Assembly: GCA_964342815.1 (NCBI GenBank)
Contig: CAYFHS010000008.1
Location: 32,001 to 96,000 of the forward strand
Source: an uncultured archaeon
Lineage (GTDB): Archaea > Thermoplasmatota > Penumbrarchaeia > JASLWR01
Direction of reading: 5' to 3'
DNA: 64,000 bases
Shown: piece by piece, positions 1-64,000 of the stretch
Layout: every line of letters begins with the position of its first letter
Position numbering within the stretch: position 1 is the stretch's first letter
Notes under the pieces: model-generated
Seen by the model: the letters and a program-made list of their open reading frames with translations, nothing else
What the model was told of the DNA's origin: nothing
The model's database searches: none
Translations under genes and position numbers: made by a program

Positions 1-1
1 A

Positions 2-1279
2 ATCGGAAAGAGACAGGCTGGTGGAATCGATTTCGTCCTCATTAATAGTAATATCTAGAGATGTCGCGTTTAAAGTCATTGGTCGGGTATTTTTAAAGTT
101 CAAACCATCTGTCGTAATAAAATAAGTGTAGTTTAGTATTTTCCAATCATAATTGTGAAATTTGATGTAATATGTCCCATCCTCCGGTATTCTGGTTTCG
201 AAATATGAAAAATCGTTGTATCCGTATTCATCGACCTCCAAGGGCATTTCCCATTTATCATACAGTGCGATTCCTAGATTCCAGTCATCGGTTTCCGTTA
301 CCATGACCGAAACGTTTAGATCATCATTCTTTTGAAGCTCTATGGATAAATAATCATATTCATCGAATGTAGAGTCGAATGATCCGTTATAAAAACCAAG
401 TGAAGCCATATTGGCATTCCAAATAGAGAAATCCTCGTCATTGGGCTGCTGTGGGGAAATATCCACCGATAAATTATAATTAGCAGATTCTCCTGTTGGA
501 AAAAAACTCTCGAAAGTGACAACAATGTAATAATACCCGGTTTGATTTGCAACAAAACGTACGGTCTCGCCCTTGTCCGGGTCACTGGACATAATTGTGT
601 TTGATTCACCTCGGCGAAGCTTCCCAGGGTCATATACTGCAAGATTCACATCAAAAAAGTTATCCAAATGTATATGCAACCCATCGCCGGTTAGATCAAT
701 AGAGTTAGCATTTACCTTGTAGATATCATAAGGGTCCGTGGTTTTATTCACCCTACCGGGGTAACGATTCCCTGGGCTTATCTCCATTGCCTCACTCAAG
801 AGATTGTTGCCATCGGGAGCGTGTACCTGATCCTTGATGCTTATGGAAACGCGATAGTTTACATCCCGCATCTCAGGGGTTGCGACTCTGATATAATAAT
901 ATCCTTCTGTGGGAGCCCAGAACGAAAAGTTCATATCGGGTCCACCTCCCATGATCCCGTTTGTATGGAAGAAAAATGTATCCGGTGTAAATAGACCGAT
1001 ATAAATCATCGCATCCGATGTTGTAGCGTTTAGGTTCACCGTCGCGTTCAAGCATTCCCCGCTATTTGGCTGTAAGTAAAACTTCATCATATCAATTAAA
1101 TCGACATTGGCGTTCACTCTATCAGAATATTCTGAACCATCCGTGAGAATCACTTGTGCCGTTTGGAAGGTCTCGTTGCCATCTCCGGGATATCGATCCC
1201 ATCCGGTTGTTGTTTCAACGAAGGATAGAAATGTACAGAAAATTAGTACAAGAGAAATTGAAAGGGCTTTGATCTTCAT
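2..1279 (-). CDS. Secreted/surface protein with about three tandem PPC-like (pre-peptidase C-terminal) beta domains; runs off the window start
   Basis: Not in the ORF track because it is open at the edge. My translation from ATG 1279 (GAGGAG RBS upstream) gives MKIKALSISLVLIFCTFLSFVETTTG (signal peptide). Then come repeated units GNETFQTAQ..D..D/GYYYIRV, GNNLLSEA..DPYDIY/GYYYIVV and DEYDY../GTYYIKF, followed by INEDE (Ig/cadherin-like start). No stop codon down to position 2. Confidence 0.75.
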   Translation of the reverse strand, partial: MKIKALSISLVLIFCTFLSFVETTTGWDRYPGDGNETFQTAQVILTDGSEYSDRVNANVDLIDMMKFYLQPNSGECLNATVNLNATTSDAMIYIGLFTPDTFFFHTNGIMGGGPDMNFSFWAPTEGYYYIRVATPEMRDVNYRVSISIKDQVHAPDGNNLLSEAMEISPGNRYPGRVNKTTDPYDIYKVNANSIDLTGDGLHIHLDNFFDVNLAVYDPGKLRRGESNTIMSSDPDKGETVRFVANQTGYYYIVVTFESFFPTGESANYNLSVDISPQQPNDEDFSIWNANMASLGFYNGSFDSTFDEYDYLSIELQKNDDLNVSVMVTETDDWNLGIALYDKWEMPLEVDEYGYNDFSYFETRIPEDGTYYIKFHNYDWKILNYTYFITTDGLNFKNTRPMTLNATSLDITINEDEIDSTSLSLSD

Positions 1280-1433
1280 ATCCAACTCCTCATTTACGAT
1301 ATTGGGAAAAAAGGATGTTTCCAACAGAATACTTTTCATTATATAATTTCATCGTATTTAATGTGTTTCGGACAACTTTGAAAAACAAAAAAATTTTTAA
1401 TTAGAAATTTAGCAGAATTAATTGAAATAAAAA

Positions 1434-2288
1434 TCAAAGCCTTTTCAGCCGTTTTATCCGTTCGTCCACAGGCGGATGTGTCGAGAAAAGCCCTGCAATA
1501 CCCTTCTTCGTAAACGGATTTACAATAAATAACGACGAATGAGCATTCTTGCCGTTCCTCAGGGGATGCTTGTGATTCCCCTTCTCTAGTTTTTTCAATG
1601 CTTTGGCCAGAGCCCATCCCTTTCCTGTGATCTTTGCTCCACCGGCATCGGCAAGGTACTCCCGGTTCCGCGATATTGCCATTTGAATGAGCATTGCGGC
1701 AATTGGGGCCAGTACCGCCATGAGGATCAGACCGATAATATTTCCCCCGTCACGGTCCCGGCCTCCGCCGAATATAGCGCTGAAAATGGCGATCTGCGCT
1801 ATGAAGGAGATTGCGGCTCCAATGGTGGCCGCCGCGGACATCACCATCATGTCCTTGTTGCTGATATGGGCCATCTCATGACCAATAACACCTTCAAGCT
1901 CGTCGTCGTCGAGAAGTTCCAGCAGCCCTTGGGTTGCCGCCACCACCGCGTGGTTTTTGTCCCGCCCCGTAGCAAATGCATTGGGTGTCTTTTTCGGGAT
2001 AACAACAACCTGGGGCATGGGCATGTCGGCTTTCAGGACAACCCTTTCCACTATCCCGTACAGCCTTGGCGCCTCGATCTTGGTTACGGGGATTGCCCTG
2101 TATGAACTGAGGATGATCTTGTCCGACCAGAAATATGTTACAAAATTAATTATCGCGGCCAGCATGATAAATATCAGCATGAAGAACATCCAACTTCCGC
2201 CAAAAAGGAATTGACCCACCAGAGCCCCCACACCTGCCAATAGAACCATGAACATTCCGAACAGCATAGCAACCTTTAACTGGTTCAT
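1434..2288 (-). CDS. htpX: Zinc metalloprotease HtpX (peptidase M48)
   Basis: N-terminal TM helices, NAFATG, HExxH (GHEMAH), SRNREYLAD, FSTHPP. Alternative GTG start at 2303. Confidence 0.93.
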   Translation of the reverse strand: MNQLKVAMLFGMFMVLLAGVGALVGQFLFGGSWMFFMLIFIMLAAIINFVTYFWSDKIILSSYRAIPVTKIEAPRLYGIVERVVLKADMPMPQVVVIPKKTPNAFATGRDKNHAVVAATQGLLELLDDDELEGVIGHEMAHISNKDMMVMSAAATIGAAISFIAQIAIFSAIFGGGRDRDGGNIIGLILMAVLAPIAAMLIQMAISRNREYLADAGGAKITGKGWALAKALKKLEKGNHKHPLRNGKNAHSSLFIVNPFTKKGIAGLFSTHPPVDERIKRLKRL

Positions 2289-2315
2289 CCCGCTCACAGC
2301 CACACCAAACCTTGA

Positions 2316-3986
2316 CTAAAATATGCTGGGCTCAACGTACTCACCGAATACATCTCGTAACACACCTGTAATATCACCCAGCGTTGCTTGTGCTTTTGCG
2401 CATTCAAGTATCGCCGGCATCGTATTTTCATCACCCTCCGCTACTTTTCGCAGGCGGTCCATGGCGCGTGTGAATCTTCCATCGTCTCTGTCGCATCGTA
2501 TTCTTTTAAGCCGGTTTACCTGTGTTTGTTCCCCTTTCTCATCCATTGCGAGAATGGGAATCTCCAGTTCCTCGTCCAAAATGAAATCGTTCACACCAAC
2601 GATAACCCGCTCTTTGGAATCTATCTCACGTTGGTAACGATAGGCCGAATCGGCGATCTCCCGCTGGAAAAAACCCTTGTCGATGGCTTTAAGAACGCCC
2701 CCCAGACTTTCGATACGGTCGAAATATTTGTAGGTCTGGTTCTCCATCTCATCCGTGAGCCATTCGACGAAATAAGAGCCTCCTAGCGGGTCGATGGTAT
2801 TAGGCACTCCGCTCTCGTGCGCAACCACCTGCTGAGTACGAAGGGCTAACCTCACCGCCTTCTCGGAGGGAAGCGCCCATGCCTCGTCCATGGAGTTCGT
2901 ATGAAGCGATTGCGTGCCCCCCATTACAGCCGCCAATGCTTGGATCGTCACTCGCACCAGGTTGACCTCGGGCTGGGCCGCCGTTAGCGAGCAGCCTGCG
3001 GTTTGTGTATGAAACCTCATGAGCCACGAACGCGGTTTTTTCGCATTAAATGTGTCCCGCATCTCCCTTGCCCATATTCTCCTTGCTGCCCGATACTTTG
3101 CGATCTCCTCGAATAGGTCGTTGTGTGCATTGAAGAAGAACGATAACCTGGGCGCGAAAGCGTCCACGTCGAGACCCCGTTCCATGGCTGCCTTCACGTA
3201 AGCCAGCCCGTCAGCTAGAGTAAATGCCAGTTCCTGGACTGCAGTGGAGCCCGCCTCCCTTATGTGATATCCCGATATGGATACAGTGTTCCATCGCGGA
3301 ACGTGTTTGAATCCGTATTCGAAAGTATCTACTATTAAGCGCATAGAGGGTTCCGGTGGGAAAATAAAGGATTTTTGGGCTATGTATTCCTTTAATATAT
3401 CGTTCTGGATCGTCCCGCCTATGGACGTTAAAGGTATACCGCGGCTCTCGGCCATTGCTATGTAGAAGGCCCACACGGCGGAGGCAGGGCCGTTTATTGT
3501 CATTGATGTCGTAACCTCGTCCACGGGAATACCGTCGAAAAGAATCTGCATGTCCTTCAATGAAGAAATGGCAACACCGCACTTGCCGAATTCGCCTCTT
3601 GCAAGGGGATGGTCGGTATCATAGCCGTAGAGTGTGGGATAATCGAAGGCAACCGACAGGCCGGTCTCACCGTGTTCGAGAAGATATTTGTACCGTTCGT
3701 TGGTTTCCTCCGCGGTCCCGAATCCCGCAAATTGCCTCATGGTCCATAACCGTCCCCGGTACATGGTGGGCTGGACTCCTCGTGTAAATGGGTATTCTCC
3801 AGGATAACCCAACTTCTGGAAATAATCGTAATCGGACAGATCACCAGGGTCGTAAAGATTGTCAACGGGCATGCTGGAGGTGCTTATGAATCTTCTTCTT
3901 CTCTCCGGCCACCGCTCAAGGGCCTTTCGGTAGCAGGTGTCTTTCCACCGCTTCTTCTCCTTTTCAAATTTATTTGGTTCATTCAT
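2316..3986 (-). CDS. Cobalamin-dependent acyl-CoA mutase, large (substrate-binding) subunit; isobutyryl-CoA-mutase-like residues
   Basis: [59 protein letters not shown]. No C-terminal B12-binding domain. Confidence 0.92.
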
Positions 3987-4017
3987 GATAATCCCCGGTA
4001 AAACCTCTAGCTAATAA

Positions 4018-4566
4018 TTAAAACTCGATTCCCTCCCTGCATTGAATCCCTGCCCTGTATGGGTGCTTGACTTCTGCAATCACGCTTACAAGATCAGCGA
4101 GGTCTATTAGAATGCGGGGTGCGTCACGCCCGGTTAGTACGATCTCCACATGCTTTGGACGTTCTCTGATCATTTCAACTACGTTCTGCAGCTTTATAAG
4201 ACGAAAGTCAAGAGCGACGTTTATCTCATCCAGCACCACAAGGTCGTGTTCTCCACCTGAAATGATCTCACGAGCTCTGGACAATCCCTGCTCTGCAAGT
4301 TCGACATCGATCTCCGCCGGATTTGCCTTGTCCACAAAATCGGGTCTGCCGAACTGCTCTATTGTTACACTGGGCAATCTCTTGACTGCCTCCAATTCGC
4401 CGTAGTTGATGCGGCCTTTCATAAATTGGATAATATAAACTGACAATCCTTTACCACTTGCTCGAAGAGAAAGTCCAAGAGCAGCAGTGGTCTTTCCCTT
4501 GCCGTTGCCGGTGTACAACTGAACGAGCCCTTTTCTCTCCTTCTCTGTTTTCATATTATCGTCCAA
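4018..4566 (-). CDS. cobO: Cob(I)yrinic acid a,c-diamide/cobalamin adenosyltransferase (CobA/CobO/BtuR family)
   Basis: YTGNGKGKTTAALG P-loop, QFMKG, LDEINVAL, LTGR, KHPY. Confidence 0.92.
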   Translation of the reverse strand: MDDNMKTEKERKGLVQLYTGNGKGKTTAALGLSLRASGKGLSVYIIQFMKGRINYGELEAVKRLPSVTIEQFGRPDFVDKANPAEIDVELAEQGLSRAREIISGGEHDLVVLDEINVALDFRLIKLQNVVEMIRERPKHVEIVLTGRDAPRILIDLADLVSVIAEVKHPYRAGIQCREGIEF

Positions 4567-4688
4567 AATAGCTTATTGAGCTGGCGTAAGGTTGAATGAT
4601 TTTATAATTCATAAACCTTCCCCAATTATACGGAACAGCAGGTCAGATAAAAAAACTGAAATAACTAACGTTTACTGTTTAGGGTATT

Positions 4689-5678
4689 ATGCTAACGAAA
4701 AATATTATTTTCGTCGTTATTGTGTCATTAGTCTCCCTGGTCTGGTTATCCGGCAGCGTTCAGGCAGCGGCAGACGGGAACTCCACCTCTGGAGACGGGA
4801 TGGATGAATCTCTCGATAATTTCATGGCCGCTATAATATTATCAGGTGTCTTCTTGATAGCCGGCGGCATCACTGCCACATTGGTTAGAAGAGATATCAG
4901 CAAACGTAACATGAAGATGACAAAATGGATTAGTCTTCTAATACTGTTCACCATGGTGATCCCAATTGCGGTCACTTTTACAATTATGTATTATGAGGAG
5001 GTCACAACTTTTTACGGTTTCTTCGCGTTGTTCACAAGCTATCTAATATTCGTCGCCCTTTACATATACTTCCGCAGTCAATCGGTTCTTTTGGTAAAGA
5101 ACGTTCCTGCAGAGTTCGTGGTTAAACTGAACCCTGCATACAAAGAAATACTGGCCTTCGGGATCGTTATTTTCGGTTTACTTATAACGGTGATCGGTTT
5201 TTACCAGCTGAACTCAGGAAACCCCGACGTGGGCAAATCCGTTAGCGCCATCGGTATATCCACGGCGGTTATCGGGGTGGTATTGATAAAATTATGGTTC
5301 TCCACGGACAGACTGGTAATCGATATGAGCGAGATAATTATTAAAAGGGGAAAGAAAGTGGAAAAGATGGCCTGGAGCGATGTGGAATCAATAATATTCT
5401 TCAAGGAACTGTCACACCTGCTGAACATCGAATTGGGGGGCTATCACAAGCGAGTGGGTCCATCCGCTTCTCAGAGATCCGTGGAGATCATAGCCGGTGA
5501 GCGAAGACTGAAGTTCATGGACAGTGAGATTCCTTCATACGAGGATTTCAGAATTTTATTTTTTATCCTCCTTCATCATAGAAGTATTGCGAATCCCAAT
5601 ACAAAGGTTTATTTTCAAAGCAAGTGGGCAAAAGGGTGGTACAGAGATTATCGAAGGCATATGATGCAGGCAGGCTAG
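4689..5678 (+). CDS. Hypothetical multi-pass membrane protein with a soluble, possibly PH-like C-terminal part
   Basis: 329 aa ORF with a signal/TM segment and about 5 further hydrophobic helices, then a hydrophilic tail. Converges on the FHA gene. Confidence 0.65.
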   Translation: MLTKNIIFVVIVSLVSLVWLSGSVQAAADGNSTSGDGMDESLDNFMAAIILSGVFLIAGGITATLVRRDISKRNMKMTKWISLLILFTMVIPIAVTFTIMYYEEVTTFYGFFALFTSYLIFVALYIYFRSQSVLLVKNVPAEFVVKLNPAYKEILAFGIVIFGLLITVIGFYQLNSGNPDVGKSVSAIGISTAVIGVVLIKLWFSTDRLVIDMSEIIIKRGKKVEKMAWSDVESIIFFKELSHLLNIELGGYHKRVGPSASQRSVEIIAGERRLKFMDSEIPSYEDFRILFFILLHHRSIANPNTKVYFQSKWAKGWYRDYRRHMMQAG

Positions 5679-5684
5679 TATAAA

Positions 5685-6596
5685 TCAGGTTCGTGCTCCC
5701 ATTAACATTTCCATCAACTGAGTCGGGGAAAGGTTTGGATTGTCAAGTCGTATCTTTCTTACGAATTCTTCCATCTCACCGTAGTCTTCTCTCCCTGAGA
5801 TCACACGTTCATTGGCTCCATTGCTGCCCAACATGTTCAAAATCACTTCCATATCCGCTTTTGAGGCTTCCTGCAAATATTTCAATTCCTCTTGTTCCAT
5901 CACAAGTTTACGGGAGTTCTTATCTATTGCGCCTACTACATGATGGTGTCCGCTTATCTCGGTGTAATGGCCGCCTGGCTCAATTATGATCTTTTTTTCG
6001 AAGCGGCCCATATCACCTGTCTTTGTTTTTTCTGATGATTTTTGGGCTTCTTTTGCCAGGGCAAACTCTCCTATCTCAAGGTACAGCTCGCTTGCTTTCG
6101 CATAAAAACCATATTCCATACAGTCATCGGCACGTCTCTTGATCCGATCGTGATCCGCTTGTTCCCGGGAACTCAAAGCCTCCATTATTATCTCAGTATC
6201 TCCTACTGTAAGAGTGCATTTTACAGGCAGTGGAATTGATTTGCTTCCCTTGAACTCAACGAATCCCGGAAGGAGCTTGCCATCAATGAAGGTCCCGTTG
6301 CTGCTGCCCATGTCCTGGATGTACAACTTATTCTGGTTCTCGAATATTCTGAAATGACAACGTTCACCATGGAGTCGTGTGATAGCTTTATCACCACTGG
6401 AAATGCATACTTTCTTCTGCCCTTTGCACATGTAGTGAAACCTACCCCTATGCCGCCCGAAAATGGTGTTATTCACCATTATCTCGTGGGAATTTCCATC
6501 CTGCATGGTAAATCGGATCTTTCTGATATCAGCACCACCTTGTACCGTAATAATATCCGGAAACCAACCGGATACTATACCTTTTGTAAGTTTCAT
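5685..6596 (-). CDS. FHA domain protein with a short TPR-like segment
   Basis: FHA hallmarks IFGR ... ITRLH ... IQDMGSSNGTFIDG, then helical ADDCMEYGFYAKASELYLEIG. The start codon is uncertain. Confidence 0.8.
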   Translation of the reverse strand: MKLTKGIVSGWFPDIITVQGGADIRKIRFTMQDGNSHEIMVNNTIFGRHRGRFHYMCKGQKKVCISSGDKAITRLHGERCHFRIFENQNKLYIQDMGSSNGTFIDGKLLPGFVEFKGSKSIPLPVKCTLTVGDTEIIMEALSSREQADHDRIKRRADDCMEYGFYAKASELYLEIGEFALAKEAQKSSEKTKTGDMGRFEKKIIIEPGGHYTEISGHHHVVGAIDKNSRKLVMEQEELKYLQEASKADMEVILNMLGSNGANERVISGREDYGEMEEFVRKIRLDNPNLSPTQLMEMLMGART

Positions 6597-6688
6597 CCGC
6601 TATTATATGAATGAACTGACATATATTTCAAAGTTTTTCGATTATGATCGATCCAGAATTATTTGAATTGTTTATATGGAAAAGGTTA

Positions 6689-9574
6689 CTAGGACGTGAT
6701 CTCCCTTAATTTGTCATACATTATATCCGCGCTTCTCCATCGGGCGGTCTTTCGTTTTTCCAGTGCCCGCATCACGATAATGTCCAGAACCTCCGGTATT
6801 TCGGGATTTTTCGAACTTGGCGGTCTAGGATCGTAACTAAGGATCTTTTTCATAACTCTTTTCTTGTCAGGGTGATGAAAAGGATTTCTCCCTGTCAACA
6901 TCTCATAGAAAACTATCCCGGCTTGAAAAATATCGGTCCGCCAATCGGCATCCTGATAGCGTTCCCTATCGAACTGCTCCGGAGCACAGTAGGAAACTGT
7001 CCCCTTACTACCCACATCCTGGTCTTCCCCGTGAAGAGCCATGTATTTTCCTATACCCCAGTCAGTTATCTTGGGAATGCCGTCCTTGGTAAAGAGAATG
7101 TTCGCCGGCTTAAGATCCAGGTGGATTATTCCCATTCTGTGTGCATATGACAGGCCGTCCAGGATCTGCAGCATTATATTGGTGGCTTCCCCAACGGACA
7201 ACCTGCGATTCTTCATCAGATGTCGGAGAGATCCCCCCTCCAGGATTTCGCTGGCCAGGATAGGGATGGATACGGTATCGCTCGGATAGAATTTTACAAT
7301 GTTTCTGTGTTCCAGAGTGCTTAATATGCTCCCTTCCTTCTTGTATTTTCCAAGTGTTGAATAATCGATTTTTTCATCAAGGAATTTGGGGAGTTTAAGA
7401 GCCACCTCTCGGTCAGCTGGGTCCACTACCTTATAGACCGCCGCAAACCCACCGGAGCCTATCAATCCCTTGAAAGTATACCGGGGAAGAAGAAGGTCTA
7501 CTTTCGTTTTTATAGGTTTTATTCTCACCCCTGCCAGCTTACCTTGATAGGTGGAAGATAGCCTTACGACCCCTTCCCCTGGATAGATATCGGGTCGCCG
7601 ACCTTCCGGCAAATGTGCCAATTCTTCATCACCGTCTTCTGAATATTCAGGGTGGATTTCATCATTTATGGGTGTTTCAAGTTTGTCTTTGAGTCGTTTC
7701 ACTTCCTTTTTCATGCCTGAGATTCCGTATATCTTGACGGCTTTTTCCCACTGTCCTTCGGATTCCAATACTTTTGCCTTCTTAACCAGCGTTCGTTTCA
7801 GATCCGTGCTCATCCCCAGTTCCCGGTAGATCTTTATTGCCTGGTCCAACCTCGATGACTCTTCGTGCTCAATTGCCAAGGCAATCTTCCGTTCGAGATA
7901 TCGATCATTTTTTCGTTTTCGATTATATAGAAAGATTATACCAATGGCTGTGATGAGAATGATAATGAATGCATAAAAGAAATAATTATTCAACGCGGGC
8001 AGCCAATCGCCGTTATCACCAATAAGGTCCCCAAAGGGCCAGTCACCGTCTTGCTGTTCGTCTGGATCGTCAGGGAAAGCATCCAATCTCAATCCTGTGG
8101 TAGACGTTTCGATGGTCATACCCGGATTCCATTGGTCAGGGTAACCATCCTTGTCCGAATCCTTGGAGGCTGCAGGGTCAAAGGGAAATCTATCCCGGTT
8201 ATCCCCCACTTCATCCCCGTCAGTATCGTTCCACTCGGATGAATCGAATGGAAAGATGTCAATAGACAGGCCAGTGGTGCTTTTTACGGGGCCGGATCCA
8301 TTATTCCATTGGTCAGGGTAACCATCCCCGTCACTATCGACGCTGGCTGCCAGATCATTCGGGAATGCATCCAGTACGAGATCACTTGTGGAATTCTCCC
8401 GGACCTGTCCTTCGTTCCATTCATCGGGTGAACCGTCTCCGTCATTATCTTTACTCGCTGAGTGGTCTTCGGGAAAATCGTCTAACCACAAGCCATGTAT
8501 GGAATCCGAATCGTTCATTCCTGGATTCCAAACCTCGGGGAAACCATCCCCATCTTTGTCTTTGCTTGCAGCCCGGTCCGAGGAAAATGCATCAATTTCA
8601 TTTTGAATTCCATCTTCATCGTCGTCTTCTGCCCCAGTATAGCACTCAACTATAGATAGAACTCCATTATCGTTCGTACCTCCCAGCGCAAATAATCGAT
8701 TTCCCACCACAGAGCAAGAGAGGTCCGCACGGGCTGTCGGCATGTTCTCCCGGATTTCCCATGAATCGGCATCAGGATCATAACTGCGGGTATAATCAAC
8801 CCAGTTCGTCCTGTCCGATCCTCCAACCAGAAAGATCATACCGTCAATGGCACATGCGGAAAGGCCCTTATGGGTAGAGGTCCGGTTAACCGATCGTATC
8901 CACGAATCTATTGCAGGAGAATATACCTCGATTGTGTTCTCGGTTATTACGTAAATAATTCCCCCGATCACTGTAGATCCTAGAACTCTGATCTCTGCTG
9001 GGAGAGGTTCCTTATCGGTCCACAAATCTGTATAAGCATTGTAGCATTCAACTACGGAAAGGGGTTGATCGTAATAATTACCACCGATGACATAGATGGA
9101 ACCGTTCACGACGCTGCAGACCGGGCTACTCCTGGCATTAGACATTTCGGTCATTACTAACCATTCTCCCGTTTCAGGATCATAGCGTTCCGTCGTGCTG
9201 AGATATTCTATTTCACCATCGTTCTTCTTTCCTCCAATAACAAATATCTTGTCATTCACAACAGCGCTGCCCAGATGAGATCTTTTCGTTGGCATATCCG
9301 TCTTTGCCGCCCAGGTATCTGTAATGGGTTCGAAACATTCCACAGTACCGAGGGTAAGAGCTCCTGCTTCTCCCCCAATGGCATATATGCTGTTGTTCAC
9401 CACTGAACATGTGAGACCTGATCGTGCAGTGGGCATATCTGAATAATGAATCCACCAGTGAGTATCCTCGTTTGCATTTACGGCTTTTTCACCAATATAG
9501 GGACTCCCCATGAGAGGCAGACCCAATAATATACATGTGATGATGACAGATGAAAAAAGCCTGACGCGTATCAT
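6689..9574 (-). CDS. Receptor-like Ser/Thr protein kinase: signal peptide, Kelch beta-propeller, TSP type-3-like Ca-binding repeats, TM helix, TPR-like linker, Hanks kinase
   Basis: Six Kelch repeats (MPTARS..IYAIGG..VECF..W), DxDGDGxPD repeats, TM FFYAFIIILITAIGIIFLY followed by NRKRK. Kinase motifs GSGGFAAV, VALK, HLDLKPANIL, DWG, APE. The ORF track starts at 9601; ATG 9574 gives a better signal peptide. Confidence 0.9.
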   Translation of the reverse strand: MIRVRLFSSVIITCILLGLPLMGSPYIGEKAVNANEDTHWWIHYSDMPTARSGLTCSVVNNSIYAIGGEAGALTLGTVECFEPITDTWAAKTDMPTKRSHLGSAVVNDKIFVIGGKKNDGEIEYLSTTERYDPETGEWLVMTEMSNARSSPVCSVVNGSIYVIGGNYYDQPLSVVECYNAYTDLWTDKEPLPAEIRVLGSTVIGGIIYVITENTIEVYSPAIDSWIRSVNRTSTHKGLSACAIDGMIFLVGGSDRTNWVDYTRSYDPDADSWEIRENMPTARADLSCSVVGNRLFALGGTNDNGVLSIVECYTGAEDDDEDGIQNEIDAFSSDRAASKDKDGDGFPEVWNPGMNDSDSIHGLWLDDFPEDHSASKDNDGDGSPDEWNEGQVRENSTSDLVLDAFPNDLAASVDSDGDGYPDQWNNGSGPVKSTTGLSIDIFPFDSSEWNDTDGDEVGDNRDRFPFDPAASKDSDKDGYPDQWNPGMTIETSTTGLRLDAFPDDPDEQQDGDWPFGDLIGDNGDWLPALNNYFFYAFIIILITAIGIIFLYNRKRKNDRYLERKIALAIEHEESSRLDQAIKIYRELGMSTDLKRTLVKKAKVLESEGQWEKAVKIYGISGMKKEVKRLKDKLETPINDEIHPEYSEDGDEELAHLPEGRRPDIYPGEGVVRLSSTYQGKLAGVRIKPIKTKVDLLLPRYTFKGLIGSGGFAAVYKVVDPADREVALKLPKFLDEKIDYSTLGKYKKEGSILSTLEHRNIVKFYPSDTVSIPILASEILEGGSLRHLMKNRRLSVGEATNIMLQILDGLSYAHRMGIIHLDLKPANILFTKDGIPKITDWGIGKYMALHGEDQDVGSKGTVSYCAPEQFDRERYQDADWRTDIFQAGIVFYEMLTGRNPFHHPDKKRVMKKILSYDPRPPSSKNPEIPEVLDIIVMRALEKRKTARWRSADIMYDKLREITS

Positions 9575-9626
9575 GGTACCCACATCCCGTGAAAAAAACA
9601 CAGATTATAATTATTTGACAAACTTA

Positions 9627-11012
9627 TCAGAAACCACATCTCTTTAGCAATTCCTTCACTTTTTCCTGGAAAAGCTCTTCTCCAATTAATCCGGTATCTT
9701 TCATCTTCTTTAATTTCATTAGTTTAGCCATCATTTTTTTCTCATTTTCAGTCTCTTTCGAAGCTGCTTCCTTTCTCTTTGTAAATGCTGCTCTACCAAC
9801 TCCAGTATCCCCGGCCTTTCCGCTGGTTATGGCGACCTGCACCGATTTCTGACCCATCACACCACGAAGTTGACGCACCATTTCTGCATTACCGCTTTCC
9901 ATTGCTTGAATGAGAAGACGCTCCATCATGGCGTCCGATGAGTCTTGTACGCTGGTAAGATGATCTTGTGCCATGCTTATTTTTTGCAGTCTTTTCTCAT
10001 GTTCTCTGTCTTCTGACTCCTTTTTTCGATTGTACAGACGCTCCTCACGCTCTCTCCGTCGACCATCCAATAAGTTTAGTATCTCCTTTGCGTTATCGAG
10101 CCTTGTTTCGGTCTCCTTGTGTTTAAAAAGAATTCGGTTCTCCTCTTCCTCCGCTCTCATCTCTAGTTTATGTCGATGGGCCGCGGTTTCTCTGGCCTGT
10201 TCCAGCTCGTCCAAGGTCATTTCTCCCTCCACGGCGGCACTGCGCTTCGCGAAATCGGAATCCATCTTTACTTTACCTGGAGTATCAAGGTTAAGAATCA
10301 CCTTCTCCACGATAATACCCCATAGGCCCAGTGTCTTTTTCATCTGGTGAAGCACAGACATCTCCGCTGTAGTTCTTATGTCCCTGTTGCCGTAGACCTC
10401 ATCCGATGTGTATTTTCCTAGGGTCGGTTTTATGACCTCCGATATGATCTCGTCTCGCAGTCGCTTGCGCAGGGCGTTCAAGGTAACCGCTTGCGCTCTT
10501 CCCAGAAGTTTCAACTGTTTTGGTGTCTCGTGTGGGTCGAAATCAAAACGGAGAGTGAGGGTTCCACCAAGGCAGTCCCTGGAATCGGCAGTGTATATTT
10601 CATCAGCCGTTTCGAATGGGAAATCCAGATCGATGCTGGTAGCGTCTACTATTAGGAGATTTATATAACCCGTGGTTATCCTTTTGCGGATCAATCGATA
10701 ATAATCTTCCAATCCGACATCATTCCGGAGATCCAATTTAAGAAATTTGGCTAGATTCTTCTTGATCTTGTTTTCGTCGGTTTCACTCTTCCAGTGAAGA
10801 GCGTAAACCAGTTCTTCTTCGGTATGGTCTGCTATCCGGAATGAGTCCTTGTCGATAATCCCCAGCAGCTTGCCTTCCTTAATAAAGACCGCTCGTTCCG
10901 TTGGCCCTATTGGTATTTTATTGAAACCGTGCTCGAAAAGGTATTTTATATCCTTTCCATCGGCCATTCTGATCACGATATCCGGTCTGCCGGATTTCCA
11001 CCAGTTGTGCAT
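9627..11012 (-). CDS. SPFH/band-7 family protein with coiled coil and C-terminal SHOCT-like motif
   Basis: IGPTERAVFIKEGK, a conserved-looking SPFH core (..LGLWGIIVEKVILN), a long charged coiled coil, and C-terminal KLMKLKKMKDTGLIGEELFQEKVKELL. Confidence 0.7.
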   Translation of the reverse strand: MHNWWKSGRPDIVIRMADGKDIKYLFEHGFNKIPIGPTERAVFIKEGKLLGIIDKDSFRIADHTEEELVYALHWKSETDENKIKKNLAKFLKLDLRNDVGLEDYYRLIRKRITTGYINLLIVDATSIDLDFPFETADEIYTADSRDCLGGTLTLRFDFDPHETPKQLKLLGRAQAVTLNALRKRLRDEIISEVIKPTLGKYTSDEVYGNRDIRTTAEMSVLHQMKKTLGLWGIIVEKVILNLDTPGKVKMDSDFAKRSAAVEGEMTLDELEQARETAAHRHKLEMRAEEEENRILFKHKETETRLDNAKEILNLLDGRRREREERLYNRKKESEDREHEKRLQKISMAQDHLTSVQDSSDAMMERLLIQAMESGNAEMVRQLRGVMGQKSVQVAITSGKAGDTGVGRAAFTKRKEAASKETENEKKMMAKLMKLKKMKDTGLIGEELFQEKVKELLKRCGF

Positions 11013-11013
11013 C

Positions 11014-12492
11014 TCAGATCATCTCCTTGTACATTTTCATCCTGGCCTTGAACCTGTTCCTGAGTGTCAAAATGTCATTTCTTAAAGGGCTCGCAAGCTG
11101 GGCAATTAGATCGGATTTGCCGGAAAGTATACAGCCGCGGATCAGAACGGTCCTTTTGCATAGTTCGTTGATCCCGTCAAAGATCTTCTCGTACATGGTG
11201 GCGATCGGTTTGTACTTTCCTATATCGATCCCTCCTACCATAGAGCCGGACTCAATCTCATCCAGCGCCCCTTCCACTGAGGCTTGTATTTCACCTATAA
11301 ACAGAGTCAATTCGTCAGAAATTTTCTTCACCTTCTTGTAATTCATGGAATCGTTCTTTTCATAGAGTTCTTCGAGGTTGAAGAATAATTTATCTTTTAC
11401 TTTGGTGATCTCAAGGAGTACCCTGTCCCGGAAGTTCCTGTCCGAGAACATGAAGTTCATGTTGGCCATTGCTGTTTTCCGTTTCTTCTCCATGGCTTTC
11501 ATGTAGCAGTCGTAGGCTTTTCGGTATTCACCGCTTAGATAGAGATTATTTCCCAGGCGGAGGTAGATGTCTTCCTCCATTTTGAGATCGCTGTAAAGGG
11601 AATCCACCTCTTCGTATTTCATGGCAATTTCAGACTCAGAAAGACACTCTTCCATGTATGCCGTTTCAAGATCGTTATCGAGGTCCAGCCCGATACCGAA
11701 TCCAAGGATTGCGTCCGAGAGAAGATCTTTCCAGTCGTCTTTGCTTAGCTCCTGGGCATTTATGTTCATGATGGAATCAGCGGTGGTTATCTTTACGTCA
11801 CCTCCTGCAGACACCACATTGCTGCGGGTCATGGCACTGTCGCTTACCGCTGTCTCCGTTTTACCGAGATTCCCATCATCCAGCTTATCCATAAGCTCCG
11901 AAACGTCATCAGCCATGCTCTCGGTCCTCGAAAGTATCTCATGAATATCCTTTTCCATTCTCGCCAGGTGAGACTGGAGTTCGTCAAATTTATCATCCCA
12001 TCCTAACCCTGAGAAAACCGCCCCGATCTCGTTGGTAATATCTTCGACCTTGAGAACATTTGTATCCTTAGATTCCTTCATGGACCGGACGATTTCAGAC
12101 GCAAGCGTATCGGGCTCTATGGCGGCCTTTAAAGACTGCACGAATCGACGGTCCTCACTGCCCATCTGCCTGTAATTCACCATCATACCCTGTATCTGCC
12201 GGGTCATTTCCAGCAGTCCCTGACCGGTATCGTCAAGTTTTTTAGTGTCCGAGACCATTGCTTCCTTAACCTCATCAGCCCTTTGATTGATCAGTTCAAC
12301 GATTTCTTCGTTGGTCACCCCTACGATAGTTTCAAGGAATCTGCTGAGTTTTGTATCCTTACCCTTGTTCTTTTCGTTTAGGTAGCGGACTGCTTTCTTT
12401 GCACTGAAAGTGAAGGTCTTCTCGAAAGCCAGTTTCGAAAATCCCCTGAGTACGACCCCACCAAGGGCTACAGCTGCACCGATACCGAACAT
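11014..12492 (-). CDS. Coiled-coil/helical protein with one TPR
   Basis: Amphipathic N-terminus, heptad-rich region, TPR YLRLGNNLYLSGEYRKAYDCYMKA. Its stop is 1 nt before the SPFH start. The ORF track uses TTG 12513. Confidence 0.65.
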   Translation of the reverse strand: MFGIGAAVALGGVVLRGFSKLAFEKTFTFSAKKAVRYLNEKNKGKDTKLSRFLETIVGVTNEEIVELINQRADEVKEAMVSDTKKLDDTGQGLLEMTRQIQGMMVNYRQMGSEDRRFVQSLKAAIEPDTLASEIVRSMKESKDTNVLKVEDITNEIGAVFSGLGWDDKFDELQSHLARMEKDIHEILSRTESMADDVSELMDKLDDGNLGKTETAVSDSAMTRSNVVSAGGDVKITTADSIMNINAQELSKDDWKDLLSDAILGFGIGLDLDNDLETAYMEECLSESEIAMKYEEVDSLYSDLKMEEDIYLRLGNNLYLSGEYRKAYDCYMKAMEKKRKTAMANMNFMFSDRNFRDRVLLEITKVKDKLFFNLEELYEKNDSMNYKKVKKISDELTLFIGEIQASVEGALDEIESGSMVGGIDIGKYKPIATMYEKIFDGINELCKRTVLIRGCILSGKSDLIAQLASPLRNDILTLRNRFKARMKMYKEMI

Positions 12493-12605
12493 TTCATCAC
12501 TTCGTTTGGACAAGTATAAATATCCAGAATAAAAGGTGGCTTTAGATTAAATATCTTTCCGGTAAAATTCAAACATGCCATTATCGGGAAGGTCACTATC
12601 TTAAT

Positions 12606-13169
12606 TTATTTTCGCAGTCCGGTTTTTTCAATAAGAAGTTCAATTAACGAGTTCAATTCATCATCTTTCGTGACGTTGATTATTGGATATGATGAATGTT
12701 CCGTGATCTCATTTGCCAATAATCCCGTGAGAGCCACGACATTTTCGCCAATGTTCCGAACTCTGAAGGTCTCCTCCACCGTTCCCAAGTCCCTACACGC
12801 GACTAACTGGAATATACTCGGACCAGTATCACGAAGTCCCTCCGAAACCACAACATCCGTTTCTTCAGGAAATAATCGGGATACTTCTTCCAGATCGTTT
12901 CGGCGGGGATTGTTTTGAATGTATACCGTCTCGTTCCTTGAAAGCGATATAACGAAACTTGCACCGGCCTCCCTGTGTCTGTAGGTGTCCTTTCCTTTTA
13001 CGTCAATGGTGAAGTTGGAATGAACCATTGATTTGATGGTACCAACCCTGAAACCCAGTTCTACAAGCCGCCTGACTAAACACTCCACAACGGTGGTCTT
13101 TCCGCTCTTTTTCAAGCCCACTACAGAGATAATGGGTATTGATTTCTTTACTCCCAACAATGATTTCAT
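12606..13169 (-). CDS. mobB: Molybdopterin-guanine dinucleotide biosynthesis protein B
   Basis: VVGLKKSGKTT P-loop, DVKGKDTYRHREAGA, SEG motif. Confidence 0.88.
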   Translation of the reverse strand: MKSLLGVKKSIPIISVVGLKKSGKTTVVECLVRRLVELGFRVGTIKSMVHSNFTIDVKGKDTYRHREAGASFVISLSRNETVYIQNNPRRNDLEEVSRLFPEETDVVVSEGLRDTGPSIFQLVACRDLGTVEETFRVRNIGENVVALTGLLANEITEHSSYPIINVTKDDELNSLIELLIEKTGLRK

Positions 13170-13305
13170 CTCTCCTAAAGCGAAGATTACAATAGTTATG
13201 ATGGTTACGGTTATATTATAAAGTATTCCCGTTGGTGGCTTTCTACTCGAATAGAGGGATCAGTATCCAAACCATTTTATTTTCCTCTCCCAAAAGGCCA
13301 TCGTA

Positions 13306-14565
13306 TCAAAACTCAAAAAGACTTTTCTGCTCTCCCGTATTCTCCATTCCCCTGGGAACATCCGTCCCCGACAAAGTATACCTTTCCCCTACCGACAATA
13401 GTTTAATTTTACCATACCCGCCACCACCCCCCGGGATCGTTTCGAAATCTCCTGAAACGAGATTCTCGATGGCCATCACAACACCGGGAAATCTTTCACG
13501 TAATACCTCCCTATTTTCCTTGGCAACGAATAAGGAAAGCTCGGTTTCGCAAATAGCAAGGATCTCCCCGTATATCTCGGTCGCTTTCGATGAATCGGGA
13601 GATATTTCGTACACGTCTCCGATAATATCAACAAGAGGCAAAATATGGTGATATGGTGGTCTTTCGGGCATTTCTCCATTGTTGAGATTCCGGTACTGCT
13701 CACATATATCAATAATTCCCCTTTTGATCCTTCCTCCGCATCCGCATCTCATTCGCTGCTTCCGAGCGTCATCCCAGGAAAATTTTTCGTGACATGAGCT
13801 GCACCCGGTAAGGTGATATCTTCCTTCTTGGGGTGGAAGACCGTAGTTTGCAATAATCCGGTTTGGGGAGTCCTGGTCATACACTGTGGTCCTTTCAAGC
13901 GCACTGCGCAATGAATGAAAATTCAATTTTTCCATCCGGACAAGATTGAATTCTCTTCCCATTCTGCGCGGGGAAGGGCTGTGAGCGTCGCTGTTGCTCA
14001 GAAAATTCAAATCGGAAAGCTGACTCATGGGATTTGCAAGCTCAGTGTCCGCTGACAATCCCAGTTCAACGAATCCAATTCGATCCAGCTGGTCCCTGTA
14101 GCAATTTTCCAGACTGCCGTAGAGCGGCAAAATTCCGGTATAGGGAGTGAATACATGAGCAGGTCCGATGATCCCGTTGTGCATGTGCACCAATTCAGCC
14201 AGTTCGGAGCCGAATAGATTTATTGTCGGCCTTCCCTCGTATTCCATGTCATTCGCATTATTCCTCACAGCGTTTCGGAAATCTTCGATCTTGGATATCG
14301 AAGGAAAAAAGATTATGTGATGCGCTCGGTTTATATCCTCAACTTCGCACTGGAGAACGATGGATATACCGTTATACTCTAACAAACCTTCACTGAACGA
14401 CAGTTCCGAAAGTTCCTTCAAAACTTTGGGGTGGAGACAGTCCCCGCTCCCTATAAGCTTCAATCCTTTTTGGCTGGCAGTCCTACAGTAATTTATTAGA
14501 TTGGCCTTTGGTGATGTTGATGACGAATAGTGGGAATGAAGGTGGAGGTCGGCCCTTACGATCAT
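13306..14565 (-). CDS. PHP-domain endonuclease Q-like protein (TIGR00375 family)
   Basis: DLHLHSHYS, AHVFTP, ELGLSAD, NSDAHS, GRYH..C..C/C.CGG zinc finger, PGGGGGYG tail. Confidence 0.85.
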   Translation of the reverse strand: MIVRADLHLHSHYSSSTSPKANLINYCRTASQKGLKLIGSGDCLHPKVLKELSELSFSEGLLEYNGISIVLQCEVEDINRAHHIIFFPSISKIEDFRNAVRNNANDMEYEGRPTINLFGSELAELVHMHNGIIGPAHVFTPYTGILPLYGSLENCYRDQLDRIGFVELGLSADTELANPMSQLSDLNFLSNSDAHSPSPRRMGREFNLVRMEKLNFHSLRSALERTTVYDQDSPNRIIANYGLPPQEGRYHLTGCSSCHEKFSWDDARKQRMRCGCGGRIKRGIIDICEQYRNLNNGEMPERPPYHHILPLVDIIGDVYEISPDSSKATEIYGEILAICETELSLFVAKENREVLRERFPGVVMAIENLVSGDFETIPGGGGGYGKIKLLSVGERYTLSGTDVPRGMENTGEQKSLFEF

Positions 14566-14689
14566 TGCGTTTCTATCGGTTATTGGATATTTAACCGATT
14601 TGGTGCAGGTTCCGGTAATTATTATGTAAAGTGAAAACCAATGAGTTATCCCGGAATATTTTCTCTTTTACTCTTACTATCGAGGGGCT

Positions 14690-14906
14690 GCGACGTAAAA
14701 AACGCAGGCCCGGTCCAAATAGAAAAAAATTATCTGGGAGGGCTCCCTACCAGATCGGCAAGCCGACCTATTACTAACTTGATCCTCGACTTGTTTAATC
14801 GTAGAAGAGGATAGCGCCCACTTCGCTCCGCAACACCTATGGCGTTGCTGCTTCCTCGAAAACCGGATGGTTTCCTACGGGCGTTCGCCTGGGGGCCGCT
14901 GGTCTC
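14690..14906 (-). ncRNA. Candidate structured RNA or palindromic element A (intergenic)
   Basis: At least six stems, including cgcccac 14815-21/acgggcg 14877-83, gcaacacc-tat-ggcgttgc 14830-48 and gaaaacc-ggat-ggtttcc 14858-75. Plus-strand A-C mismatches become G-U pairs on the minus strand. Confidence 0.45.
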
Positions 14907-14939
14907 ATTAAGAATATCACTAATTTGGATCTAAGAATT

Positions 14940-16814
14940 TCAATCCACGATTTCCATTTCCAACCTGTTTCCCACTCGATCATAGGCTGCAATGGAGTTC
15001 TCGGTAAAGGGATAACCGATGATCAGATTGGTCACGAACATGGTAAACGAACGTATATCGGCCCTGGATGGGATCGCTGCACCGCTGGGATGAGAGTGAA
15101 CAAAACCATCAACGGTTATCCTGCTTCCTGCCCCGTCATATTTCGAGAACATCACCGAGCTTCGGTTCACTTGCGAACTGTACAACAGCTCAAGCTCCTC
15201 CAGGACTTCCTTTCCCACTAGAGCCGCCCCGAATTCATTAGGATATGAGTCCTTAGCATATGCAATTATCTTTTTTACCAGTTTTCGCCGTATCCTGACA
15301 CTTCGTCCCGCTTCGAACATAGTTCCAAGTTCATTGTCCTCTTTCAGCCATGATTGCGCCATGACCTCTTCCTTTAAGATCCTGAACAAGCCCGGATACT
15401 GTTTTATCGGTAGGGTCAAAACTATGGTTTTCAGTATCTTTTTGGCTTTGCGCCGCTTCTCCCTGCGAAACGAAACGGAAAGAATGCCCATGAGAGCTTC
15501 GATATACCCCTGGGTGTCCCCCTTTTTCTTGAAGACTCGCCCTGCTTTTTTAAAGAACTTTTCGCTTTCTTTTAAATCTACTCTTGAAAACAAAGCCCAA
15601 GCAAGAGAGGTTCTGGCCGAAGCGAGAGGTAGCTCCATGCCGGTAGTATTGAATATCCTCTGAGCAAAGGAGGCACATTTGAAGGCCAGATCCGCATTAT
15701 CGAGAGATCGGGTCGAATCGGAGAGCGCTACCAGCGACAAGCCCGTTTCCCGTAAATTGGTACAGTGGATCATCTCACTTGCACCAAGCGTGACGAAAGT
15801 GACGGCATCCTTGGGGGAAAATGAGAGAGCATATTCACCTGCAATTAGAGAGCTTCTGGCAGAATAATACCGTTCGGGGATTATTGATCCTTTATCCAAA
15901 GTCTTCAGTTCTTTCAGGATTTCCTGTTCATAGAACCGGACTGCTCGCTCATCCTCCCCCGCAGCTGAAAGCATTATCATCTTCAGAAATCTGCTCCTTG
16001 TAAACCCGTAATTATCTGTCCTTAAGCAGTTTCCAAATAAATGATCTGTGGTATCCAGCAGAGTTGCCAAGGTCTTTTCCCGGTATTGATCGTCCTCGAT
16101 AAAATAAAGCGAAACCGAGTTCTGCAGCATGAAAATGAAAGCCAACCTGCGGGAGAGGTAAGCCTCGGATTCATCGTGGAAAGAAAGTTCCAGCTCTGTA
16201 TTACCGCTCCCCAGTGAAAGATATTTTCCCTGCCGTTTTTTCATTGAACGTCTTTTGTTCGAGACCAGAGAACGGTAAGCCTGAATCAGGAGACCATCCA
16301 CGTCCATGGTGTTCTTCCGGCTCCTCTCTGAGAACCAAGTCAAGGTAAGGTATTCCCTGAATGTAGAGATAACGAAGAATGACAATACTAGAGAGTTGCT
16401 TTCGTCTATCTTTTTCAGTAATCTTCGACATATCCCTGGAATGTCACAGTCCACGGCAAGAGCCAAGTCCAGCAAAACTGCAACTAGCGGGTGATAATTA
16501 TCATCCTCGAGATCGATTTTTTTGATATTGTTTTCAAGGTAGCTGCCGATATCGCTTGAATATTGAATGAATTTTTTTTGGCTGGTATCATCCAGTATCG
16601 AATTGATAATAGAATACGATCCATTTTTCTCAATAACCGGATTATCACAAAAAAAATCGGGACAGCTAGGCGGCTCCGAGAGAGAGAGATCTTCGCTACG
16701 AGCTTTCGCCACAAGGGATGAATAGGGCTTGTTGCCTTTCAGGGCTTCTCTCAGCTTATGATAGGTGGTCAAGAATTTTTCAAGTTTTTTCCGTCGGCGG
16801 GGATTAACCGGCAT
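14940..16814 (-). CDS. TPR-like helical protein with C-terminal JAB/MPN+ (JAMM) metalloprotease domain
   Basis: C-terminal YPNEFGAAL ... GFVHSHPSGAAIPSRAD is an intact JAMM motif (E, HxH, S, D). About 500 aa of helical sequence precede it. Confidence 0.8.
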   Translation of the reverse strand: MPVNPRRRKKLEKFLTTYHKLREALKGNKPYSSLVAKARSEDLSLSEPPSCPDFFCDNPVIEKNGSYSIINSILDDTSQKKFIQYSSDIGSYLENNIKKIDLEDDNYHPLVAVLLDLALAVDCDIPGICRRLLKKIDESNSLVLSFFVISTFREYLTLTWFSERSRKNTMDVDGLLIQAYRSLVSNKRRSMKKRQGKYLSLGSGNTELELSFHDESEAYLSRRLAFIFMLQNSVSLYFIEDDQYREKTLATLLDTTDHLFGNCLRTDNYGFTRSRFLKMIMLSAAGEDERAVRFYEQEILKELKTLDKGSIIPERYYSARSSLIAGEYALSFSPKDAVTFVTLGASEMIHCTNLRETGLSLVALSDSTRSLDNADLAFKCASFAQRIFNTTGMELPLASARTSLAWALFSRVDLKESEKFFKKAGRVFKKKGDTQGYIEALMGILSVSFRREKRRKAKKILKTIVLTLPIKQYPGLFRILKEEVMAQSWLKEDNELGTMFEAGRSVRIRRKLVKKIIAYAKDSYPNEFGAALVGKEVLEELELLYSSQVNRSSVMFSKYDGAGSRITVDGFVHSHPSGAAIPSRADIRSFTMFVTNLIIGYPFTENSIAAYDRVGNRLEMEIVD

Positions 16815-16901
16815 GATATCGTCTATATTCCACGGCAGTTAAAAATATGTTGGCCTTCTTTCCTTTTACTCGCACTAATCACGATATAAATCCATCCCCT
16901 T

Positions 16902-16918
16902 GAAATAAAGTTTATATA
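16902..16918 (+). promoter_or_regulatory. Archaeal BRE-TATA promoter of the PRC-barrel gene
   Basis: Purine-rich GAAATAAAG immediately followed by TTTATATA (16911-16918), about 45 nt before ATG 16962. Confidence 0.55.
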
Positions 16919-16961
16919 TGAATATTACTGTTATACTTTTACGATTCTGGGGGTAACAACA

Positions 16962-17264
16962 ATGCTAGAGGAAATTACACAGATAATGAACCTTCAAGTT
17001 TATACGAACAAGGGTGCGTTCCTAGGGGTTGTGGACAACATTCAATTGGATATGGAAAGAAGTGCCGTAGATTCTCTCTTTATCGAGACACCCAATCCAA
17101 CACTAGTGGAGGGCTCCAAATCGGTACTGGTCCCATTCCGTTGGGTGCAGAGTGTGGGTGATATAGTGATTCTCCGTTTCTTCCCGGGCCGGATAGAACT
17201 AACTCCCCAGGAACGACAGATGATGATGTTCGAGAGCAGACAGATACAGGAATATGAGGGATAA
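16962..17264 (+). CDS. PRC-barrel domain protein
   Basis: VYTNKGAFLGVVDNI ... VPFRWVQSVGDIVIL is the typical archaeal PRC-barrel pattern. Confidence 0.85.
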   Translation: MLEEITQIMNLQVYTNKGAFLGVVDNIQLDMERSAVDSLFIETPNPTLVEGSKSVLVPFRWVQSVGDIVILRFFPGRIELTPQERQMMMFESRQIQEYEG

Positions 17265-17296
17265 TTTCGCTATCTTTTCACTGACCTGTCTATGGT

Positions 17297-17842
17297 TTAA
17301 TCCTCGTACATTTCGCCAATCCAGTTTACAGAACAAGGACTCGAATATTCCGAGTTATCAGGAAAACCTTTTAGAAAATTATTAATGATGGAGACCATCT
17401 CCTCTTTGCCGAGGTCTGTGGTATCGATCTCTATTGAAGGGAGGTTTCTGTCCATCACCTCCATAGCGATGACGTCCACTAATTCGCTTTCGACATTTTC
17501 CTTGATTTTCTCCGGAGAATAATCCCTTCGGGCCAACCGTTTTTCCAGCTCACGGGGATCACATCTCAACAGTACGATCCCATCTACCTCAAGGTTGTGA
17601 GAAAGGTGTGATTCAATTATGGTCCAATCATTCATATCAGTTTCCAGCGGATTCCGACCTAAATGATCCCGTACAACACCTACATCTATCTCGAGCGAAC
17701 CTGCCAATTCATCGTAATCCTTATACAGTTTATTTTCGATAATTACATTGTTAAGCCGGACTACATTGTATCCGTACTGAGCAAGATCGTTGCATAACGA
17801 CGTTTTTCCAGTACCGGGAGTACCGGTTACAGCTATGATCAT
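17297..17842 (-). CDS. Archaeal adenylate kinase, AK6/Fap7 family
   Basis: IAVTGTPGTGKTS, ESHLSH, LRCDP..L..RL..RDYS..KIKENVESE. Confidence 0.88.
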   Translation of the reverse strand: MIIAVTGTPGTGKTSLCNDLAQYGYNVVRLNNVIIENKLYKDYDELAGSLEIDVGVVRDHLGRNPLETDMNDWTIIESHLSHNLEVDGIVLLRCDPRELEKRLARRDYSPEKIKENVESELVDVIAMEVMDRNLPSIEIDTTDLGKEEMVSIINNFLKGFPDNSEYSSPCSVNWIGEMYED

Positions 17843-18098
17843 TTATACCACGTTATTGACAGCAATCATTGGATCCGTTTTCTAGGCAGGGAAAAATCGT
17901 ATTCATCGAATTCGGTTATGACCAGTTCAAAGGAGTTCAGGTTTAAAGACAGATGATAAGCACATGATTCCTCTATTTTCGCCATACTGCAATCGGGGCC
18001 AATAGATGACTAGATCCCTCGCTTACCCGTTCAGAGGTTTTTACGTTTTACCATTAATTTTTCTGTGAAGGAAGGACTGTCTTTACTTATTTCTCGAA

Positions 18099-19334
18099 TC
18101 AGGGATTGTCCGGAGGAGGAATGGAAAATATCTCTTCTAGTCCGGCTTGCCCCTGTGGTGAATTCCGAGCCGCTCCCGCCAGCTCGCCCTCGATCTGCTC
18201 TTTTTGCTCGTACCAATCCGGTGAGGGGGGTCTGGGCCGAGCTGGTTCTGAACCCAAACTCTGTAGTTTCTCCCTTTGTATAACGCCTTGCAGTGCCTGA
18301 GCCTGCTGCTGGAGAAGCTGTTTTTGGGTCTGGATCTCCTGGTATCTTCCCAGCAAGAGCTGTTTCTGTTCCGAGGGGCCTTCCATCTTCAATTGGTTCG
18401 AAACAACCGCCTCCTGCTGCCTCAGTACCTGCAGTTGTTGAATGATGTAGGCCAATTTTTCTTGGGCCCCTGTTTGCATTGGTTGGGATTGAAGTTGGGG
18501 TGGGCTTTGAGCTTTTGTCTGAACCGGATAATGGGATTGAGTTTGGGGGTGGTATCGGGGATTGGAGTGCGGGGGATATTGTTGAGCTTGAGGACCTGCC
18601 CACTGTTGAGCTTGTGGGGGTGTTGGTCTTACAATGGGCGGAGGCATATTGGTACCTTTACCCTGTTTTGAAAGTTTCTTCTGTCTCGTCCGTTTCTCCT
18701 TAATAAGGGCTTTTCGAAGTTTCTTGGTTTTTTTTAAATCTATTTGAATGTATATGAAGGGTACTATGCACCCGATCAAACCGATACCGATGAAGATGGG
18801 TAAGTACGGCATAAATGGGTAGCTGTTTACTTCGTAATGAACATTCACCCTACTATAAAGGTTAGAGGCGCCTTCCGGGAGAACCATGACGAAAACATAA
18901 GCGGTGCCGGGTTCCAGGGAGGCTTCGAAATCCATTTTGCCCGTTCTTGGAAGGCTTTTAATTGATTTTTGTTTAAGCATTTCGATATCTTTCTCATTAT
19001 TAAATGCGTCATCTTTCTTCATGAAATAGATGTTTAGGAAAACCTTTTCATTTACATCTGTTCCGGAGGACAACTTCACGGAGATTTTTACTGGAATATT
19101 GAAGGGGAGTGGATTCTTAATCGTTATTTCCTGTAATATATCGACATCCCGTGAGGGATAAATAGAATCATCCTCCAGAGGTGCTTCCTGTGGATAAAAG
19201 GAAATGATCACCATAACCAGCATGAAAACTATGAATATCGCCCCGATGATGTACGAATTTCGGTAGGATTTCTCCGCTGCACCTAGTTCTTTGGCGATAT
19301 CCTTCTTATCATCTTTTGGGTTCTTAGATTTCAT
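18099..19334 (-). CDS. Membrane protein with two TM helices, an extracellular beta domain and a Gln/Pro-rich cytoplasmic tail
   Basis: TM IIGAIFIVFMLVMVIISF and TM LPIFIGIGLIGCIVPFIYI; tail PQAQQWAGPQAQQYPP... followed by a Gln-rich coiled coil. Confidence 0.65.
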   Translation of the reverse strand: MKSKNPKDDKKDIAKELGAAEKSYRNSYIIGAIFIVFMLVMVIISFYPQEAPLEDDSIYPSRDVDILQEITIKNPLPFNIPVKISVKLSSGTDVNEKVFLNIYFMKKDDAFNNEKDIEMLKQKSIKSLPRTGKMDFEASLEPGTAYVFVMVLPEGASNLYSRVNVHYEVNSYPFMPYLPIFIGIGLIGCIVPFIYIQIDLKKTKKLRKALIKEKRTRQKKLSKQGKGTNMPPPIVRPTPPQAQQWAGPQAQQYPPHSNPRYHPQTQSHYPVQTKAQSPPQLQSQPMQTGAQEKLAYIIQQLQVLRQQEAVVSNQLKMEGPSEQKQLLLGRYQEIQTQKQLLQQQAQALQGVIQREKLQSLGSEPARPRPPSPDWYEQKEQIEGELAGAARNSPQGQAGLEEIFSIPPPDNP

Positions 19335-19453
19335 TTTCTTCCCTTATAAGATTGTCGATTGCGGATTATTATCATTTCGCTGTTATTATAAATTATTTTC
19401 GATAAAGTATTGAAAATGTCGGATTATTGATAGATAAAATCTGTGTACATGGC

Positions 19454-20659
19454 TTATTCGTTCAATAATGTTCGGTAAACCCGAACGACCTTTTCAACTG
19501 CCTTTTTCCATGTGTATCGATCCAGGGCCATTTGTCTCAGTTTCATACCTATAAGGCGGCTTTTATCAATATGACCGGCTAGTTCGAGTATTCTTTCGGT
19601 CAAGGATGTGGTGCTGCCCATCTCTGCATATATCCCGGCTTTTCCCAGAATTTCTCTGTTTGTGGGGTGATCAAATGCAACTACCGGAAGGCCGCAGCCC
19701 ATATAATTGAATAATTTGCCGTTAGCCTCACCCCACTTCAGCAGTTTGGGCGCAACTGCCATATCTCCAACTGCTAGGAAACTGGGAGCAAGCTCATAAG
19801 GGACCTTTCCTGCAATACAGACATTGCCTTGGATACCCATTTCAACAATCTTGTCACGTAACATTTCCTCACCGGGATAACCCATTAGAAGGAAATGGAT
19901 ATTTTTATTTTTTCTCAGTACACCAGGTATCGATTCAAGAAGGTAGAATATCCCTTTATATCGGTCCATTCCCCCCAGATATACCACCACAAATCTTTCG
20001 TCGGGTATCCCCAGCTCTCTACGGAGACCGGAAAATATCTTTTCACGGTTTGGATATTCGTCTCGCGGTTTGAACTTATTTGGATCAACTCCATCCGAAA
20101 TCGTCAGAATCTTGTTAGGGGATACTCCGAAATCGTTAATCATTGAATTTCGGAGATGACTCGATGATGCTATGATGAAGGGTGCGTCGTTATCGATATC
20201 AAGTTCCATTTTCCACCAAAAATTTCTGGCAGTTCCCTTTTCCTTCAAGAAGCCGTGAGCGGTCATCTCCCCCGTCAGGGAGCCCTGGGCATCGAAAACA
20301 TATTTTAAATTATTACATAACTTTGTTTTTTTCAGCATTCCCGCAATGAAGGCCCCCTCATGGAGGTGTGCGTGGATAATGTCAATCCGGTGGGATCGTA
20401 AATATTCAATGCATTTCAAAAAAAGGAGAGTGTCCATGTATAGAAAATGAAGGGATGGGCCCGCAACCAATTTGTTGTACCACGGAGTACGGAATATCCT
20501 CTCTACATGGGTATTTCCCATATCCCCCCCGCTGTGATAGGTTATTATGGTTGGTTGATGACCCATTTCTCCGAGAATCCTTGCCTGTTCATAGATCCTT
20601 ATATGGCATCCCCGGTCTGAAAAATACATTGTCGGGGCTATGATCAGTATCCTCAACAT
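19454..20659 (-). CDS. Glycosyltransferase family 4
   Basis: HAHLHEG, YLGGMDRYKGI, EANGKLFNYMGCGLPVVA. Confidence 0.88.
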   Translation of the reverse strand: MLRILIIAPTMYFSDRGCHIRIYEQARILGEMGHQPTIITYHSGGDMGNTHVERIFRTPWYNKLVAGPSLHFLYMDTLLFLKCIEYLRSHRIDIIHAHLHEGAFIAGMLKKTKLCNNLKYVFDAQGSLTGEMTAHGFLKEKGTARNFWWKMELDIDNDAPFIIASSSHLRNSMINDFGVSPNKILTISDGVDPNKFKPRDEYPNREKIFSGLRRELGIPDERFVVVYLGGMDRYKGIFYLLESIPGVLRKNKNIHFLLMGYPGEEMLRDKIVEMGIQGNVCIAGKVPYELAPSFLAVGDMAVAPKLLKWGEANGKLFNYMGCGLPVVAFDHPTNREILGKAGIYAEMGSTTSLTERILELAGHIDKSRLIGMKLRQMALDRYTWKKAVEKVVRVYRTLLNE

Positions 20660-20674
20660 CAGGGCTACCTCGTT

Positions 20675-22246
20675 TCAATCCATCGCTTCTATAGCTTCCC
20701 GCAGCCTTTGGAGAACATCATTTCTCTTGAGAGAGCTCAGGAAAAAACCCAATCGGGGTCCCCTGTTCTGGTCCAGAAGCAAACGATACAGAATGGAAAA
20801 AACCTTTTTTGGGGACGTGTTCATTCTCTCTTTCACATCATAACACGCCTGATGTATATGGCTGCCGTTCCATGGAACTGAAGATAGCTTTTTTTCCAGC
20901 TTCTTAAGTATTTTCAATTCAAGCTCACCGAATCCGTCTACCATAGAAGATTTGAAATGGTCTTGCAGAGAAAACTTCACCGAGTCCGGAGCAAATTTAT
21001 CCAACCAGAAACGGGCGCAGTTGAGCCTTTTTTCGATCCTCAATATGTCGTCATCAGACAGTTCTTCGATATTTTCAGTCCTTTTCAACCTTGAGAGCAC
21101 TTCATTGAGGTTAGGGTCGATCTGAACCAGCGATACCAGATGGCGGTATGAAATTCGATGAGCGGGTGCCGTGCTATCCTGTGATTGAGGGGACACTTGA
21201 GAAAGTTCAAATATACGTTTTTTCTCTCCGGCTGATTTTTCACCTTCCCGAATATCGAAAAAAATCTCTTCATATCGATCATACTCGTCCACAAGGTTCA
21301 GTATACCAAAACCGGGATCGAAATCGATATGTTTCCGCGGGTCTACCCTCATTACCATGAACCGAAGCACCTCGGCTGGCGTCATCTTGAGCATATCCGC
21401 ACCTGTGACCACAACTCCAGTGGAGGAGGACATGGCGCCCTTTCCCTTCAACTGTATCCATTCGTAGACCACGGGGTGCGGCGTCCTTCCACCAAGTATC
21501 TTATCCATGATCTCCTTTGCGGATTCATATGAGCCCCCTGCAGCAGCATGATCCTTGCCGAATGGCTCGCAGCTCACGCCGAGGAAACTCCAACGGGCGG
21601 GCCATTCAAGACGCCAAGGCAGTTTTCCATCGTCGGTTCTTATATCCGCTTTTCCTTTGTTACCACACGAGCATGAGTAATTAACAAAGGGATCAATGAA
21701 ATTGTCAACGACCGTATTGGCAAAGGTATTGCATGCAGAACACTTCGGTTGGTAAGGAAACCAATTTCGCTTCAACTGCCTTCCTGTGACCCTTTCCAAT
21801 ATCCCCCGTGCGATTTCTTTTCTGTCGATCAGTTTCTTGATACTGTCATAATAGAGACCGTCCTTGTACATTTGGTGAACGTATTTCACCTCAGGTTCGA
21901 TTCCCAGCTCCAGCACGGATTGAAGAAATGGTTCCAGAAAATGGTCAGCGTAACTAACGTGCTCACCACAGGGACATGGTATCTCTGAAATGGGCTGTCC
22001 GATGTATTGTTCATATGAAGCATTCAAAAATGGATATACTTTTCGTAAGGGATCGAAACTGTCAGCCATATACAACAATAGGGGTTTTTCTCCATGCTCC
22101 AGAACCGCCTTGAATATGGCATCGCCCGTAATTATCTCACGCATGTTTCCTACATGGATATGGCCGGAGGGAGTGATCCCCGTAGCTATTATAAAAGGAC
22201 CACCTCTCTTGGAAAGATTCATGGCTTCAACATCTGCCCAGTGCAT
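20675..22246 (-). CDS. lysS: Lysyl-tRNA synthetase, class I
   Basis: HWAD, GITPSGHIHVGN (HIGH-like), EPFGKDHAAAGGSY, MSSSTG (KMSKS-like), RGPRLG. ATG 22246 follows a GGTGG RBS. Confidence 0.95.
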   Translation of the reverse strand: MHWADVEAMNLSKRGGPFIIATGITPSGHIHVGNMREIITGDAIFKAVLEHGEKPLLLYMADSFDPLRKVYPFLNASYEQYIGQPISEIPCPCGEHVSYADHFLEPFLQSVLELGIEPEVKYVHQMYKDGLYYDSIKKLIDRKEIARGILERVTGRQLKRNWFPYQPKCSACNTFANTVVDNFIDPFVNYSCSCGNKGKADIRTDDGKLPWRLEWPARWSFLGVSCEPFGKDHAAAGGSYESAKEIMDKILGGRTPHPVVYEWIQLKGKGAMSSSTGVVVTGADMLKMTPAEVLRFMVMRVDPRKHIDFDPGFGILNLVDEYDRYEEIFFDIREGEKSAGEKKRIFELSQVSPQSQDSTAPAHRISYRHLVSLVQIDPNLNEVLSRLKRTENIEELSDDDILRIEKRLNCARFWLDKFAPDSVKFSLQDHFKSSMVDGFGELELKILKKLEKKLSSVPWNGSHIHQACYDVKERMNTSPKKVFSILYRLLLDQNRGPRLGFFLSSLKRNDVLQRLREAIEAMD

Positions 22247-22302
22247 TTTTCCACCCAATTTTTTTTATTACGTATGATCATGGATCAGGTAATTATCGTG
22301 AA

Positions 22303-23052
22303 CTAGTATTCTGTTTTCAATCGTTCGGCAATAGTCCGGATCATTCTTCGGAGACTGTCATCTCGCTTGAAATTCTCCAAGGTCGATTTCAATTCACCGT
22401 GGGACCAGGATCGCATTTCCCTTACCTTTCTTGATATTTCAGGTAGTGCTCTCGTAACGTTATCGATCACAGGTATGTCACAGGTTCTCGCGGTTCTTGA
22501 AAGAGGGTTAAGATCAACAGCAATGATGCGCTTGCCCATTTCTTTGAGGGCAATAGTTCGGTCCCCGTCCTCCAGTAGCACAATGACAGTATCAGCGGAA
22601 AATATTCCTTCTTTCGAGCAGCCGCCTCTGTTATGGTCGATCCCCGGTATCAGCGAATTTCTATTTTTACCCAGAACTTCCGATGCTCCGAAATCTTCAA
22701 GATAAGACACCAATTTTGCAATCCTTTCGTTTGAAGAATGAAACAGATTCACCTCGATCTTTGCATTAGTTTCCATTGCGAGTTCGACAGTTTCTCCCGC
22801 TGCGAGAACAGTGGAGTTGCCGTTTACCGAAATTACGGGAGAATCCGCCAGTAGCAGAGCGGCCGCAGCGGCTTTAGCTTGTTCTTTTGCCTCCCTAATG
22901 GTTTTTTCCCCCAGTAGATAATCAAATGCTTCACCCCTGCCGTGGGCAGCAAGCCCGGCCGGTGCGACGAGGCCATCTTTCAAACCCTGTGCGATCCGCT
23001 CGCGGAGTTTCAAAGATCGATACCGGGGATGACTTTTCGGGATATCCATCAT
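22303..23052 (-). CDS. pps: 4-phosphopantoate--beta-alanine ligase (archaeal phosphopantothenate synthetase)
   Basis: IPKSHPRY.SL..RE, HGRGEAFDYLLGE, SVNGN, EVNLF, EDGDR, DLNPLSRT. Confidence 0.92.
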   Translation of the reverse strand: MMDIPKSHPRYRSLKLRERIAQGLKDGLVAPAGLAAHGRGEAFDYLLGEKTIREAKEQAKAAAAALLLADSPVISVNGNSTVLAAGETVELAMETNAKIEVNLFHSSNERIAKLVSYLEDFGASEVLGKNRNSLIPGIDHNRGGCSKEGIFSADTVIVLLEDGDRTIALKEMGKRIIAVDLNPLSRTARTCDIPVIDNVTRALPEISRKVREMRSWSHGELKSTLENFKRDDSLRRMIRTIAERLKTEY

Positions 23053-23201
23053 TTCGGATGATTGGTAGATATTATTTATAAAATTAATGTGATGCATGTT
23101 CCGCTTCTACAATTGGGAAAAAGTTAATTGTTTTCAATTCGATCAATAAGCATAATCAAAAAAAATAATCTGGTCAAACAACAGGCATTATATGGACAGA
23201 T

Positions 23202-24611
23202 CTATCTCAGCCAAGGCTCCCCCCTAGTAAACAAACTGCTAATGGTTTGTTCCATCATCTCAGTTATCACTTCCGAATCGGTCCGTATTACATATCGATC
23301 CCTTGCCATCCTGTCAAGGTCCTTTCCTAGTGCGATACTCTGTTTATTTGCTTCTATTACGTCTTTGGCGGTCCTGAAAGTTCTTTTTTTTATAACCTTC
23401 CATCTTCCTTCCTCAATATAGGGCATTGACAGAGAATCTGGTGAATTTCTCCATTTCTTGAGGAAACCGCGGGAATTACTCAGATATACCCATGGACCAT
23501 CATGCACTTCCGCTTCGGGAAGCTCGAGTCGATCCATTTCGAAAACGAATGTGATGATCCCACCGTTATCTTTTGGTTCATCGTTATTGGGAGATTTCCC
23601 CTGGACATTCACCTCGCATCCGAGAATTACGAATCCCCGGTTACCAAGTAAAATGGTGAATGCCGTCCTTGCCTTGCTGATCTGGGGATATAATATATCG
23701 TCGACCACATCAGGTTTAGGTATTTCAAAAGAAAGAAGTGAAGTTCCCCTATCATTCAGCATATCTCTTAATTCATGGGTGCTTATTTCAGGTATGGAGT
23801 CAGGATAAAAAAAATTGATGCTCGGGGCATTAAGAAACTGCTCGCAAGCGGCGATTAATCGAAAGAAATTGTTTTTCGATAAAGCAGCTGCAACGTTTCT
23901 TTTGCTGTCTACCGGATCTATGAAAACGAGGTTGCAGTTTGGAAATAAGACCCAATTTTCCTCTTTGCCATTATCGAGGGAGAGCCAGGTCTTTTCTTTC
24001 CATCCCGACATCAGCTCAATCGTTTCCAGTAAAGTCCCGTATCGAACTATAAAAAGTTCGGTGAGATAACCACTGATACCTTCAACCTTGAGACTGGCCG
24101 AATACAATCCAATACCTTTGAGGAATTTTTTTAAGAGACGGACTTCACGCTGCATAGTCTCAGTCAGTTTATCGTTAACATACCTCGTGTGGAATGGAGT
24201 GCGGTCTACCGCTGATATTATACTTTCCCCTGAATCTACCTTGTAAGCCCATACAACGTCCACACCAACTCCCCCTAGCGAACCTGATAGATAAGGATGG
24301 GAGGCATATTTTACAGTGTGCTCGTCCAGAATTTCGCGGCCGACGCTGAAACAAATATCACTGGTTATTTTCTCGTCCACGTCGGGGGGAAATAATAAAA
24401 ATAGATCGATATCCGCACCCTTCAGATAAGTATTCTTGGCAGCGGATCCCACCACCTCGGGAATGATCTCGAAATCGAGGCCCATTCGCTGGATGATATC
24501 CATGGACCGTTGGATCAGGGAAGATTTCAATCCGTCCATTCTCAGCGTGTCATGCTTATCAGGGAGACATCTCCGGGCAGCTTCCTCAATAACCTCATGT
24601 ATCCTGCTCAT
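23202..24611 (-). CDS. cca: CCA-adding enzyme (archaeal class I)
   Basis: VGSAAKNTYLKGADIDLF nucleotidyltransferase motif, HPY, DRTPFHT, SGYLTEL. ATG 24611 follows a GGGAGG RBS. Confidence 0.93.
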   Translation of the reverse strand: MSRIHEVIEEAARRCLPDKHDTLRMDGLKSSLIQRSMDIIQRMGLDFEIIPEVVGSAAKNTYLKGADIDLFLLFPPDVDEKITSDICFSVGREILDEHTVKYASHPYLSGSLGGVGVDVVWAYKVDSGESIISAVDRTPFHTRYVNDKLTETMQREVRLLKKFLKGIGLYSASLKVEGISGYLTELFIVRYGTLLETIELMSGWKEKTWLSLDNGKEENWVLFPNCNLVFIDPVDSKRNVAAALSKNNFFRLIAACEQFLNAPSINFFYPDSIPEISTHELRDMLNDRGTSLLSFEIPKPDVVDDILYPQISKARTAFTILLGNRGFVILGCEVNVQGKSPNNDEPKDNGGIITFVFEMDRLELPEAEVHDGPWVYLSNSRGFLKKWRNSPDSLSMPYIEEGRWKVIKKRTFRTAKDVIEANKQSIALGKDLDRMARDRYVIRTDSEVITEMMEQTISSLFTRGEPWLR

Positions 24612-24612
24612 A

Positions 24613-25188
24613 TTATTCCTCCCTTGATCTGTTTCCAAATTGTATGTTCCGGACTACTTCATATATCGGCCCTTTTGGTGTTAGAGTGCTTTTCATGAGA
24701 TTGATTCCGCTGACGGACATATTTAATACGCACACATCCCGGTTTACTTTTATCATTTTAATTATTTTATTCTTGTCTTTTGCAGACTTCACCCGTGCAA
24801 GTGTTAAATGCCCTTTAAATCCTTTCTCCTTTTTAAAACCCAAGGATTTCAAACTTTCATTGAGTTCCAAGGAGATATTTTCAAATGTTCCCGAGGATTC
24901 CACACCAAGCCAAACAACCTTTATGTAATTGGGTGACGGAAAAGCACCCATATCCCTGATCTGTATCTCAAAGGATTCAATATCACTGGTAACATCTTCG
25001 ATTATCCTTATGATATCGTCGTTTAGGGATATGTCTGTATCCCCAAGGAATTTGAGAGTTACGTGCAGTTTGTCAGGGTCCACCATTTTAAGAGAGGTCT
25101 TTCCGCGGGAAAGCTCGTTCCATATATCCATTAATTTTTCGTTTGGTTCGATATGGACCGAAATGAACGCTCGATACTTTATGACCAT
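24613..25188 (-). CDS. thpR: RNA 2',3'-cyclic phosphodiesterase (2'-5' RNA ligase family)
   Basis: Two HxT motifs (LHVTLKFLG, GHLTLARVK), STLTPKGPIY; abuts cca. Confidence 0.92.
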   Translation of the reverse strand: MVIKYRAFISVHIEPNEKLMDIWNELSRGKTSLKMVDPDKLHVTLKFLGDTDISLNDDIIRIIEDVTSDIESFEIQIRDMGAFPSPNYIKVVWLGVESSGTFENISLELNESLKSLGFKKEKGFKGHLTLARVKSAKDKNKIIKMIKVNRDVCVLNMSVSGINLMKSTLTPKGPIYEVVRNIQFGNRSREE

Positions 25189-25411
25189 CCCCTCCTCGGC
25201 TTAGGGTAGTTTGTGCGGGGGTTAAGTAGTATTATTCCTATAAAAACGCTTTCGGTGATAATGCCCGGAACAACAATCCGCTTGAAATAATAGTAGGTGA
25301 TACCAAACACCTGCAAAATATTAATATATCAAATGCCAGTATATGACCTTTTATATAAATAGGATAAAATGCAATCAACAATTGTTAACGTGGAATTGTA
25401 GAGGTGAATCT

Positions 25412-28339
25412 ATGAATTCGGATCAGAATGGATATTGCAGCTTGAAAAACGGAGTTCTCACGGTTATTCTCGCATTGTTTTTTCTTGTTTCCATGTTTTT
25501 TGTTATGGAAGCCGAGTCCCAGGGGGCCGACGCGGCACCTAGAGCAAGTTTCGATCTGGAAAAGTATTATTTCAATACGGGGGAATCGATTTTTTTTGAT
25601 GCGACCAATTCCTCCTGTTCCGTAGGGGAAACACTACTCTATCTTTGGGATTTCGGTGACGGAGTGATTAAGAATACTCAAGAATGTACCATAAATCATA
25701 CCTATGAAAAACCCAATCTGTACACAATAACTCTTACTGTTTCAGACTCGGGCAGCGAAACCAGCTCGGCATCTATCGCAATAAATGTTTCAGACCAACA
25801 TCCTATTGTCACCATCACCCCCCCTTCTCATCCGGTCAAAACCAATACACCGGCCGTTTTTGAAGCATCTCCACATTATATCGTCGATCATCTGGTACTT
25901 TACGAATGGGATTTCGACGGGGATGGTGTAACAGACATTTTTTCACCCGATCGAAAGGTGCTCTACACTTTTTCAAACGTAAGCTCGGATTTACCTATCT
26001 CCTGCCATCTCACGGATTACAACGGCATCCTGAGCAAGGAAAAGTCTTTTATTACAATAGATATTGTTAAAGATTGGTATACCCTTGATATTACATCACC
26101 GGAACCTGACGCCGAATTGGAAGTGAATAAGGAAATATCTTTTACAGTTACCCTGCGCAACGGAAGCGGCCATTTGCTGGAGAACCAATCTCGAGACTGG
26201 ATCCATATTCAAACCGGTGAGTGGATATTTTATCAATGGGATTTCGACGGCGACGGATATCCCGATGAGATCACTGAGGAGAATCATACAACCTATACCT
26301 ACGACAAGTCCTTTTCGGATGAAGAATTTTCAACGACTATCAATATGTCTGTAAAAGTATCCAATACTACTGAAATATTTTTCATCACTGACCATCTTGA
26401 AATAAAAATAGAACCATTTGTGGACTCCTGGGAAACACTTTCCGACACAATGGTCATTGCAATTCTTGCCATATGCGGTTTTATAATCGTCGTGGGTTTT
26501 TTCGGAACTGCCGCCCTTAAAAAATACGGTATCCCAGAGGTTCTTTCCCTGGTGACATTAGGTGTGATCATGGTTCCAATTTTAGGTTTGATGGAGCCGG
26601 AACCCATGTTTCGTATCTCTACAGTATTCGGATCCCTGGCCCTTATGATCATACTGTTCGATGGTGGTTTGACCCTGAATTTGCAAAGGGTTAGAGAAGA
26701 AAGCTCCCGAGCATTCTTATTGGCCCTGATTGGTTTTATTATCACGATTTCAACCGTAGGATTCTTTACAGGCATGCTCCTTTTCGACAATAACTGGTTA
26801 GTTGGCATATTATTTGGTGCCGTAATAGGGGGTACCAGCGGGTCAATCGTGCTTCCCTTGATCTCAAAGCTGAAAGTCTCGGACAGTACAAAGACTTTAG
26901 TAAGCATCGAATCCACAATAACAGATGTGCTTTGTATCGTGGTCGTAATAGCCATAGCAAATTATATATCGCCTATGTCCGGGAGCGTTGGTGCGGGAGC
27001 GGGTTTCAAGGCAGCGGTCTCGACTTTGTCAGGTGCATTTTTGAAGGGATTCGGATCCGGTTTGATACTAGGCCTGTTTTGGATCACGGTATTGAAGAGA
27101 TTACAGAAATTTCAGTACAGTTTCATGCTCACCATAGCAGTGGTATTCCTGTTATATGCGGTAAACGAATATGCAGAAGGATCAGGGCCAATCAGTGTAT
27201 TGATATTTGGATTGATACTTGCAAACGGCAGGGAGTTCGGCGCGATGCTGAGAATTAAAAATGTCAGTGAGATATCAAAGTCCATGAAAGATTTTCATTC
27301 CCAGCTTTCATTCATAATAAGGACTTTTTTCTTTGTTTTCCTAGGTATCATAGTTAGAAGAGAATTATTTTTTGAAGTTGAAAGTCTGAAAATATGGGGA
27401 TACGGACTGGCGCTGGTGGTGATAATCGCATTCGCACGATGGCTTGCCGTCAAGATCGTGGTCCGGAAGGGAGAGGCCAAAAAGGATCAAGGATTACTAT
27501 CGAAATTGCTCCCACGAGGTCTGGCTGCAGCAGTTCTTGCTTTGGTGCCTGTTACCTATCATTTTATCGACAATGATATATTTACTAAAGACCAGAGTGA
27601 TATGTTTTTCAATCTGGCCTTCGTGATTATCCTGTTCTCGGTAATTTACACAACAATTGGCGTTCCCCTCTGGCAGCGGAAGAGGAGAATGACAGGATAT
27701 TGTGAGATCGACAAGAAAATAATCGAAAGTGGGATCAATGAAAAGCAGACTGGCAAGACGAAAGCGGCAAAAGAGAAAGAAAAAGCCCCCAGACCACCGA
27801 AAAAAGATACTTCGAAAAAAGGAAACAGAACCCAAAAGAGAGGATCCTCTGGGAAAGGAAAGAGAGGTTCCTCGGACAAAAAAAGTGGGAAATCATCGCC
27901 AAAAGGTAAATCGAATAACATGAACAGGAAGAAACAGGGAAATTCCAACCGCCGAGGCCGAGCCGGAAAGACCGGAAGATCCCGTGAGGGGAGGGCGAAA
28001 AAAGATATAGGGAAAAGTGAAAAAAGAAATGAACTTTCGTCTCTAACAGAAAATATAGATACAGATCTCGAGCATTGGGAACCTGATGGGGATTCCTTTG
28101 ATGAGGAGGACGGGATTATTCCCTCGAGTAATAAAGAAATCTCTCCCAGCAAGTTACTGGACCGGATCATGGAAAGCGGACCCGATCGCGACGATCATAG
28201 GGACAGCCAGTCCAAACGAACGCGTTCCAATAGACACGAAGATATCTCAAAAATGCTGAATAGCCTTGAGCACGAACCTCTCCTGCCTATCAGGGAAGAT
28301 ACTGTCCCATTTGAGGACCCTTCAATGGACTATCTTTGA
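25412..28339 (+). CDS. Fusion of a signal peptide, about three PKD domains, a CPA1 (NhaP-like) cation/H+ antiporter and a Lys/Arg-rich then acidic tail
   Basis: YLWDFGDG..HTY, YEWDFDGDG and YQWDFDGDG PKD motifs. The antiporter core has ILFDGGL, GAVIGGTS, IESTITD, SFIIRTFFFVFLG and PRGLAAAVLA. ATG 25412 follows GAGGTG. Confidence 0.85.
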   Translation: MNSDQNGYCSLKNGVLTVILALFFLVSMFFVMEAESQGADAAPRASFDLEKYYFNTGESIFFDATNSSCSVGETLLYLWDFGDGVIKNTQECTINHTYEKPNLYTITLTVSDSGSETSSASIAINVSDQHPIVTITPPSHPVKTNTPAVFEASPHYIVDHLVLYEWDFDGDGVTDIFSPDRKVLYTFSNVSSDLPISCHLTDYNGILSKEKSFITIDIVKDWYTLDITSPEPDAELEVNKEISFTVTLRNGSGHLLENQSRDWIHIQTGEWIFYQWDFDGDGYPDEITEENHTTYTYDKSFSDEEFSTTINMSVKVSNTTEIFFITDHLEIKIEPFVDSWETLSDTMVIAILAICGFIIVVGFFGTAALKKYGIPEVLSLVTLGVIMVPILGLMEPEPMFRISTVFGSLALMIILFDGGLTLNLQRVREESSRAFLLALIGFIITISTVGFFTGMLLFDNNWLVGILFGAVIGGTSGSIVLPLISKLKVSDSTKTLVSIESTITDVLCIVVVIAIANYISPMSGSVGAGAGFKAAVSTLSGAFLKGFGSGLILGLFWITVLKRLQKFQYSFMLTIAVVFLLYAVNEYAEGSGPISVLIFGLILANGREFGAMLRIKNVSEISKSMKDFHSQLSFIIRTFFFVFLGIIVRRELFFEVESLKIWGYGLALVVIIAFARWLAVKIVVRKGEAKKDQGLLSKLLPRGLAAAVLALVPVTYHFIDNDIFTKDQSDMFFNLAFVIILFSVIYTTIGVPLWQRKRRMTGYCEIDKKIIESGINEKQTGKTKAAKEKEKAPRPPKKDTSKKGNRTQKRGSSGKGKRGSSDKKSGKSSPKGKSNNMNRKKQGNSNRRGRAGKTGRSREGRAKKDIGKSEKRNELSSLTENIDTDLEHWEPDGDSFDEEDGIIPSSNKEISPSKLLDRIMESGPDRDDHRDSQSKRTRSNRHEDISKMLNSLEHEPLLPIREDTVPFEDPSMDYL

Positions 28340-28381
28340 TTTTTAGATTAGAACGGGTCTTCTTTAATTATTACGAAAGAT

Positions 28382-29344
28382 GTGATATTGATGGATTTTC
28401 GCAAGGTAAAGGACATTGAAATATCGGATAAACTCACGGTTTCCGAACTTATCGAAAAACTCTACGACGCAGGGGGTTTTTCTGCCAAAAAGGTAGCCGA
28501 AGCAGCAAGGATATTAAGCACTATGGTCAGGAAGAAGGATTGTACCGTATTTCTATCGTTCCCCGCCTGTATTATATCCACGGGTACCCGAGGCGTTATT
28601 AGATATCTCGTTGAAAAAAAGCTTGTGGACGTAATAATCACAACTTGCGGTACGCTGGACCACGATCTTGCCCGCATATGGGCTGACTATTATCATGGTG
28701 ATTTCAGGGGGGATGATCTGGAACTGCACAGGCAGGGTATCAACCGCCTGGGTAACATATTCATACCCAACGATTCCTACGGAACTGTTCTTGAGAGGAA
28801 TATGCAGCCGATATTGAATGAAATATATGATTCGGGACATAAAGAGCTGGGTACGAGAGAGATCATCGAGGAGTTTGGTAAACGGATTACCGATAGAAAT
28901 TCCATTATTTACTGGGCGAACCGTAACGACATTCCGATATACGTACCGGGAATAACCGACGGTGCATTCGGTTCGCAGATATGGCTATTTACCCAAACCC
29001 ACCGAGATTTCAAGATCGACCTAATGCGCGATGAACAGGAAATTTCGGACATAGTTTTCGATGCAAAGGAATCCGGGGCTCTGATGCTAGGGGGCGGTAT
29101 CTCAAAGCATCATACGATCTGGTGGAACCAGTTCAGAGACGGATTGGACTATGCAGTGTATATCACCACCGCCGTGGAATACGACGGCTCTTTAAGCGGT
29201 GCTCAGATAAGGGAAGCGGTTTCATGGGGGAAGGTCCGGGAGGACGCAAAGTACATTACCGTGGAGGGTGAAGTTACACTGATACTGCCTCTTCTGATAG
29301 CTAATCTAAACGATGAACTACTAAAGCCAAATCACACCGAATAA
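28382..29344 (+). CDS. dys: Deoxyhypusine synthase
   Basis: ISTGTRG, TTCGTLDHDL, HRQGINRLGN, GGGISKHH (catalytic Lys), DGSLSGA..REAVSWGK. Confidence 0.95.
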   Translation: MILMDFRKVKDIEISDKLTVSELIEKLYDAGGFSAKKVAEAARILSTMVRKKDCTVFLSFPACIISTGTRGVIRYLVEKKLVDVIITTCGTLDHDLARIWADYYHGDFRGDDLELHRQGINRLGNIFIPNDSYGTVLERNMQPILNEIYDSGHKELGTREIIEEFGKRITDRNSIIYWANRNDIPIYVPGITDGAFGSQIWLFTQTHRDFKIDLMRDEQEISDIVFDAKESGALMLGGGISKHHTIWWNQFRDGLDYAVYITTAVEYDGSLSGAQIREAVSWGKVREDAKYITVEGEVTLILPLLIANLNDELLKPNHTE

Positions 29345-29451
29345 AAAAACTATACACTACCGGGTTTATTTGATTCAGGCTATAATGCGGGGAAAATATT
29401 TTTTAGGAAAGCTTTAAAATTTAAGACATTTATTGACCGGGAAGTGATACT

Positions 29452-29853
29452 GTGACAGGGAAAAAGATTTCTTTAAAGCAGAGAATTAAGGACAATCGCA
29501 TTTGGATATCATTGATTACCGCAATTATTGGGGCTGCAGGACTTTTCTTTTCGATCTGCGGCGACCCTGTCTTCGGTGTCTGGAACGTTGGCATTATGAT
29601 GGATTTTGCCAATATGGTTGGAGATTGGAACTGGTGGATATTCCTTCTATCCATAATCGCGGCCATTGCGGGAGCCGGGTATTTTATTGATTTTCTAAGG
29701 AAAAAAAGCGAGTTTATGGAGTTGCTCGACACGAACTCGAAGAAGGCCTATCTGGAAAAACAGGATGATATCGAAATGTTGGCATGGAAACTTGGTACTT
29801 CCTTCGAGGCTCTCGTGGATGAGAAGATGGCGCAATTGAGAATTAAACGGTAA
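29452..29853 (+). CDS. Small membrane protein, DUF3198-like
   Basis: Two TM helices, then KKSEFMELLDTNSKKAYLEKQDDIEMLAWKLG. The family is recalled from resemblance only. Confidence 0.55.
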   Translation: MTGKKISLKQRIKDNRIWISLITAIIGAAGLFFSICGDPVFGVWNVGIMMDFANMVGDWNWWIFLLSIIAAIAGAGYFIDFLRKKSEFMELLDTNSKKAYLEKQDDIEMLAWKLGTSFEALVDEKMAQLRIKR

Positions 29854-29863
29854 AAACCTACGG

Positions 29864-30223
29864 GTGAAAGATATGGCAGCCTATTGCAACCGGTGTGAAA
29901 GATACATAAACCAGTATTGTGACCGATGCGGTGGTAACGCTGGTATCAGCTATTGTGAGATGTACGCCTGCGGGGGGACCATGATATGCCCCATCTGCGG
30001 AAATAACGAACTGGTTGCAAGGAAAGACTTCAAGAAGGAAAAGGAGGAGGGTTCCAGTGCTGCTGACCGACGGCCCGGATGGAATGCAGTAAGGGAAGGA
30101 AAGGGTAATAAAGGGAGTCCTGAGGGACGCTGCCCTGTTTGTGGATACGATATCAAACCTACCTGGAAGTACTGTCCCGAATGCGGTGTCAGGTTCTCTA
30201 CACTGTCCAGGACAAGAGAATAA
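29864..30223 (+). CDS. Cys-rich multi zinc-ribbon protein
   Basis: CNRC, CDRC, C..YAC, CPIC, then the C-terminal CPVCG..IKPTWKYCPECG double zinc ribbon. Confidence 0.7.
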   Translation: MKDMAAYCNRCERYINQYCDRCGGNAGISYCEMYACGGTMICPICGNNELVARKDFKKEKEEGSSAADRRPGWNAVREGKGNKGSPEGRCPVCGYDIKPTWKYCPECGVRFSTLSRTRE

Positions 30224-30234
30224 TTTTTTGTAAA

Positions 30235-31332
30235 TCAATATTTCAGTTTGGCGGCGGTCTTCCTGCTGGTTCTTGCATAATTGTACGGAATCCGACCTAT
30301 GATGAATATTAATACTGCCAGCCCCAACCAACCTAATATTCCTTTGATATCGGGTAGACCCGTCATACCAATATAATACTTCAGGATATCGAGGCCGGCC
30401 ATTATGATCAGGCCGCTGGAAATAAGAGTAAAAAGTGTCAATATAATTGAGCTTACGAGATAGCCTTTTCTGATATAGATATCCAGAAGCCTTCCTATGG
30501 TATACAAACCACCTGCCGCAATAAGATACCACAATGAATCATTTAGAATTATTACGGTACTCTCGATCAATGTGTTCTGTGGGTCCTTTTTTACCTCGTA
30601 AGCGGAAAGTCCCACGGCAACCACAACTAGAACCACTGCGATTATACCTGTAAATGTGGAGACATATCCCTTTTCGACCCCTGCCCTGAAATCTCTCGCG
30701 AATCTTACTACGCCTTCTTCGAGATGATATATCCTTACTATTAGGTATATGCCAATGATCAGAAGAATAGTTGGTATGCCGATATCTGGAATGGATAGAA
30801 AAGCTGCTAGAACCGAACTTATTCCCCAGAAAAACAGAAGCAATGCAACCGGCAACATGAACTTCTTCTGGATCTTATCGTCACTCATTAACCTGGTTAT
30901 CAGATAATATGTATCCTCGATACTTTTTCGCTGCTTTACCACAACTCGTTCTATGGAATTCACTGTGATGCGGGATGTGACCACCGGTATAATGAACTCG
31001 TCCTCCGCCCCGTCAGAAACCAATATCACACCGGAGGGTTCGATCTCCTTGATCACTATGTCCAATTGTGTCGCTATGACCTCGTCCGAACGCTTTCCCA
31101 CCCTTTTGTCACCGCAAATTGTCACTATCTCAACAGGTCTCCCCTCCCGTTTCAATTCGTCGTATATTCGGATACCGGCCATTGAGGTATTGACGTCGCT
31201 GTCCTCCGGATCCGCAAGTGCCAGAGCCACGGCTGCGTCCAGATTCTCCTGTCGGCCGATAATGGGAGAAATGATACTGGCCTTTTCGCCCATGTCATCA
31301 TCCCGATCCACGCAAAGTACCAGTGTTTTCAT
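30235..31332 (-). CDS. DUF373 family archaeal membrane protein
   Basis: LVLCVDRDDD, LALADPEDSDVN, LVSDGAEDE, VVVKQ, then multiple TM helices. Confidence 0.88.
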   Translation of the reverse strand: MKTLVLCVDRDDDMGEKASIISPIIGRQENLDAAVALALADPEDSDVNTSMAGIRIYDELKREGRPVEIVTICGDKRVGKRSDEVIATQLDIVIKEIEPSGVILVSDGAEDEFIIPVVTSRITVNSIERVVVKQRKSIEDTYYLITRLMSDDKIQKKFMLPVALLLFFWGISSVLAAFLSIPDIGIPTILLIIGIYLIVRIYHLEEGVVRFARDFRAGVEKGYVSTFTGIIAVVLVVVAVGLSAYEVKKDPQNTLIESTVIILNDSLWYLIAAGGLYTIGRLLDIYIRKGYLVSSIILTLFTLISSGLIIMAGLDILKYYIGMTGLPDIKGILGWLGLAVLIFIIGRIPYNYARTSRKTAAKLKY

Positions 31333-31485
31333 CCGTCATTACCCTTTCCGTTAAAAAAAAACCTATTCAGTCATAATTGGTAAACTCTATTACAAACTAT
31401 AATATCCCATTTTTTAATATAAGTATTTTCCTGTCTGCCGTTAGGGAAGGGATATAACTAAAACAGGACTAATTGGGAAATAAGA

Positions 31486-31635
31486 TTAGGCGCCACGGGA
31501 CATCTTGGCCTTGGGCCTTAAACCTTTATAACCGCACTTTCTGCATCTGGTAGCCCTTGGTGGATTCCTGGCATTGCAGCTCATGCAGATCTTTTTATTC
31601 AGAAGTCGTTCTTCCGCTTCCTTGAACCTTGCCAT
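31486..31635 (-). CDS. rpl40e: 50S ribosomal protein eL40 (L40e)
   Basis: Below the ORF-track size limit. My translation is [49 protein letters not shown] (49 aa), with an AGGAGG RBS upstream. Confidence 0.95.
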
Positions 31636-31659
31636 TGACAGTTCCTCCTTGTTTTACTT

Positions 31660-31945
31660 GAAAAGCCAAGTCTTACTGGTTTGGCTTGAAAGTTTGGCGA
31701 GCCAGAAGGGTCGCCTTTACTTGACAAGTCACTACTTGTCCAGTGTGACACGCTCGCAGGCTTACTAGCTGAGGGCGCAGCAATACCTGAAAGGTGTTGC
31801 GTAACCTGACCGCAAACTTGCGAGCAGGGATAGGAACATCTCAGATGTTTCAAGACGAAGTGTGCGCCATCAAGTGTGTCTTCACCCTACAGCGGCCTCA
31901 CGGAAACCGCAAAGTGGTATTTAACAGTTCTCCGCTTGAAAGCAC
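31660..31945 (+). ncRNA. Candidate structured RNA or palindromic element B (between rpl40e and the DUF362 gene)
   Basis: Seven or more stems, including aagccaa/ttggctt, ggcga/tcgcc, gacaagt/acttgtc, gctcgcagg 31752-60/cttgcgagc 31817-25, gcaatacct-gaa-aggtgttgc 31780-800 and ggaacatc/gatgtttc. G-U pairs favour the plus strand. Confidence 0.5.
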
Positions 31946-31962
31946 TTTATACCCAAAGAATC

Positions 31963-33048
31963 TCATTTGAAGAGACCCTTCCAATTGTAATCGTCCCACA
32001 ACTTTCTTTTCTTTATATCTGCAACATATGTTCCTTTGTATCCAGTTAGCGCACGCCATTTCCAAGATGCCCATTTCATGGGTCTGAAGAACGTGCGGTA
32101 AATCATGTGGGAAAGAACAGGATGCGGACTCACCCATTTCTCCAGATTGGATATACTGTCGCTATTAGCTTTCAAAAACGGGCTCTTCGCTTTCTTGATT
32201 GGAATCCCGCTGAGCTGTATTTTAGACGTGTCTATGGGTCCCAGACCACGCTTGTGCGCATGATTGATGTGTTTTATTTTCCTCGGGTCGAATCCCATGA
32301 TCTTACAGGCTACAGCATCGGATGCCACTGCGTTGGTCCCGGTAAGCAGGAGATCAAGTTCCTTTGGGAGACCCGCGATGGGGCCGTCGCTCTCAAGACC
32401 TATCCTGCCGTCCATGACCACAAGTCGGGGTTTCAGTATCTCCAGCATGTCCCCCAGCACCTTTTCGATGTAGCCGTGATGTTTTAACCGAAGATCGTCC
32501 GTTACACAGCCGAAATGATTTTTTATTGTCAGAGTTACCTCTGTGAGCTTGTGGGTTTTGAAAACAGGCATGGACGCGAATACATCGCAGTCGACATATG
32601 GTACAGGGGCGTCGTATGTGGCAAAATGTCCTTTCGAGGACAGTTTGACCTTTTTCGTCTTCTGTTTTGAAAAATTAACAACCTCGGCGCCAGCTTCTTC
32701 AGCGGCTTTCCAAATACCACATCCCTTTAGAGCGACCTCCGCACTGACCCGCTGGAGATTGGATTCGCCCACAATGATCCTATCGGCCCTGTTACCCAAT
32801 AGCCTCACGAACTCGGTGACAAGTTCTGGTGTTACGGTGAGACCGGGCAAATAATCGAAATGAGTGGCGTTCACCTTTATGGTTACCGTGTCTCCCTTTT
32901 GAACAATATTCTTCCATCCCACCGCTTCGAGAGATTTTTTTAGATTTTTCTTTAGAGGACTGTATTTGGAAATGTGTACCTTCTCACCCGTCCGGGGGGA
33001 TTCCTTTGATGTCGACATTATGTTCTTTCTCCTGAGAGATAATACCAT
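31963..33048 (-). CDS. DUF362 domain protein (probable Fe-S protein)
   Basis: KGDTVTIKVN, VTPELV, VGES, PVFKTH..TLTIKNHFGC, GPIAG, DAVAC. Possible start at 33018. Confidence 0.85.
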   Translation of the reverse strand: MVLSLRRKNIMSTSKESPRTGEKVHISKYSPLKKNLKKSLEAVGWKNIVQKGDTVTIKVNATHFDYLPGLTVTPELVTEFVRLLGNRADRIIVGESNLQRVSAEVALKGCGIWKAAEEAGAEVVNFSKQKTKKVKLSSKGHFATYDAPVPYVDCDVFASMPVFKTHKLTEVTLTIKNHFGCVTDDLRLKHHGYIEKVLGDMLEILKPRLVVMDGRIGLESDGPIAGLPKELDLLLTGTNAVASDAVACKIMGFDPRKIKHINHAHKRGLGPIDTSKIQLSGIPIKKAKSPFLKANSDSISNLEKWVSPHPVLSHMIYRTFFRPMKWASWKWRALTGYKGTYVADIKKRKLWDDYNWKGLFK

Positions 33049-33199
33049 GAATTTGAATAGAAATGGTCATTGAATTTTTTCTGGCTGACCGGATCATATG
33101 ATAACAAATTGAAATTATTTAAGGATTCTGATTATACGGATGAAAGCAATTAATCCCAAACTGATTTAAGATATTAAGACAGATATCCCGAGGACCACA

Positions 33200-34120
33200 A
33201 TGACAATTCTGGCTTCAACTGATATCATTGAGTTTTTTCAATCTCATTCGTCCACTCCGCTTGATATTCTATTCCACGGGGTCACGGAAATTTTCTCACC
33301 CCTTATGCTGATTGTATACTTTGCTATATTGTTCTGGTGGGGTGACAAGAAACGATGGTCCTTTGGATTCACCTATCTCATCCTTCTCTCGTTCTCCATT
33401 ATTGTTTTGAAAAATTTATTCAATCTAGCCCGACCTCCACAAAGATATCACAAAACAGACGTGAGCGACCTCGGATTTCCCAGCGGTCATTCTTCGGCTA
33501 TCAACGGCTGGTCTGGTTGGCTGATATATCTGAAGCCGTCACGTTGTGTAATTACTTTCGGAGTTTTGACTTCTATAGTTGTCATGGTTTCTAGGCTCTA
33601 TCTCGGAGTTCATTATATTCGTGATCTGCTTGGAGGCTTGTTACTGGGAGGCATATTCGTACTTTCGGGTATACTTTACATGCGTAGAATTCAATCAAAA
33701 GTATCGAAATTAAGTTCGAAATCAAAGATAGTCCTGGTTCTCGCAATATCATTGGTGATGTTGTTTTATTCGTTTTTCAGTGGACTTGATGACATGAGGG
33801 GTGTCATGTTGGCCGGGCTTATGCCGGGATTCTGGATCGGTCGCATAGGTTTTTGTCACTCTCACCGAGACTCTCCTTTCGAGAAAGCACTTACCAGAAA
33901 TAATATCAAACAATGCGGTACCCGTCTCCTCATCGGCATCCCCGCCGTATTGGTTCCAATGGTTATCTCGCAGGTAGTAGGATCGCTTGAAAATCCGAGG
34001 CTCGTTATTTCGTTCATTACGTATTTTATGTTCATTGGCATCGGCATTATGATATCATTCGTATTACCGTTGATCTTCGTAAAGATCGAAAATAGGTCTT
34101 TGACAAAAAAAGAAGTGTGA
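33200..34120 (+). CDS. PAP2-family membrane phosphatase
   Basis: K..F..ARP, GFPSGHS and SRLYLGVHY..D motifs, multiple TM helices. Confidence 0.9.
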   Translation: MTILASTDIIEFFQSHSSTPLDILFHGVTEIFSPLMLIVYFAILFWWGDKKRWSFGFTYLILLSFSIIVLKNLFNLARPPQRYHKTDVSDLGFPSGHSSAINGWSGWLIYLKPSRCVITFGVLTSIVVMVSRLYLGVHYIRDLLGGLLLGGIFVLSGILYMRRIQSKVSKLSSKSKIVLVLAISLVMLFYSFFSGLDDMRGVMLAGLMPGFWIGRIGFCHSHRDSPFEKALTRNNIKQCGTRLLIGIPAVLVPMVISQVVGSLENPRLVISFITYFMFIGIGIMISFVLPLIFVKIENRSLTKKEV

Positions 34121-34121
34121 A

Positions 34122-35135
34122 ATGATGAAAGTAAAGCAGGACGGGATGACCAGGGACATGAAAAGCCTGTGGTACGAGGCAGATAAGAACCAGATATGCT
34201 ATATTGACCAGAGAGCTTTACCTTTCGATTTTCATATTTACGTTGCCACCACGCTCGAGGATAATGCTTTTGCCATAAAAAATATGGTGGTGAGAGGGGC
34301 TCCTGCTATTGGAATCAGCGGAGCATGGGCGCTATACCAGGCAAAAATGAACGGAATTGATCTGAAAACTGCGGCAGAGGTTATCATGGGAACCAGGCCC
34401 ACCGCCCGCGATCTTTTTTATGCTGTTGAGAAGGTTCTGGAAGCTGAGAAGAACGGAAGGAACATCTGTGAATTTTGCCGCGAGCTTGAAAGGGAAATTA
34501 TATCCAGATGCAGACGAATAGGTGAACATGGTGAAAAATTGATCACTGAAGGGTGCGGTATTCTGACCCACTGCAACGCCGGCGCTCTCGCAACCGTGGA
34601 CTGGGGAACAGCTCTTGCACCCATGAGAATGGCTCATAACGCTGGTAAGAAATTTATGGTATATGTGGATGAGACCCGGCCCCGGATGCAGGGTGCTAGA
34701 TTGACGGCATGGGAGCTGGGCATGGAGGGAATAATGCACACGGTAATAGCGGACAATGCTGCTGGTTTTCTCATGAGCAGGGGTAAAATCGATCTAGTTA
34801 TCACCGGTGCAGATAGGATCACGTCGAAGGGTTACGTGGCAAACAAAATAGGGACTTACGAAAAAGCGGTCCTCGCCAGAGTGAACGGAATACCTTTTTA
34901 CGTCGCAGCACCCCGAAGCACTTTCGATTTTTCAATAGAGCACGGTGACGATATACCCATTGAGATCAGGGATGAAGCGGAAATAACCTTTTTGGGGGAA
35001 CAGAGGGTGGCGGCAGAGGGGTCGTCCGCATACAATCCGGCCTTCGACGTGACCCCGCCGGAGTATATTACGGGTTTTATAACGGAAAAGGGGATACTGG
35101 AGGTCGGGGGAATTGATATCATGAGGGAGGGATAA
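34122..35135 (+). CDS. mtnA: S-methyl-5-thioribose-1-phosphate isomerase (eIF2B-alpha-like family)
   Basis: MVVRGAPAIG, TRPTA, LTHCNAGALAT, DETRP, GADRI, NKIGTY, NPAFDVTP. Confidence 0.9.
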   Translation: MMKVKQDGMTRDMKSLWYEADKNQICYIDQRALPFDFHIYVATTLEDNAFAIKNMVVRGAPAIGISGAWALYQAKMNGIDLKTAAEVIMGTRPTARDLFYAVEKVLEAEKNGRNICEFCRELEREIISRCRRIGEHGEKLITEGCGILTHCNAGALATVDWGTALAPMRMAHNAGKKFMVYVDETRPRMQGARLTAWELGMEGIMHTVIADNAAGFLMSRGKIDLVITGADRITSKGYVANKIGTYEKAVLARVNGIPFYVAAPRSTFDFSIEHGDDIPIEIRDEAEITFLGEQRVAAEGSSAYNPAFDVTPPEYITGFITEKGILEVGGIDIMREG

Positions 35136-35422
35136 GTGTGGTTTTATGGATAAGCGGCGGGAAAATTAGTGGAATACTTTAGAAAGGCTAGAAAACGCTC
35201 CCCCAGGATCATCGTACATCTTGCATGGGGGCATCCGGTTACAAATAGTCAAGCATGCCCCACCGGCGGTTTTCCAGCCTGCTTTGTGGTGGTTGCAGAA
35301 TTGAAAATTATATAAAATCCCATTGATCTTCACATTTTTTGCCGAATATAGTTTACAATTTTTATATTATTTGTCAAATATAACCGACAATTATAAAAAT
35401 AAGTCATTCGATATATAGGATT

Positions 35423-36697
35423 ATGCTTGAAATACTACATGATTGGAATCCGTGGTGGTCTCGGAAAAACTCCGTGGATAGATTCGCTGGAAAAGAAAGA
35501 CCAAAGTATCTTGCACCATTACTGGATTTAATAGACAAGAAACATGTTATTTCCGTCGTTGGTATCAGAAGATGCGGAAAAACGACATTGCTATATCAGG
35601 TAATAAAGCATTTACTCCAAACACACAATCCGGAAAATATAATCTATCTGAACATGGACGACGAACGCCTGGTGGGTCTTGAACAACCACTTGAAATGCT
35701 TTTACAAGAATACAAACGAAGTACCGAAACCAACGGGAAGAAAACCTATATCTTTCTCGATGAAGTCCAAAATATAATCGCATGGGAAAAGTGGGTCAAG
35801 AGATATTACGATCAGAAGAAAGAATACAAATTCATTGTCTCGGGGTCCTCCTCCTCGCTTCTCGGTTCCGATTATTCATCACTACTTACCGGTAGGAACA
35901 TAACCATTGAAATCTTTCCACTTACTTTCGAAGAGTATCTCGCTTTTAACGGCTTTGATTTTTCAATGGGAGATATTAAAGCTATCTGGACAAAGAACCG
36001 CAAACTGGAAGACCGGATAATATATCATCTGGAAAGATATATGAAAACGGGGGGTTTCCCTGAAGTGGTTCTCGGCCATGGAGGGCACAAACTCCTTGAG
36101 CAATACTTTTCCGACATTCTATACAGGGATATAATAAAAAGGCACAAGGTCAGACATCCCGATAAACTGGAGCTTCTTGCAGTCTTCGCAATGAGAAATA
36201 TTTCAAACCTGCTATCTTTGAGAAAGATCAGCCGTGTGACAGGCCTGAGTGTTGACACTGTAAAGGAATATATAGGGTACCTGGAGGAAGCGTATTTGCT
36301 CTTCACCAGTCGAAATTTTACGAGATCCGCCGTGGATTCACTGAGACAGGCCAGCCCGATAAAGATCTATTGTAACGATGTGGGCATGGCAAATTCGCTG
36401 CTGCTCGAACCCATGAGAAATCTCGGCAGCATGGCTGAAAACCTGGCCGCCCAGAAGGTGAAATACGAATGGGGGCAGTGTTTCTATTGGAGGGATACAA
36501 AGGAAATCGATATTGTCGTTCCCAAAAACAGGAGCGCCTATCAGGTTACCTATGGTCCCATAAAAACGCGCGAGATGGAAAACTTTTCAAAATTCCCTTA
36601 CAAGGATTTCAAAAAAAAGTTGATCAGTTATGATGTATATGAACCTCTGAACAGTATTCCCATAATACCTTTGTGGACATTTTTACTCCGGAAATGA
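35423..36697 (+). CDS. AAA-family ATPase with DUF4143-type C-terminus (COG1373-like)
   Basis: NPWW, GIRRCGKTT, FLDEVQ, SGSSS, LTGR, GGFPE, KIY..DVG, AEN, EIDIV. Confidence 0.88.
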   Translation: MLEILHDWNPWWSRKNSVDRFAGKERPKYLAPLLDLIDKKHVISVVGIRRCGKTTLLYQVIKHLLQTHNPENIIYLNMDDERLVGLEQPLEMLLQEYKRSTETNGKKTYIFLDEVQNIIAWEKWVKRYYDQKKEYKFIVSGSSSSLLGSDYSSLLTGRNITIEIFPLTFEEYLAFNGFDFSMGDIKAIWTKNRKLEDRIIYHLERYMKTGGFPEVVLGHGGHKLLEQYFSDILYRDIIKRHKVRHPDKLELLAVFAMRNISNLLSLRKISRVTGLSVDTVKEYIGYLEEAYLLFTSRNFTRSAVDSLRQASPIKIYCNDVGMANSLLLEPMRNLGSMAENLAAQKVKYEWGQCFYWRDTKEIDIVVPKNRSAYQVTYGPIKTREMENFSKFPYKDFKKKLISYDVYEPLNSIPIIPLWTFLLRK

Positions 36698-36801
36698 TTT
36701 TACGGGGTCGCCGGTCTACCCAGGGCATCGATTTTTTTATACTCTTACACTGATGCACATTCTCCCAGACAAACTCCGTCTGGCTAAACGGGGGTTTTCT
36801 G

Positions 36802-37197
36802 TTGTTTCCTGCTGATGAAGAATTTTTAGAAAGAAATTATTATATGTTATTAAGAGAATGTCAAACATCGTTACAAAAGGGCTGTCTGACGGGAAAGAAC
36901 TACACCGAAGTACTCGACTGTGAAAGACACTTTGGATTTGCAGGCCCACAGAGACATTACTTTGCTCGGATCGCCAACCGCTGCTCGTACGTCCTCCATG
37001 AAACGGAATCTGTTCCGTTTCATCCGAGTGGTGCAGAGCACCCGAGGAAGGTAAGCGCCGGAGGCGTATGCGACGTCAGCCGCTATTTTGGGGTAAAGCC
37101 CTTTCCTAAAGGGCTTGCGGGCATCCACCTGTTCCTCGGTGAGTATTACAGGGATACGGGCCACCTTGAAGTTGTTGAAGAAGTTGGAGGTAAATAA
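36802..37197 (+). pseudogene. Remnant of a TPR gene 3' end, interrupted by a hairpin-rich in-frame insertion
   Basis: IANRCSYVL and IHLFLGEYYRDT match the C-terminus of 40115..42814 but are separated by 38 unrelated codons. The upstream part shows no clear homology. Confidence 0.7.
36998..37116. mobile_element. Small palindromic insertion (MITE/REP-like), net +114 nt
   Basis: Perfect 11-bp hairpin ATGAAACGGAA-TCTG-TTCCGTTTCAT at the left end and 9-bp hairpin AAGCCCTTT-CCT-AAAGGGCTT at the right end. It is absent from the paralogous copies. Confidence 0.55.
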
Positions 37198-38414
37198 TGC
37201 TGTTTGAAAAAATTAATTCCCTTGATGAGCTGCAGCCCATCATCGAACTTTATTATCGCGCCGTTCAAGCGGGGAATTATAATGAGGCTAAAAATCTATA
37301 CCGCGACAAATTAAGAGTGATATTATTTTTTCAGTTCGGAGCTTATTCGACTTTGATAGAAATAAATACCGCAATGTTTGAAAATGGCGATTTTACCAAA
37401 CCATTTTTGGAAAACAATTCAAGTATAACAATGCTCTTAAATGATACCGCAAATTGTTTCTCACTCTCCGGTCATCCACGACGTGCCATCCCTGTTTTTG
37501 ATCAAGCAAAGAGACATGCAGAGAAAATATATAATAAGAAAAATGTTGCCATCTGCCTCGGTAATCTCGCCACTCAACAGTTAAACCTTGCCGATCTGGA
37601 ATCCGCCGAGTTCAACCTACGGCGACAAATCAAGATTGCAAAAGAGATTCGAGATCTATTCAATGATGCGAACGGCCATACTGAAGCGGGCAGATTATTA
37701 TTATTCTGTGGAAATTTTGATACATCGGAACATGATTTGAATGAAGCTATCAAACTATGGGAAATACAAGACCATACACAAATGATAGGTGTCTCATGGT
37801 CCTACCGCTCCCTCCGTGCTCTTATTATGGCCGATGCTATGGAAGCTTTGAAATTTGCGGCCAAAGCACTCGAATTTGCAAAAGAGGGCGAAGAAACCGA
37901 TGGGAGAACCACGAGAGATTTTATTGTTGCGAATTACTACATAGGAGCTTCCTACGTTGCGATGAAAGACGTAAAAAATGCCGAACCACCACTGAACTTC
38001 GCCATCACCGAATGCCGAAAGATCAACCTCGTCGAACTCGAAACCCCCATCCTCCTCGAACTCGCCAAACTCCGCCATCTCCAGAAGAAAGAAGATGAAT
38101 CCCTCTCCCTCGCCACTGAAGCCCACACCATCGCCAACCGCTGCTCGTACGTACTCCAGCAGGCCGACATCGAGCAGTTCCTGGGCGAGTTCTATCTAGA
38201 TCAGGGCGACATAGAAAAAGCCAGGAAGTACCTTGAGGATTGTATAGAGCACTGCACCCATTGTTGGCGGTATAGTGAAGGTGAGCCTGACTTTGACTAT
38301 GTAAGGAAGGAGGATGACTTTTATTATGTTAAGAAGGAGGAGAAGTGGTGGTACAGACCGAGGTGGGAAAAGGCTAATAAATTACTTAAAGAGTTGGAGG
38401 TAAAAAATGGTTGA
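37197..38414 (+). CDS. Stand-alone TPR protein homologous to the sensor region of the neighbouring STAND protein
   Basis: IIELYY..G.Y.EA..LYRD.L, SAEFN, IGASY..M.D...AE..LNFA.TECRK.NL and IANRCSYVLQQADI are all shared with the last ~390 aa of 40115..42814. GGAGGT RBS and TAATG overlap with the upstream remnant. Confidence 0.85.
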   Translation: MLFEKINSLDELQPIIELYYRAVQAGNYNEAKNLYRDKLRVILFFQFGAYSTLIEINTAMFENGDFTKPFLENNSSITMLLNDTANCFSLSGHPRRAIPVFDQAKRHAEKIYNKKNVAICLGNLATQQLNLADLESAEFNLRRQIKIAKEIRDLFNDANGHTEAGRLLLFCGNFDTSEHDLNEAIKLWEIQDHTQMIGVSWSYRSLRALIMADAMEALKFAAKALEFAKEGEETDGRTTRDFIVANYYIGASYVAMKDVKNAEPPLNFAITECRKINLVELETPILLELAKLRHLQKKEDESLSLATEAHTIANRCSYVLQQADIEQFLGEFYLDQGDIEKARKYLEDCIEHCTHCWRYSEGEPDFDYVRKEDDFYYVKKEEKWWYRPRWEKANKLLKELEVKNG

Positions 38415-40113
38415 CCTATCAAGATTTCAAATTCCTCCTCCTTCACATTGGCAAGAGTTTGAATCTATTTGCTGTGATTTATGGAGAGAGATTTGGAAAG
38501 ACCCTAATGCCGTATTACATGGGAGAAGGGGGCAGGCCCAACAGGGTGTTGATGCCTATGGACAACCTGATAAAGGACGAAAATGGGCAGCAGTTCAATG
38601 TAAAGGTAAAGATAACTATTCTGAAAAAACACTGACTGAGGAAGATGTAACAAAAGAAGTGGACAATGCAAAGAAATTCAGTCCTAAATTGTCCGAATTT
38701 ATTATTGCCACATCTGGGCAAAGGGATGCGAGTATCCAGAAGTTGGTTCGAGAGATTTCTCAGAAGAACCTAAATGACGGGTTGTTTTCGGTTCATGTTT
38801 GGTTTTGGGATGATATTATAGGTAAAATGGGGGAATTCCCTAACGTGATAGAAAAGCATATTCCAAAAGAAATTATCGAGGTTAGATCTAGTGAAACGAA
38901 AGGAAAGAATTGCGAAGATAAATCATTTCATTCACCTCGCGATTTAAAATATAATTTTCCAGAGAAAATCCAAACGGAAAAGGGAGATTTACTCAGTTCT
39001 AACGAGATTATCCATGAAAAATCTAACAAATACAATATTTTTGAAATAAATTCGGACCTTCTTAAATGGAAAGACATTCCTTCTGAGATATTGTCATATG
39101 AAAGCGGAACAATATCAATTTGGGTTGAAGTGAAAGAAGAACACTTAACAAAAGGGATGGTGAATAAAGGAAGATTTATCATTAGTCATTCAACAAGTAA
39201 ACAAAAGAACGAATTTGGATTTTACCCAAATACCTTTTCTTTAAAAAGGAATGAAACGGCTGAACGAGTATTTTGGGAATTTGTCTGGAGTGATAATAAG
39301 AAAAGAAATACCATTCCAAGTGAACCATCTTTAAACATAAAAGCGGATTGGCATCTCTTTTCAATATCCTGGTCAAAAAGGAGGAATTCAGTAAAGTTCT
39401 ACATTAACGGAAAACCACAAAATGGAGAAAAAACACAAGACAACTGGCCGTACGCTGATAACACCGGAATTATTTTCATAGGTAGATGGATTCGTCCAAA
39501 TAAAAAATCTTATTTTAATAGTAGAATTGGCCCATATATTATTTATAACAAAGCAATTACAATTGAGGAAATTGACCGGTTCTATCAATTATTAAAACAA
39601 ATTCTATCAAAATCTCTCATAAATATCCCAATAATACACAAACAAAATGATTTTCCAGAAATGGTTGAAATTAAGCACGGAATGAAAGAATCATTCTTAA
39701 TAAATATTTTAATGAAAAAATTAACATTAAAAGCTAGAATAAATTTACACCGGGAAGCGGGGAATGCTCACTTATTGATTATCCGTGTGAATAATATTCT
39801 CCTCAATAGATGTTATATTATGAACAAGAGTGAAATGAAGCGTTTTCCGAAAAAACCTGAAGGTGAAGCATGGTTCGACCGAGAAATCAAAGCTTGGCAT
39901 TTGTGCTATAGTCCTGATTTTCAGTCAAACTATAGGGATAAAAATTATGCAGTAATCGATGATGATCCATATGAATTTGAATTTGACCTATCAGTAATTA
40001 AACCCGATGATAATAATCAATATTTAATAGAATTCGAACATAGTGGATTGACTGGAGGTAACGCATATAGGAATCCAGTGGTTATCCGAGATATAAAAGT
40101 AGAGGGATTCTGA
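38407..40113 (+). CDS. Mrr-like PD-(D/E/Q)xK restriction-endonuclease domain fused to a LamG/concanavalin-like domain and an unknown C-terminal domain
   Basis: PPPSHWQEFESICCDLW..GRRGQAQQGVDAYG..VQCK nuclease; GTISIWV..WHLFSISW..VKFYINGK..FNSRIG LamG pattern. No signal peptide. AT-rich. Confidence 0.75.
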   Translation: MVDLSRFQIPPPSHWQEFESICCDLWREIWKDPNAVLHGRRGQAQQGVDAYGQPDKGRKWAAVQCKGKDNYSEKTLTEEDVTKEVDNAKKFSPKLSEFIIATSGQRDASIQKLVREISQKNLNDGLFSVHVWFWDDIIGKMGEFPNVIEKHIPKEIIEVRSSETKGKNCEDKSFHSPRDLKYNFPEKIQTEKGDLLSSNEIIHEKSNKYNIFEINSDLLKWKDIPSEILSYESGTISIWVEVKEEHLTKGMVNKGRFIISHSTSKQKNEFGFYPNTFSLKRNETAERVFWEFVWSDNKKRNTIPSEPSLNIKADWHLFSISWSKRRNSVKFYINGKPQNGEKTQDNWPYADNTGIIFIGRWIRPNKKSYFNSRIGPYIIYNKAITIEEIDRFYQLLKQILSKSLINIPIIHKQNDFPEMVEIKHGMKESFLINILMKKLTLKARINLHREAGNAHLLIIRVNNILLNRCYIMNKSEMKRFPKKPEGEAWFDREIKAWHLCYSPDFQSNYRDKNYAVIDDDPYEFEFDLSVIKPDDNNQYLIEFEHSGLTGGNAYRNPVVIRDIKVEGF

Positions 40114-40114
40114 A

Positions 40115-42814
40115 ATGGAAAAAAGCCGAGATATCCCCGCAGATGTCCTCGACAAATTACTCGTAGACGCTCATTTCAGATGTGCCATTTGTCCCGAGCA
40201 TAGAGATATCAGAAATATTCATCACATCGTACCATTCCGCAAGAACGGACCAAATTCTGAAAGCAACCTGATCGTGGTATGCCCCAATTGTCATGAAAGC
40301 ATTCACCGAAATCCAAGAGTCTATACGAAAAAACGAGTGAAAATGGCTAAACAGAAATGGATTGATATTTGCTCGAAATCATCTTTATCATTGCAAGAGA
40401 AAATTGCCCAATCTCCTGGAATCGAGCTTGAAAAAAAATCCCCCCTCATCTTCATCCCTCACCCATACCCCGAGGCGCCAAACTTCACCGGCAGGAAAAA
40501 GGAGCGGGGGGCCATGCTTACCAAGTGGCTCTTGGAGGATACGGAGCATCCACTGTTATCTATGGTAGCGATTGGAGGAATGGGGAAGAGCGCCTTGACG
40601 TGGAGGTGGCTGCAGGAGGATGTTATAGGGAAGGGTGTGGAGTTTGATGGAATTGTTTGGTGGAGCTTTTATGAAAGAGAAGCTACTTTTCAAGCATTTA
40701 TCAACGAAATGATAGGTATCTTATTTCCAGAAAAGGAAAAGGAACTTCTGCAAAGGTCAGACAGGGAAAAGATAGATCTCATTTTGCTAGAATTCACTAG
40801 AAATAATTTTCTTATAGTTTTCGATGGTTTCGAAAGGACATTGCGGGCTTATGCTTTAGCGGGTTTATCCGTATGTTACATTGGCGATGAATATCAAAAA
40901 GGTATAGGTGAGAAATTTCGTCAATGCCTTGATCTAAACTTATCTCAGTTCATTCGTTCATTGACAAATCCTCAATGCAAGACAAAAATGATAATGACCA
41001 CTCGATTGCATCCGCTCGATCTAAGAGGACTTATCGGAGTTCGGGAGGAAGAATTAACGAAAATAGACTCTAATGAGGCAGTTGAATTTTTTCACCGCCA
41101 GGGGGTGAAGGGTTCTGCACCTGAGATAAGACAAGCGTGTGCGAAATATGATTTTCTCCCGTTATGTTTACGTCTATTGTCAGGCGTACTTATCACATCT
41201 CAGAAGTATAAAGGTGATATCAAATACGTCAAGGAGATACCCGATCTGGTTTTAACCGATTCTGATGAGTATTACAAGGATTCTAAAAAGTTCGAACATA
41301 TCCTCCAGTTCTCGTATGACAAATTACCCGAAGAGGATAAGGCATTGATATCTGGCATTGCTGCATTCAGATCACCCATGGAATTCGAGGTATTGCGAAC
41401 CATATTCGGGAACGATGGGGATGAGGATACTTTCCGTGGGAAATTGGAGCCTCTGGAAAGAAGGGGATTACTGTTCAATGATATTGAAAAGGATTGTTAT
41501 GACCTCCATCCCATAGTACGAAGATACTGTTATGGACGATTAACGGCTCCGAAGGAAACACATGAGAGGATACGCTTTTATTTTAATAGAAAAGTGAAAG
41601 ATAAATTTGGTGAACTAGTAATTCCACAAAAAAAGTGGCTGATAACACCTGAAAAGGGAAAAGTTGAATCTACGCAAGAAATAGAGTTGGTGATTGAATT
41701 ATATCATCATACTATAAAGACAGGTCGTTATGATGAAGCATGGAAGTTATACAGAGATCGACTTTTAATAGCTGTTTATTACCATTTAAGAGATTTTAAC
41801 AAACAAATCGAATGTTTAACGGCATTATTTGGAGTTGATAGTGAACTTCCTAAACTGAAGAAAGGATCTTATATAGCTCATTGTTGTTATGAGCTTGCAA
41901 ATGCCTATTCAACATCAGGTAAACCCATTGAAGCAGCAAAACTCTACATGAAAGCATCAAGATTAGCAAAAAGGATGAAACAACAACGATATATTGGTAG
42001 GGCTTTAGTAAATCTTGCTAAAAGAATGATTGATATAGGCGATTTTAAATCTGCCGAATTCAATATAACAAAAATGATTAAAATTTCAAAAATTATTAAT
42101 ATGAAATTTGACGAAGCGTATGGCCATCGCTTATTGAGTATATTACATATAAATTGTGCTGAATACGAAAAATCTATAAAAGAAGCGGACAAAGTTTTAA
42201 AATTGGTAGAGGATGAAGCCCCACATCAAATTGTTACGATTCATTATTACCAAGCCCTCCGAGCTCTCCTTATGAACCAACCTAAAAAAGCTGTTAAAAC
42301 TGCAAATGACGCGCTTATACTTGCGAAAAAATGGGAAGAGAATGAATATCAAGTTGCTAGTGATTTCATTTGGGGTCACAAGCTCATTGGTGCCTCATAT
42401 TTAGTAATGAATGACACAAAGGAAGCTGAATCTCACCTTAATTTTGCATTAACTGAATGTCGTAAGTATAATCTTATTAAAATCGAAGCAGTAGTATTAT
42501 TAGAACTTTCAAGATTGAATCATCTACTAAGTAATGAAAAAGAATCTTTAAATCTTGCCACCGAAGCCCTTGAGATCGCCAACCGCTGCTCATACGTACT
42601 CCAGCAAGCCGACATCCACCTGTTTCTCGGCGAGTACTACAGGGATACGGACGACCTTGAACTTGCGAGGGAGCACGCGGGGTTGGCGAAGCTCAGGAGT
42701 CATCAGATGGTGGATGTTGAGACGGGGGATTATATTACGAAGGACGAAGGGACAAAGTGGAAGTACAAGCCGTGCTATGATAAGGCCAAAGCTCTTTTGG
42801 ATACCTTATCTTAA
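40115..42814 (+). CDS. HNH nuclease - STAND (NB-ARC-like) NTPase - TPR protein (Avs/NLR-like)
   Basis: CAIC..NIHHI..N...NLIVVCPNCH..IH; NFTGR; Walker A GGMGKS; Walker B FLIVFDG; MTTR; LPLCLRL; YDLHPIVR; C-terminal TPRs. Confidence 0.9.
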   Translation: MEKSRDIPADVLDKLLVDAHFRCAICPEHRDIRNIHHIVPFRKNGPNSESNLIVVCPNCHESIHRNPRVYTKKRVKMAKQKWIDICSKSSLSLQEKIAQSPGIELEKKSPLIFIPHPYPEAPNFTGRKKERGAMLTKWLLEDTEHPLLSMVAIGGMGKSALTWRWLQEDVIGKGVEFDGIVWWSFYEREATFQAFINEMIGILFPEKEKELLQRSDREKIDLILLEFTRNNFLIVFDGFERTLRAYALAGLSVCYIGDEYQKGIGEKFRQCLDLNLSQFIRSLTNPQCKTKMIMTTRLHPLDLRGLIGVREEELTKIDSNEAVEFFHRQGVKGSAPEIRQACAKYDFLPLCLRLLSGVLITSQKYKGDIKYVKEIPDLVLTDSDEYYKDSKKFEHILQFSYDKLPEEDKALISGIAAFRSPMEFEVLRTIFGNDGDEDTFRGKLEPLERRGLLFNDIEKDCYDLHPIVRRYCYGRLTAPKETHERIRFYFNRKVKDKFGELVIPQKKWLITPEKGKVESTQEIELVIELYHHTIKTGRYDEAWKLYRDRLLIAVYYHLRDFNKQIECLTALFGVDSELPKLKKGSYIAHCCYELANAYSTSGKPIEAAKLYMKASRLAKRMKQQRYIGRALVNLAKRMIDIGDFKSAEFNITKMIKISKIINMKFDEAYGHRLLSILHINCAEYEKSIKEADKVLKLVEDEAPHQIVTIHYYQALRALLMNQPKKAVKTANDALILAKKWEENEYQVASDFIWGHKLIGASYLVMNDTKEAESHLNFALTECRKYNLIKIEAVVLLELSRLNHLLSNEKESLNLATEALEIANRCSYVLQQADIHLFLGEYYRDTDDLELAREHAGLAKLRSHQMVDVETGDYITKDEGTKWKYKPCYDKAKALLDTLS

Positions 42815-43059
42815 CTCATCGGTCTCCTGATAATCGTAATATCTCGTTTACAATAAATCCATCGCCCTAATAAATGCAGAACCCTATTTCTCTTTCACCT
42901 GCCCCACAGTTCTTGAATACAACCACAACAAATCATCTCTTGACCCACCATAAAAAATTACAAATTTCTACATCAAAGCTCCTTTTCTCATTTCCGTAAT
43001 ACAAAAACAATATCTATTCGGAATTGGTGTGTTAAAAAAAATCATATCCCTCCAACATC

Positions 43060-43998
43060 TCACCCAATCAATCTTTCTCTCATCTCCCTCGCAGTGGAAT
43101 ACGGATCTCTTTCTTTACTGATAATCCCCTCAAGTATATCTTGGTAACGCCCCTGCCTCTTTGCATCTTCGATGATAAATTCAGTCACCTCATCCCTCAA
43201 TAACTCCAAAAATTCCCGCTCGGTCCTCTCCCTGTTACAGATCTCGAGATTCCCGCTTGACCGCAAATAATCCATGTGGTTCTCGATCATATCGGCTATT
43301 TCCCCAATACCCGTACCGTCCCGGGCCACTGCCTTTAAAACCGGTGGCTTCCATTCATTCTTGTATGAACCAAGCTCGAGCATGGTTTCAAGTTCCAGCT
43401 TTGTCCTGTCAGCCCCGTCCCGGTCGGCCTTGTTCACCACGAAGATATTTCCGATTTCCAGTATCCCCGCCTTGGACGCTTGTATGTCATCCCCGGTTCC
43501 CGGTATCTCCACAACCACTGTGGTGTGTGCCGAGCCGGCTATATCCACTTCCGCCTGCCCCGCACCCACAGTTTCCACCAGAATTATCTCCTTACCAAAG
43601 GCATCCATGACCTTGATAATATCGTTGGTGGAGCGTGCGAGTCCACCCAGTTTTCCCCTGGTTCCCATGCTCCTGATGAATATTTCTCGGTCGAGAGCTA
43701 TCTTCGACATCCTGATACGGTCCCCCAGCAGCGCTCCGCCGGTGAATGGTGACGTAGGATCCACGGCAATTATTCCCACCGTTCGTTCCAGTTTTCGGTA
43801 TTCGAGAGCCAATTTTTCAACAAGAGTGCTCTTTCCGGCACCCGGAGGACCAGTAATTCCTATGACATGAGCTCTACCGGTATGAGGGTAAATAAGGGCA
43901 AGCGCTTTCTTTGCATCCTTAGAAAAATTCTCGACGTGGCTCATCAACCTTGCCATGGCACGCCTGTCGCCTTTCAGTAATCTATCTACGATCTCCAT
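43060..43998 (-). CDS. meaB: Acyl-CoA mutase-associated GTPase MeaB
   Basis: GITGPPGAGKST, DPTSPFTGGALLGDRIRM, RSMGTRG, ETVGAGQ, NKAD. Confidence 0.95.
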   Translation of the reverse strand: MEIVDRLLKGDRRAMARLMSHVENFSKDAKKALALIYPHTGRAHVIGITGPPGAGKSTLVEKLALEYRKLERTVGIIAVDPTSPFTGGALLGDRIRMSKIALDREIFIRSMGTRGKLGGLARSTNDIIKVMDAFGKEIILVETVGAGQAEVDIAGSAHTTVVVEIPGTGDDIQASKAGILEIGNIFVVNKADRDGADRTKLELETMLELGSYKNEWKPPVLKAVARDGTGIGEIADMIENHMDYLRSSGNLEICNRERTEREFLELLRDEVTEFIIEDAKRQGRYQDILEGIISKERDPYSTAREMRERLIG

Positions 43999-44011
43999 AA
44001 GGCCTCGTCTC

Positions 44012-44416
44012 TTACAGGTCTTTTGGCGCGGCATTTGCGGTAATAAAATTCACTATATCTTTTATAGGTGTTCCCGGGCCGAAAAGCTCGGCTACCCCAA
44101 GCTCTTTGAGGCTTGCAGCATCTTCTCGGGGTATGATGCCGCCTCCCACCACCATGATGTCGGAAGCATTATTTTCGGTAAGTAATTCCAGAACCATGGG
44201 AAATATGGTCATGTGCGCGCCGGATAGAATGGATATGCCGATAACATCCACATCCTCCTGAATAGCCGCCTCCACGATACGCTCCGCGGTCTGGTGCAGC
44301 CCGGTATACACGACCTCGAACCCGGCATCCCGCAGACCCCGTGCCACCACTTTTGCTCCTCGGTCATGACCGTCTAATCCAGGTTTGGCCACCAGTACTC
44401 TAATTTTGGAAACCAT
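44012..44416 (-). CDS. Acyl-CoA mutase small (cobalamin-binding) subunit
   Basis: [12 protein letters not shown] (DxHxxG), SILSGAH, GGGIIP, FGPGT. Confidence 0.93.
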
Positions 44417-44427
44417 ATATGTTCCTC

Positions 44428-45666
44428 CTATAGACCGCCCAGACCTCTCTTCTTCAGCTCCCGGGTAATGAGCGGGACCACCTCGTGCAGGTCCCCCACA
44501 ATAGCATAATCCGATACTGTGAGAATTTGAGCGTCCGGATCTTTATTGATCGCAACGATTATTTTTGAAGTGGACATGCCCGCCCTGTGCTGTATCGAGC
44601 CAGATATCCCGCATGCGATATAGAGTTCAGGCGCAACGGTCTTGCCGGTCTGGCCCACCTGATGGTCCTGCTCGATATACCCGCTTTCCACGGCAACTCT
44701 TGAACCCCCAACCTCGGCACCCAGCAGTTCAGCCAGTTCCTCGAGGACCCCAAAACCTTCCTTGGACCCTACTCCCCTGCCGCCGGATACGATGATCTTG
44801 GCTTCTTCGAGGTTAATTTTCGTTCGGGAATCTTTGGCCACTTCGATTATCTTGGCTATGAGATCGTTCCCTTCCAGGTCCGGAGTTACCGAAATTATCT
44901 CGCCCGATCTCTCCGGATCAAAGGGCTTTACCTTCATGATCCCAGGTCTTACCGTAGCCATCTGCGGCCTGTGGTCAGGTGTCTGGATCGTCGCCATTAT
45001 ATTGCCGCCGAAGGCTGGTCGGGTCTGGTCTAAAAGGCCGGTATCTTCTTCTATGGTGAGTTTAGTACAGTCCGCTGTTAGGCCTGTTTTGACCCTCTGG
45101 GAGATTCTGGGGGCAAGGTCCCGACCGATGAATGTTGCGCCGTACAGAAAGATATTGGGTTTGTATTTCTTTATAAGGTCGGTTATGATCGTCGTGTAAG
45201 GGAGTGTCTGATAATCGTTCAATCTTTCGTCGTTCGCAACGTATACCGTATCGGCCTGATACCCGATGAGTTCCTTCGCAAGATTATCAATGTTGTTTCC
45301 GATCAGTACTGCAACCACATTCTGTTTGAGCTCGTCCGCCAGGTCTCTCGCCCGCCCCAGTAACTGAAGAGCGACCTTTGCAAGTTTTCCATCGCGCTGC
45401 TCAGCAAAAACCCAAACATCCCTGCTATCATCAACCTTTATCAACGGCTCGACTTTATCCAATACGGGTATTTCCTCTGGCTCTCCAGTTATGGTGATGG
45501 CGCCTACCGGGCAAGCTTCCTCCGTCTCCATGATACCCGGAGCACTTGTGGAGATGACGACCGCGATTAGTTCGTCGTCTAGCTCATACCCTTTTGGACA
45601 CTGTTTGACGCATATGGCGCATCCGATACATAGTTCCCTGTCGATAGTAACTTCCATGATCATCAC
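44428..45666 (-). CDS. etfA: Electron transfer flavoprotein alpha subunit with an N-terminal ferredoxin domain
   Basis: N-terminal CIGCAIC...C..ACPVGAI ferredoxin; EtfA motifs [40 protein letters not shown]. Confidence 0.93.
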
Positions 45667-46458
45667 CTACCTCACGACGTTCTTCTCCTTCAATTTATCC
45701 ACGAGTCTAGCTACCATATCTCCCGCCGTATCCCCTTCGATGATCTCAACTTTCCCCCTGGGCTCAGGAGCAAATGTTCGTTTCACCTGGGTGGGAGAAC
45801 CTTCCAATCCGATCTTTTCGGGCTCCGCCCCAATATCGGAAGCCGACCAAACCTTGGTCTCGTGCTCCCTGTAGGCTCTAATTATTCCTCCCATGGTGGG
45901 ATATCTCGGGCTGTTTAGCTCTTTCACGGCTGTCAACAGCGCCGGCATCGGAATCTTCATCGTCATGTGCCCATCCTCGAGAGCCCTTTGTACAGTAAGT
46001 TCATTACCGTCGATTTTCACATCTCTTACATAGGTAACCTGGGGAATACCGAGGAATTCCGCAAGCTGAGGCCCGATCTGCGCGGTGTCGCCGTCGATGG
46101 CCTGAAGCCCGCAGAATATGAGATCAAATTCTCCAAGTGCCTTAATACCCATTCCAAGGGTATATGATGTGGCCCATGTGTCCGCCCCGGCGAATGCCCG
46201 GTCGGATAGCAGTATGGTATCGTCAACACCCATTGCGTAAACCTCCTTCAAGGCATCAATGGCTTGAGGGGGTCCCATGGATACAACGGTCACCCTTCCT
46301 CCGTATCTTTCTCTAAGCTGGAGCGATTCCTCGATAGCGTGCTTGTCATCAGGATTTACGATACTCGGTACACCTTCCCTGATGAGGGTTCCGGTCTTCG
46401 GATCTATCTTTACGTCAGTGGTGTCCGGTACTTGTTTCATGCACACGATAATATTCAT
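45667..46458 (-). CDS. etfB: Electron transfer flavoprotein beta subunit
   Basis: KQVPDT, REGVPSIVNPDD, MGPP, GADTWATS, DGDTAQIGP, GSPTQV. Confidence 0.95.
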   Translation of the reverse strand: MNIIVCMKQVPDTTDVKIDPKTGTLIREGVPSIVNPDDKHAIEESLQLRERYGGRVTVVSMGPPQAIDALKEVYAMGVDDTILLSDRAFAGADTWATSYTLGMGIKALGEFDLIFCGLQAIDGDTAQIGPQLAEFLGIPQVTYVRDVKIDGNELTVQRALEDGHMTMKIPMPALLTAVKELNSPRYPTMGGIIRAYREHETKVWSASDIGAEPEKIGLEGSPTQVKRTFAPEPRGKVEIIEGDTAGDMVARLVDKLKEKNVVR

Positions 46459-46500
46459 GTTCTCACCTGTTTGTTCCAGTTCAATACTCTATAAATTTTT

Positions 46501-47640
46501 TTACAATCCCAATGCCCTCGAGATCACCATTCTCTGGACCTCGGAGGTACCCTCGTATATTTCGGTAATTTTTGCATCCCTGAAATATCTCTCCACCGGA
46601 TAATCTTTCGTATATCCGTACCCACCGTGTATCTGGATGGCCTTGGTGGTTACATCCATTGCGGTCTCCGCAGCGTAGAGTTTGGCCATTGCAGCCTCTT
46701 TGCTGTATTTCTTCTGGTTGTCCTTGGCATATGCAGCGGAATATACCAGATATCTTGCAGCCTGTACCTGGGTCTCCATATCTGCAAGCATGAAAGAGAT
46801 GGCCTGGAACTTACCAATGGGTTTCCCGAACTGCACTCTTTCCTTGGCATACTGGACGCTGCGGTCAAGAGCCCCCTGTGCAATCCCCAAGGCCTGAGCG
46901 GCGACGCCTATACGTCCGCAGTCCAACGTCTGCATGGCAATGGAGAAACCCCTTCCCTCATCCCACAAACGGTTCCCTTCGGGCACTCGAAGGTCCTGGA
47001 ATACAAGTTCACCAGTTTGGGAACCCCGAATTCCCAATTTATCCTCCTCGGTCCCAATGGAAAACCCTGGCATACCCTTTTCGATAATGAACGCGGTAAT
47101 GCCTCTCATACCCGCGGATTTGTCGGTCATGGCAAAGATCACGAGAGTATCCGCCACCGGGCCATTGGTAATGAAAATCTTCGAACCGTTGATGATATAA
47201 TGCCCATCCTCTTTCAGGGCAACCGTTCTCTGGGAACCCGCATCGGTTCCGGCGCTGGGTTCCGTTAGACCGAAGGCACCCAGCTTTACACCGCTCGCCA
47301 GAGGTGTCAGGAATTTTTTTTTCTGTTCCTCGGTCCCGAATTTTTCGATTGGGTAGCAGGCCAATGAATTGTTCACCGAGACTATGATCCCGGTAGAGCC
47401 GCATACCCGAGATATTTCCTCTACTGCTATAGCATAACTGATAGCATCCGAACCGCTTCCTCCGTATTCCTCCGGGACCATCATCCCCATTATTCCCATC
47501 TCGGCAAGCTTTTTTATTGTTTCTGCAGGGTGCCGGCTCTCAGCGTCAATTTCTTTGGCTATAGGTTCTATGTCGTTTTCAGCTAGCTCGCGGACTGCGC
47601 TTCTGATCATTTCCTGTTCATCGTTAAGACGGAAATCCAT
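46501..47640 (-). CDS. Acyl-CoA dehydrogenase (butyryl-CoA dehydrogenase-like)
   Basis: FGLTEPSAGTD, GSKIFITNG, KLGIRGS, GRIGVAAQALG, ERVQFGKPI, QIHGGYGY, IYEGTSEVQ. Confidence 0.93.
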   Translation of the reverse strand: MDFRLNDEQEMIRSAVRELAENDIEPIAKEIDAESRHPAETIKKLAEMGIMGMMVPEEYGGSGSDAISYAIAVEEISRVCGSTGIIVSVNNSLACYPIEKFGTEEQKKKFLTPLASGVKLGAFGLTEPSAGTDAGSQRTVALKEDGHYIINGSKIFITNGPVADTLVIFAMTDKSAGMRGITAFIIEKGMPGFSIGTEEDKLGIRGSQTGELVFQDLRVPEGNRLWDEGRGFSIAMQTLDCGRIGVAAQALGIAQGALDRSVQYAKERVQFGKPIGKFQAISFMLADMETQVQAARYLVYSAAYAKDNQKKYSKEAAMAKLYAAETAMDVTTKAIQIHGGYGYTKDYPVERYFRDAKITEIYEGTSEVQRMVISRALGL

Positions 47641-47949
47641 TATCTTCCCCCTTTATTGGATTGAAGTATATTTATACCCGATCTAAACTGCGAAAAGTCG
47701 AGTTAGAACGGGTTTGAAGAAGTGTAATAGTATCAGTGACTATTAAGGTTTCGGTTATATACTCCATCTCAAAGTTCGCGTGTTAAAAACCCCCGATATT
47801 CGTGAACTTAAGGCAGATTTTTTTTCGCCCTTATACGAAGAAATGGGTTGTGATCTATCCCGGTTCTGGTGATAGAGGACCGTTAAGTAGAAAAAAGCTA
47901 ATATCCACTAAATATTGTCAATGGTGCGAAGCGTGACAAAATGTCAAGG

Positions 47950-48103
47950 CCTTTCGAGTAACGGTTTGCCGAGGTCCGAGCAATTTCCCACGGAAATTGA
48001 CGGATGACCGGGGCATTCAAAGCCCCTGCACCTGCCAAAGTCTTGGCAGGAGTAACGCCTCGGCAAATTCAGGCGTATCTTCGATGCGCCAGGACTCGAA
48101 AGG
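47950..48103 (+). other. Multi-branched palindromic element C with terminal inverted repeats (candidate MITE or structured RNA)
   Basis: Outer IR cctttcgagt/actcgaaagg, inner IR tttgccgagg/cctcggcaaa, and hairpins caatttcc/ggaaattg, gggc/gccc, cctgccaa/ttggcagg and ggcgtat/atgcgcc. Confidence 0.5.
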
Positions 48104-48348
48104 ACTGGATGCATTAAAGGTTCGCAACTTGACAATGTTCGCGTTATCGCCCGGAGGTGCTGATACCGCTGAATATTTAAATAAAAAACCCTGTGGTTTG
48201 TCAATTAACTGTCCCTTTGCTTTCAACGTTGACAAGCAGGCAGGCAATACCATTATAATTTACAACTGATTTAAAAAAAATGGAAAGTGAGAATTGGTGT
48301 TCCGGTAATTGCAGATGAAATCCGTCAAATCCAGCTTGGAGATAACTT

Positions 48349-49077
48349 ATGAACCTAACTGTAATACTTCTGATCTACAACGAAAAAGATAATATTATTC
48401 CCCTGGTTGATGAAATTTTGAAGGTATTTGACGACAATGAACTGAAAGGTGAGCTGCTATTGGTAAATGACGGCAGCACAGACGGATCTGCCGTTATTTC
48501 CAAAGGATTGGCGAAAAAATATAAGCGCGTTCGAGTCGTCCATCACAAACAGAACCTAGGACGGTCGTACGCGATCCGGACAGGCTTCCGAAATGCAAAG
48601 GGGAAGATCACAATTATCATGGACGGAGACCGACAATACGAACCGTGTGAGATTCCAAAATTCTTAGAAAAGATCGATGAGGGCTGGGACGTGGTGAGTG
48701 GAAATCGAACCCAAAGAACCGACAGCTGGATACGACGTTTTATCTCACGTAATTACAATAGATGGATAATCGGAAAGGGCCTTGGCATAAATATTGCAGA
48801 CCAGAACAGCGGTTTCAAGGCATTCAATACTAGAAAGGTCGTGCAGATGAAATTCGATCCTGAGGGATTTCTCGGACTGCATCGTTTCATTCTTCCCCTT
48901 GCGAGGATTCAGGGAATGTCCGTTACCGAGATTCCCATCCAACATTTCGATAGAACTGAGGGTAAATCGTATATCAAGTTCTATACCGTTCCTTTCATCA
49001 CTTATCGGGATTATCTAAGGTTCAAAAAGAATTATAAAAATGAGATAAAAGCCTACAAGAGAGAGATAAAATCATAG
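48349..49077 (+). CDS. Glycosyltransferase family 2 (DPM1-like)
   Basis: YNEKDNI, VNDGSTDGS, N.GR..A..TGF, MDGDRQY, DQNSGFK, LHRFI. Confidence 0.9.
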   Translation: MNLTVILLIYNEKDNIIPLVDEILKVFDDNELKGELLLVNDGSTDGSAVISKGLAKKYKRVRVVHHKQNLGRSYAIRTGFRNAKGKITIIMDGDRQYEPCEIPKFLEKIDEGWDVVSGNRTQRTDSWIRRFISRNYNRWIIGKGLGINIADQNSGFKAFNTRKVVQMKFDPEGFLGLHRFILPLARIQGMSVTEIPIQHFDRTEGKSYIKFYTVPFITYRDYLRFKKNYKNEIKAYKREIKS

Positions 49078-49103
49078 GTTCTACTTGGATGAGATTACTC
49101 TTC

Positions 49104-50444
49104 CTAAAAAATGCTTTTTTTGTATCTTGAAGGACTTCCTATTGCGCGGTATTCAACTTTCTTGAAATGATCTCGACTGAATAAGCGCCTTCCATCGATA
49201 ATCAGCGCCCTGGACATAAGCCGAATGAAGACATCTTCGGGAATGTCTCTGAACTTTTCCCAATCTGTGAGAAACAATGCTGCATGAGAGTCCTTCAACG
49301 CTTCCTCGGCACTGTTGACGTAAGTTAATTCCCCCGAGATTTCGTACTTCCTAAAATTCTCCACTGCCTTTGGGTCAAATGCTTTCACCCTTCCTCCTCT
49401 CCCGAGAAGCTCTCCTATCACTGGAAGACTTCTTGTCTCTCTAACGTCGTCCGTACCGCCTTTGAAAGCCAGACCCAGGACCGTCACGGTTTTCCCTTCA
49501 ATGGGACCGTATTCCTCCAATATCTCGATCATACGCAAGTATTGTCGTTCATTAACTTCAAGAACCGCTTCAAGTATCCTTAATTCCCTTTGTCTGGACC
49601 GTGCAAGCGCTATAATACTCTTCAGGTCTTTGGGAAAACACGAGCCACCGAAACCGATCCCGGCTTGAAAGAAATCCGCAGATATTCGTCGGTCCATACA
49701 TACCCCTTCGAACATCTCATCCACATCCACCCCAAGTTCTTCACATAGATTGGAAAACTCATTCGCAAATGATATCTTAGATGCCAGGAATGCATTAGAG
49801 CAATACTTCACCATTTCCGCGGTAGTTACGTCTGTTAATAATTTTGGACATTTCACATTCTCGTATATTTTTTTAAGAATTTTTTCCGTTACAGCATCCA
49901 GGGTACCAAAGACCAAACGATCCGGGCTCAAGCTGTCTCGCAGCGCCGAGCCTTCACTTAGAAATTCAGGACTCATACCGAGACCTAAATCTTCCCCCAC
50001 CATTTTACCCGAATACTTTTCGATTATATTACGCAGGATCCCAATTGTACTACCTGGAGGAACCGTACTTTTTATCACGATAGAGTGAAAACCTTCCTTC
50101 ACTGCCAAAGCCTCACCCAGTTCACGAACAGCAGCCTCAATCTGGGAAAGATCGGTTTCATCGTTTTCACCGGAAGGTGTAGCCACGCAAACGAAAGTGA
50201 TCTCACTGGTCTCAAGCGCTTTCATGAGATCGGTGGTGGCACTGATGGTTCCAGCAGTTACCATTTTCGACAGTAGCTGTTCCATACCAGGCTCGAAGAC
50301 AGGGGGCTGCCCGTGATTAATTTCGTCTATTTTCTCCTTTACCTTGTCGACGCACACCGTAGGATAACCTAAAGAAGAAAATGTAAGGGCTGTAGTGATG
50401 CCAACGTAACCCGATCCGAGAATGCTGATCCTGATTTTCGGCAT
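49104..50444 (-). CDS. UDP-glucose/GDP-mannose dehydrogenase family protein
   Basis: GSGYVG, VATPS, KSTVPPG, PEFL, EMVKY..NAFLA.KISFANE, GFGGSCFPKD, GLAFK..TDDVRE. ATG 50444 follows GGTGA. Confidence 0.93.
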   Translation of the reverse strand: MPKIRISILGSGYVGITTALTFSSLGYPTVCVDKVKEKIDEINHGQPPVFEPGMEQLLSKMVTAGTISATTDLMKALETSEITFVCVATPSGENDETDLSQIEAAVRELGEALAVKEGFHSIVIKSTVPPGSTIGILRNIIEKYSGKMVGEDLGLGMSPEFLSEGSALRDSLSPDRLVFGTLDAVTEKILKKIYENVKCPKLLTDVTTAEMVKYCSNAFLASKISFANEFSNLCEELGVDVDEMFEGVCMDRRISADFFQAGIGFGGSCFPKDLKSIIALARSRQRELRILEAVLEVNERQYLRMIEILEEYGPIEGKTVTVLGLAFKGGTDDVRETRSLPVIGELLGRGGRVKAFDPKAVENFRKYEISGELTYVNSAEEALKDSHAALFLTDWEKFRDIPEDVFIRLMSRALIIDGRRLFSRDHFKKVEYRAIGSPSRYKKSIF

Positions 50445-50478
50445 TTTCGTTTCACCATATAGCGAGTTTATAATAAAA

Positions 50479-51432
50479 TTAATAATCCGGATTACTCCTA
50501 GTATAATCGATATATTTTTGCAAACCATCATCAATAGTGGTTGTTGGCTGCCATCCTAGTTCATTTTTCAGCAAATCCCCCGAGGCCAGGGTATGTTCGA
50601 CATCCCCGGGTTGGGAGTCACTGTGAAATATCTCTGAGGCCGAATCCGTCAATCCAATGATCTTTTCCGCTAGTTCATTAATGCTGATACCCGAACCGAA
50701 TCCGATATTGTAAGTACCGCTTAAGCCCTTGTCGGCAAACATGATATTCGCCTTAAGAATATCATCGATATATGTGAAATCCCGAGTATTTTCCCCGGTG
50801 CCGAATATCTCAATTTTTTCGTTACGAAGTGCCCGATGTGTGAATATCGAAACGGCCATATCCGGTCTCAACCTCGGACCATATACTGTAAAGTACCTAA
50901 GCGTAACAACGTTAAGCCCGAAGAGAGAGTGGAAAACCCTGCAGTAGTCCTCGGCTGTCTTTTTGGATACACCATATGGCGAGATGGGACGCAGTGGGTG
51001 TTCCTCGTCGAACGGTAGGTATTCCACATTCCCGTATACCGATGAGGAGCTGGCGTTAATAAACCTATGAACATTGTTATCTTTTGCTGCGACCAGTAGA
51101 TTCAATGTTCCCTCAACGTTCGTTCGGTTTGTTTTATAAGGATCTTTCATCGAGACATGGACACCTGCTTGGGCCGCCTCGTGATAAATTAGATTTATAT
51201 TGTTCTTTTGGATCGCACCATCAAGTAATTTCCGGTCCAGAATGTCTCCTCGAATGAAATGAAAATCACCATGTTCACCAATTACTTTCAGGTTTCTCTC
51301 TTTTAGCCGTACGTCATAATAAGGGTCGAGGTTATCGATTACCGTTACCGAATGACCTTCATCAAGCAGCGCACAAGCGAGACTGCTGCCAATAAACCCC
51401 GCCCCTCCTGTCAATAAAACGTCATGTCCCAT
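50479..51432 (-). CDS. NAD-dependent nucleotide-sugar epimerase/dehydratase
   Basis: TGGAGFIGS, AAQAGV, ASSSSVYG, YGVSK (YxxxK), RYFTVYGP, RDFTY. Confidence 0.93.
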   Translation of the reverse strand: MGHDVLLTGGAGFIGSSLACALLDEGHSVTVIDNLDPYYDVRLKERNLKVIGEHGDFHFIRGDILDRKLLDGAIQKNNINLIYHEAAQAGVHVSMKDPYKTNRTNVEGTLNLLVAAKDNNVHRFINASSSSVYGNVEYLPFDEEHPLRPISPYGVSKKTAEDYCRVFHSLFGLNVVTLRYFTVYGPRLRPDMAVSIFTHRALRNEKIEIFGTGENTRDFTYIDDILKANIMFADKGLSGTYNIGFGSGISINELAEKIIGLTDSASEIFHSDSQPGDVEHTLASGDLLKNELGWQPTTTIDDGLQKYIDYTRSNPDY

Positions 51433-51748
51433 TTTTCTCACTCTTTTTTGGTGTAAATCACTGTACCATCCCCCAATATATCAGTTCATCCTACCCATCA
51501 GCCTCACGAATAAACAATGATTCAAACAATGAGGCTGACGGCAGTTCTTCTATACCATACTTTTGGTAGGTTCGACGAGGAGAAAGTGTTTTCAATCCGA
51601 TTTTTTTTTTCTCGATGGATACTTTAGAGGTTCGGTCCAAATGACCATTTCGTTTATTCATCCATTACTTCATACCAAGCAATTTCATTAAAGAGCAGAA
51701 TATGACCAAATGGGTTCTACATGATTATTAGAACCGATCAGGTTAATT

Positions 51749-53596
51749 ATGAATTTTGATTATTCCATAAGAACCCAAAATACTATACGGAAAGAGACGG
51801 TTCGCCCTCCCATGGATTTTCTGATCAGAGCGACTGAAATATCAAAGTCCTTTGGTGCAAAGCAGTTATTCAAAAATGTATCTTTCGACGTTAAGGCAAA
51901 TGACTGCATAGGCCTTATTGGACCCAACGGTTGCGGGAAAACGACATTATTCAATCTTTTTTTGGGGAATGATTTCTCCAATGTGGGAGAAATGTGGGTG
52001 AACGATGAACTTCAAATAAGGCACTTGAAGCAGGTTCTCGTGGATGTAGAGGGCCAAACAGTGGGCCAATTCATTTCCGAAAGCATGAAGACGGGACGTG
52101 CCTATGGTAAAATACAGAAAATCGAGAGCAAATTGGGGGACCCCGATATCTATGGTTCAGCGGAATATGAAGAGGTCCTTCGAGAATACCAGCGACTTCA
52201 GGAATCCATTGGATGGGCCGAAGAAGATAAGTCCTGGGACATAGTGCAGGAGCTGCTCAGGGAACTGGAATTTGAAAATCTGGAAACTGACACACTGATG
52301 GAGACTTTGTCGGGGGGTGAGCGACAGAAACTCGCACTTGCATCCGTCCTTGCGGACCCAAAAGAATGCGACCTTCTCCTACTTGATGAACCTACAAATC
52401 ATCTCGATATTGATACGATAGAATGGTTCGAGGAAAAGCTGGCTGATTTTCCAGCAGCCATAATAGTGATATCTCACGACAGATACCTCCTTGACAACCT
52501 CGTGGACAGGGTCTTTGAAATGGAAGGGGGAAAAATAGTAATATACAACGCATCATTCGAGGAATACGAGGAACAGAAGGAAATACGTCAGCATATCAAG
52601 GACCAGGAATACAAGAAGGCCAGAGCGGAAGAGAAACGACAAAAACGATCCATTGCGATCATGACTCGGAGGAACAAGTACGACAGCCAGATCAAAAGCA
52701 AGTTGAGACGGCTTCGGAAGGTGAAGAGATATGAGAATCCGGTCATTCGATCATATCTACTGAAATTTCGGTTTAAATCGACATTCAAATCCAGCACAAA
52801 TGTAGCGGATGGCATTCACATAACTAAGAGTTATGACCGAAAAATCCTTCATGACGCAAGCTTTGAGATATCGAACGGACAGCGTATTGGTTTAATTGGT
52901 CAGAATGGGTGTGGAAAGACCACATTGCTTAAGATGATTACTGGAGAGGAAAAACCGGATAGTGGAAAAATAAACATATCGGGAGGCGTGAAATGGAGAT
53001 ATTTCGACCAGGGTCATCTGTCCCTCGTTCCGCACAATACTGTTCTGGAGGAGGTAATCCGAGGAAAAGAGGGGCTCAAGGAGAATGACGCAAAAGCACT
53101 GCTTGGACAGTTCACATTCAAGCGAACGAGCATATACAACCGAGTAGAAAGCTTGTCCGGCGGGGAACGAGCTCGTCTCGCATTATTACGTCTTCTGCTG
53201 AAGCCCTGTAATCTTTTGATACTGGACGAACCGACAAACCACATGGACATTCCCTCAAAAATCGCAATCGCCAGTGCCCTGAACTCCTTCGATGGAACTG
53301 TAATAATCGTGTCTCACGATAGGGATTTTCTCGATAATGTCTGTGATACGATCTTTCTGATGAGCAAAGGGCGTATTCTTAGCTACGGCGGTAATTACAC
53401 GTTTTTCAGAGCGGATCATCTGAAACGATTTCGAAAAGTTACCGGCACCGACCCGATAAAGTACATTGTAATGAAGACCTTTACCGAGTGGACAAACAGG
53501 ATTAAACACAGAAGAGGCGAAAAATTGATATTGGACGAAGAGAAAGAAAAGTATTATCGGTCCGCCATCAGGAACGGATGGTTAAAAGAGATATGA
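51749..53596 (+). CDS. ABC-F family ribosome-associated ATPase
   Basis: Two NBDs (GPNGCGKTT/GQNGCGKTT, LSGGE, LDEPTNH, SHDR), a helical inter-domain linker, no TM segments. Possible start at 51812. Confidence 0.9.
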   Translation: MNFDYSIRTQNTIRKETVRPPMDFLIRATEISKSFGAKQLFKNVSFDVKANDCIGLIGPNGCGKTTLFNLFLGNDFSNVGEMWVNDELQIRHLKQVLVDVEGQTVGQFISESMKTGRAYGKIQKIESKLGDPDIYGSAEYEEVLREYQRLQESIGWAEEDKSWDIVQELLRELEFENLETDTLMETLSGGERQKLALASVLADPKECDLLLLDEPTNHLDIDTIEWFEEKLADFPAAIIVISHDRYLLDNLVDRVFEMEGGKIVIYNASFEEYEEQKEIRQHIKDQEYKKARAEEKRQKRSIAIMTRRNKYDSQIKSKLRRLRKVKRYENPVIRSYLLKFRFKSTFKSSTNVADGIHITKSYDRKILHDASFEISNGQRIGLIGQNGCGKTTLLKMITGEEKPDSGKINISGGVKWRYFDQGHLSLVPHNTVLEEVIRGKEGLKENDAKALLGQFTFKRTSIYNRVESLSGGERARLALLRLLLKPCNLLILDEPTNHMDIPSKIAIASALNSFDGTVIIVSHDRDFLDNVCDTIFLMSKGRILSYGGNYTFFRADHLKRFRKVTGTDPIKYIVMKTFTEWTNRIKHRRGEKLILDEEKEKYYRSAIRNGWLKEI

Positions 53597-53816
53597 TCTA
53601 TTGGTGATCTTTACTTTCACTTACCCGCCAGATTGATATATATATTATTACTGACTCCGGTTATTCCAGTTGATAAAATTTCCAAAATACCATTCCTTTC
53701 CCGTGGAAGATTTGGGCCAAAATATTGATAAGAAAATATTGATTTTCAGAAGAAAGTTAACGAGCCATTCAAAAGCATGATAAATGGAATTGATACACTT
53801 TAAACAGGTGTGTAAA

Positions 53817-55787
53817 ATGCCGGAATTCAAGTTGATATCAGAGTTCGAGCCCAGAGGGGACCAGCCACGAGCAATCAGTGAACTGGTGCATGGTATCAAC
53901 CACGGTGCCGCACACCAAACTCTCCTGGGTGTGACGGGGAGCGGAAAAACGTATATGGCGGCCTCGGTGATTGAAAAGATAGGAAAACCTACTCTGGTGA
54001 TCTCACACAACAAGACCCTTGCCGCACAGCTATGCGCTGAATACAAGAGATTTTTCCCGGAGAATGCTGTTGAATATTTTGTCAGCTACTACGACTACTA
54101 TCAACCTGAGGCATATATTCCGAAGAGGGACCTTTACATCGAGAAGGAGGCCGATATCAACAAGGAGATCGACCGTTTGAGGCACTGTGCTACGCGTTCT
54201 TTAATGGATAGACAGGACGTAATAGTAGTAGCAAGCGTTTCTTGCATATACGGACTTGGTTCTCCCGAAGAGTATGCATCCCTTGGTCTTTTTCTGGAAC
54301 GCGGAAGAATTACTGACCGTGATTCCATAATAATGAGATTGGTCGAAATACAATACGAGCGGAACGATTTTGAACTATCCCCGGGGAAATTCAGGGTTAG
54401 GGGAGACCGGATCGACATTTTCCCTTCATACGGCGGCATGCCTTTACGAGTGACAATGGACCGAGAGACCATAACAGGACTGACAGAAATTGACCCGGTT
54501 ACCGGGAAAAAACAGATCGAGCGAAACCGAATCATAGTTTATCCGGCCAAACATTTCGTTATGCCTAAGGAGAAGGTGGAAAGGGCAGTTCGTTCCATAG
54601 AGGCTGAGCTTAGTCTTCAGCTAGAAAGATTAATGGATGATGGAAAACAGTTCGAGGCAACCCGTCTGAAGCAGAGGACGTTGTACGATATCGAATTGAT
54701 TCAGGAAATAGGCTACTGTCCCGGGATCGAGAATTATTCGAGGCATTTCGACGGTAGAGAACCGGGGGACAGTCCTTTCACGCTGATTGATTATTTTCCT
54801 GATGATTTTCTTATGATCGTGGATGAATCCCACGTTACCCTCCCGCAGATACGGGGAATGTACAAAGGTGATCGATCCCGCAAGGAAAATCTCGTGGACT
54901 TTGGTTTCAGGCTTCCATCGGCTTTCGATAACCGTCCCTTGACCTTCGAGGAATTTGAGGAACGTATGAAAACGGTCTTATACACTTCGGCAACCCCTGC
55001 CAAGTATGAAAATAGTAAAAGTTCCAACGTGGTTGAATTGATAATTCGCCCTACAGGTCTCGTGGACCCGGAAGTGGTGATAAGACCGGCGGAGAATCAG
55101 GTCGATGATGTAATAGAGGAGATCAGGCGCTGCGAGGAGCTGGGAGAGCGTGTCCTTGTAACCACTCTTACAAAACGAATGGCCGAGGACCTGTCAGTGT
55201 ACCTTGTGGAAATGGGGATCAAGGCCGAATACATGCATTCAGGTACCAAGACAATAGAGAGGGTCGAGATACTCCGGAAGCTCAGATTGGGTACTTTCAA
55301 CGTGCTTGTGGGGATCAATCTCCTTCGTGAGGGGCTCGATCTACCGGAAGTGTCTCTCGTAGCGATATTGGACGCGGATAAAGAGGGATTCTTGAGGAAT
55401 GAAACTTCGCTGATACAGACCATGGGGAGGGCGGCGAGGAATGTGAACGGTAAGGTGATACTCTATGCTAAAGACAGGACCCGTTCAATAAAGGCAGCGG
55501 TGGAAAAGACGAACTGGCGGAGAAAAATACAGCTTGCATATAATGCGGCACATGGGATAGAACCAGAGACCATTCATAAGGAAATTAAAGATATAACCGA
55601 GGATATTTCTCGCACTGTTAGTGAGGACGAAGATATAATTATACCATCCGATGGGATCGACAAATCGGATTATCATCTCCTCATCGTGGAACTGGAGGCC
55701 GAAATGAAGAGGGCGGCCGGTAATTTAGAATTCGAGAAAGCAGCGCGGCTTCGTGACAGAATATTAGAGCTGAAGAGTCTTATGTAA
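53817..55787 (+). CDS. uvrB: Excinuclease ABC subunit B
   Basis: GVTGSGKT, HNKTLAAQL, SYYDYYQPEAY, DESHVT, LLREGLDLPEV, GRAARN, C-terminal UVR domain. Confidence 0.97.
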   Translation: MPEFKLISEFEPRGDQPRAISELVHGINHGAAHQTLLGVTGSGKTYMAASVIEKIGKPTLVISHNKTLAAQLCAEYKRFFPENAVEYFVSYYDYYQPEAYIPKRDLYIEKEADINKEIDRLRHCATRSLMDRQDVIVVASVSCIYGLGSPEEYASLGLFLERGRITDRDSIIMRLVEIQYERNDFELSPGKFRVRGDRIDIFPSYGGMPLRVTMDRETITGLTEIDPVTGKKQIERNRIIVYPAKHFVMPKEKVERAVRSIEAELSLQLERLMDDGKQFEATRLKQRTLYDIELIQEIGYCPGIENYSRHFDGREPGDSPFTLIDYFPDDFLMIVDESHVTLPQIRGMYKGDRSRKENLVDFGFRLPSAFDNRPLTFEEFEERMKTVLYTSATPAKYENSKSSNVVELIIRPTGLVDPEVVIRPAENQVDDVIEEIRRCEELGERVLVTTLTKRMAEDLSVYLVEMGIKAEYMHSGTKTIERVEILRKLRLGTFNVLVGINLLREGLDLPEVSLVAILDADKEGFLRNETSLIQTMGRAARNVNGKVILYAKDRTRSIKAAVEKTNWRRKIQLAYNAAHGIEPETIHKEIKDITEDISRTVSEDEDIIIPSDGIDKSDYHLLIVELEAEMKRAAGNLEFEKAARLRDRILELKSLM

Positions 55788-55814
55788 AATTTTTATTTCA
55801 AGTGGTGAGCAAGA

Positions 55815-58649
55815 GTGCCAGATACTATAAAGATACGAAAAGCAAACGAACACAACCTGAAGAATATAGACCTAGACATACCCCGGAACAAGCTTGTGGT
55901 TATTACCGGCGTCAGCGGTAGCGGGAAATCTTCATTGGCTTTCGACACGCTTTTCGCAGAAGGGCAGAGAAGATACGTCGAATCCCTGTCAGCATACGCA
56001 CGACAATTCCTGCTGCAGATGGAAAAACCCAATGTGGAGTCTATCGAGGGTCTTTCACCTGCAATTGCGATTCAGCAGAAAGCTACTGGCCATAATCCAC
56101 GCTCTACCGTTGGCACCATAACGGAGATATACGATTATCTGAGAGTTTTGTTCGCAAGGGTCGGCGAGGTGTATTGTTACAACTGCGGGAAACGAATAGA
56201 AAAACAGACAGTGGATCAGATTATCGAAAATATCATGACATCGGGGGCGGGGAAGGAGATAGTGGTCCTGGCTCCAGTGATAAGGGGCAGAAAAGGAGAA
56301 TACAAGAAAACCATGGAGGATCTCGTACAAAAAGGATTCGACAGGGGAAGAGTGGACGGCAGATATTTGGACCTGTCCGATGATATTGAGCTTGAGAGAT
56401 ACAAAAAACATTCTATCGAGGTGGACATTGACAGGTTGACGGTCAACAGTAATAATAGAAGCAGACTGGCGGAAAGTCTCGAAATGGGACTCAAGCTCGG
56501 AGCTGGGATCGTGATAGTGAATGTGGACGGAAAGGACGTTCTGTTCAGCGAGATGTTCTCTTGCTCGGACTGCGGGATCAACTACGAAGAGCTGACACCA
56601 AGAAAATTCTCCTTCAATAATCCATACGGCGCTTGCGGAAAATGCAACGGGCTTGGAACCACCATGAACATTGATCCGGATCTCGTGGTCCCGGATAAAA
56701 AAAGGACCATACGCGAAGGTGCAATATCCACCATGCCCAAGGGACCTCAATCATTCTCATTCCGGGCTCTCCAGGAGGTAGCCAATCATTTTGGTTTCAG
56801 CGTCGATGTTCCCTTTGAGGATTTATCCGTGGAACATCGTTGGATCGTGATGTACGGCACAGGTCAGGAGAAAATCCATTTTCGGTTCAAGGGTGAGCGC
56901 CCCGGAAAACAGTACCGATACGAATTCAACCGTCCATATGAAGGGGTAATACCGGCTCTTGAAAGAAGGTTGGTGGAAACGAAATCCAGCTATATACGGC
57001 GGGAATTGGATAATTACATGTCCAAGAGAAAATGCCCGGTTTGCCAGGGGGAACGGCTCAGACCCGAAAGCCTGTCAGTGCGGGTAGGCGGGAAGAACAT
57101 TACGAGCATTACCGGTATGTCCGTCAAGGACGCACTTAGATTCTTCTCGGAACTTCAGGAGACGGAACAGCAGAGGATCATTTCAGGTCCCGTTTTGAAG
57201 GAGATCAAGGCACGTCTGACCTTCATGTTGAACGTTGGCCTCGATTATCTGAGTTTGAACCGCCAATCAGATACTCTATCAAGCGGCGAAGCACAGCGTA
57301 TACAGCTGGCCACTCAGATAGGCTCGAAGCTATGCGGAGTTCTATACATACTGGACGAACCCAGTATAGGACTCCACCAGCGGGATATCAGCAGACTTCT
57401 TTCCATACTTGCGGAATTGAGAGAGCTGGGAAACACTCTTCTGGTGGTGGAACATGACGAGGAAACCATGAGGTTGGCCGACCATATTATCGATATGGGA
57501 CCTGGAGCAGGTGAGCATGGCGGCGAGGTTGTTGCAGCGGGAGCTCTGCATGATATAATGAAGGCCGAAAATTCGCTCACTGGGGCATTCTTGACCAAAA
57601 AGATCGAGATCGAGATTCCCAGGCAACGGAGGAATCATAATTCAAAATATCTTACTGTAAGGGGGGCTAGAGAACATAATCTCAAGAACATCGATATTGC
57701 GATTCCACTTGGTGTCTTCGTATGCGTAACAGGTGTTTCAGGTTCGGGTAAGAGCACTCTTATTAACGATATTACCTACAAAACTCTTGCACGGACTCTT
57801 TACCGTGCAAAAGCAGCGCCTGGGGATCATGATAACATCGAGGGCATGGAACACGTGGACAAGGTGATCATAATAGACCAATCCCCGATAGGCAGAACCC
57901 CCCGCTCAAATCCGGCGACCTATACAGGCGTGTTTTCCCCCATGAGAGAGCTTTTCAGCAAACTACCCGAGGCTGGAAGAAGAGGATACAAACCCGGAAG
58001 ATTCAGCTTCAACGTAAAAGGCGGCCGCTGCGAGAACTGCAAGGGAGCGGGAAGCATATTGATAGAGATGCACTTCCTGCCTGATGTGTATATAAGGTGC
58101 GACGTGTGCAAAGGTTTGAGATACAACACGGAAACCCTGGAGGTCAGATACAAGGGCAAGAATATTTCCGAAGTACTGCAGATGACCATTGAAGAAGGGT
58201 ATGATTTTTTCAAAAATATTCCAAAGATAAACCGAAAACTTGAAACATTAATCGATGTCGGCCTGGGTTACATGAAGATCGGACAACCGGCAACGACGTT
58301 ATCAGGCGGGGAAGCCCAGCGAGTAAAGCTATCAAGAGAATTGTCGAAAAGGAGCACTGGCCGCACCATTTACATCCTTGACGAGCCCACCACAGGGCTG
58401 CATTTTGCCGATATAAAAAAGTTGATAAACGTGTTGAGTCGGTTGGTGGATGCTGGGAACACAGTTGTGGTGATTGAACATAATCTGGATGTGATCAAGT
58501 GCGCGGACTATATCATTGACCTTGGCCCCGAAGGAGGCGATGGAGGAGGATTGTTAATTGCCTCGGGAACACCGGAGGAGATCGCCGCAACACCTTCTTC
58601 GTTCACGGGTAAATACCTAAAAGAGGTATTGAACGATGCCGGTAGATAG
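55815..58649 (+). CDS. uvrA: Excinuclease ABC subunit A
   Basis: [22 protein letters not shown], zinc fingers, [27 protein letters not shown]. Confidence 0.97.
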
Positions 58650-60432
58650 GAAAGTTATCATGAATATACCCGAGAGCACGGGTGTTTATGTTTTTTGGTC
58701 CGAAAAAAAGGTTATTTACGTTGGGAAAGCCCTATCGCTAAAAAACCGGGTCAGGGACCATTTTTCTCTCTCAAACAATGAGGCGAAAGAAGTTAACCTT
58801 CGTGAGAAAACCGACAGAATAGAATTTTTTGTCACTGGAAGCGAGGCTGAAGCCCTGATACTTGAGCGGAACCTGATTAAGCGTTATTTGCCGAGGTACA
58901 ATATACTGCTAAAGGATGATAAATCCTTCCCATTCATCAAGATAACGCTTGCAGAAGAGTGTCCAAGAGCCTACATCACAAGAGAATTGATCGACGACGG
59001 CTCCCTATATTTCGGCCCCTATGCCAGCCAGGGAGGAATAAAGAGAGTACTTGGGTACCTCAGAAAACTTTTCGGAATACGATATTGTAAAAAAAAAATT
59101 GGCTATGGTTCAGCCGACAGGCCATGTCTCAATTACCAGATAAGACAGTGTTCAGCACCTTGCGCGGGAAAGATCAGCCGGGAAGATTATGAAAAAGCCT
59201 TGGCCGGCGTTTGTTTGTTTTTAAGGGGTGATATTAAAAGACTTTTAGCAGAGCTGCAGGCTGAAATGGGCAATTATTCGAAATTGCAGAATTACGAAAA
59301 GGCCGCTGTATTGAGAGACCGTATCAATGATATCAAGGCGGTCTCGCAAAGGCAAAGGGTGTCGAGAGCTCTCGAAGGGGACCTCGATGTGGTGGGTACG
59401 GCAATAAGGGGCGATAAGGCTTGCATACAACTATTTATAGTCAGGCGGGGAAATCTTATCGGAAAGGAGGTTTTTATCGAGAGTGTCCCTCCGGGCAGCA
59501 CTCACTCGGAGGTATTGACAGCATTCGTTGAACAGAGATATTTCGGGAGGCTGGATATCCCGTCAAAGATAGTAACAAGCCACAAACTGATAGATAAGAA
59601 ATTCATAAGAGGATGGCTGCGTGATAAAAAAATCAAGGCAAGGTTGTCTATGGCGAGAAACGAAATGGAACGGGATCTGAAAAAATTAGTCCTCCAAAAC
59701 GCTTATGAGAAGTTATCAATGGAGCTGAAAATGGAAAAGGTCGTCCCAGCCCTCATGGAACTCCGTTCAGCACTATCGCTCCTGGAGGTCCCGGAGAGGA
59801 TAGAGGGGATCGACATATCAGATATAAGCGGGGACTGGGCCGTTGGTTCTCTCGTTTCGTTCTTCAGAGGAGAACCTGACAAGAAGAACTACAGGAAATT
59901 CAAAATCAAAGCAGTTGAGGGGATTGATGATTACGCCATGGTACGAGAGGTAGTGAGAAGAAGATATTCCCGGTTGGTGAACGAAGGTGGGAGGCTGCCG
60001 AATATAATTCTCATCGATGGTGGGAAGGGCCATCTAAGCTCGGCGGTGGAAGAACTGGAACGTTTATGTATCGATGTTCCGGTGATATCCATTGCAAAGA
60101 AGCGGGAGGAGATATTCGTTCAGGATTGCAGTGACCCTCTCGAGATAGGGCATAAATCCGAAGGCATGTCCCTATTGGTGCAAATTAGGGATGAGGCACA
60201 CCGATTTGCAGTGGATTATCACAGAAAACTGAGGCGGAAAAGGGTAAAAAGATCGATTCTCGATGAAATTCCAGGTGTGGGTCCTGCCAGACGGAAAAAA
60301 TTGATCAAACATTTTGGCAGCGTACGGAAACTGCGGGAGGCTTCCCTGGATGAGATTACGGAAGTACATTCGGTGGGGAGCTCGCTGGCTGAGGAGATAT
60401 ATCTTTTTTTACATGGAAGTAAAAGAAAGTGA
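58636..60432 (+). CDS. uvrC: Excinuclease ABC subunit C
   Basis: GIY-YIG (GVY..IYVGKA..L..RV), UVR domain, [28 protein letters not shown], HhH GVGP. Confidence 0.97.
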
Positions 60433-60568
60433 TATTGGGTGTAAAATAGAAAAAGACGAGTTTTTATGTTCACTTTTATTTGCTATTTCATAAAATCCAC
60501 AGGAATTCAACTGGTTTTCAGGGTTTACCTAGGATAAAGATAATAGTAATGAAAGCGATTCACCACCG

Positions 60569-61996
60569 ATGCGAGTACTCCAGGTCGTGCATGATTTTCT
60601 TCCCAAATACAACGCCGGTACAGAGCGATACACGCATGATCTTTGCCGAGAATTGATGTGTAATAATGAAGTATCCATTCTTTGCGGCGAGCATGAACCA
60701 CGGAAAAAAGATTATGAATTTTCCGACGAAAAATATCTCGGACTACCAGTTCGCAGAATATACCTTCCCAGGAGACACGAATACTCTCAAAGCTATCACA
60801 ATCCTGAAATGGATTCCACATTCCGGAACCTTCTCGATATGTTCTTACCTGACGTGATCCACTTCCAGCACCTGATATACCTCTCGCTTTCATTCGTTGA
60901 TATCGCCCGAGAACGCGGTATACCAGTGATAATGACACTTCATGATTACTGGTTGATGTGTCCAATGGGTCAGTTATTGAAAAGGGATTGGGGAACCGGT
61001 ACTTCATTTAAACGGAATATCGAATTGTGCATGGGTCCCGAAAATGATAATTGTCTAAAATGCATGTGTCCTCCTTTTGGATATATTTTAAAAAAGAGAA
61101 TAAAAAGGAAACTGCGGGACCCCGAAGACTTGGGCCCTGGTATCGGAAGAATATTCGATGTCATCTCGAGCCTGCAACGGGATGAAGTACGGAACATGTT
61201 CGGCCCCATAAAGGCCAGATTACAGGGAGCCGCCTATCTTAATAAGGGGGATATAGAAAAAAGAGAGCGGGAAATTAAGAAAATCGTAAAAAAAATAAAT
61301 ATGTTCATTTCACCCTCAAAATTCCTTCGGGATCGATTTATTGACTGGGGCCTTCCTGAAAAGAAGATAAGGCATGTAGAGAATGGGACCGAGGTCCGGC
61401 CTTTCCACAAATCACAGAAGAAAAGCAATGATCGACATGAGGGCGGTGCCGCCAAAAAGGTTAAAATCGGATTTATAGGGACCTTAAAATCCGATAAAGC
61501 ACCGCATCTCATACTGGAAGCGCTAAACCTTATGGAATACTCAGGGAGTGTGGTGGTGAAAATATACGGGGATACCACAGTAGACCCGATTTATGCGAAT
61601 TTCATGAAGAGATTGGTAAGAAAGGGAGAAGTTACTTTCATGGGAAAGTTCGGTGAAGATGAAAAACCGGCAATCTATCGGGATATGAGCGCTCTAGTTG
61701 TCCCTTCTGTTTGGTTCGAGAATTCACCCGTTACCATTCATGAGGCGTTTGCTGCTGAAATCCCTGTGATCACGTCAGATATCGGTGGAATGAAAGAACT
61801 TGTGACCCATGGAAAGAACGGGCTGCTGTTCCAGGCGGGTTCGGTTCCCGATCTAGCCAAAAAACTTGATGAATTTGTTGGAGATAATAAATTGAGAGAA
61901 TGCTTAAGGAATGGAATTAAGAAAGTAAAGACAATGGATGAGCACGGAAATGAAATATTGAAGATATACAAGAACGTAATCGATGATGCGAATTAA
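60569..61996 (+). CDS. Glycosyltransferase family 4
   Basis: GTERY, HFQHL, TLHDYWLMCP, FIGTL..DKA, VPSVWFENSP..EA..PVI..GG..E. Confidence 0.9.
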   Translation: MRVLQVVHDFLPKYNAGTERYTHDLCRELMCNNEVSILCGEHEPRKKDYEFSDEKYLGLPVRRIYLPRRHEYSQSYHNPEMDSTFRNLLDMFLPDVIHFQHLIYLSLSFVDIARERGIPVIMTLHDYWLMCPMGQLLKRDWGTGTSFKRNIELCMGPENDNCLKCMCPPFGYILKKRIKRKLRDPEDLGPGIGRIFDVISSLQRDEVRNMFGPIKARLQGAAYLNKGDIEKREREIKKIVKKINMFISPSKFLRDRFIDWGLPEKKIRHVENGTEVRPFHKSQKKSNDRHEGGAAKKVKIGFIGTLKSDKAPHLILEALNLMEYSGSVVVKIYGDTTVDPIYANFMKRLVRKGEVTFMGKFGEDEKPAIYRDMSALVVPSVWFENSPVTIHEAFAAEIPVITSDIGGMKELVTHGKNGLLFQAGSVPDLAKKLDEFVGDNKLRECLRNGIKKVKTMDEHGNEILKIYKNVIDDAN

Positions 61997-62344
61997 TCAG
62001 ATTTCCTCCGTCCCCTCACCCCTGTACTCGGTTACCCTTATCCCGTCCTTTACTTTAATGGCCTTCCGCTTCATTATTTTGTCCATTTTTACAAGGAACG
62101 TTTTTTCGAGATCAACGTCCAGTACAACGCAGTGTCCCAACAATAAAATAAAAATATCGGCAAGCTCTTCTTTGATTTCTTCCAAATCCTTTCCCTTGGT
62201 GAGACATTCCGCCAACTCGCCCACCTCCTCCATCATCAGGAGCATTCTGAAATTCATATCCGAACCATTGTTGTTTGCGAAATCGTGCTTCTCGTGGAAG
62301 CGCCGAACCATTTCCGTAAGCTTAGATAATTCCAAAAAGAACAA
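61997..62344 (-). CDS. MazG-like nucleotide pyrophosphohydrolase
   Basis: EEVGELAE..EELAD acidic motifs; the start may be an internal ATG. Confidence 0.85.
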   Translation of the reverse strand: MFFLELSKLTEMVRRFHEKHDFANNNGSDMNFRMLLMMEEVGELAECLTKGKDLEEIKEELADIFILLLGHCVVLDVDLEKTFLVKMDKIMKRKAIKVKDGIRVTEYRGEGTEEI

Positions 62345-62361
62345 CCCCTGCTGCCCTCGAT

Positions 62362-63813
62362 TTAATTGTCTGCATCGTCCAGCTCAATAGTGAATAAAAC
62401 TTCATCTTCGGTTTTTTCACCATTCGAGCTCCCCTCGTCATCTGATCCTCCATTCTCCCCCGGGGGTTCGATGGATTCCTCCTCGGGATCGTTGGTATCA
62501 TCAGGAGAATCATCAATATCTCCCTTATCATCCGTATTCTCTTCCCTATTTTCATCCCCCTCATCACTATCATCATCTTTATCATTGGATCCCTCCCCTA
62601 ATTCGATAACGTCGATTTCGCCAGCTTCTTCCTCTGCCAGATCTTCGATTTCGTCAATATCCTCACTTGTCTGATCATCCACTTCATCTCCATCTCTCTC
62701 GGATTCTCCGTCACCTTCCTCATCAGGTTCTTCGGTGATTTCATCAGTCTCCTCCAAGTCGTCGCAGTGTGGGCAGAATTCCAGCGAAATATGATAATAT
62801 CCACCACATTTGTCGCAGATGTTCAGTTCTTCCCCGGTCTCCTTCGAAATGGCAATTCGCCTGACAGGTATCTTCATTACCAGATCGGATTCTTCTTCAG
62901 ATGGTTTTTCGGTCATGGGGAACACTTCGGTCCCGTCCGTATCTTTTTCGTTTTCCACGGGGTGCAGCATAGACGCAAGGCTTACTTCCGCAGATCCATC
63001 CGATTCCACTATTGGAAGTATTGATTTCATCTCTTCCAGTTCGTCGAAAATATCTGATACCGCTTCTCCGACCCCCGAATTTGTTCCCTCATCTTCATCC
63101 AATCCCAATCTTCTTCCGAAATCCTCCCGGGCCCATTGAACCGTTTCCAGTATCTCTTTCGAATACTTCTTTGCCTTTACCTCCTTTATGCCTTTTACCA
63201 TTTCCAATTCTTCAACGGTGGATGGCAATTTGAGTGCTATGTCCTTCAAGGTATCGTCATTGAAGACCATGTAGGGCGGGATATCGTTTGAATGAGCCAG
63301 ATTCCTCCGCATACTCCTCAATTCCGGTATAACGGCTTTCTGTTCAGGTGTAAAGATAGGTTCGAGCTGATGGTATAATGGAAATGGTAGCGGGACCCAG
63401 GCAATATCCTTGCCTTCAAGACCCTGTTCGCCTCGGTCCGAGATTCGTATATTATGAATCTCTTCCTCCTTGACAACCATATCTATGAATCCTTTTTCTA
63501 TAAGGGCATCGATCATGCTGATAATATCCTTCTTACTAAGTTTCCCAAGGTCTCCGTAAAATGGATTCTGGTCAAGATCATTGTCCAGTATAACCAGGGA
63601 TGCACTTCCTCTCAATACTGAAGCCAGCACGTACCTTCCAAAATCCTTTGGCAGGGCAGACAAGCAGCCGAGTATCCGGCCTGCTGTGTTGGTTTCAAGT
63701 ACATGATCGGAGAATAAAAGGGAAATATCGCGGTTGCAAAAAGGACAGGATTCTTCTTTAATTTTCAGTTCATTGCCGCAAAAGGGACAAAAATTTATCT
63801 GGGCTTCGGTCAT
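62362..63813 (-). CDS. Zinc ribbon - RQC - HRDC protein with a second Cys motif and a very acidic tail; no helicase core
   Basis: CPFC/CPFC; RQC-like GRYVLASVLRGS..FYGDL..IDALIEKGFI; HRDC LRSMRRNLA..PPYMVFNDDTLKDIA..P.T.EEL..VKGI; CDKC..CPHC; D/E-rich end. Confidence 0.82.
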   Translation of the reverse strand: MTEAQINFCPFCGNELKIKEESCPFCNRDISLLFSDHVLETNTAGRILGCLSALPKDFGRYVLASVLRGSASLVILDNDLDQNPFYGDLGKLSKKDIISMIDALIEKGFIDMVVKEEEIHNIRISDRGEQGLEGKDIAWVPLPFPLYHQLEPIFTPEQKAVIPELRSMRRNLAHSNDIPPYMVFNDDTLKDIALKLPSTVEELEMVKGIKEVKAKKYSKEILETVQWAREDFGRRLGLDEDEGTNSGVGEAVSDIFDELEEMKSILPIVESDGSAEVSLASMLHPVENEKDTDGTEVFPMTEKPSEEESDLVMKIPVRRIAISKETGEELNICDKCGGYYHISLEFCPHCDDLEETDEITEEPDEEGDGESERDGDEVDDQTSEDIDEIEDLAEEEAGEIDVIELGEGSNDKDDDSDEGDENREENTDDKGDIDDSPDDTNDPEEESIEPPGENGGSDDEGSSNGEKTEDEVLFTIELDDADN

Positions 63814-64000
63814 TTGGGGCCACCTTCAAGAGGATCGAATTAATCATTTAGGGTTTACGATTACAGATAATATAGAAATTACATAAATGATTTACCTACG
63901 GATTAAATAAACAACGAAACAGTAATGATCAACAAAAAATTCAATCCTTCATTTCGATTTCAAATCTATTTAGAAGGTAAGGAGCAAATACAAAATCCTT

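Follow-up and report, generated by a model that had tools for sequence, protein, structure and literature searches.

Stomatin, prohibitin, flotillin, HflK/C and erlin, all of them SPFH proteins, have recently been found to form closed cages on membranes. To our knowledge, the control of SPFH assembly is largely unknown, especially in archaea, and we know of no description of an SPFH-partner operon associated with a kinase or an FHA protein.

An SPFH protein can lack a transmembrane (TM) helix and depend on partners, as is the case for YdjI with YdjG/YdjH (PMC8581546), and SHOCT tails are found most commonly on Band_7-type proteins (PMC3581485). In archaea, kinase-FHA pairs have been described, among them ST1565/ST0829 and ArnC/ArnA-ArnB (PMC5007285). 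Archaeal ESCRT neighborhoods include SPFH-coiled-coil-Zn-ribbon proteins together with FHA and Ser/Thr kinase (STK) genes (Makarova et al. 2024, PMC11188069), although the SPFH proteins and the FHA/STK genes belong there to different ESCRT system types and do not occur together (PMC11188069).

Here we analyze a locus of an uncultured marine Thermoplasmatota archaeon, contained in a stretch of 64,000 nucleotides (hereafter the window, meaning the whole stretch that was analyzed), in which an SPFH gene and its partner gene precede genes for a receptor-type kinase and an FHA protein. Comparison across genomes shows that the first 2 genes, A and B, are an obligate pair and that the other 2, C and D, are a recurrent, optional add-on, there being no single fixed module.

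Results

Four co-directional genes with separate promoter-like elements

The ORF listing agrees with the layout given in an earlier reading made from the sequence alone, namely 4 co-directional genes, all on the minus strand, with intergenic gaps of 1 nt (A/B), 52 nt (B/C) and 92 nt (C/D). In the features listed below, G000 is the genome carrying the four-gene locus and G001 a genome of the same genus; a genome of the sister genus is referred to as G003.

11014-12492, minus strand: gene A, 492 aa, all-helical protein (ORF listing and homologue alignment)
9627-11012, minus strand: gene B, 461 aa, SPFH fold in the predicted structure
9575-9626, minus strand: B-C spacer, with a TATA-like AT box and a T7 run
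6689-9574, minus strand: gene C, 961 aa, single-pass receptor-type Hanks Ser/Thr kinase (Pfam and topology)
8642-9454, minus strand: C ectodomain part 1, Kelch beta-propeller, residues ~50-320 of the 970-aa ORF, preceded by the signal/anchor segment 13-37
8042-8626, minus strand: C ectodomain part 2, five to six DxDxDG repeats of ~37 residues each
7928-7984, minus strand: C transmembrane helix, residues 540-558 (hydropathy)
6698-7492, minus strand: C kinase domain, residues 704-968 (Pfam and motifs)
6597-6688, minus strand: C-D spacer, with a ~50-nt block nearly invariant between G000 and G001 and a TATA-like box
5685-6596, minus strand: gene D, 303 aa, FHA protein (Pfam)

Two of the starts differ from those of the listed ORFs. 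The ORF of gene A is listed as 11014-12513 (499 aa), and an alignment of 13 homologues places its true ATG at 12492; that of gene C is listed as 6689-9601 (970 aa), and the ATG conserved with G001 lies at 9574. The dN/dS values of the 4 genes against the same-genus genome (0.08-0.13) correspond to purifying selection, which identifies all 4 as real genes, with C and D evolving quicker than A and B between G000 and G001. The GC content of the locus resembles that of the remainder of the window, and its neighbors there are housekeeping genes (MobB, cobO, acyl-CoA mutase).

Synonymous sites are near saturation between G000 and G001 (dS 0.9-1.5), and the conserved block of the C-D spacer, which includes the TATA-like box ~25-32 nt ahead of the D start, is probably the promoter of D itself or a regulatory site. 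The B-C spacer is likely to be a terminator and promoter boundary separating the A-B unit from C. C and D therefore appear to have their own promoters, which makes co-transcription of the whole set unlikely.

Gene B encodes a very divergent SPFH protein

Gene B, separated by 1 nt from the stop of gene A, encodes a very divergent SPFH protein that is recognized mainly by its predicted fold. The Pfam profile Band_7 (PF01145) stays below its cut-off in B (22.0 vs 23.6 bits) and gives sub-threshold matches in 8 of 16 aligned homologues, and no SPFH chain was found when the B alignment profile was compared with PDB sequences. The structure model (pLDDT 69) resembles HflK/C (9cz2), prohibitin (8rrh), erlin, stomatin, flotillin and the MVP shoulder with a Foldseek probability of 1.00 and E values from 1e-6 to 1e-3. 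It consists of an SPFH domain (~residues 12-245), followed by a single helix of ~130 residues, corresponding to a coiled coil, and a SHOCT-like helical hairpin as a tail, and the homologue alignment shows an invariant Trp-Trp at the N-terminus.

The tails of the B homologues vary (SHOCT, Zn ribbon or GYF). The SHOCT domain earlier ascribed to B is matched in 7 of the 16 aligned homologues (best 3.9e-6), with whose tails that of B aligns, while B itself has no SHOCT (PF09851) match at E up to 1 and a weak GvpG match at residues 414-458. B also has no TM helix (maximum 19-residue hydropathy 0.96) and no N-terminal anchor like those of stomatin, HflK/C and flotillin. Thus, the description of B as an SPFH membrane scaffold stands for the fold, through the Foldseek matches, whereas its membrane part comes from the family, neither A nor B having a clear TM helix, and the placement of the system on a membrane microdomain is putative as well.

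Gene A belongs to an undescribed family of SPFH partners

The model of A is all-helical (pLDDT 71.5). From the N-terminus, and in the numbering of the 499-aa ORF where residues are given, it shows a hydrophobic helix rich in Gly/Ala, a conserved Ser/Thr-rich loop of low model confidence (~residues 196-244), one genuine TPR motif that matches consensus-TPR chains (~residues 313-346) and a C-terminal four-helix bundle (~residues 357-497), the helices of the conserved domain measuring 23-34 residues each. The hydropathy maximum of 1.59 does not correspond to a clear TM helix. The protein had been read as helical/TPR, and of this the helical part holds and the TPR part comes down to the single motif: TPR_1 scores below the Pfam cut-off (18.5 vs 27.8 bits) with no tandem repeats, and outside ~313-346 the protein is not TPR according to the structure model and Foldseek.

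Searches for relatives of A gave no match at E <= 0.001 with Foldseek against the PDB and, for residues 333-499 in a whole-PDB VIA-align 2 comparison, generic helical bundles only (Z <= 11.3, within helical-protein noise); no named relative of the C-terminal domain came from the ESM Atlas, and NCBIfam had no match for A or B. We discarded NfeD as an identity for A, there being no NfeD profile match in A or the small partners described below and no OB-fold in the all-helical model, and likewise PspA and ESCRT-III, for which neither profile nor fold matched.

The C-terminal domain of A is homologous to proteins of ~170-200 aa encoded directly before paralogous SPFH genes (hhalign 97.7%, E 2e-12), and this bundle defines an undescribed four-helix-bundle family of SPFH partners, with 94 representative clusters among 1.84 billion proteins. 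Of 301 sampled Thermoplasmatota genomes, 39 carry the two-gene partner/SPFH family, and kinases very rarely accompany it. We fetched 29 loci, and in 25 of them, across nine Thermoplasmatota families and one Tara Oceans metagenome contig, the gene immediately downstream of the partner encodes a B-like SPFH protein; one partner cluster recurs on numerous marine metagenome contigs, those of Tara Oceans among them, and the A-B family occupies stable housekeeping contexts in abundant marine lineages. A predicted complex of B with the C-terminal half of A (285-499) reached a score of 0.21, the mark being 0.32, a value that counts neither for nor against binding.

Genes C and D encode a receptor-type kinase and an FHA protein

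The earlier identification of C as a TM receptor-like Hanks kinase was upheld by the Pkinase match (147.5 bits in Pfam), the single TM helix and the ectodomain, in which Kelch_1 matches total 161 bits in 5 stretches. Hydrophobic segments lie at residues 13-37 and 540-558, the latter being the TM helix (hydropathy 2.64), and the topology predicted from the sequence is a signal/anchor segment, an ectodomain, one TM helix and a cytoplasmic kinase. The DxDxDG repeats, a thrombospondin-type-3-like calcium-binding motif, were identified by eye and have no Pfam match; similar repeats are common among surface proteins of the same class. The catalytic motifs are VALK733, HLDLKPAN827, DWG847 and APE873, so that the catalytic loop reads HLD and not RD, and C is the sole non-RD member against ~45 HRD paralogues while still within the Hanks-type kinase superfamily. 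Non-RD kinases are a class linked to immune receptors in plants. An in-frame TGA is present in the C orthologue of G001 directly behind the TM helix; it may be a sequencing error, coverage of that contig being low.

Most studied archaea encode few receptor kinases. Within 4.35 Mb, G000 encodes ~21 Hanks kinases and has only 2 FHA genes, and the kinase expansion in this archaeal family is large and mobile, with tandem arrays.

That D carries an FHA domain was likewise confirmed, with a Pfam FHA (PF00498) score of 34.6 bits against a cut-off of 20.7, recovered also by the genome-wide family search. The domain covers ~residues 25-140 (~nt 6177-6524), and its pThr-binding residues G47-R48, T/S73-R74 and N100-G101 are intact, being conserved in 5 of 5 aligned homologues, from which we predict D to be a pThr reader. 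After the FHA domain come a pair of TPR-like helices and a C-terminal region shared only by the genus and one relative; only 4 homologues of D were found in 5.8 billion proteins.

C and D recur at A loci as an optional addition

Most of the neighborhood context was taken from contigs encoding matched proteins; in addition, contig scans with the A alignment gave 3 loci in genome contigs and 1 locus in metagenome contigs. All 4 genes are syntenic in G001, and A and B adjoin with a gap of 0-1 nt in every testable contig but one. At the orthologous site, marked by a TM protein, cobO and acyl-CoA mutase, the sister genus G003 (contig C162) has A-B without kinase or FHA, as do 2 metagenome contigs (L052 and P0012), and the P0029 contig of a relative has there a D-type FHA gene with no adjoining A-B, placed after a 952-aa PKD-domain protein for which there is no kinase match on record. 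A second G003 contig (C131) carries A, kinases and a D-type FHA gene without B; a remnant of B was sought in its 495-nt gap, which contains an 89-aa Zn-ribbon gene and no such remnant.

In a tree of 51 paralogous kinase domains, the 6 that lie beside the A(-B) loci of G000/G001, G003 (C131), L044 and L050 group as a single clade with moderate support (UFboot 88, SH-aLRT 89), and the label of A adjacency requires 1 change on the kinase tree compared with at least 3 in 1000 shuffles, the L044 and L050 kinases having entered the tree through the A-based search. The loci of this clade fall in two paralogous A lineages, and D-family FHA genes are present in both A clades. Other FHA genes of G001 and G003 also simply come after a kinase.

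Among the 29 fetched partner-family loci, 28 have no kinase or FHA gene within ~8 kb. The single exception (G016, family f7) has a partner gene and an SPFH-Zn-ribbon gene as a pair, divergent from an operon of FHA and Metallophos (PPP-phosphatase) genes with a common spacer of 188 nt. The co-location of the genes in related genomes thus has on its side the synteny in G001, the kinase clade and the recurring FHA gene, and against it the sister-genus site and the 28 partner loci. No phosphatase is encoded in the four-gene cluster, and PP2C_2 (PF13672) had no match in G000, a genome 89% complete, which encodes a PPP-type phosphatase homologue elsewhere. Accordingly, the parts list of the sensing-phosphorylation-readout circuit earlier proposed is retained, while the circuit is neither complete nor obligatory.

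Discussion

A working model and its alternatives

We propose that the locus consists of two joined units, the A-B pair and the C-D receptor kinase with its FHA reader. A and B would be a translationally coupled pair in which B, as a soluble-type SPFH protein, would oligomerize as other SPFH proteins do, its SPFH domain and long coiled coil building a large ring or cage at the membrane, and A would serve as its adaptor or anchor by means of the hydrophobic N-terminus and the four-helix bundle. C would bind an external ligand with its Kelch and calcium-repeat ectodomain and phosphorylate intracellular Thr residues, and D would dock on phospho-Thr through its FHA domain. These docking sites might come from phosphorylation of C itself or of A/B, leading to a changed assembly or localization of the SPFH complex, with the conserved disordered Ser/Thr loop of A as a candidate acceptor site, and dephosphorylation would occur in trans by the PPP-type phosphatase. 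In this marine Thermoplasmatota family, the C/D pair would then either regulate the A-B SPFH assembly or be scaffolded by it, a working model to which we give an even chance. It builds on what is established above for the gene structure, for the identity of the domains, for the SPFH fold in B, for the pairing of A with B and for the neighborhood that recurs; from these we infer the membrane location of A-B, complex formation, the kinase-substrate assignment and the biological output, and a phospho-regulated SPFH scaffold is plausible. A further possibility, which we hold to be less likely than not, is that a widespread, undescribed and anchor-less two-component SPFH system of Thermoplasmatota came under phospho-regulation as a membrane scaffold on two or more occasions, in this family with a dedicated receptor-kinase clade and an FHA reader and in another with the FHA and PPP-phosphatase operon of G016. 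If true, this would be a prokaryotic counterpart of the kinase-controlled flotillin/stomatin platforms.

The same data can be read, with a probability that we put somewhat short of even, as a self-contained A-B SPFH system beside which an unrelated C-D kinase cassette, one of many in a genome rich in receptor kinases and with its targets elsewhere, came to lie where B and the TM-protein gene converge. The orthologous site without C-D in the sister genus and two metagenome contigs fits such an arrival, as do the near-constant absence of kinases beside the partner/SPFH family, the separate promoter-like elements in the spacers, the large mobile kinase expansion with its tandem arrays and the quicker evolution of C and D, and other FHA genes of G001 and G003 likewise come after a kinase. 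However, with ~4.35 Mb of sequence for ~21 kinases and 2 FHA genes, chance adjacency would be expected well under 1% of the time per locus, whereas A loci of two paralogous lineages have neighbors drawn from one kinase clade, FHA genes of one family turn up again at these loci and, in an unrelated family, FHA and phosphatase genes are divergently paired with a paralogous SPFH pair.

We considered two further explanations and hold both to be very improbable. In one of them, an anti-virus or stress-surveillance system, C would detect envelope damage or infection and the SPFH and helical-bundle proteins would be the membrane effector. The kinase domain of C does match the defense-associated kinase models PD-T4-6, mad6 and Stk2, as generic Hanks-kinase matches only, its non-RD loop recalls plant immune receptors, and the bundle of A has a weak and non-specific likeness to CC/MLKL-type four-helix bundles (Z up to 11, below helical-bundle noise). 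Against this, PADLOC gives generic kinase-domain matches only for C and none for A, B or D, the neighbors MobB, cobO and acyl-CoA mutase are housekeeping genes, GC content does not set the locus apart within the window, abundant marine lineages keep the A-B family in stable housekeeping contexts, and selection is purifying and not diversifying; the virus-response role suggested by the sequence-only reading is left without support. The other is a PspA/ESCRT-III-type membrane-remodeling module, with A as a divergent relative of ESCRT-III/PspA or CdvA that the SPFH protein would recruit, in the way of YdjI and PspA, and with kinase and FHA as regulators, in the way of haloarchaeal FHA-ESCRT loci. 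The published SPFH-PspA link and the FHA and kinase genes of archaeal ESCRT loci (PMC8581546, PMC11188069) speak for it, together with the long, helical nature of A and the resemblance of B to the SPFH-coiled-coil-Zn-ribbon proteins of those loci, but neither PspA_IM30 nor Snf7 matches A or its small relatives, Foldseek gave no ESCRT-III match and VIA-align 2 against the whole PDB generic bundles only, the conserved-domain helices of A (23-34 residues) do not make the long ESCRT-III hairpin, and the cluster has no Vps4 or ESCRT-III gene.

Comparison with known systems

The C-D half resembles the Hanks kinase-FHA pairs ST1565/ST0829, ArnC/ArnD-ArnA/ArnB, PknB-FhaA/FhaB and PpkA-Fha1-PppA in having a kinase gene beside that of a small FHA protein with intact pThr-binding residues, and the expected logic would be alike, the kinase making pThr docking sites for the FHA protein (PMC5007285). 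It differs from them in that C is a single-pass, non-RD receptor with a Kelch and DxDxDG ectodomain, that the cluster has no phosphatase and the genome (89% complete) no PP2C_2 match, and that the neighbors are an SPFH pair and not a secretion, motility or cell-wall system; unlike ArnA, D has no zinc finger, and no vWA partner is encoded at the locus. The locus also documents, in a marine archaeal family, a receptor-kinase expansion that reaches ~21 members in one genome.

The A-B half resembles the SPFH-partner operons (stomatin/QmcA-NfeD/YbbJ, HflK/C-FtsH and B. subtilis YdjI-YdjG/YdjH with PspA), where an SPFH-coiled-coil protein and a dedicated partner are likewise encoded in a tight operon. 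Like YdjI, B has no TM helix of its own and would need a partner for membrane attachment (PMC8581546). A, however, is neither NfeD, a protease nor PspA: compared with the stomatin-NfeD operon, A and the small partners have no NfeD OB-fold, and compared with YdjI/PspA, PF13421 is absent from the 25 families listed, out of 28 with a match, in the Pfam scan of the 16 aligned B homologues, and neither A nor the neighboring genes match PspA_IM30 or Snf7. With A, a previously undescribed family is defined whose members are obligate partners of a very divergent, anchor-less SPFH lineage, a lineage found in 39 of the 301 Thermoplasmatota genomes sampled.

With the archaeal ESCRT neighborhoods, the locus shares a domain vocabulary (SPFH, coiled coil and Zn ribbon in B paralogues, FHA, Ser/Thr kinases), yet the four-gene locus has no Vps4, ESCRT-III, CdvA or adaptin-like gene. 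The A-B pair occurs both alone and in the company of a dedicated receptor kinase and FHA reader, a natural comparison through which the idea of a phospho-regulated SPFH scaffold becomes directly testable with 4 recombinant proteins. The kinase-FHA pair and the SPFH-partner operon are each of a known kind, and this locus joins both.

Gene layout and features of the locus

In the ORF listing, positions 5685-12513 are filled by four co-directional minus-strand ORFs of an archaeal genome (G000, with the window at C8:32001-96000; 4.35 Mb, 116 contigs, 89% complete, 3.2% contamination), whose closest named relatives in homologue searches are marine Thermoplasmatota MAGs. Alignment of 13 homologues placed the start of gene A at the ATG at 12492, and the start of gene C at 9574 is kept in G001, a genome of the same genus, with divergent sequence upstream of it. 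With these start codons in place, the gaps of 1, 52 and 92 nt proposed from the sequence alone were reproduced exactly.

Features of the locus (window positions)
4689-5678, plus strand: 329-aa protein with about 7 TM helices and no family match, convergent on D
5685-6596, minus strand: D, FHA protein
6689-9574, minus strand: C, receptor kinase
9627-11012, minus strand: B, SPFH-fold protein
11014-12492, minus strand: A, helical protein
12606-13169: MobB gene
13306-14565, minus strand: 419-aa protein with a TIGR00375 (PHP-like) match below cut-off, upstream neighbour
14940-16814, minus strand: 624-aa helical-repeat protein ending in a Prok-JAB/MPN+ domain, upstream neighbour

The GC content of the four-gene stretch is unremarkable. 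Comparison with G001 gave amino-acid identities of 85%, 79%, 73% and 71% and dN/dS values of 0.088, 0.080, 0.125 and 0.126 for A, B, C and D, respectively; purifying selection acts on all four, which marks them as genes, and C and D change the fastest. Relatives revealed no link of the 624-aa, 419-aa and MobB genes to A-D. Homologues of the 329-aa TM protein adjoin the A-B loci of clade I, the A lineage of G000, in G001 and on contig C162 of the sister-genus genome G003 (tblastn, 57-89% identity), and ORFs of 321-348 aa occupy the same position on four further contigs, judged by size and position only; cobO and an acyl-CoA mutase come after this gene.

A and B belong to a conserved partner/SPFH system

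The model of A (492 aa) is all-helical (pLDDT 71.5), with a Gly/Ala-rich, hydrophobic N-terminus below the TM threshold, one true TPR motif, a conserved Ser/Thr-rich loop of low model confidence and a confidently modelled C-terminal four-helix bundle; Foldseek, a whole-PDB structure search and the ESM Atlas returned no informative fold match. B (461 aa) scores 22.0 bits with Pfam Band_7, under the cut-off of 23.6, and a sequence search of the PDB with the profile of its alignment retrieved no SPFH chain. Its AlphaFold model (pLDDT 69) comprises an SPFH domain, a helix of ~130 residues and a terminal helical hairpin, and Foldseek matched it with probability 1.00 to HflK/C, prohibitin, erlin, stomatin, flotillin and the MVP shoulder. 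The tail of B aligns with homologues carrying Pfam SHOCT; other homologues have Zn ribbons or a GYF domain instead. Hydropathy analysis found no hydrophobic segment anywhere in B.

A and B, whose orthologue families hold 13 and 12 proteins, form an obligate pair, and B begins 0-1 nt after A wherever the contig permits the test (G001, G003:C162, fetched loci L044, L049, L050 and L052, and further contigs P0010, P0012, P0016 and P0024). A distant paralogous pair is present in all four genomes of the family (G000-G003), where a ~200-aa protein homologous to the C-terminal domain of A (hhalign 97.7%, E 2e-12) is followed by a ~490-aa SPFH-coiled-coil-Zn-ribbon protein. Searching 1.84 billion proteins with the profile of this domain gave 94 representative clusters, mostly of 160-180 aa and outside any Pfam family. 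One of them, with 237 members from Tara Oceans and other marine samples, has a 168-aa gene in a housekeeping context, immediately followed by a 352-aa B homologue (hhalign 98.5%, E 4e-15) and then a SHOCT protein. The partner occurs in 39 of 301 sampled Thermoplasmatota genomes, and at 25 of the 29 loci that were fetched, drawn from nine Thermoplasmatota families and one Tara Oceans metagenome contig, the gene right after it is B-like. Because A-B spacing is kept, the domain is homologous to small partners and 25 of the 29 loci are paired, the core of the locus is a conserved two-gene partner/SPFH system, of which the window's A is a long variant, extended at its N-terminus by about 345 residues.

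The receptor kinase and the FHA protein

C (961 aa) is predicted to contain, in order, a signal/anchor segment, a Kelch propeller (161 bits, five Pfam stretches), five to six DxDxDG repeats of about 37 residues each, a single TM helix (residues 540-558), a helical juxtamembrane region and a Hanks kinase domain (147.5 bits; motifs VALK, HLDLKPAN, DWG and APE). We compared 51 paralogous kinase domains from the four family genomes and two metagenome loci. Because HLD..KPAN replaces HRD..KPEN only in C and its G001 orthologue, which also share a long branch in the kinase tree, C is, on sequence grounds, a derived non-RD receptor kinase. The G001 orthologue (L013, G001:C133) has an in-frame TGA at about codon 573, immediately past the TM helix; a Met stands six codons further on, and the contig coverage is about 3.8x. 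The stop may reflect a sequencing error or a nonsense mutation of recent origin, or the gene may have divided into one for a membrane-bound Kelch protein and one for a soluble kinase.

Receptor-type Hanks kinases are much expanded in this family (G000-G003, for example on G000:C20), with about 21 domains in G000 alone and a tandem array of at least four on G003:C15 (27000-46500, L059). Their ectodomains vary (Kelch, DxDxDG repeats, FGE-sulfatase, Ig-like), and nearly all have DWG instead of DFG. FGE-sulfatase-like domains recur beside or fused to kinases and beside SPFH pairs (L050 3655-7489; L045 260-2818; L020 10615-12609; G000:C6 and C14), for example as fusions of a kinase with FGE, as a 274-aa FGE gene standing alone behind A-B in L050 and, in genome G014, as a Zn-finger-FGE protein that follows the pair.

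D (303 aa) carries an FHA domain, a phospho-Thr (pThr) reader, at 34.6 bits, exceeding the Pfam cut-off, and the pThr-binding residues G47-R48, T/S73-R74 and N100-G101 are kept in 5/5 known homologues. The D family is tiny (4 proteins among 5.8 billion searched), and G000 has one other FHA gene. This 387-aa ORF (FHA at about 20167-20298 of contig C9) has no kinase within the 14 kb around it (L046, G000:C9:12000-26000); its counterparts on G001:C83 and G003:C15 stand directly after a kinase.

Kinase and FHA genes recur beside the pair

The four genes had been read as one complete module, and relatives do not bear out a fixed arrangement. In the A tree, G000 and G001 group with G003:C162, L052 and P0017; G003:C162 and L052 share the downstream synteny of G000 (opposite-strand TM protein, then cobO), which in G000 and P0012 continues to the acyl-CoA mutase. 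G003:C162 and L052 have no kinase or FHA gene between B and the TM gene. Neither gene type lies within about 8 kb at 28 of 29 wider-family loci. One relative has a D-type FHA at the orthologous site, preceded by a 952-aa PKD protein for which no kinase match is recorded, and G003:C131 holds A, a small Zn-ribbon gene, two kinases, a D-type FHA and a third kinase, with no B. Co-location thus held in part: D-type FHA genes and kinases of one clade recur at A loci, and G003:C162 and L052 have neither.

The B-C spacer contains a T7 run and a TATA-like box, and the C-D spacer a ~50-nt block that hardly differs between G000 and G001 despite near-saturated synonymous sites. Within this block, a TATA-like box lies about 25-32 nt ahead of the D start. 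Because of these elements, the four genes probably constitute three transcription units.

In a second A-B lineage, three further protein families of unassigned function (about 595, 380-608 and 480-516 aa) lie ahead of A-B, their order being conserved; none was found in G000. A C-terminal segment of ~70 residues is common to the 480/516-aa family, the G003 FHA protein and a STAND-like NTPase.

Regions holding these second-lineage families (locus positions)
L044: 1308-6389
L014: 4219-8741
L045: 9803-10519

Proposed mechanism and alternatives

We propose that B would build an SPFH-type oligomer with A as its adaptor or anchor, and that, in this family, the dedicated receptor kinase C and the FHA reader D would control this assembly, or be organised by it, through Thr phosphorylation, D docking on phospho-sites of C, A or B and dephosphorylation being supplied in trans. 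G000 has no PP2C_2 match in its 89% complete assembly and has, on contig C51, one homologue of a phosphatase encoded in G016, a genome of another family of the class. We give this model, taken whole, roughly an even chance.

Its main rival, which we consider possible though short of an even chance, holds that an SPFH pair and one of many kinase-FHA cassettes are simply neighbours. In G000, Hanks kinases number about 21 and FHA genes 2 over 4.35 Mb, so adjacency by chance is rare. In a maximum-likelihood tree of the 51 domains, one clade of moderate support (UFboot 88, SH-aLRT 89) unites both L044 kinases with the kinases that come first behind A(-B) in G000, G001, G003:C131 and L050, and the A-adjacent label requires one change vs at least 3 in 1000 shuffles, L044 and L050 having entered the set via A and related loci not being independent observations. 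Loci with these kinases fall in both major A clades, so that either A-B-kinase(-FHA) predates the split and was lost several times, or a kinase/FHA cassette moved between A-B loci; both scenarios imply selection for proximity. In G016 (L115, C42, 8258-12242), a 165-aa partner and a 505-aa SPFH-Zn-ribbon protein share a 188-nt divergent spacer with an operon for an FHA protein (245 aa, 42 bits) and a 353-aa Metallophos calcineurin-like (PPP-type) phosphoesterase. The Ig-domain receptor kinase about 6 kb away may be there by chance, given the roughly 20 kinase matches in G016; with only 3 FHA matches in 2.9 Mb, chance does not readily account for the FHA adjacency. An ESCRT/PspA-like reading found little support, as did defence; the virus response suggested as possible in the sequence-only reading found none.

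Comparison with known systems

The most valuable outcome is the newly delineated partner/SPFH family, together with its natural variants with and without a kinase. Our literature search found no description of the four-helix-bundle partner family, nor of an SPFH pair combined with a receptor kinase and an FHA reader, in agreement with the initial view that this combination is not known as a described archaeal system. The components have precedents: archaea and bacteria both have established kinase-FHA pairs (PMC5007285), Band-7 proteins with SHOCT tails are known (PMC3581485), and so are SPFH-partner operons and anchor-less SPFH proteins relying on partner proteins (PMC8581546). Archaeal ESCRT neighbourhoods have been noted to contain SPFH-coiled-coil-Zn-ribbon proteins and, in other system types, FHA/kinase genes (PMC11188069).

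Follow-up and report, generated by a model that had tools for sequence, protein, structure and literature searches.

Introduction

Plant and fungal NLRs are STAND immune receptors that lie in tandem arrays and become mosaic through unequal crossing-over and gene conversion between paralogues. Exchange in eukaryotic NLRs mostly involves either the repeat region or entire paralogues. The bacterial NLR-related antiviral STAND proteins (Avs) reportedly share a three-part organization, in which a STAND NTPase is preceded by an N-terminal nuclease effector and followed by a C-terminal TPR sensor. Fungal examples of exchange among clustered NLR paralogues have been described (PMC13449251, PMC12222747). 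In the CDI/Rhs polymorphic toxins a nucleotide-conserved junction motif (VENN, PxxxxDPxGL) is present both in the full-length gene and in nearby fragments (Poole et al. 2011, PMC3150448; Zhang et al. 2012, PMC3482391), while in Type I restriction-modification systems the specificity modules of HsdS swap partners at flanking conserved sequences (Furuta et al. 2011, PMC3077401). Finally, insertion with long target duplication has been described for restriction-modification gene units (Nobusato et al. 2000, as cited in Furuta et al. 2010, PMC2853133), and no archaeal case passed the repeat-flanked screen of PMC2853133.

Organization of the defence island

The window, by which we mean the whole 64,000-nucleotide stretch of DNA analysed, derives from a marine Thermoplasmatota archaeon and carries a defence island between mtnA and meaB that is centred on one large NB-ARC + TPR STAND (NLR-like) gene family. 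Its features are as follows.

35331-35392, + strand: two copies of the motif TTTGYCRAATATA...ACAA, just 3' of mtnA (direct-repeat family D4)
35423-36697, + strand: AAA_14/DUF4143 ATPase gene, island member (Pfam AAA_14 1.8e-39, DUF4143 5e-20)
36802-37197, + strand: remnant ORF, 131 aa, with anchor copy 1, insertion, partial B-type tail and tail end
36970-36998, + strand: anchor copy 1, in the remnant ORF
36999-37112, + strand: in-frame insertion of 114 nt in the remnant (repeat-family spacing 1160 vs 1046)
37197-38414, + strand: orphan TPR gene, 405 aa (40% amino acid identity to STAND residues 516-898)
37197-38017, + strand: O-type TPR body of the orphan gene
38018-38129, + strand: X_up segment of the orphan gene, GC3-rich, 5' of anchor copy 2
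38130-38158, + strand: anchor copy 2, in the orphan gene
38159-38414, + strand: A-type tail of the orphan gene with a CxxHCxHC motif, 3' of anchor copy 2
38130-42574, + strand: 4,445-bp block between anchor copies 2 and 3, comprising tail A, the Mrr-LamG gene and the HNH-NB-ARC-TPR body (repeat spacing 4445)
38407-40113, + strand: gene for a 568-aa protein with an Mrr-like (PD-(D/E)xK) nuclease, a LamG/ConA-like domain (Pfam Laminin_G_3 3.7e-11) and an extra C-terminal region (Mrr-LamG gene)
40115-42814, + strand: HNH-NB-ARC-TPR STAND (NLR-like) gene, 899 aa (Pfam HNH, NB-ARC, TPR_12), with HNH effector (codons 1-160), diverged NBD and S-type TPR body, breakpoint at 42554-42557, anchor copy 3 and B-type tail
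42575-42603, + strand: anchor copy 3, in the STAND gene

The STAND protein combines an effector, a P-loop STAND NTPase and a TPR arm: HNH is matched at residues 23-65 (2.3e-08) and NB-ARC at residues 135-237 (26.3 bits against a Pfam cut-off of 23.5), and the arm matches TPR_12 and TPR_2. Full-length relatives number 539 (E<=0.001), and relatives carry TIR, DUF4062 or HTH where the window gene carries HNH. Like Avs, the gene has a three-part layout, within a family that uses many alternative N-terminal effectors (HNH, TIR, DUF4062). Unlike Avs, it belongs to an archaeal host and matches no Avs model in PADLOC, which returned weak HNH-domain matches alone (E 5e-05 to 5e-03). The Mrr-LamG gene is translationally coupled at both ends, and its relatives, elsewhere fused to TPR, TIR or SIR2, match only its N-terminal ~150 aa (55-59% identity). 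The AAA_14/DUF4143 ATPase corresponds to PADLOC candidate PDC-S01 (5.2e-95), and its gene was not found between mtnA and meaB of the sister species (genome G001). Pfam searches of all island proteins identified no encoded recombinase, reverse transcriptase, integrase or transposase.

The start of the orphan gene overlaps the remnant stop and its end overlaps the start of the Mrr-LamG gene. The original prediction held that remnant and orphan share gene ends that feed the next gene, and both junctions are present: AGTTGGAGGTAAATAATG leads from the remnant into the orphan ATG, and AGTTGGAGGTAAAAAATG from the orphan into the Mrr-LamG ATG. The remnant's tail end supplies the orphan RBS, with a Shine-Dalgarno-like GGAGGT ahead of the ATG. 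The expected coincidence between the start of the orphan and that of the STAND TPR region was likewise observed, orphan residue 5 pairing with STAND residue 516, the first TPR helix. The AlphaFold2 model of the orphan is a complete TPR solenoid (pLDDT 95), and its body is 91% identical in nucleotides to that on a sister-species contig (L105) with a dN/dS of 0.21, indicating purifying selection. Judged from these sequence features, the orphan is probably an expressed TPR-only protein and not a silent cassette.

The DNA upstream of the anchors had been described as strongly diverged. This applies to the orphan and STAND genes, for which nucleotide identity rises from 45-55% upstream to 80-85% around the anchor, and at the 5' edge of the TPR region is again 45-55%, with a third-position identity of 0.30-0.36. 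It does not apply to the remnant. Rather than being a diverged TPR unit, this ORF begins with 168 nt of unrelated DNA, and family homology opens exactly at the anchor (36965-36970). Anchor copy 1 is followed by the 114-nt insertion, then by 58 nt from the start of tail B and, past an internal deletion of ~175 nt, by the ~30 nt that end a tail; BLASTP to STAND shows a 38-residue gap. These pieces are 90-91% identical to the G001 remnant. The remnant is a decayed leftover that was truncated where the anchor begins.

Conservation of the anchor

The 29-nt anchor, ATCGCCAACCGCTGCTC(G/A)TACGT(C/A)CTCCA, is present in three copies at the positions originally noted (chance expectation 0 in 100 shuffles), and a search of the 4.35-Mb genome for more found none elsewhere. 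All three copies are read in frame as I-A-N-R-C-S-Y-V-L and code for the best-conserved motif of the family, EALxIA[N/D]RCxYxLxQADI; the 22 residues around the anchor hold 14 of the 46 invariant or nearly invariant columns in a 27-member TPR-arm alignment. In the model the anchor spans the last part of one helix, the turn behind it and the first part of the following helix, in the penultimate TPR.

The conservation extends to the DNA. ATC GCC AAC CGC TGC is retained in all G000 and G001 copies and in five of the six tandem paralogues of another Thermoplasmata genome (G014), the sixth having CGA in place of CGC. Within the Thermoplasmata branch the anchor patch and part of the surrounding 3' end are similar at the DNA level and GC3-rich even within AT-rich genes (8/10 codons in the STAND anchor end in G or C, against a gene-body GC3 of 0.22), whereas in distant relatives with the same motif and gene architecture the synonymous sites of the motif vary freely. 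Copies 2 and 3 are identical at 28/29 anchor positions and ~88% identical over 65 nt, and differ in a 5-nt patch (CACACC vs CTTGAG) immediately 5' of the anchor. Inverted repeats or notable structure were not found at the anchors, and Rfam searches gave no match for the anchor or for the 114-nt insertion of the remnant.

Breakpoints and mosaic genes

A switch from AT-rich to GC-richer sequence had been noted in the STAND gene at about 42555, and a maximum-likelihood change-point places it at nt 42557, with a GC3 of 0.22 before and 0.68 after (permutation p<=0.001). The same jump from an AT-rich body to a GC3-rich 3' end is seen in P0002, g14a and g14b; the high GC3 of family 3' ends could result from recurrent conversion, from repair biased towards GC or from codon selection where residues are conserved.

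Max-chi2 analysis locates partner changes next to the anchor in two further genes. In the G001 remnant, orphan-like sequence gives way to STAND-like sequence at 13-19 nt 5' of the anchor (p=0.0002), and P0002 turns from STAND-like to orphan-like just 3' of it (p=0.0002). P0002 is a mosaic, with an HNH module as in STAND (82-88% nucleotide identity; dS 0.6-1.1 over codons 1-160 and saturated beyond) and tail A as in the orphan (89% nucleotide identity, dS 0.5). STAND and P0002 are sisters on the TPR-body tree (100/99) with different tails, and across this tree tail types A and B are scattered, with 5 changes required to account for the 5 rows that have tail A. All four combinations of upstream type (X or S) and tail type (A or B) exist, and among the six G014 paralogues third-position identity is 0.88-0.92 at the anchor vs 0.3-0.5 in the bodies. 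The breakpoints, the four combinations and the uncoupling of tails from the body tree bear out the predicted recombination at the anchor; divergence is not uniform across it. The partners changed there are TPR bodies and C-terminal tails, plus the whole 4.4-kb gene block, and none of the observed changes moved a TPR body onto another NTPase domain. Exchange was observed between lineages only (dS about 0.3), not within populations.

Sister-species alleles and the inter-anchor block

The block is flanked by direct repeats (38109-38194 and 42554-42640) that have a single counterpart in L105 and in G001. The L105 allele beside meaB is one uninterrupted gene composed of an orphan-type TPR body, the anchor and a STAND-type tail B, and thus the kind of chimeric allele that had been predicted, at the same chromosomal site. 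Subtraction of this allele from the window leaves exactly the 4,445-bp inter-anchor block, and the genes flanking the block are shown to be in-frame reciprocal chimeras, one joining the orphan body to tail A and the other the HNH-STAND body to tail B. L105 is a single metagenome contig that begins within the gene, at orphan codon 37; it is 98% identical to G001 downstream and may be a strain-level assembly chimera at the shared X_up-anchor segment. The G001-type allele (mtnA, a 124-aa ORF that is the remnant, meaB) also occurs in other assemblies of this species and on a 73-kb contig without gaps.

The two sides of the anchor differ in age. STAND tail B is 86% identical to that of G001/L105 with a dS of 0.74, compared with 0.65-1.14 for flanking core genes and 0.29 for the orphan body, showing that the tail B beside meaB dates to the species split and that the orphan body was exchanged later. 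Because several Thermoplasmata genomes share X_up and the anchor at 75-90% identity, nucleotide similarity alone is insufficient for positional orthology and the case rests on synteny together with dS. No alignment with the sister species is obtained for the final ~30 nt of the STAND gene or for the intergenic DNA between that gene and meaB, thus further, unexplained rearrangements took place.

All three anchor junctions are bridged by independent assemblies and contigs, and the three-anchor arrangement is not an assembly artefact. In the contigs of four other marine runs the island has the same structure as in the window; variant junctions were absent from these contigs, at ~2-3x depth and with rare variants being lost from contigs.

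Origin of the mosaic locus

The explanation we favour, with a probability of roughly two in three, is that the anchor is an evolutionary joint at which bodies, tails and the 4.4-kb block were joined by ordinary homologous recombination. Such recombination is most likely responsible for the joining, and not a dedicated machinery, the absence of which we infer. General homologous recombination or gene conversion would cross over repeatedly at the anchor because it is the sole near-identical stretch among otherwise saturated paralogues, and these crossovers would link varied upstream parts (effector, NTPase, TPR body) to tail types A or B. The block may have entered when a circular or duplicated donor recombined with the resident anchor by a single crossover, or through insertion with long target duplication; its insertion is somewhat preferred over the reverse event, an inter-anchor deletion in the sister lineage.

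Insertion with long target duplication, as outlined in the citing paper, resembles this locus in having a defence block free of integrase and transposase, direct repeats of tens of bases and a single copy in the block-less relative. Unlike the outlined cases, the target here lies in frame inside coding sequence, so that insertion splits one gene into two intact chimeric genes. The repeats here are also only ~88% alike with different flanks, which fits homologous recombination between two family members better than single-target copying. The locus shares with plant and fungal NLR clusters the STAND architecture and mosaic evolution among paralogues, but its exchange is centred on one short 3' motif, joins tails to bodies and also crosses species by horizontal transfer. 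As in HsdS domain movement, specificity modules of defence proteins are re-paired via recombination at conserved sequence, although this sequence is on the 3' side only and not, as in HsdS, on both sides.

Plain tandem duplication and decay would instead make the units old paralogues whose anchor identity stems from purifying selection and a preference for C-ending codons, with no recombination. Across phyla the motif hardly varies in protein sequence, it is encoded mostly by NNC codons, the usual optimal class, and elsewhere the decay of such genes commonly leaves C-terminal remnants. Nevertheless, this account is improbable given the sharp STAND change-point, the contrast in dS (0.29 vs 0.74) on either side of one anchor, the significant breakpoints with all four upstream/tail combinations, the scattered tail types and a sister allele from which exactly the inter-anchor block is missing. 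In addition, distant relatives use many synonymous codons for the motif, thus protein selection does not fix the DNA.

Slightly less probable still is the programmed reservoir of the original prediction, in which orphan and remnant are stored TPR modules swapped into STAND to alter immune specificity, in the manner of pilin/vls or orphan toxin tips. The anchor is common to all three units, the orphan matches the full TPR arm, and a natural allele pairs the orphan body with a STAND-type tail. However, in pilE/pilS- and vlsE-type systems conserved sequence lies on both sides of the cassette, while here the TPR region has no nucleotide homology at its 5' edge (~50% identity at the TPR start), which leaves a cassette swap with one homology arm. 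The anchors are direct repeats, so that a single crossover between them deletes the block, removing the STAND body and LamG gene, instead of swapping. The genome holds one orphan and one decayed fragment, with no array of orphan modules found; the orphan is constrained and carries an ATG and a Shine-Dalgarno-like site of its own; the island encodes no recombinase or reverse transcriptase; and exchange was seen between lineages only. The proposal that a reservoir re-programs the receptor is therefore not upheld.

The accompanying analogy with orphan modules of polymorphic toxins fared better in part. The junction is nucleotide-conserved in the main gene and the orphans (three anchors, with breakpoints there) and, as with orphan cdiA-CT/cdiI and Rhs-CT modules, forms a homology patch for exchange, displaced fragments staying beside the gene. 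In place of an array of promoter- and start-less orphans, there is a single complete, translatable and selectively constrained 405-aa ORF. Furthermore, the polarity is mirrored relative to CDI/Rhs, with the constant part 3' and the variable part 5', so the leftovers lie upstream; the parts re-paired are receptor bodies, C-terminal tails and whole neighbour genes in place of toxin tips and immunity genes; and the protein concerned is a cytoplasmic STAND ATPase of an archaeal host.

That the anchor is a nucleic-acid element inside coding sequence (a target of a recombinase or nuclease, a structured RNA or a regulatory site) is the least probable explanation, for although genomes from different Thermoplasmata families conserve its synonymous positions and the HNH nuclease of the STAND protein could in principle nick DNA, the anchors show no inverted repeat, notable structure or Rfam match, no recombinase gene is nearby, and synonymous sites are free to vary in the rest of the family.

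Other sequence elements

The 114-nt insertion in the remnant begins with a perfect 11-bp hairpin and ends with a 9-bp hairpin, with a predicted fold of -51 kcal/mol (z -2.5) and no second copy in genome G000. Compared with the sister species, the island has its left edge at ~35385, marked by the second TTTGYCRAATATA...ACAA copy; both copies are retained in the G001 alignment and homology stops right past the second, the pair being a candidate promoter or operator.

Anchor copies and gene organization of the island

The 29-nt anchor is present at 36970, 38130 and 42575 in the window (remnant, orphan and STAND, respectively), on the + strand in each case, with zero copies expected by chance, and no further copy was found anywhere in the 4.35-Mb genome. 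All three copies are read in frame as IANRCSYVL. The genes concerned are:

35423-36697: AAA_14/DUF4143 ATPase gene
36802-37197: remnant ORF, 131 aa
37197-38414: orphan, TPR-only, 405 aa
38407-40113: Mrr-like nuclease-LamG protein (Mrr-LamG)
40115-42814: HNH-NB-ARC-TPR STAND protein

The four genes from the remnant to STAND are tightly packed, with stops and starts that overlap or abut, and the same packing runs all along an array of family paralogues in G014, another Thermoplasmata genome. The gene ends AGTTGGAGGTAAA(T/A)AATG common to the remnant and the orphan encode homologous C-termini (...LLKELE...), and the codons at this point include a GGAGGT that serves the translationally coupled gene downstream. 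The orphan shares 40% identity with STAND residues 516-898, while in the codon alignment the nucleotide identity of the two genes is 45-55% in the TPR body and 80-85% around the anchor. Within STAND the best change-point in GC3 lies at nt 42557, where it rises from 0.22 to 0.68 (p<=0.001), and nowhere in the island is AT content higher than in the block between anchors 2 and 3. The original prediction of three anchor copies, of strongly diverged TPR-coding DNA upstream of them, of an abrupt compositional switch in STAND and of shared gene ends in the remnant and orphan thus agrees with the data. The remnant, which had been counted as a third TPR unit, is not one, as it has no TPR homology upstream of its anchor.

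The anchor encodes a protein motif of the family

The STAND protein belongs to a large family (539 hits) whose N-terminal domains are interchangeable (HNH, TIR, DUF4062 and others) and whose members occur in archaea as well as in many bacterial phyla. When 27 TPR arms were aligned, the densest cluster of invariant columns was E-A-L-x-I-A-[N/D]-R-C-x-Y-x-L-x-Q-A-D-I, corresponding to the anchor and its flanks. In the AlphaFold2 model (pLDDT 95) the orphan forms a complete TPR solenoid. The anchor is predicted to span the end of one helix (299-316), a turn and the start of the next (319-335), and a putative small β unit and a terminal helix come after it. Across 49 family members of many phyla the protein motif is almost unchanged while synonymous positions vary freely, and there is therefore no DNA-level constraint with the family as such; selection on the anchor DNA throughout the family was rejected, since distant members code the motif by many synonymous codons. 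Conservation at the DNA level is confined to the Thermoplasmata branch, where ATC GCC AAC CGC TGC is shared by the three copies of the window, by the same-genus genome G001 and by 5/6 tandem paralogues of G014, the sixth having CGA in place of CGC. An Rfam scan of 35100-43100 gave no matches, no inverted repeats were found at the anchors, and a search of viral contigs for the anchor pattern found none.

Allelic states in the sister species

G001, a same-genus Thermoplasmatota MAG from the eastern tropical North Pacific whose flanks are 78-85% identical to the window, carries between mtnA and meaB only a 124-aa ORF. This ORF matches first the GC-rich segment of the orphan (38018-38194, 83%) and then the 3' end of STAND (42554-42786, 86%), with the switch point 13-19 nt 5' of the anchor (max-chi2, p=0.0002). 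Other assemblies of the same species also carry the short-remnant allele, as does a 73-kb contig without gaps. In one population an allele of this kind (L118) has a CAG>TAG nonsense polymorphism right after the anchor, making it a pseudogene there, so that the remnant is not under selection in that population.

The chimeric allele that the original prediction proposed to look for in metagenomes was found on a sister-species contig, L105, which is 98% identical to G001 downstream. Here an orphan-type TPR body (91% nucleotide identity to 37305-38017) is followed by one anchor, the STAND-type tail (tail B) and meaB, and the window exceeds this allele by exactly 4,445 bp, the distance from anchor 2 to anchor 3. 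L105 is a single contig that starts inside the gene, and a chimera at the shared segment is possible; every other sister-species contig retrieved in a search for sequence upstream of its allele has the short remnant instead. No alignment with the sister species was obtained for the last 30 nt of STAND or for the spacer between it and meaB.

The two partners can be dated. Between the window and the sister species, dS is 0.65-1.14 for seven flanking core genes and 0.74 for tail B, which lies in their range, so that the tail next to meaB is resident; the orphan body, at dS 0.29, was therefore exchanged after the species split. The tail is old and the body young, and with a dN/dS of 0.21 the orphan body is under purifying selection.

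Mosaic genes across the family

The closest HNH relative, P0002 from another metagenome, shares its first 160 codons with STAND (dS 0.6-1.1), the two being saturated beyond, and shares with the orphan an A-type tail (89% nucleotide identity, dS 0.5). Taken with the composition of L105, this pattern makes it look, from sequence comparison, as if an L105-like and a P0002-like gene had crossed over at the anchor, with the orphan and STAND as the reciprocal products. Both upstream types occur with both tail types, so that all four pairings are represented. In the TPR-body tree, tails C and D of distant members track the tree; in the Thermoplasmata branch tails A and B are fully interspersed, and STAND and P0002 are well-supported sisters with different tails. 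The six back-to-back G014 paralogues (tail A in one, B-type in five) reach third-position identities of 0.88-0.92 in the anchor segment, compared with 0.3-0.5 in their NTPase and TPR bodies. P0002 and two G014 paralogues (g14a and g14b) likewise pass abruptly from an AT-rich body to a 3' end with high GC3.

Separately, a second mosaic border is seen at STAND codon ~160, the junction of HNH module and P-loop (window 40115-40594 versus L090 759-1327), and the homology of STAND with P0002 begins exactly at the start codon.

Probable recombination at the anchor

Ordinary homologous recombination or gene conversion at the anchor is the simplest reading. The anchor would be the sole usable homology between the saturated paralogues. 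A resident gene consisting of the orphan body, anchor and tail B would have met a donor, circular or duplicated, with an anchor, tail A, Mrr-LamG and an HNH-NBD segment with the S-type TPR body of STAND, and a single crossover between them would yield exactly the observed order together with both in-frame chimeras. In the reverse event, deletion between two direct anchor copies would produce the L105 state. Insertion is favoured over deletion by about 60:40, because of the block's AT content, the highest in the island, and because P0002 shows that a gene running from HNH to tail A occurs naturally.

The remnant points to an earlier round of the same kind of event, as it was cut at the anchor and then decayed. 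It is a third copy of a B-type tail, severed at the 5' edge of the anchor, and consists of the anchor, an in-frame insertion, 58 nt of tail and the tail end, the deletion and the insertion having come later.

36999-37112: insertion in remnant, 114 nt, in frame, open

A perfect 11-bp hairpin marks the 5' end of the insertion and a 9-bp hairpin its 3' end. The genome contains it only once, by which a MITE was ruled out, and Rfam gave no match.

A more far-reaching and, in our judgment, unlikely reading treats anchor-to-anchor blocks as integrase-free cassettes, in which a tail is followed by cargo genes and by the body of the STAND gene after them. Within a tandem array, two anchors would recombine and set free a circle with one anchor; once transferred to another genome, the circle would integrate in frame into a STAND gene already present there, at its anchor. 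The conserved 3' motif would then double as an attachment site through which new defence genes are recruited and sensor bodies change tails, and each capture would leave two chimeric receptors, both intact.

The original prediction went further and saw a reservoir of alternative TPR sensor modules exchanged at the anchors. Recombination at the anchor is supported by the breakpoints and L105; a programmed reservoir is not supported. The TPR start lacks a second homology arm, the anchor repeats are direct, the genome holds just one orphan and one dead fragment, the island proteins include no recombinase or reverse transcriptase, and the datable exchanges fall between lineages; in addition the orphan appears to be a complete, constrained and translatable gene. 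A diversity-generating retroelement with template and variable repeats was rejected, there being no reverse transcriptase among the island proteins and no adenine specificity in the differences between copies.

An assembly chimera in the window was likewise rejected, as each of the three junctions is spanned by independent contigs. Over 34500-43600, contigs of four other marine runs have the same structure with no joints in the island, at a depth of 2-3x and as contigs only, where rare recombinants could go unseen.

Relation to known systems

How prokaryotic NLR-like receptors diversify is largely unknown. Sequence exchange is known among the clustered NLR paralogues of plants and fungi, and N-terminal effector swapping has been documented by comparative genomics; we know of no documented recombination joint of defined position in prokaryotic NLR-like receptors. 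Our literature search found no description of such a joint, or of an orphan-sensor/anchor model, in prokaryotic STAND genes, although this is not proof of absence. The locus offers a joint resolved to the base pair, two or three allelic states in sister species, and dated partners. It indicates that the insertion point of a defence block can lie within a coding sequence without loss of the open reading frame in either resulting gene. Should this be general, the conserved 3' motif of STAND genes would mark where defence genes are predictably captured, an aid to interpreting defence islands and to the search for new cargo genes.

The orphan toxin tips of CDI/Rhs systems follow a similar logic (PMC3150448, PMC3482391), but the arrangement in the window is mirrored, with the constant part 3', and the orphan is probably expressed. 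The 'insertion with long target duplication' of restriction-modification units leaves a similar footprint (PMC2853133), whereas the joint in the window lies inside coding sequence and in frame.

Additional observations

The G014 paralogues are a natural place to look for anchor-by-anchor excision.

G014:C271 18973-36620 (L023-L025; JAEHCK010000010.1): six-STAND array with overlapping stops/starts and differing N-terminal domains

In a family member on an ANME-1 contig (L083 1266-2123) an in-frame internal deletion joins NTPase residue ~357 to TPR residue ~757, with loss of most of the sensor arm. In Halobacteriota contigs (L096, L097-L099), TPR-only ORFs of the family (388-390 aa, preceded by in-frame stops) stand ahead of a small gene and an nSTAND3 NTPase gene. 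These contigs, and two with the related TPR-only protein P0150, each start 60-95 nt upstream of the TPR ORF, where there may be a repeat or variable junction. C-terminal remnants of the family occur in several phyla and, together with the TPR-only ORFs beside other STAND genes, fit turnover and decay in defence islands.

The nuclease domain in the N-terminal ~150 aa of Mrr-LamG (38407-38860) has counterparts of 55-59% identity in other metagenomic proteins, where it is joined to TPR arrays, TIR or SIR2 domains. In viral contigs only the N-terminal nuclease domain has relatives (42-47% identity). For the LamG and C-terminal parts there are almost no relatives overall. Complex prediction for the orphan TPR and Mrr-LamG scored 0.00, which carries no verdict either way.

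A second genomic context, or a rearranged allele, of the block seems to exist. Contigs from three ENA assemblies, including a Tara Oceans record (L100-L102), are 99.8-99.9% identical to 38117-39373, a stretch with anchor 2, tail A and, from its start codon, 322 codons of Mrr-LamG, and leave the window at 39373 for a truncated α-glucan-phosphorylase-like gene absent from the window's genome. Breaks near 39315-39337 are also present in Logan unitigs from another run. To judge by record names and nearly identical ends, L100-L102 may be re-assemblies of one low-depth sample. Their starts 7-13 nt 5' of anchor 2 were excluded as evidence, as were the ends of L116, L117, L120 and L122 in or beside the anchor, which may reflect nearby strain differences in the sister species such as the CAG/TAG site.

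Finally, a repeated motif lies downstream of mtnA.

35331-35392 (window); L020 10780-10816: repeated motif TTTGYCRAATATA..ACAA, two copies

It is kept in the sister species, directly before the first gene in each case (AAA_14 here, the remnant ORF there), and is a candidate archaeal promoter or operator.

Follow-up and report, generated by a model that had tools for sequence, protein, structure and literature searches.

The window, a stretch of 64,000 nt from the genome of an uncultured archaeon, contains an intact archaeal gene, P0001, in which a nuclease, an NLR-type switch and a repeat sensor are joined in one chain. The ORF list and translation give a single unbroken ORF of 899 aa plus stop, and AF2 modeled the whole protein with pLDDT 87 and pTM 0.80. 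We regard P0001 as probably a single-chain, NLR-type intracellular sensor that uses an NB-ARC/PH0952-like STAND switch to cluster HNH nucleases against invaders. Judged from architecture only, its role is probably antiviral, through abortive infection. The gene is laid out as follows.

40115-42814, plus strand: P0001, whole gene, with HNH domain, linker, NB-ARC-type NOD, arm/TPR sensor and C-terminal cap
40115-40312, plus strand: HNH nuclease domain, aa 1-66 (PF01844, NCBIfam and PDB matches; invariant core)
40313-40444, plus strand: flexible linker, aa 67-110, joining HNH to NTPase (AF2, low confidence)
40445-41548, plus strand: NOD, aa 111-478, with nucleotide-binding, helical and winged-helix domains (alignment, AF2, VIA)
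41549-42697, plus strand: arm and TPR sensor, aa 479-861 (AF2 secondary structure, Pfam, VIA)
42698-42811, plus strand: C-terminal cap, aa 862-899, a beta-hairpin followed by a terminal helix (AF2 pLDDT 97-99)

The HNH motif, which the original prediction described as intact, is well supported. Pfam HNH (PF01844) matched aa 23-65 (E 2.3e-8; 34.5 bits, cut-off 21.4), the NCBIfam IscB HNH region matched the N-terminus (E 2.3e-9), and a single-sequence search of the PDB with P0001 returned HNH matches only (McrA, IscB HNH). A Cys4 zinc knuckle (C23, C26, C56, C59) accompanies the predicted catalytic residues H37, N51 and H60. Among 16 HNH-type homologues, C23, C26, H36, H37, E49, N51 and H60 were invariant, and C56 nearly so. 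By both profile and residues the domain is an HNH endonuclease, and nuclease activity is predicted. Within and around the linker that follows, AF2 pLDDT fell below 50 at aa 61-91 and 103-109.

The switch carries the following STAND motifs, all of which had been proposed beforehand.

40574-40591, plus strand: Walker A (G154, G155, G157, K158)
40811-40837, plus strand: Walker B (D237, G238, E240, R241)
40994-41005, plus strand: sensor-1 TTR (T295, R297)
41153-41164, plus strand: LPL (P349, L350)
41501-41512, plus strand: DLHP, MHD-like (D463, H465, P466)

In an alignment of 100 homologues, every one of these motifs fell on columns that were invariant or at least 90% conserved, with G154, G155, G157, K158, D237, E240, R297, D463 and H465 invariant. 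The P-loop motifs, together with an NBD-helical-winged-helix NOD bearing a conserved histidine, place P0001 in the STAND NTPase superfamily. Pfam NB-ARC (PF00931) matched aa 135-237 with 26.3 bits (cut-off 23.5), the match spanning only positions 8-107 of the 248-position model; two of its homologues, P0011 with 37.3 bits and P0007 with 27.8 bits, cleared the same cut-off. A NOD-only AF2 model (pLDDT 87.5) compared by VIA gave Z scores of 21.2 for NRC2, 20.6 for PH0952, 19.6 for MalT and 18.8 for Apaf-1, with 310-346 residues aligned. The next structural groups scored no higher than 13.9 (NLRP9 13.9, ORC about 13, Avs3 12.1). By these model comparisons the NOD fold is nearer to NB-ARC/Apaf-1/PH0952/MalT than to ATPases of the NACHT, Avs or ORC/Cdc6 groups.

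P0001 resembles plant NLRs (NRC2, NRC1) and Apaf-1 in its NB-ARC match, in the extent of the NRC2 alignment (346 residues), in an MHD-type histidine, and in what would be the same logic of ligand-triggered oligomerization. It differs from them in having a TPR sensor rather than LRR or WD40 repeats, an enzymatic HNH effector rather than a CC, CARD or TIR adaptor, and a prokaryotic host. Because its NOD is structurally closest to the plant NLR/Apaf-1 NB-ARC, the trigger and output of P0001 would bear on how NB-ARC immune and cell-death switches worked before eukaryotes. Our literature search found no experimentally characterized archaeal STAND receptor, nor protection assays or a trigger for the NB-ARC/PH0952-like NOD-TPR family to which P0001 belongs. 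Prokaryotic NLR-like sensors with swappable effectors are already well established, and P0001 adds a case rather than a concept.

P0001 had been described as Avs/NLR-like, and the part of that description which stands is the tripartite architecture of effector, STAND NTPase and TPR. Proteins of the Avs families (Avs1-5, Avs7 and later ones) likewise combine an N-terminal effector, a STAND NTPase and a C-terminal TPR-like sensor in a single gene, and they often carry nuclease effectors, exchange effectors heavily and are patchily distributed (PMC12803255). Membership in Avs1-5 was not supported. At E <= 0.1, a search of PADLOC-DB v2 listed no Avs/AVAST model for P0001, only HNH-effector and TPR fragments, and no PADLOC model matched the core of P0001 or, at E <= 0.001, that of 10 homologues with other effectors. 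VIA aligned Avs NODs over the nucleotide-binding subdomain only, with Z scores of 12.1 for Avs3 (8dgc, 215 residues aligned), 11.1 for Avs4 (8dgf, 199) and 10.6 for Avs5 (9nc9, 177), against 18.8-21.2 for the NB-ARC-type group. In a Foldseek search with the whole model 8dgc ranked 47th (E 1.6e-6), and a PDB profile search returned generic TPR proteins, PH0952 (E 1.2e-14) and AfsR, with PH0952 as the only STAND and no Avs. The region after the NOD is also compact in P0001, at about 420 aa, which sets it apart from Avs.

The predicted TPRs were recovered by Pfam TPR_12 and TPR_2, which exceeded their cut-offs across aa 588-823. AF2 secondary structure showed 17 helices from aa 520, or about 8.5 hairpins, and P0001 keeps 53 of 64 family-conserved sensor positions. 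In VIA the sensor was most like APPBP2 (Z 29.4), Rap (27.3) and MalT domain III (27.1), and Avs sensors were absent among the structural matches of the TPR region. Rap and MalT domain III are TPRs that bind peptides and small molecules, and the likeness of the sensor to them is no less than to any sensor that binds proteins, so its ligand may not be a viral one.

The NTPase and TPR core is widespread: species-representative genomes carry it, at 34-47% identity, in no fewer than 543 loci, and bacteria account for most of the 78 homologue loci that were listed. Judged by sequence, the family occurs in bacteria and archaea alike, and the earlier notion of a distinct archaeal receptor with a sensor type of its own is not supported. 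A survey of the N-terminal domains of the top 120 core homologues revealed many types on one core: DUF4062 (51), HNH-type (21), TIR (9) and also Mrr, DUF4365, EAD7 and wHTH, with three further clusters showing weak matches to membrane-protein families. Homologue N-domains matched PADLOC effector models for ThsB/bSEFIR TIR, Argonaute-associated REase, ZorE HNH and ZorD Mrr. On the core tree the different effectors lie scattered: the distribution of HNH among its 21 carriers requires at least 12 gains or losses, and the well-supported sisters of P0001, itself on a long branch (0.6), have TIR or unassigned N-termini. Effector swapping in this family is strongly supported by these sequence comparisons.

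DUF4062 (NIR)-STAND-repeat proteins, the most numerous of the 120, bear their effector on the same NOD-TPR chassis as P0001. Experiments have shown that DUF4062 serves Avs and further NLR-like proteins as a NADase effector in immunity (bioRxiv 10.64898/2026.09.04.749371). These proteins differ from P0001 in that their effector is a NADase rather than a nuclease, and PsAvs2, the DUF4062 protein tested experimentally, is built on an Avs2 core instead of the one seen here. STANDs linked to immunity are described as marked by variable effectors and by horizontal spread (PMC12803255); the survey of Lee et al. 2026 covers 589 STAND clades, of which 198 are defense-associated. Patchy distribution among relatives (23 of 61 genomes) and tandem paralogue arrays of the family in a Thermoplasmata MAG count for an immune reading of P0001. 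Against it, 21 of the 160 positions most conserved in the family are changed in P0001, in a few cases non-conservatively, and P0016, which has a wHTH N-terminus and a core 42% identical, is nested among effector-bearing members.

As to the possibility that P0001 groups with non-defense STAND regulators, its nearest solved relatives include PH0952, a predicted transcription regulator, and MalT, a known one. PH0952 of Pyrococcus horikoshii (PDB 6MFV) was the top Foldseek match to the whole model (E 1.6e-15, 762 columns), with a VIA Z of 21.1 over 603 residues. It is likewise archaeal, and both it and MalT share the order of NOD, arm and TPR sensor, although identity to P0001 is only 17-20%. The outputs differ: PH0952 has a predicted ArsR-like DNA-binding domain as its effector and MalT activates transcription, whereas P0001 carries an HNH nuclease. 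The regulator-like nearest structures and the nested P0016 indicate that the core is a general-purpose switch. P0001 might be a non-immune signaling STAND, for example a ligand-controlled regulator or a stress/cell-death switch like PH0952, MalT or AfsR, in which HNH serves as a DNA-binding or -processing output unrelated to viruses. We consider this unlikely. It accounts for the best profile and structure matches, among them PH0952, MalT and AfsR, for P0016 and for the housekeeping contexts of several homologues, but not easily for an HNH domain with intact, invariant catalytic residues. Moreover, close relatives carry in its place a NADase, a different nuclease or a weakly membrane-like module, all typical cell-killing effectors, and housekeeping regulators do not typically show presence/absence polymorphism, arrays of paralogues or mosaicism.

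For the preferred reading of P0001 as an immune sensor, the model of autoinhibition in resting PH0952 (PMC6468293) provides a template. By analogy with PH0952/MalT, Apaf-1 and Avs, the resting NTPase would be ADP-bound and kept closed by the arm and TPR sensor. A ligand, most likely a protein encoded by a virus or mobile element that has invaded the cell, would engage the TPR sensor, lift autoinhibition and allow exchange of ADP for ATP. Oligomerization would then bring together the HNH domains, each tethered by a flexible linker some 45 aa long, and the clustered nucleases would cut DNA, so that the invader is stopped or the infected cell killed. Ligand-induced oligomerization and nuclease activation are thus inferred from related switches, and a defense role for the HNH form is likewise one that we infer.

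The original prediction held that the effector is swappable and that a GC step at about 40440 marks its boundary with the NTPase. Swapping stood, as described above, and the boundary did not. GC is equal in the HNH part (aa 1-100, 0.407) and the NTPase (aa 146-515, 0.403), which rules out the step as a compositional border, and the jump at 40440 reaches only the 91st percentile of the window. GC climbs at about 40400, and the largest shift within P0001 is a drop at about 40650-40700. The real feature is a GC-rich block that encodes the most conserved segment of the family, comprising a pre-NOD motif and the P-loop/Walker A. The P0005 gene shows a like pattern (GC 0.39/0.58/0.38).

40400-40625, plus strand: GC-rich block of about 225 nt (GC 0.53-0.57, GC3 0.71; 150-nt windows)
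40610-40680, plus strand: recombination breakpoint relative to P0005 (identity fall at aa 165-190; fine scan)
42574-42665, plus strand: nucleotide-conserved 3' anchor, common to P0003 (38129-38220) and an upstream remnant (36969-37174) (direct-repeat families D1-D3, alignment)

P0001 and P0005 share 87% identity over aa 1-172 (85% in nucleotides) versus 41% over aa 173-899 (56% in nucleotides). The breakpoint sits at the 3' edge of the GC-rich block and after the P-loop, so the exchanged module would include the P-loop. Such clear mosaic breakpoints offer a concrete example of effector modules moving between receptors. In the 3' anchor, identity at synonymous third positions was 22/32, compared with 60/125 elsewhere (Fisher p = 0.047). 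These features raise a further idea, which is possible but doubtful: that the locus captures cassette exchange, with the GC-rich conserved blocks at 40400-40625 and 42574-42665 acting as recombination joints at which paralogues, and also different lineages, exchange 5' effector and 3' sensor modules. On this view P0001 is a three-way mosaic, P0005-like at the N-terminus, P0007-like in the NOD and P0014-like at the C-terminus, with P0003 and the remnant as intermediates or a store of spare parts. A pairwise change-point scan placed breakpoints at aa ~187, ~396-473 and ~705-758, a spread beyond two joints that weakens a strict two-joint cassette model.

P0001 sits in a variable (presence/absence) island that is deleted in a same-genus genome (G001), where only a 124-aa 3' remnant of the gene is kept between the same flanking genes. 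Upstream of P0001 the island comprises the following.

35423-36697, plus strand: P0004, an AAA_14/DUF4143 ATPase (AAA_14 E 1.8e-39, DUF4143 E 5e-20; PADLOC PDC-S01 E 5e-95)
36969-37196, plus strand: decayed 3'-end paralogue remnant (translation, DNA alignment, repeat families D2, D3 and D5)
37197-38414, plus strand: P0003, 405 aa, a paralogue of P0001 that consists of the TPR sensor alone (BLASTP)
38407-40113, plus strand: P0002, 568 aa, with an Mrr-like PD-(D/E)xK N-domain, a LamG-like domain and an unassigned C-terminal domain (Pfam)

P0004, a candidate defense gene, forms the left edge of the island, and P0001 lies 3.4 kb downstream of it. An insert of roughly 118 nt, of which the genome has no second copy, breaks up the remnant. 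P0003 is 40% identical to aa 516-898 of P0001 (E 4e-83), and its C-terminal end, homologous to the P0001 cap, matches NCBIfam TPR_END_plus. In P0002, Pfam Laminin_G_3 matched with E 3.7e-11 and Mrr_cat weakly, and structural searches with the C-terminus gave beta-sandwich-like leads only, the feature scores of 0.76 being uninformative. No tRNA genes or Rfam families were detected in the window, and no att-like direct repeats were found flanking the island. Promoter and terminator counts were near shuffled expectation, the sigma-70 model used being not meaningful for an archaeon.

The packing of these genes invites an alternative in which P0001 belongs to a three-gene, co-transcribed system, with P0003 as a free TPR sensor and P0002 as an Mrr-like nuclease with lectin-like domains, one or the other of which would act on P0001 by modulating, guarding or extending it, as in paired NLRs. 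P0003 and the start of P0002 have 8 nt in common, and a single nucleotide separates the P0002 stop codon from the P0001 ATG, upstream of which lies GAGGG. P0003 is a full-length, stop-free sensor copy preceded by GGAGGT before its ATG, and it retains 51 of the 64 conserved sensor positions, a number similar to that in P0001. The P0002 N-domain, matching 3690 cluster representatives, is a module common in conflict systems, where other proteins join it to TPR-PIN, TIR and SIR2 architectures, and pieces of the whole island occur at 100% identity in marine metagenomes from four studies. However, relatives of P0002 or P0004 were near none of the 78 homologous loci (0/78), no neighbor family was conserved there, and no full-length relatives of P0002 were found outside the lineage of P0001. 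P0003 has lost the near-invariant HHT motif, and the decayed remnant preceding it suggests that it may be a 5'-truncated leftover. Apparent sensor-only homologues elsewhere all begin less than 100 nt from contig ends. A three-gene system is therefore improbable, and the lack of a conserved partner gene across the 78 loci fits the self-contained immune sensor that we prefer.

The same island raises the question of decay, since it holds a remnant and possibly a truncated paralogue, and a same-genus genome has lost P0001. P0001 could be an intact-looking but functionally decaying resident with no current function, as its long branch and consensus departures might suggest. We judge this very unlikely, given a 2.7-kb open frame in which all catalytic and switch residues are kept, a confident AF2 model and identical sequence from several marine samples. 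Those sequences came from DNA contigs, and the public runs listed as carrying the gene included none of RNA.

Recurrent neighbor "families" at homologue loci proved to be antisense shadow ORFs and were discarded. P0146, P0162 and P0173 were likewise set aside as free-sensor forms like P0003, as they start 62-94 nt from contig ends and are probably truncated calls. The neighborhoods of three homologues, P0007, P0043 and P0037, were mostly housekeeping genes rather than evident defense islands, which counts against the immune reading, although one of them had AAA_14/DUF4143 and DUF4276 genes within 10 kb.

The + strand at 40115-42814 carries one uninterrupted ORF encoding the 899-aa protein P0001, in which Pfam identified the following domains.

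aa 23-65: HNH (E 2.3e-8; 34.5 bits versus a cut-off of 21.4)
aa 135-237: NB-ARC (26.3 bits versus a cut-off of 23.5)
aa 588-823: TPR_12/TPR_2

The top NCBIfam match was the IscB HNH region, and a single-sequence search of the PDB returned HNH domains only (IscB, McrA, group II intron maturase). Conservation was scored in an alignment of P0001 with 99 homologues. Columns of Walker A (G154, G155, G157, K158), Walker B (D237, G238, E240, R241), Sensor-1 (T295, R297), the 'LPL' motif (P349, L350) and the MHD-like motif (D463, H465, P466) were invariant or at least 90% conserved, and HNH residues C23, C26, H36, H37, E49, N51 and H60 did not vary in 16 HNH-type relatives. Thus, the domain reading of the original prediction, an HNH motif joined to a STAND NTPase and TPRs, is confirmed, with every motif it named on such a column.

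To survey N-termini, sequence preceding the P-loop was cut from the 120 best homologues and clustered. DUF4062 (51 proteins), HNH-type (21), TIR (9) and Mrr (2) domains, along with DUF4365, EAD7 and wHTH (one each), precede the same core of NTPase and TPRs; three clusters weakly matched membrane-protein families and several types had no assignment. On a tree of the core (aa 112-899, effector part left out), effector labels were scattered. HNH requires 18 changes among 21 carriers, with at least 12 changes forced by well-supported branches, and clustered no better than shuffled labels. Strongly supported sisters of P0001 were homologues with a TIR domain (P0007) and an unassigned domain (P0006). 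The most direct evidence for effector exchange comes from comparison with P0005, a homologue that is not a sister of P0001 on this tree. Identity was 87% (85% nucleotide) over aa 1-172 and 41% (56% nucleotide) over aa 173-899, dropping at aa 165-190 (nt 40610-40680). This break between non-sister cores shows that HNH, linker, pre-NOD motif and P-loop were exchanged as a block between divergent cores (NOD, the STAND NTPase module).

Swappability of the effector, as originally proposed, is therefore borne out by scattered labels and the P0001/P0005 mosaic, but its boundary is not. The GC step at about 40440 does not hold in the form proposed: HNH (0.407) and NTPase (0.403) regions are equal in GC. 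Instead, a GC-rich block (0.53-0.57) spans 40400-40625, the biggest change within the gene is a drop at ~40650-40700, and the identity break falls at the block's 3' edge. The P0005 gene has the same pattern (0.39/0.58/0.38). A comparable block (GC 0.52-0.57) at 42575-42800, where the 3' end of P0001 is conserved, mirrors the first. Additional breakpoints occur inside the core: identity to P0007 is 64% until ~aa 473 and 37% beyond, identity to homologue P0014 is 39% before ~aa 758 and 71% after, and other pairs break at aa 396-433. Thus, the family is broadly mosaic, and exchange is not confined to two joints.

An AlphaFold2 model of P0001 from a 100-sequence alignment was confident (pLDDT 87.1, pTM 0.80) and had the following parts.

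N-terminus: small HNH domain, moderate confidence
aa 61-110: disordered linker
Next: NOD, then a helical arm
C-terminal part: 17 TPR-type helices, with a beta-hairpin plus terminal helix as cap

The top Foldseek match of the whole model was PH0952 of Pyrococcus horikoshii (6MFV; E 1.6e-15, 762 columns), followed by Apaf-1, MalT, plant NRC NB-ARC domains and CED-4; Avs3 first appeared at rank 47. The NOD was also folded separately (pLDDT 87.5) and aligned to 48,161 PDB representatives.

Table. Structural alignment of the P0001 NOD (Z; residues aligned)
NRC2: 21.2; 346
PH0952: 20.6; 310
MalT: 19.6; 333
Apaf-1: 18.8; 337
NLRP9: 13.9; 312
ORC/Cdc6: about 13; 199-277
Avs3: 12.1; 215
Avs4: 11.1; 199
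Avs5: 10.6; 177

The clear gap in Z below NRC2, PH0952, MalT and Apaf-1 places the modeled switch in the NB-ARC/AP-ATPase-PH0952-MalT assemblage, a set of related clades in which PH0952 is sister to Apaf-1 (Lisa et al., PMC6468293). P0001 resembles Avs/NLR receptors in architecture, and probably in logic, but by the tests available is no member of Avs1-5, its NOD being of NB-ARC/PH0952 type. The predicted sensor resembles generic superhelical TPRs (APPBP2, Z 29.4; Rap proteins, ~27; MalT domain III, 27.1), a likeness that says nothing specific about ligand identity.

A word-indexed search recovered 539 P0001 relatives among 8000 candidates scored, and the best matches listed had 34-47% identity over ~80-100% of P0001, a few over only half. 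Scanning one genome per species gave more than 599 stretches, at least 543 of them confirmed. Among the best 78 loci, archaeal hosts included Thermoplasmata, Methanophagales, Methanoperedens, Bathyarchaeia and Altiarchaeales, and the majority were bacterial (Zixibacteria, Acidobacteriota, Chloroflexota, Planctomycetota, Verrucomicrobiota, Cyanobacteria, Armatimonadota, Bacteroidota and others). Receptor and sensor are therefore not archaeal inventions, contrary to the proposal of an archaeal receptor with its own sensor type. Distribution is patchy (23 of 61 related genomes have a P0001-type gene), and 6 of the 78 loci hold 2-4 copies. In Thermoplasmata archaeon SG225.bin14 (JAEHCK010000010.1), at least five full-length paralogues (935, 1057, 967, 955 and 1027 aa) lie head-to-tail with overlapping or abutting stops and starts, and their N-termini differ (unassigned, DUF4062 and HNH types).

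The P0001 gene lies in an island of low GC (0.34-0.43 for four genes) with these additional features.

35423-36697: P0004, AAA_14 + DUF4143 ATPase, start of the island; PADLOC candidate PDC-S01 (E 5e-95)
36969-37196: decayed 3'-end remnant of a further paralogue, 5' of P0003
37197-38414: P0003, TPR-only paralogue of the P0001 sensor (40% identity to P0001 aa 516-898)
38407-40113: P0002, Mrr-like N-domain, LamG-like domain and unassigned C-terminal domain

The genes on either side (PAP2, IF-2B family; MeaB, B12-binding, ETF) are shared with a genome of the same genus. Between the IF-2B-family gene and meaB of that genome (L009, 1486-1860), the sole trace is a 124-aa open remnant of the P0001 3' end, 75% identical to P0001 aa 782-897, which points to deletion of the rest. 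The ~7.9 kb at ~35.2-43.0 kb therefore form a presence/absence island. A gene similar to P0004 also occurs ~6 kb from HNH homologue P0043, beside a DUF4276 gene.

Of 64 conserved sensor positions, P0003 retains 51 and P0001 53; where the arm of P0003 begins, 'YRA' replaces the near-invariant 'HHT' motif. A nucleotide-conserved 3' anchor (42574-42665 in P0001), with modestly raised synonymous-site identity (p = 0.047), is common to the remnant, P0003 and P0001. In the remnant, an insert of ~118 nt (about 36998-37116) interrupts the anchor in frame; this insert is GC-rich, carries hairpins at both ends and has no Rfam match and no second copy in the source assembly (4.35 Mb, 89% complete). A 31-nt joint of gene end, GGAGGT and ATG occurs before P0003 (37169-37199) and before P0002 (38379-38409) with 77% identity; thus, the P0003 start context looks copied from a junction normally 3' of a TPR gene. 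The N-domain of P0002 (~155 aa, GVD...QCK motif) was found in 3690 cluster representatives, nearly always N-terminal and elsewhere joined to TPR-PIN, TIR, SIR2 and other modules. Among these representatives are a TIR/GGDEF/HD-CE protein and a large class of ~1300-aa proteins that combine TPRs with the PIN domain of the 'TPR-GreAB-C-PIN' system. Outside this lineage, no relatives were found that match P0002 over its full length, LamG and C-terminal domains included. P0003, P0002 and P0001 are packed as if co-translated, but the combination was not found elsewhere, and a true three-component system seems improbable.

No conserved partner gene accompanies family members among the best 78 loci, as expected for a self-contained sensor-effector. 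Together with exchangeable effectors, patchiness, island location and paralogue arrays, this makes defence the best reading of P0001 from sequence. Variable effectors and horizontal spread count as hallmarks of immunity-associated STANDs according to Lee et al. (PMC12803255/PMC13581612). Exchangeable N-termini match PADLOC effector models (Thoeris/bSEFIR TIR, Argonaute-associated REase, ZorE HNH, ZorD Mrr), and DUF4062 has been demonstrated to act as an immune NADase, both in Avs2 and in further NLR-like proteins (bioRxiv 10.64898/2026.09.04.749371). No PADLOC model matches the core, and PH0952 and MalT, which are among its nearest relatives in fold, are a predicted and a known regulator, respectively. 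A wHTH-bearing homologue (P0016) is nested in the family as sister to a DUF4062 protein, and neighborhoods of P0007, P0043 and P0037 contain mostly housekeeping genes. Grouping with non-defence regulators, the outcome raised against a defence role, thus applies in part to the core module and not to the HNH-bearing form. The core may be read as a general ligand-operated switch repeatedly coupled to killing effectors. Prokaryotic STAND clades whose effectors can be swapped are already recognized in the hundreds, and P0001 therefore adds a member, not a new kind. Its value is as an archaeal representative of a very large, uncharacterized NB-ARC-TPR family, with unusually clean mosaic breakpoints and an island that keeps apparent by-products of recombination.

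DNA of the source genome recurs in marine metagenomes. Metagenome contigs with relatives (L023, L024, L026) repeatedly break off 60-95 nt 5' of the sensor region, which suggests assembly breaks inside family genes from repeats or strain variation.
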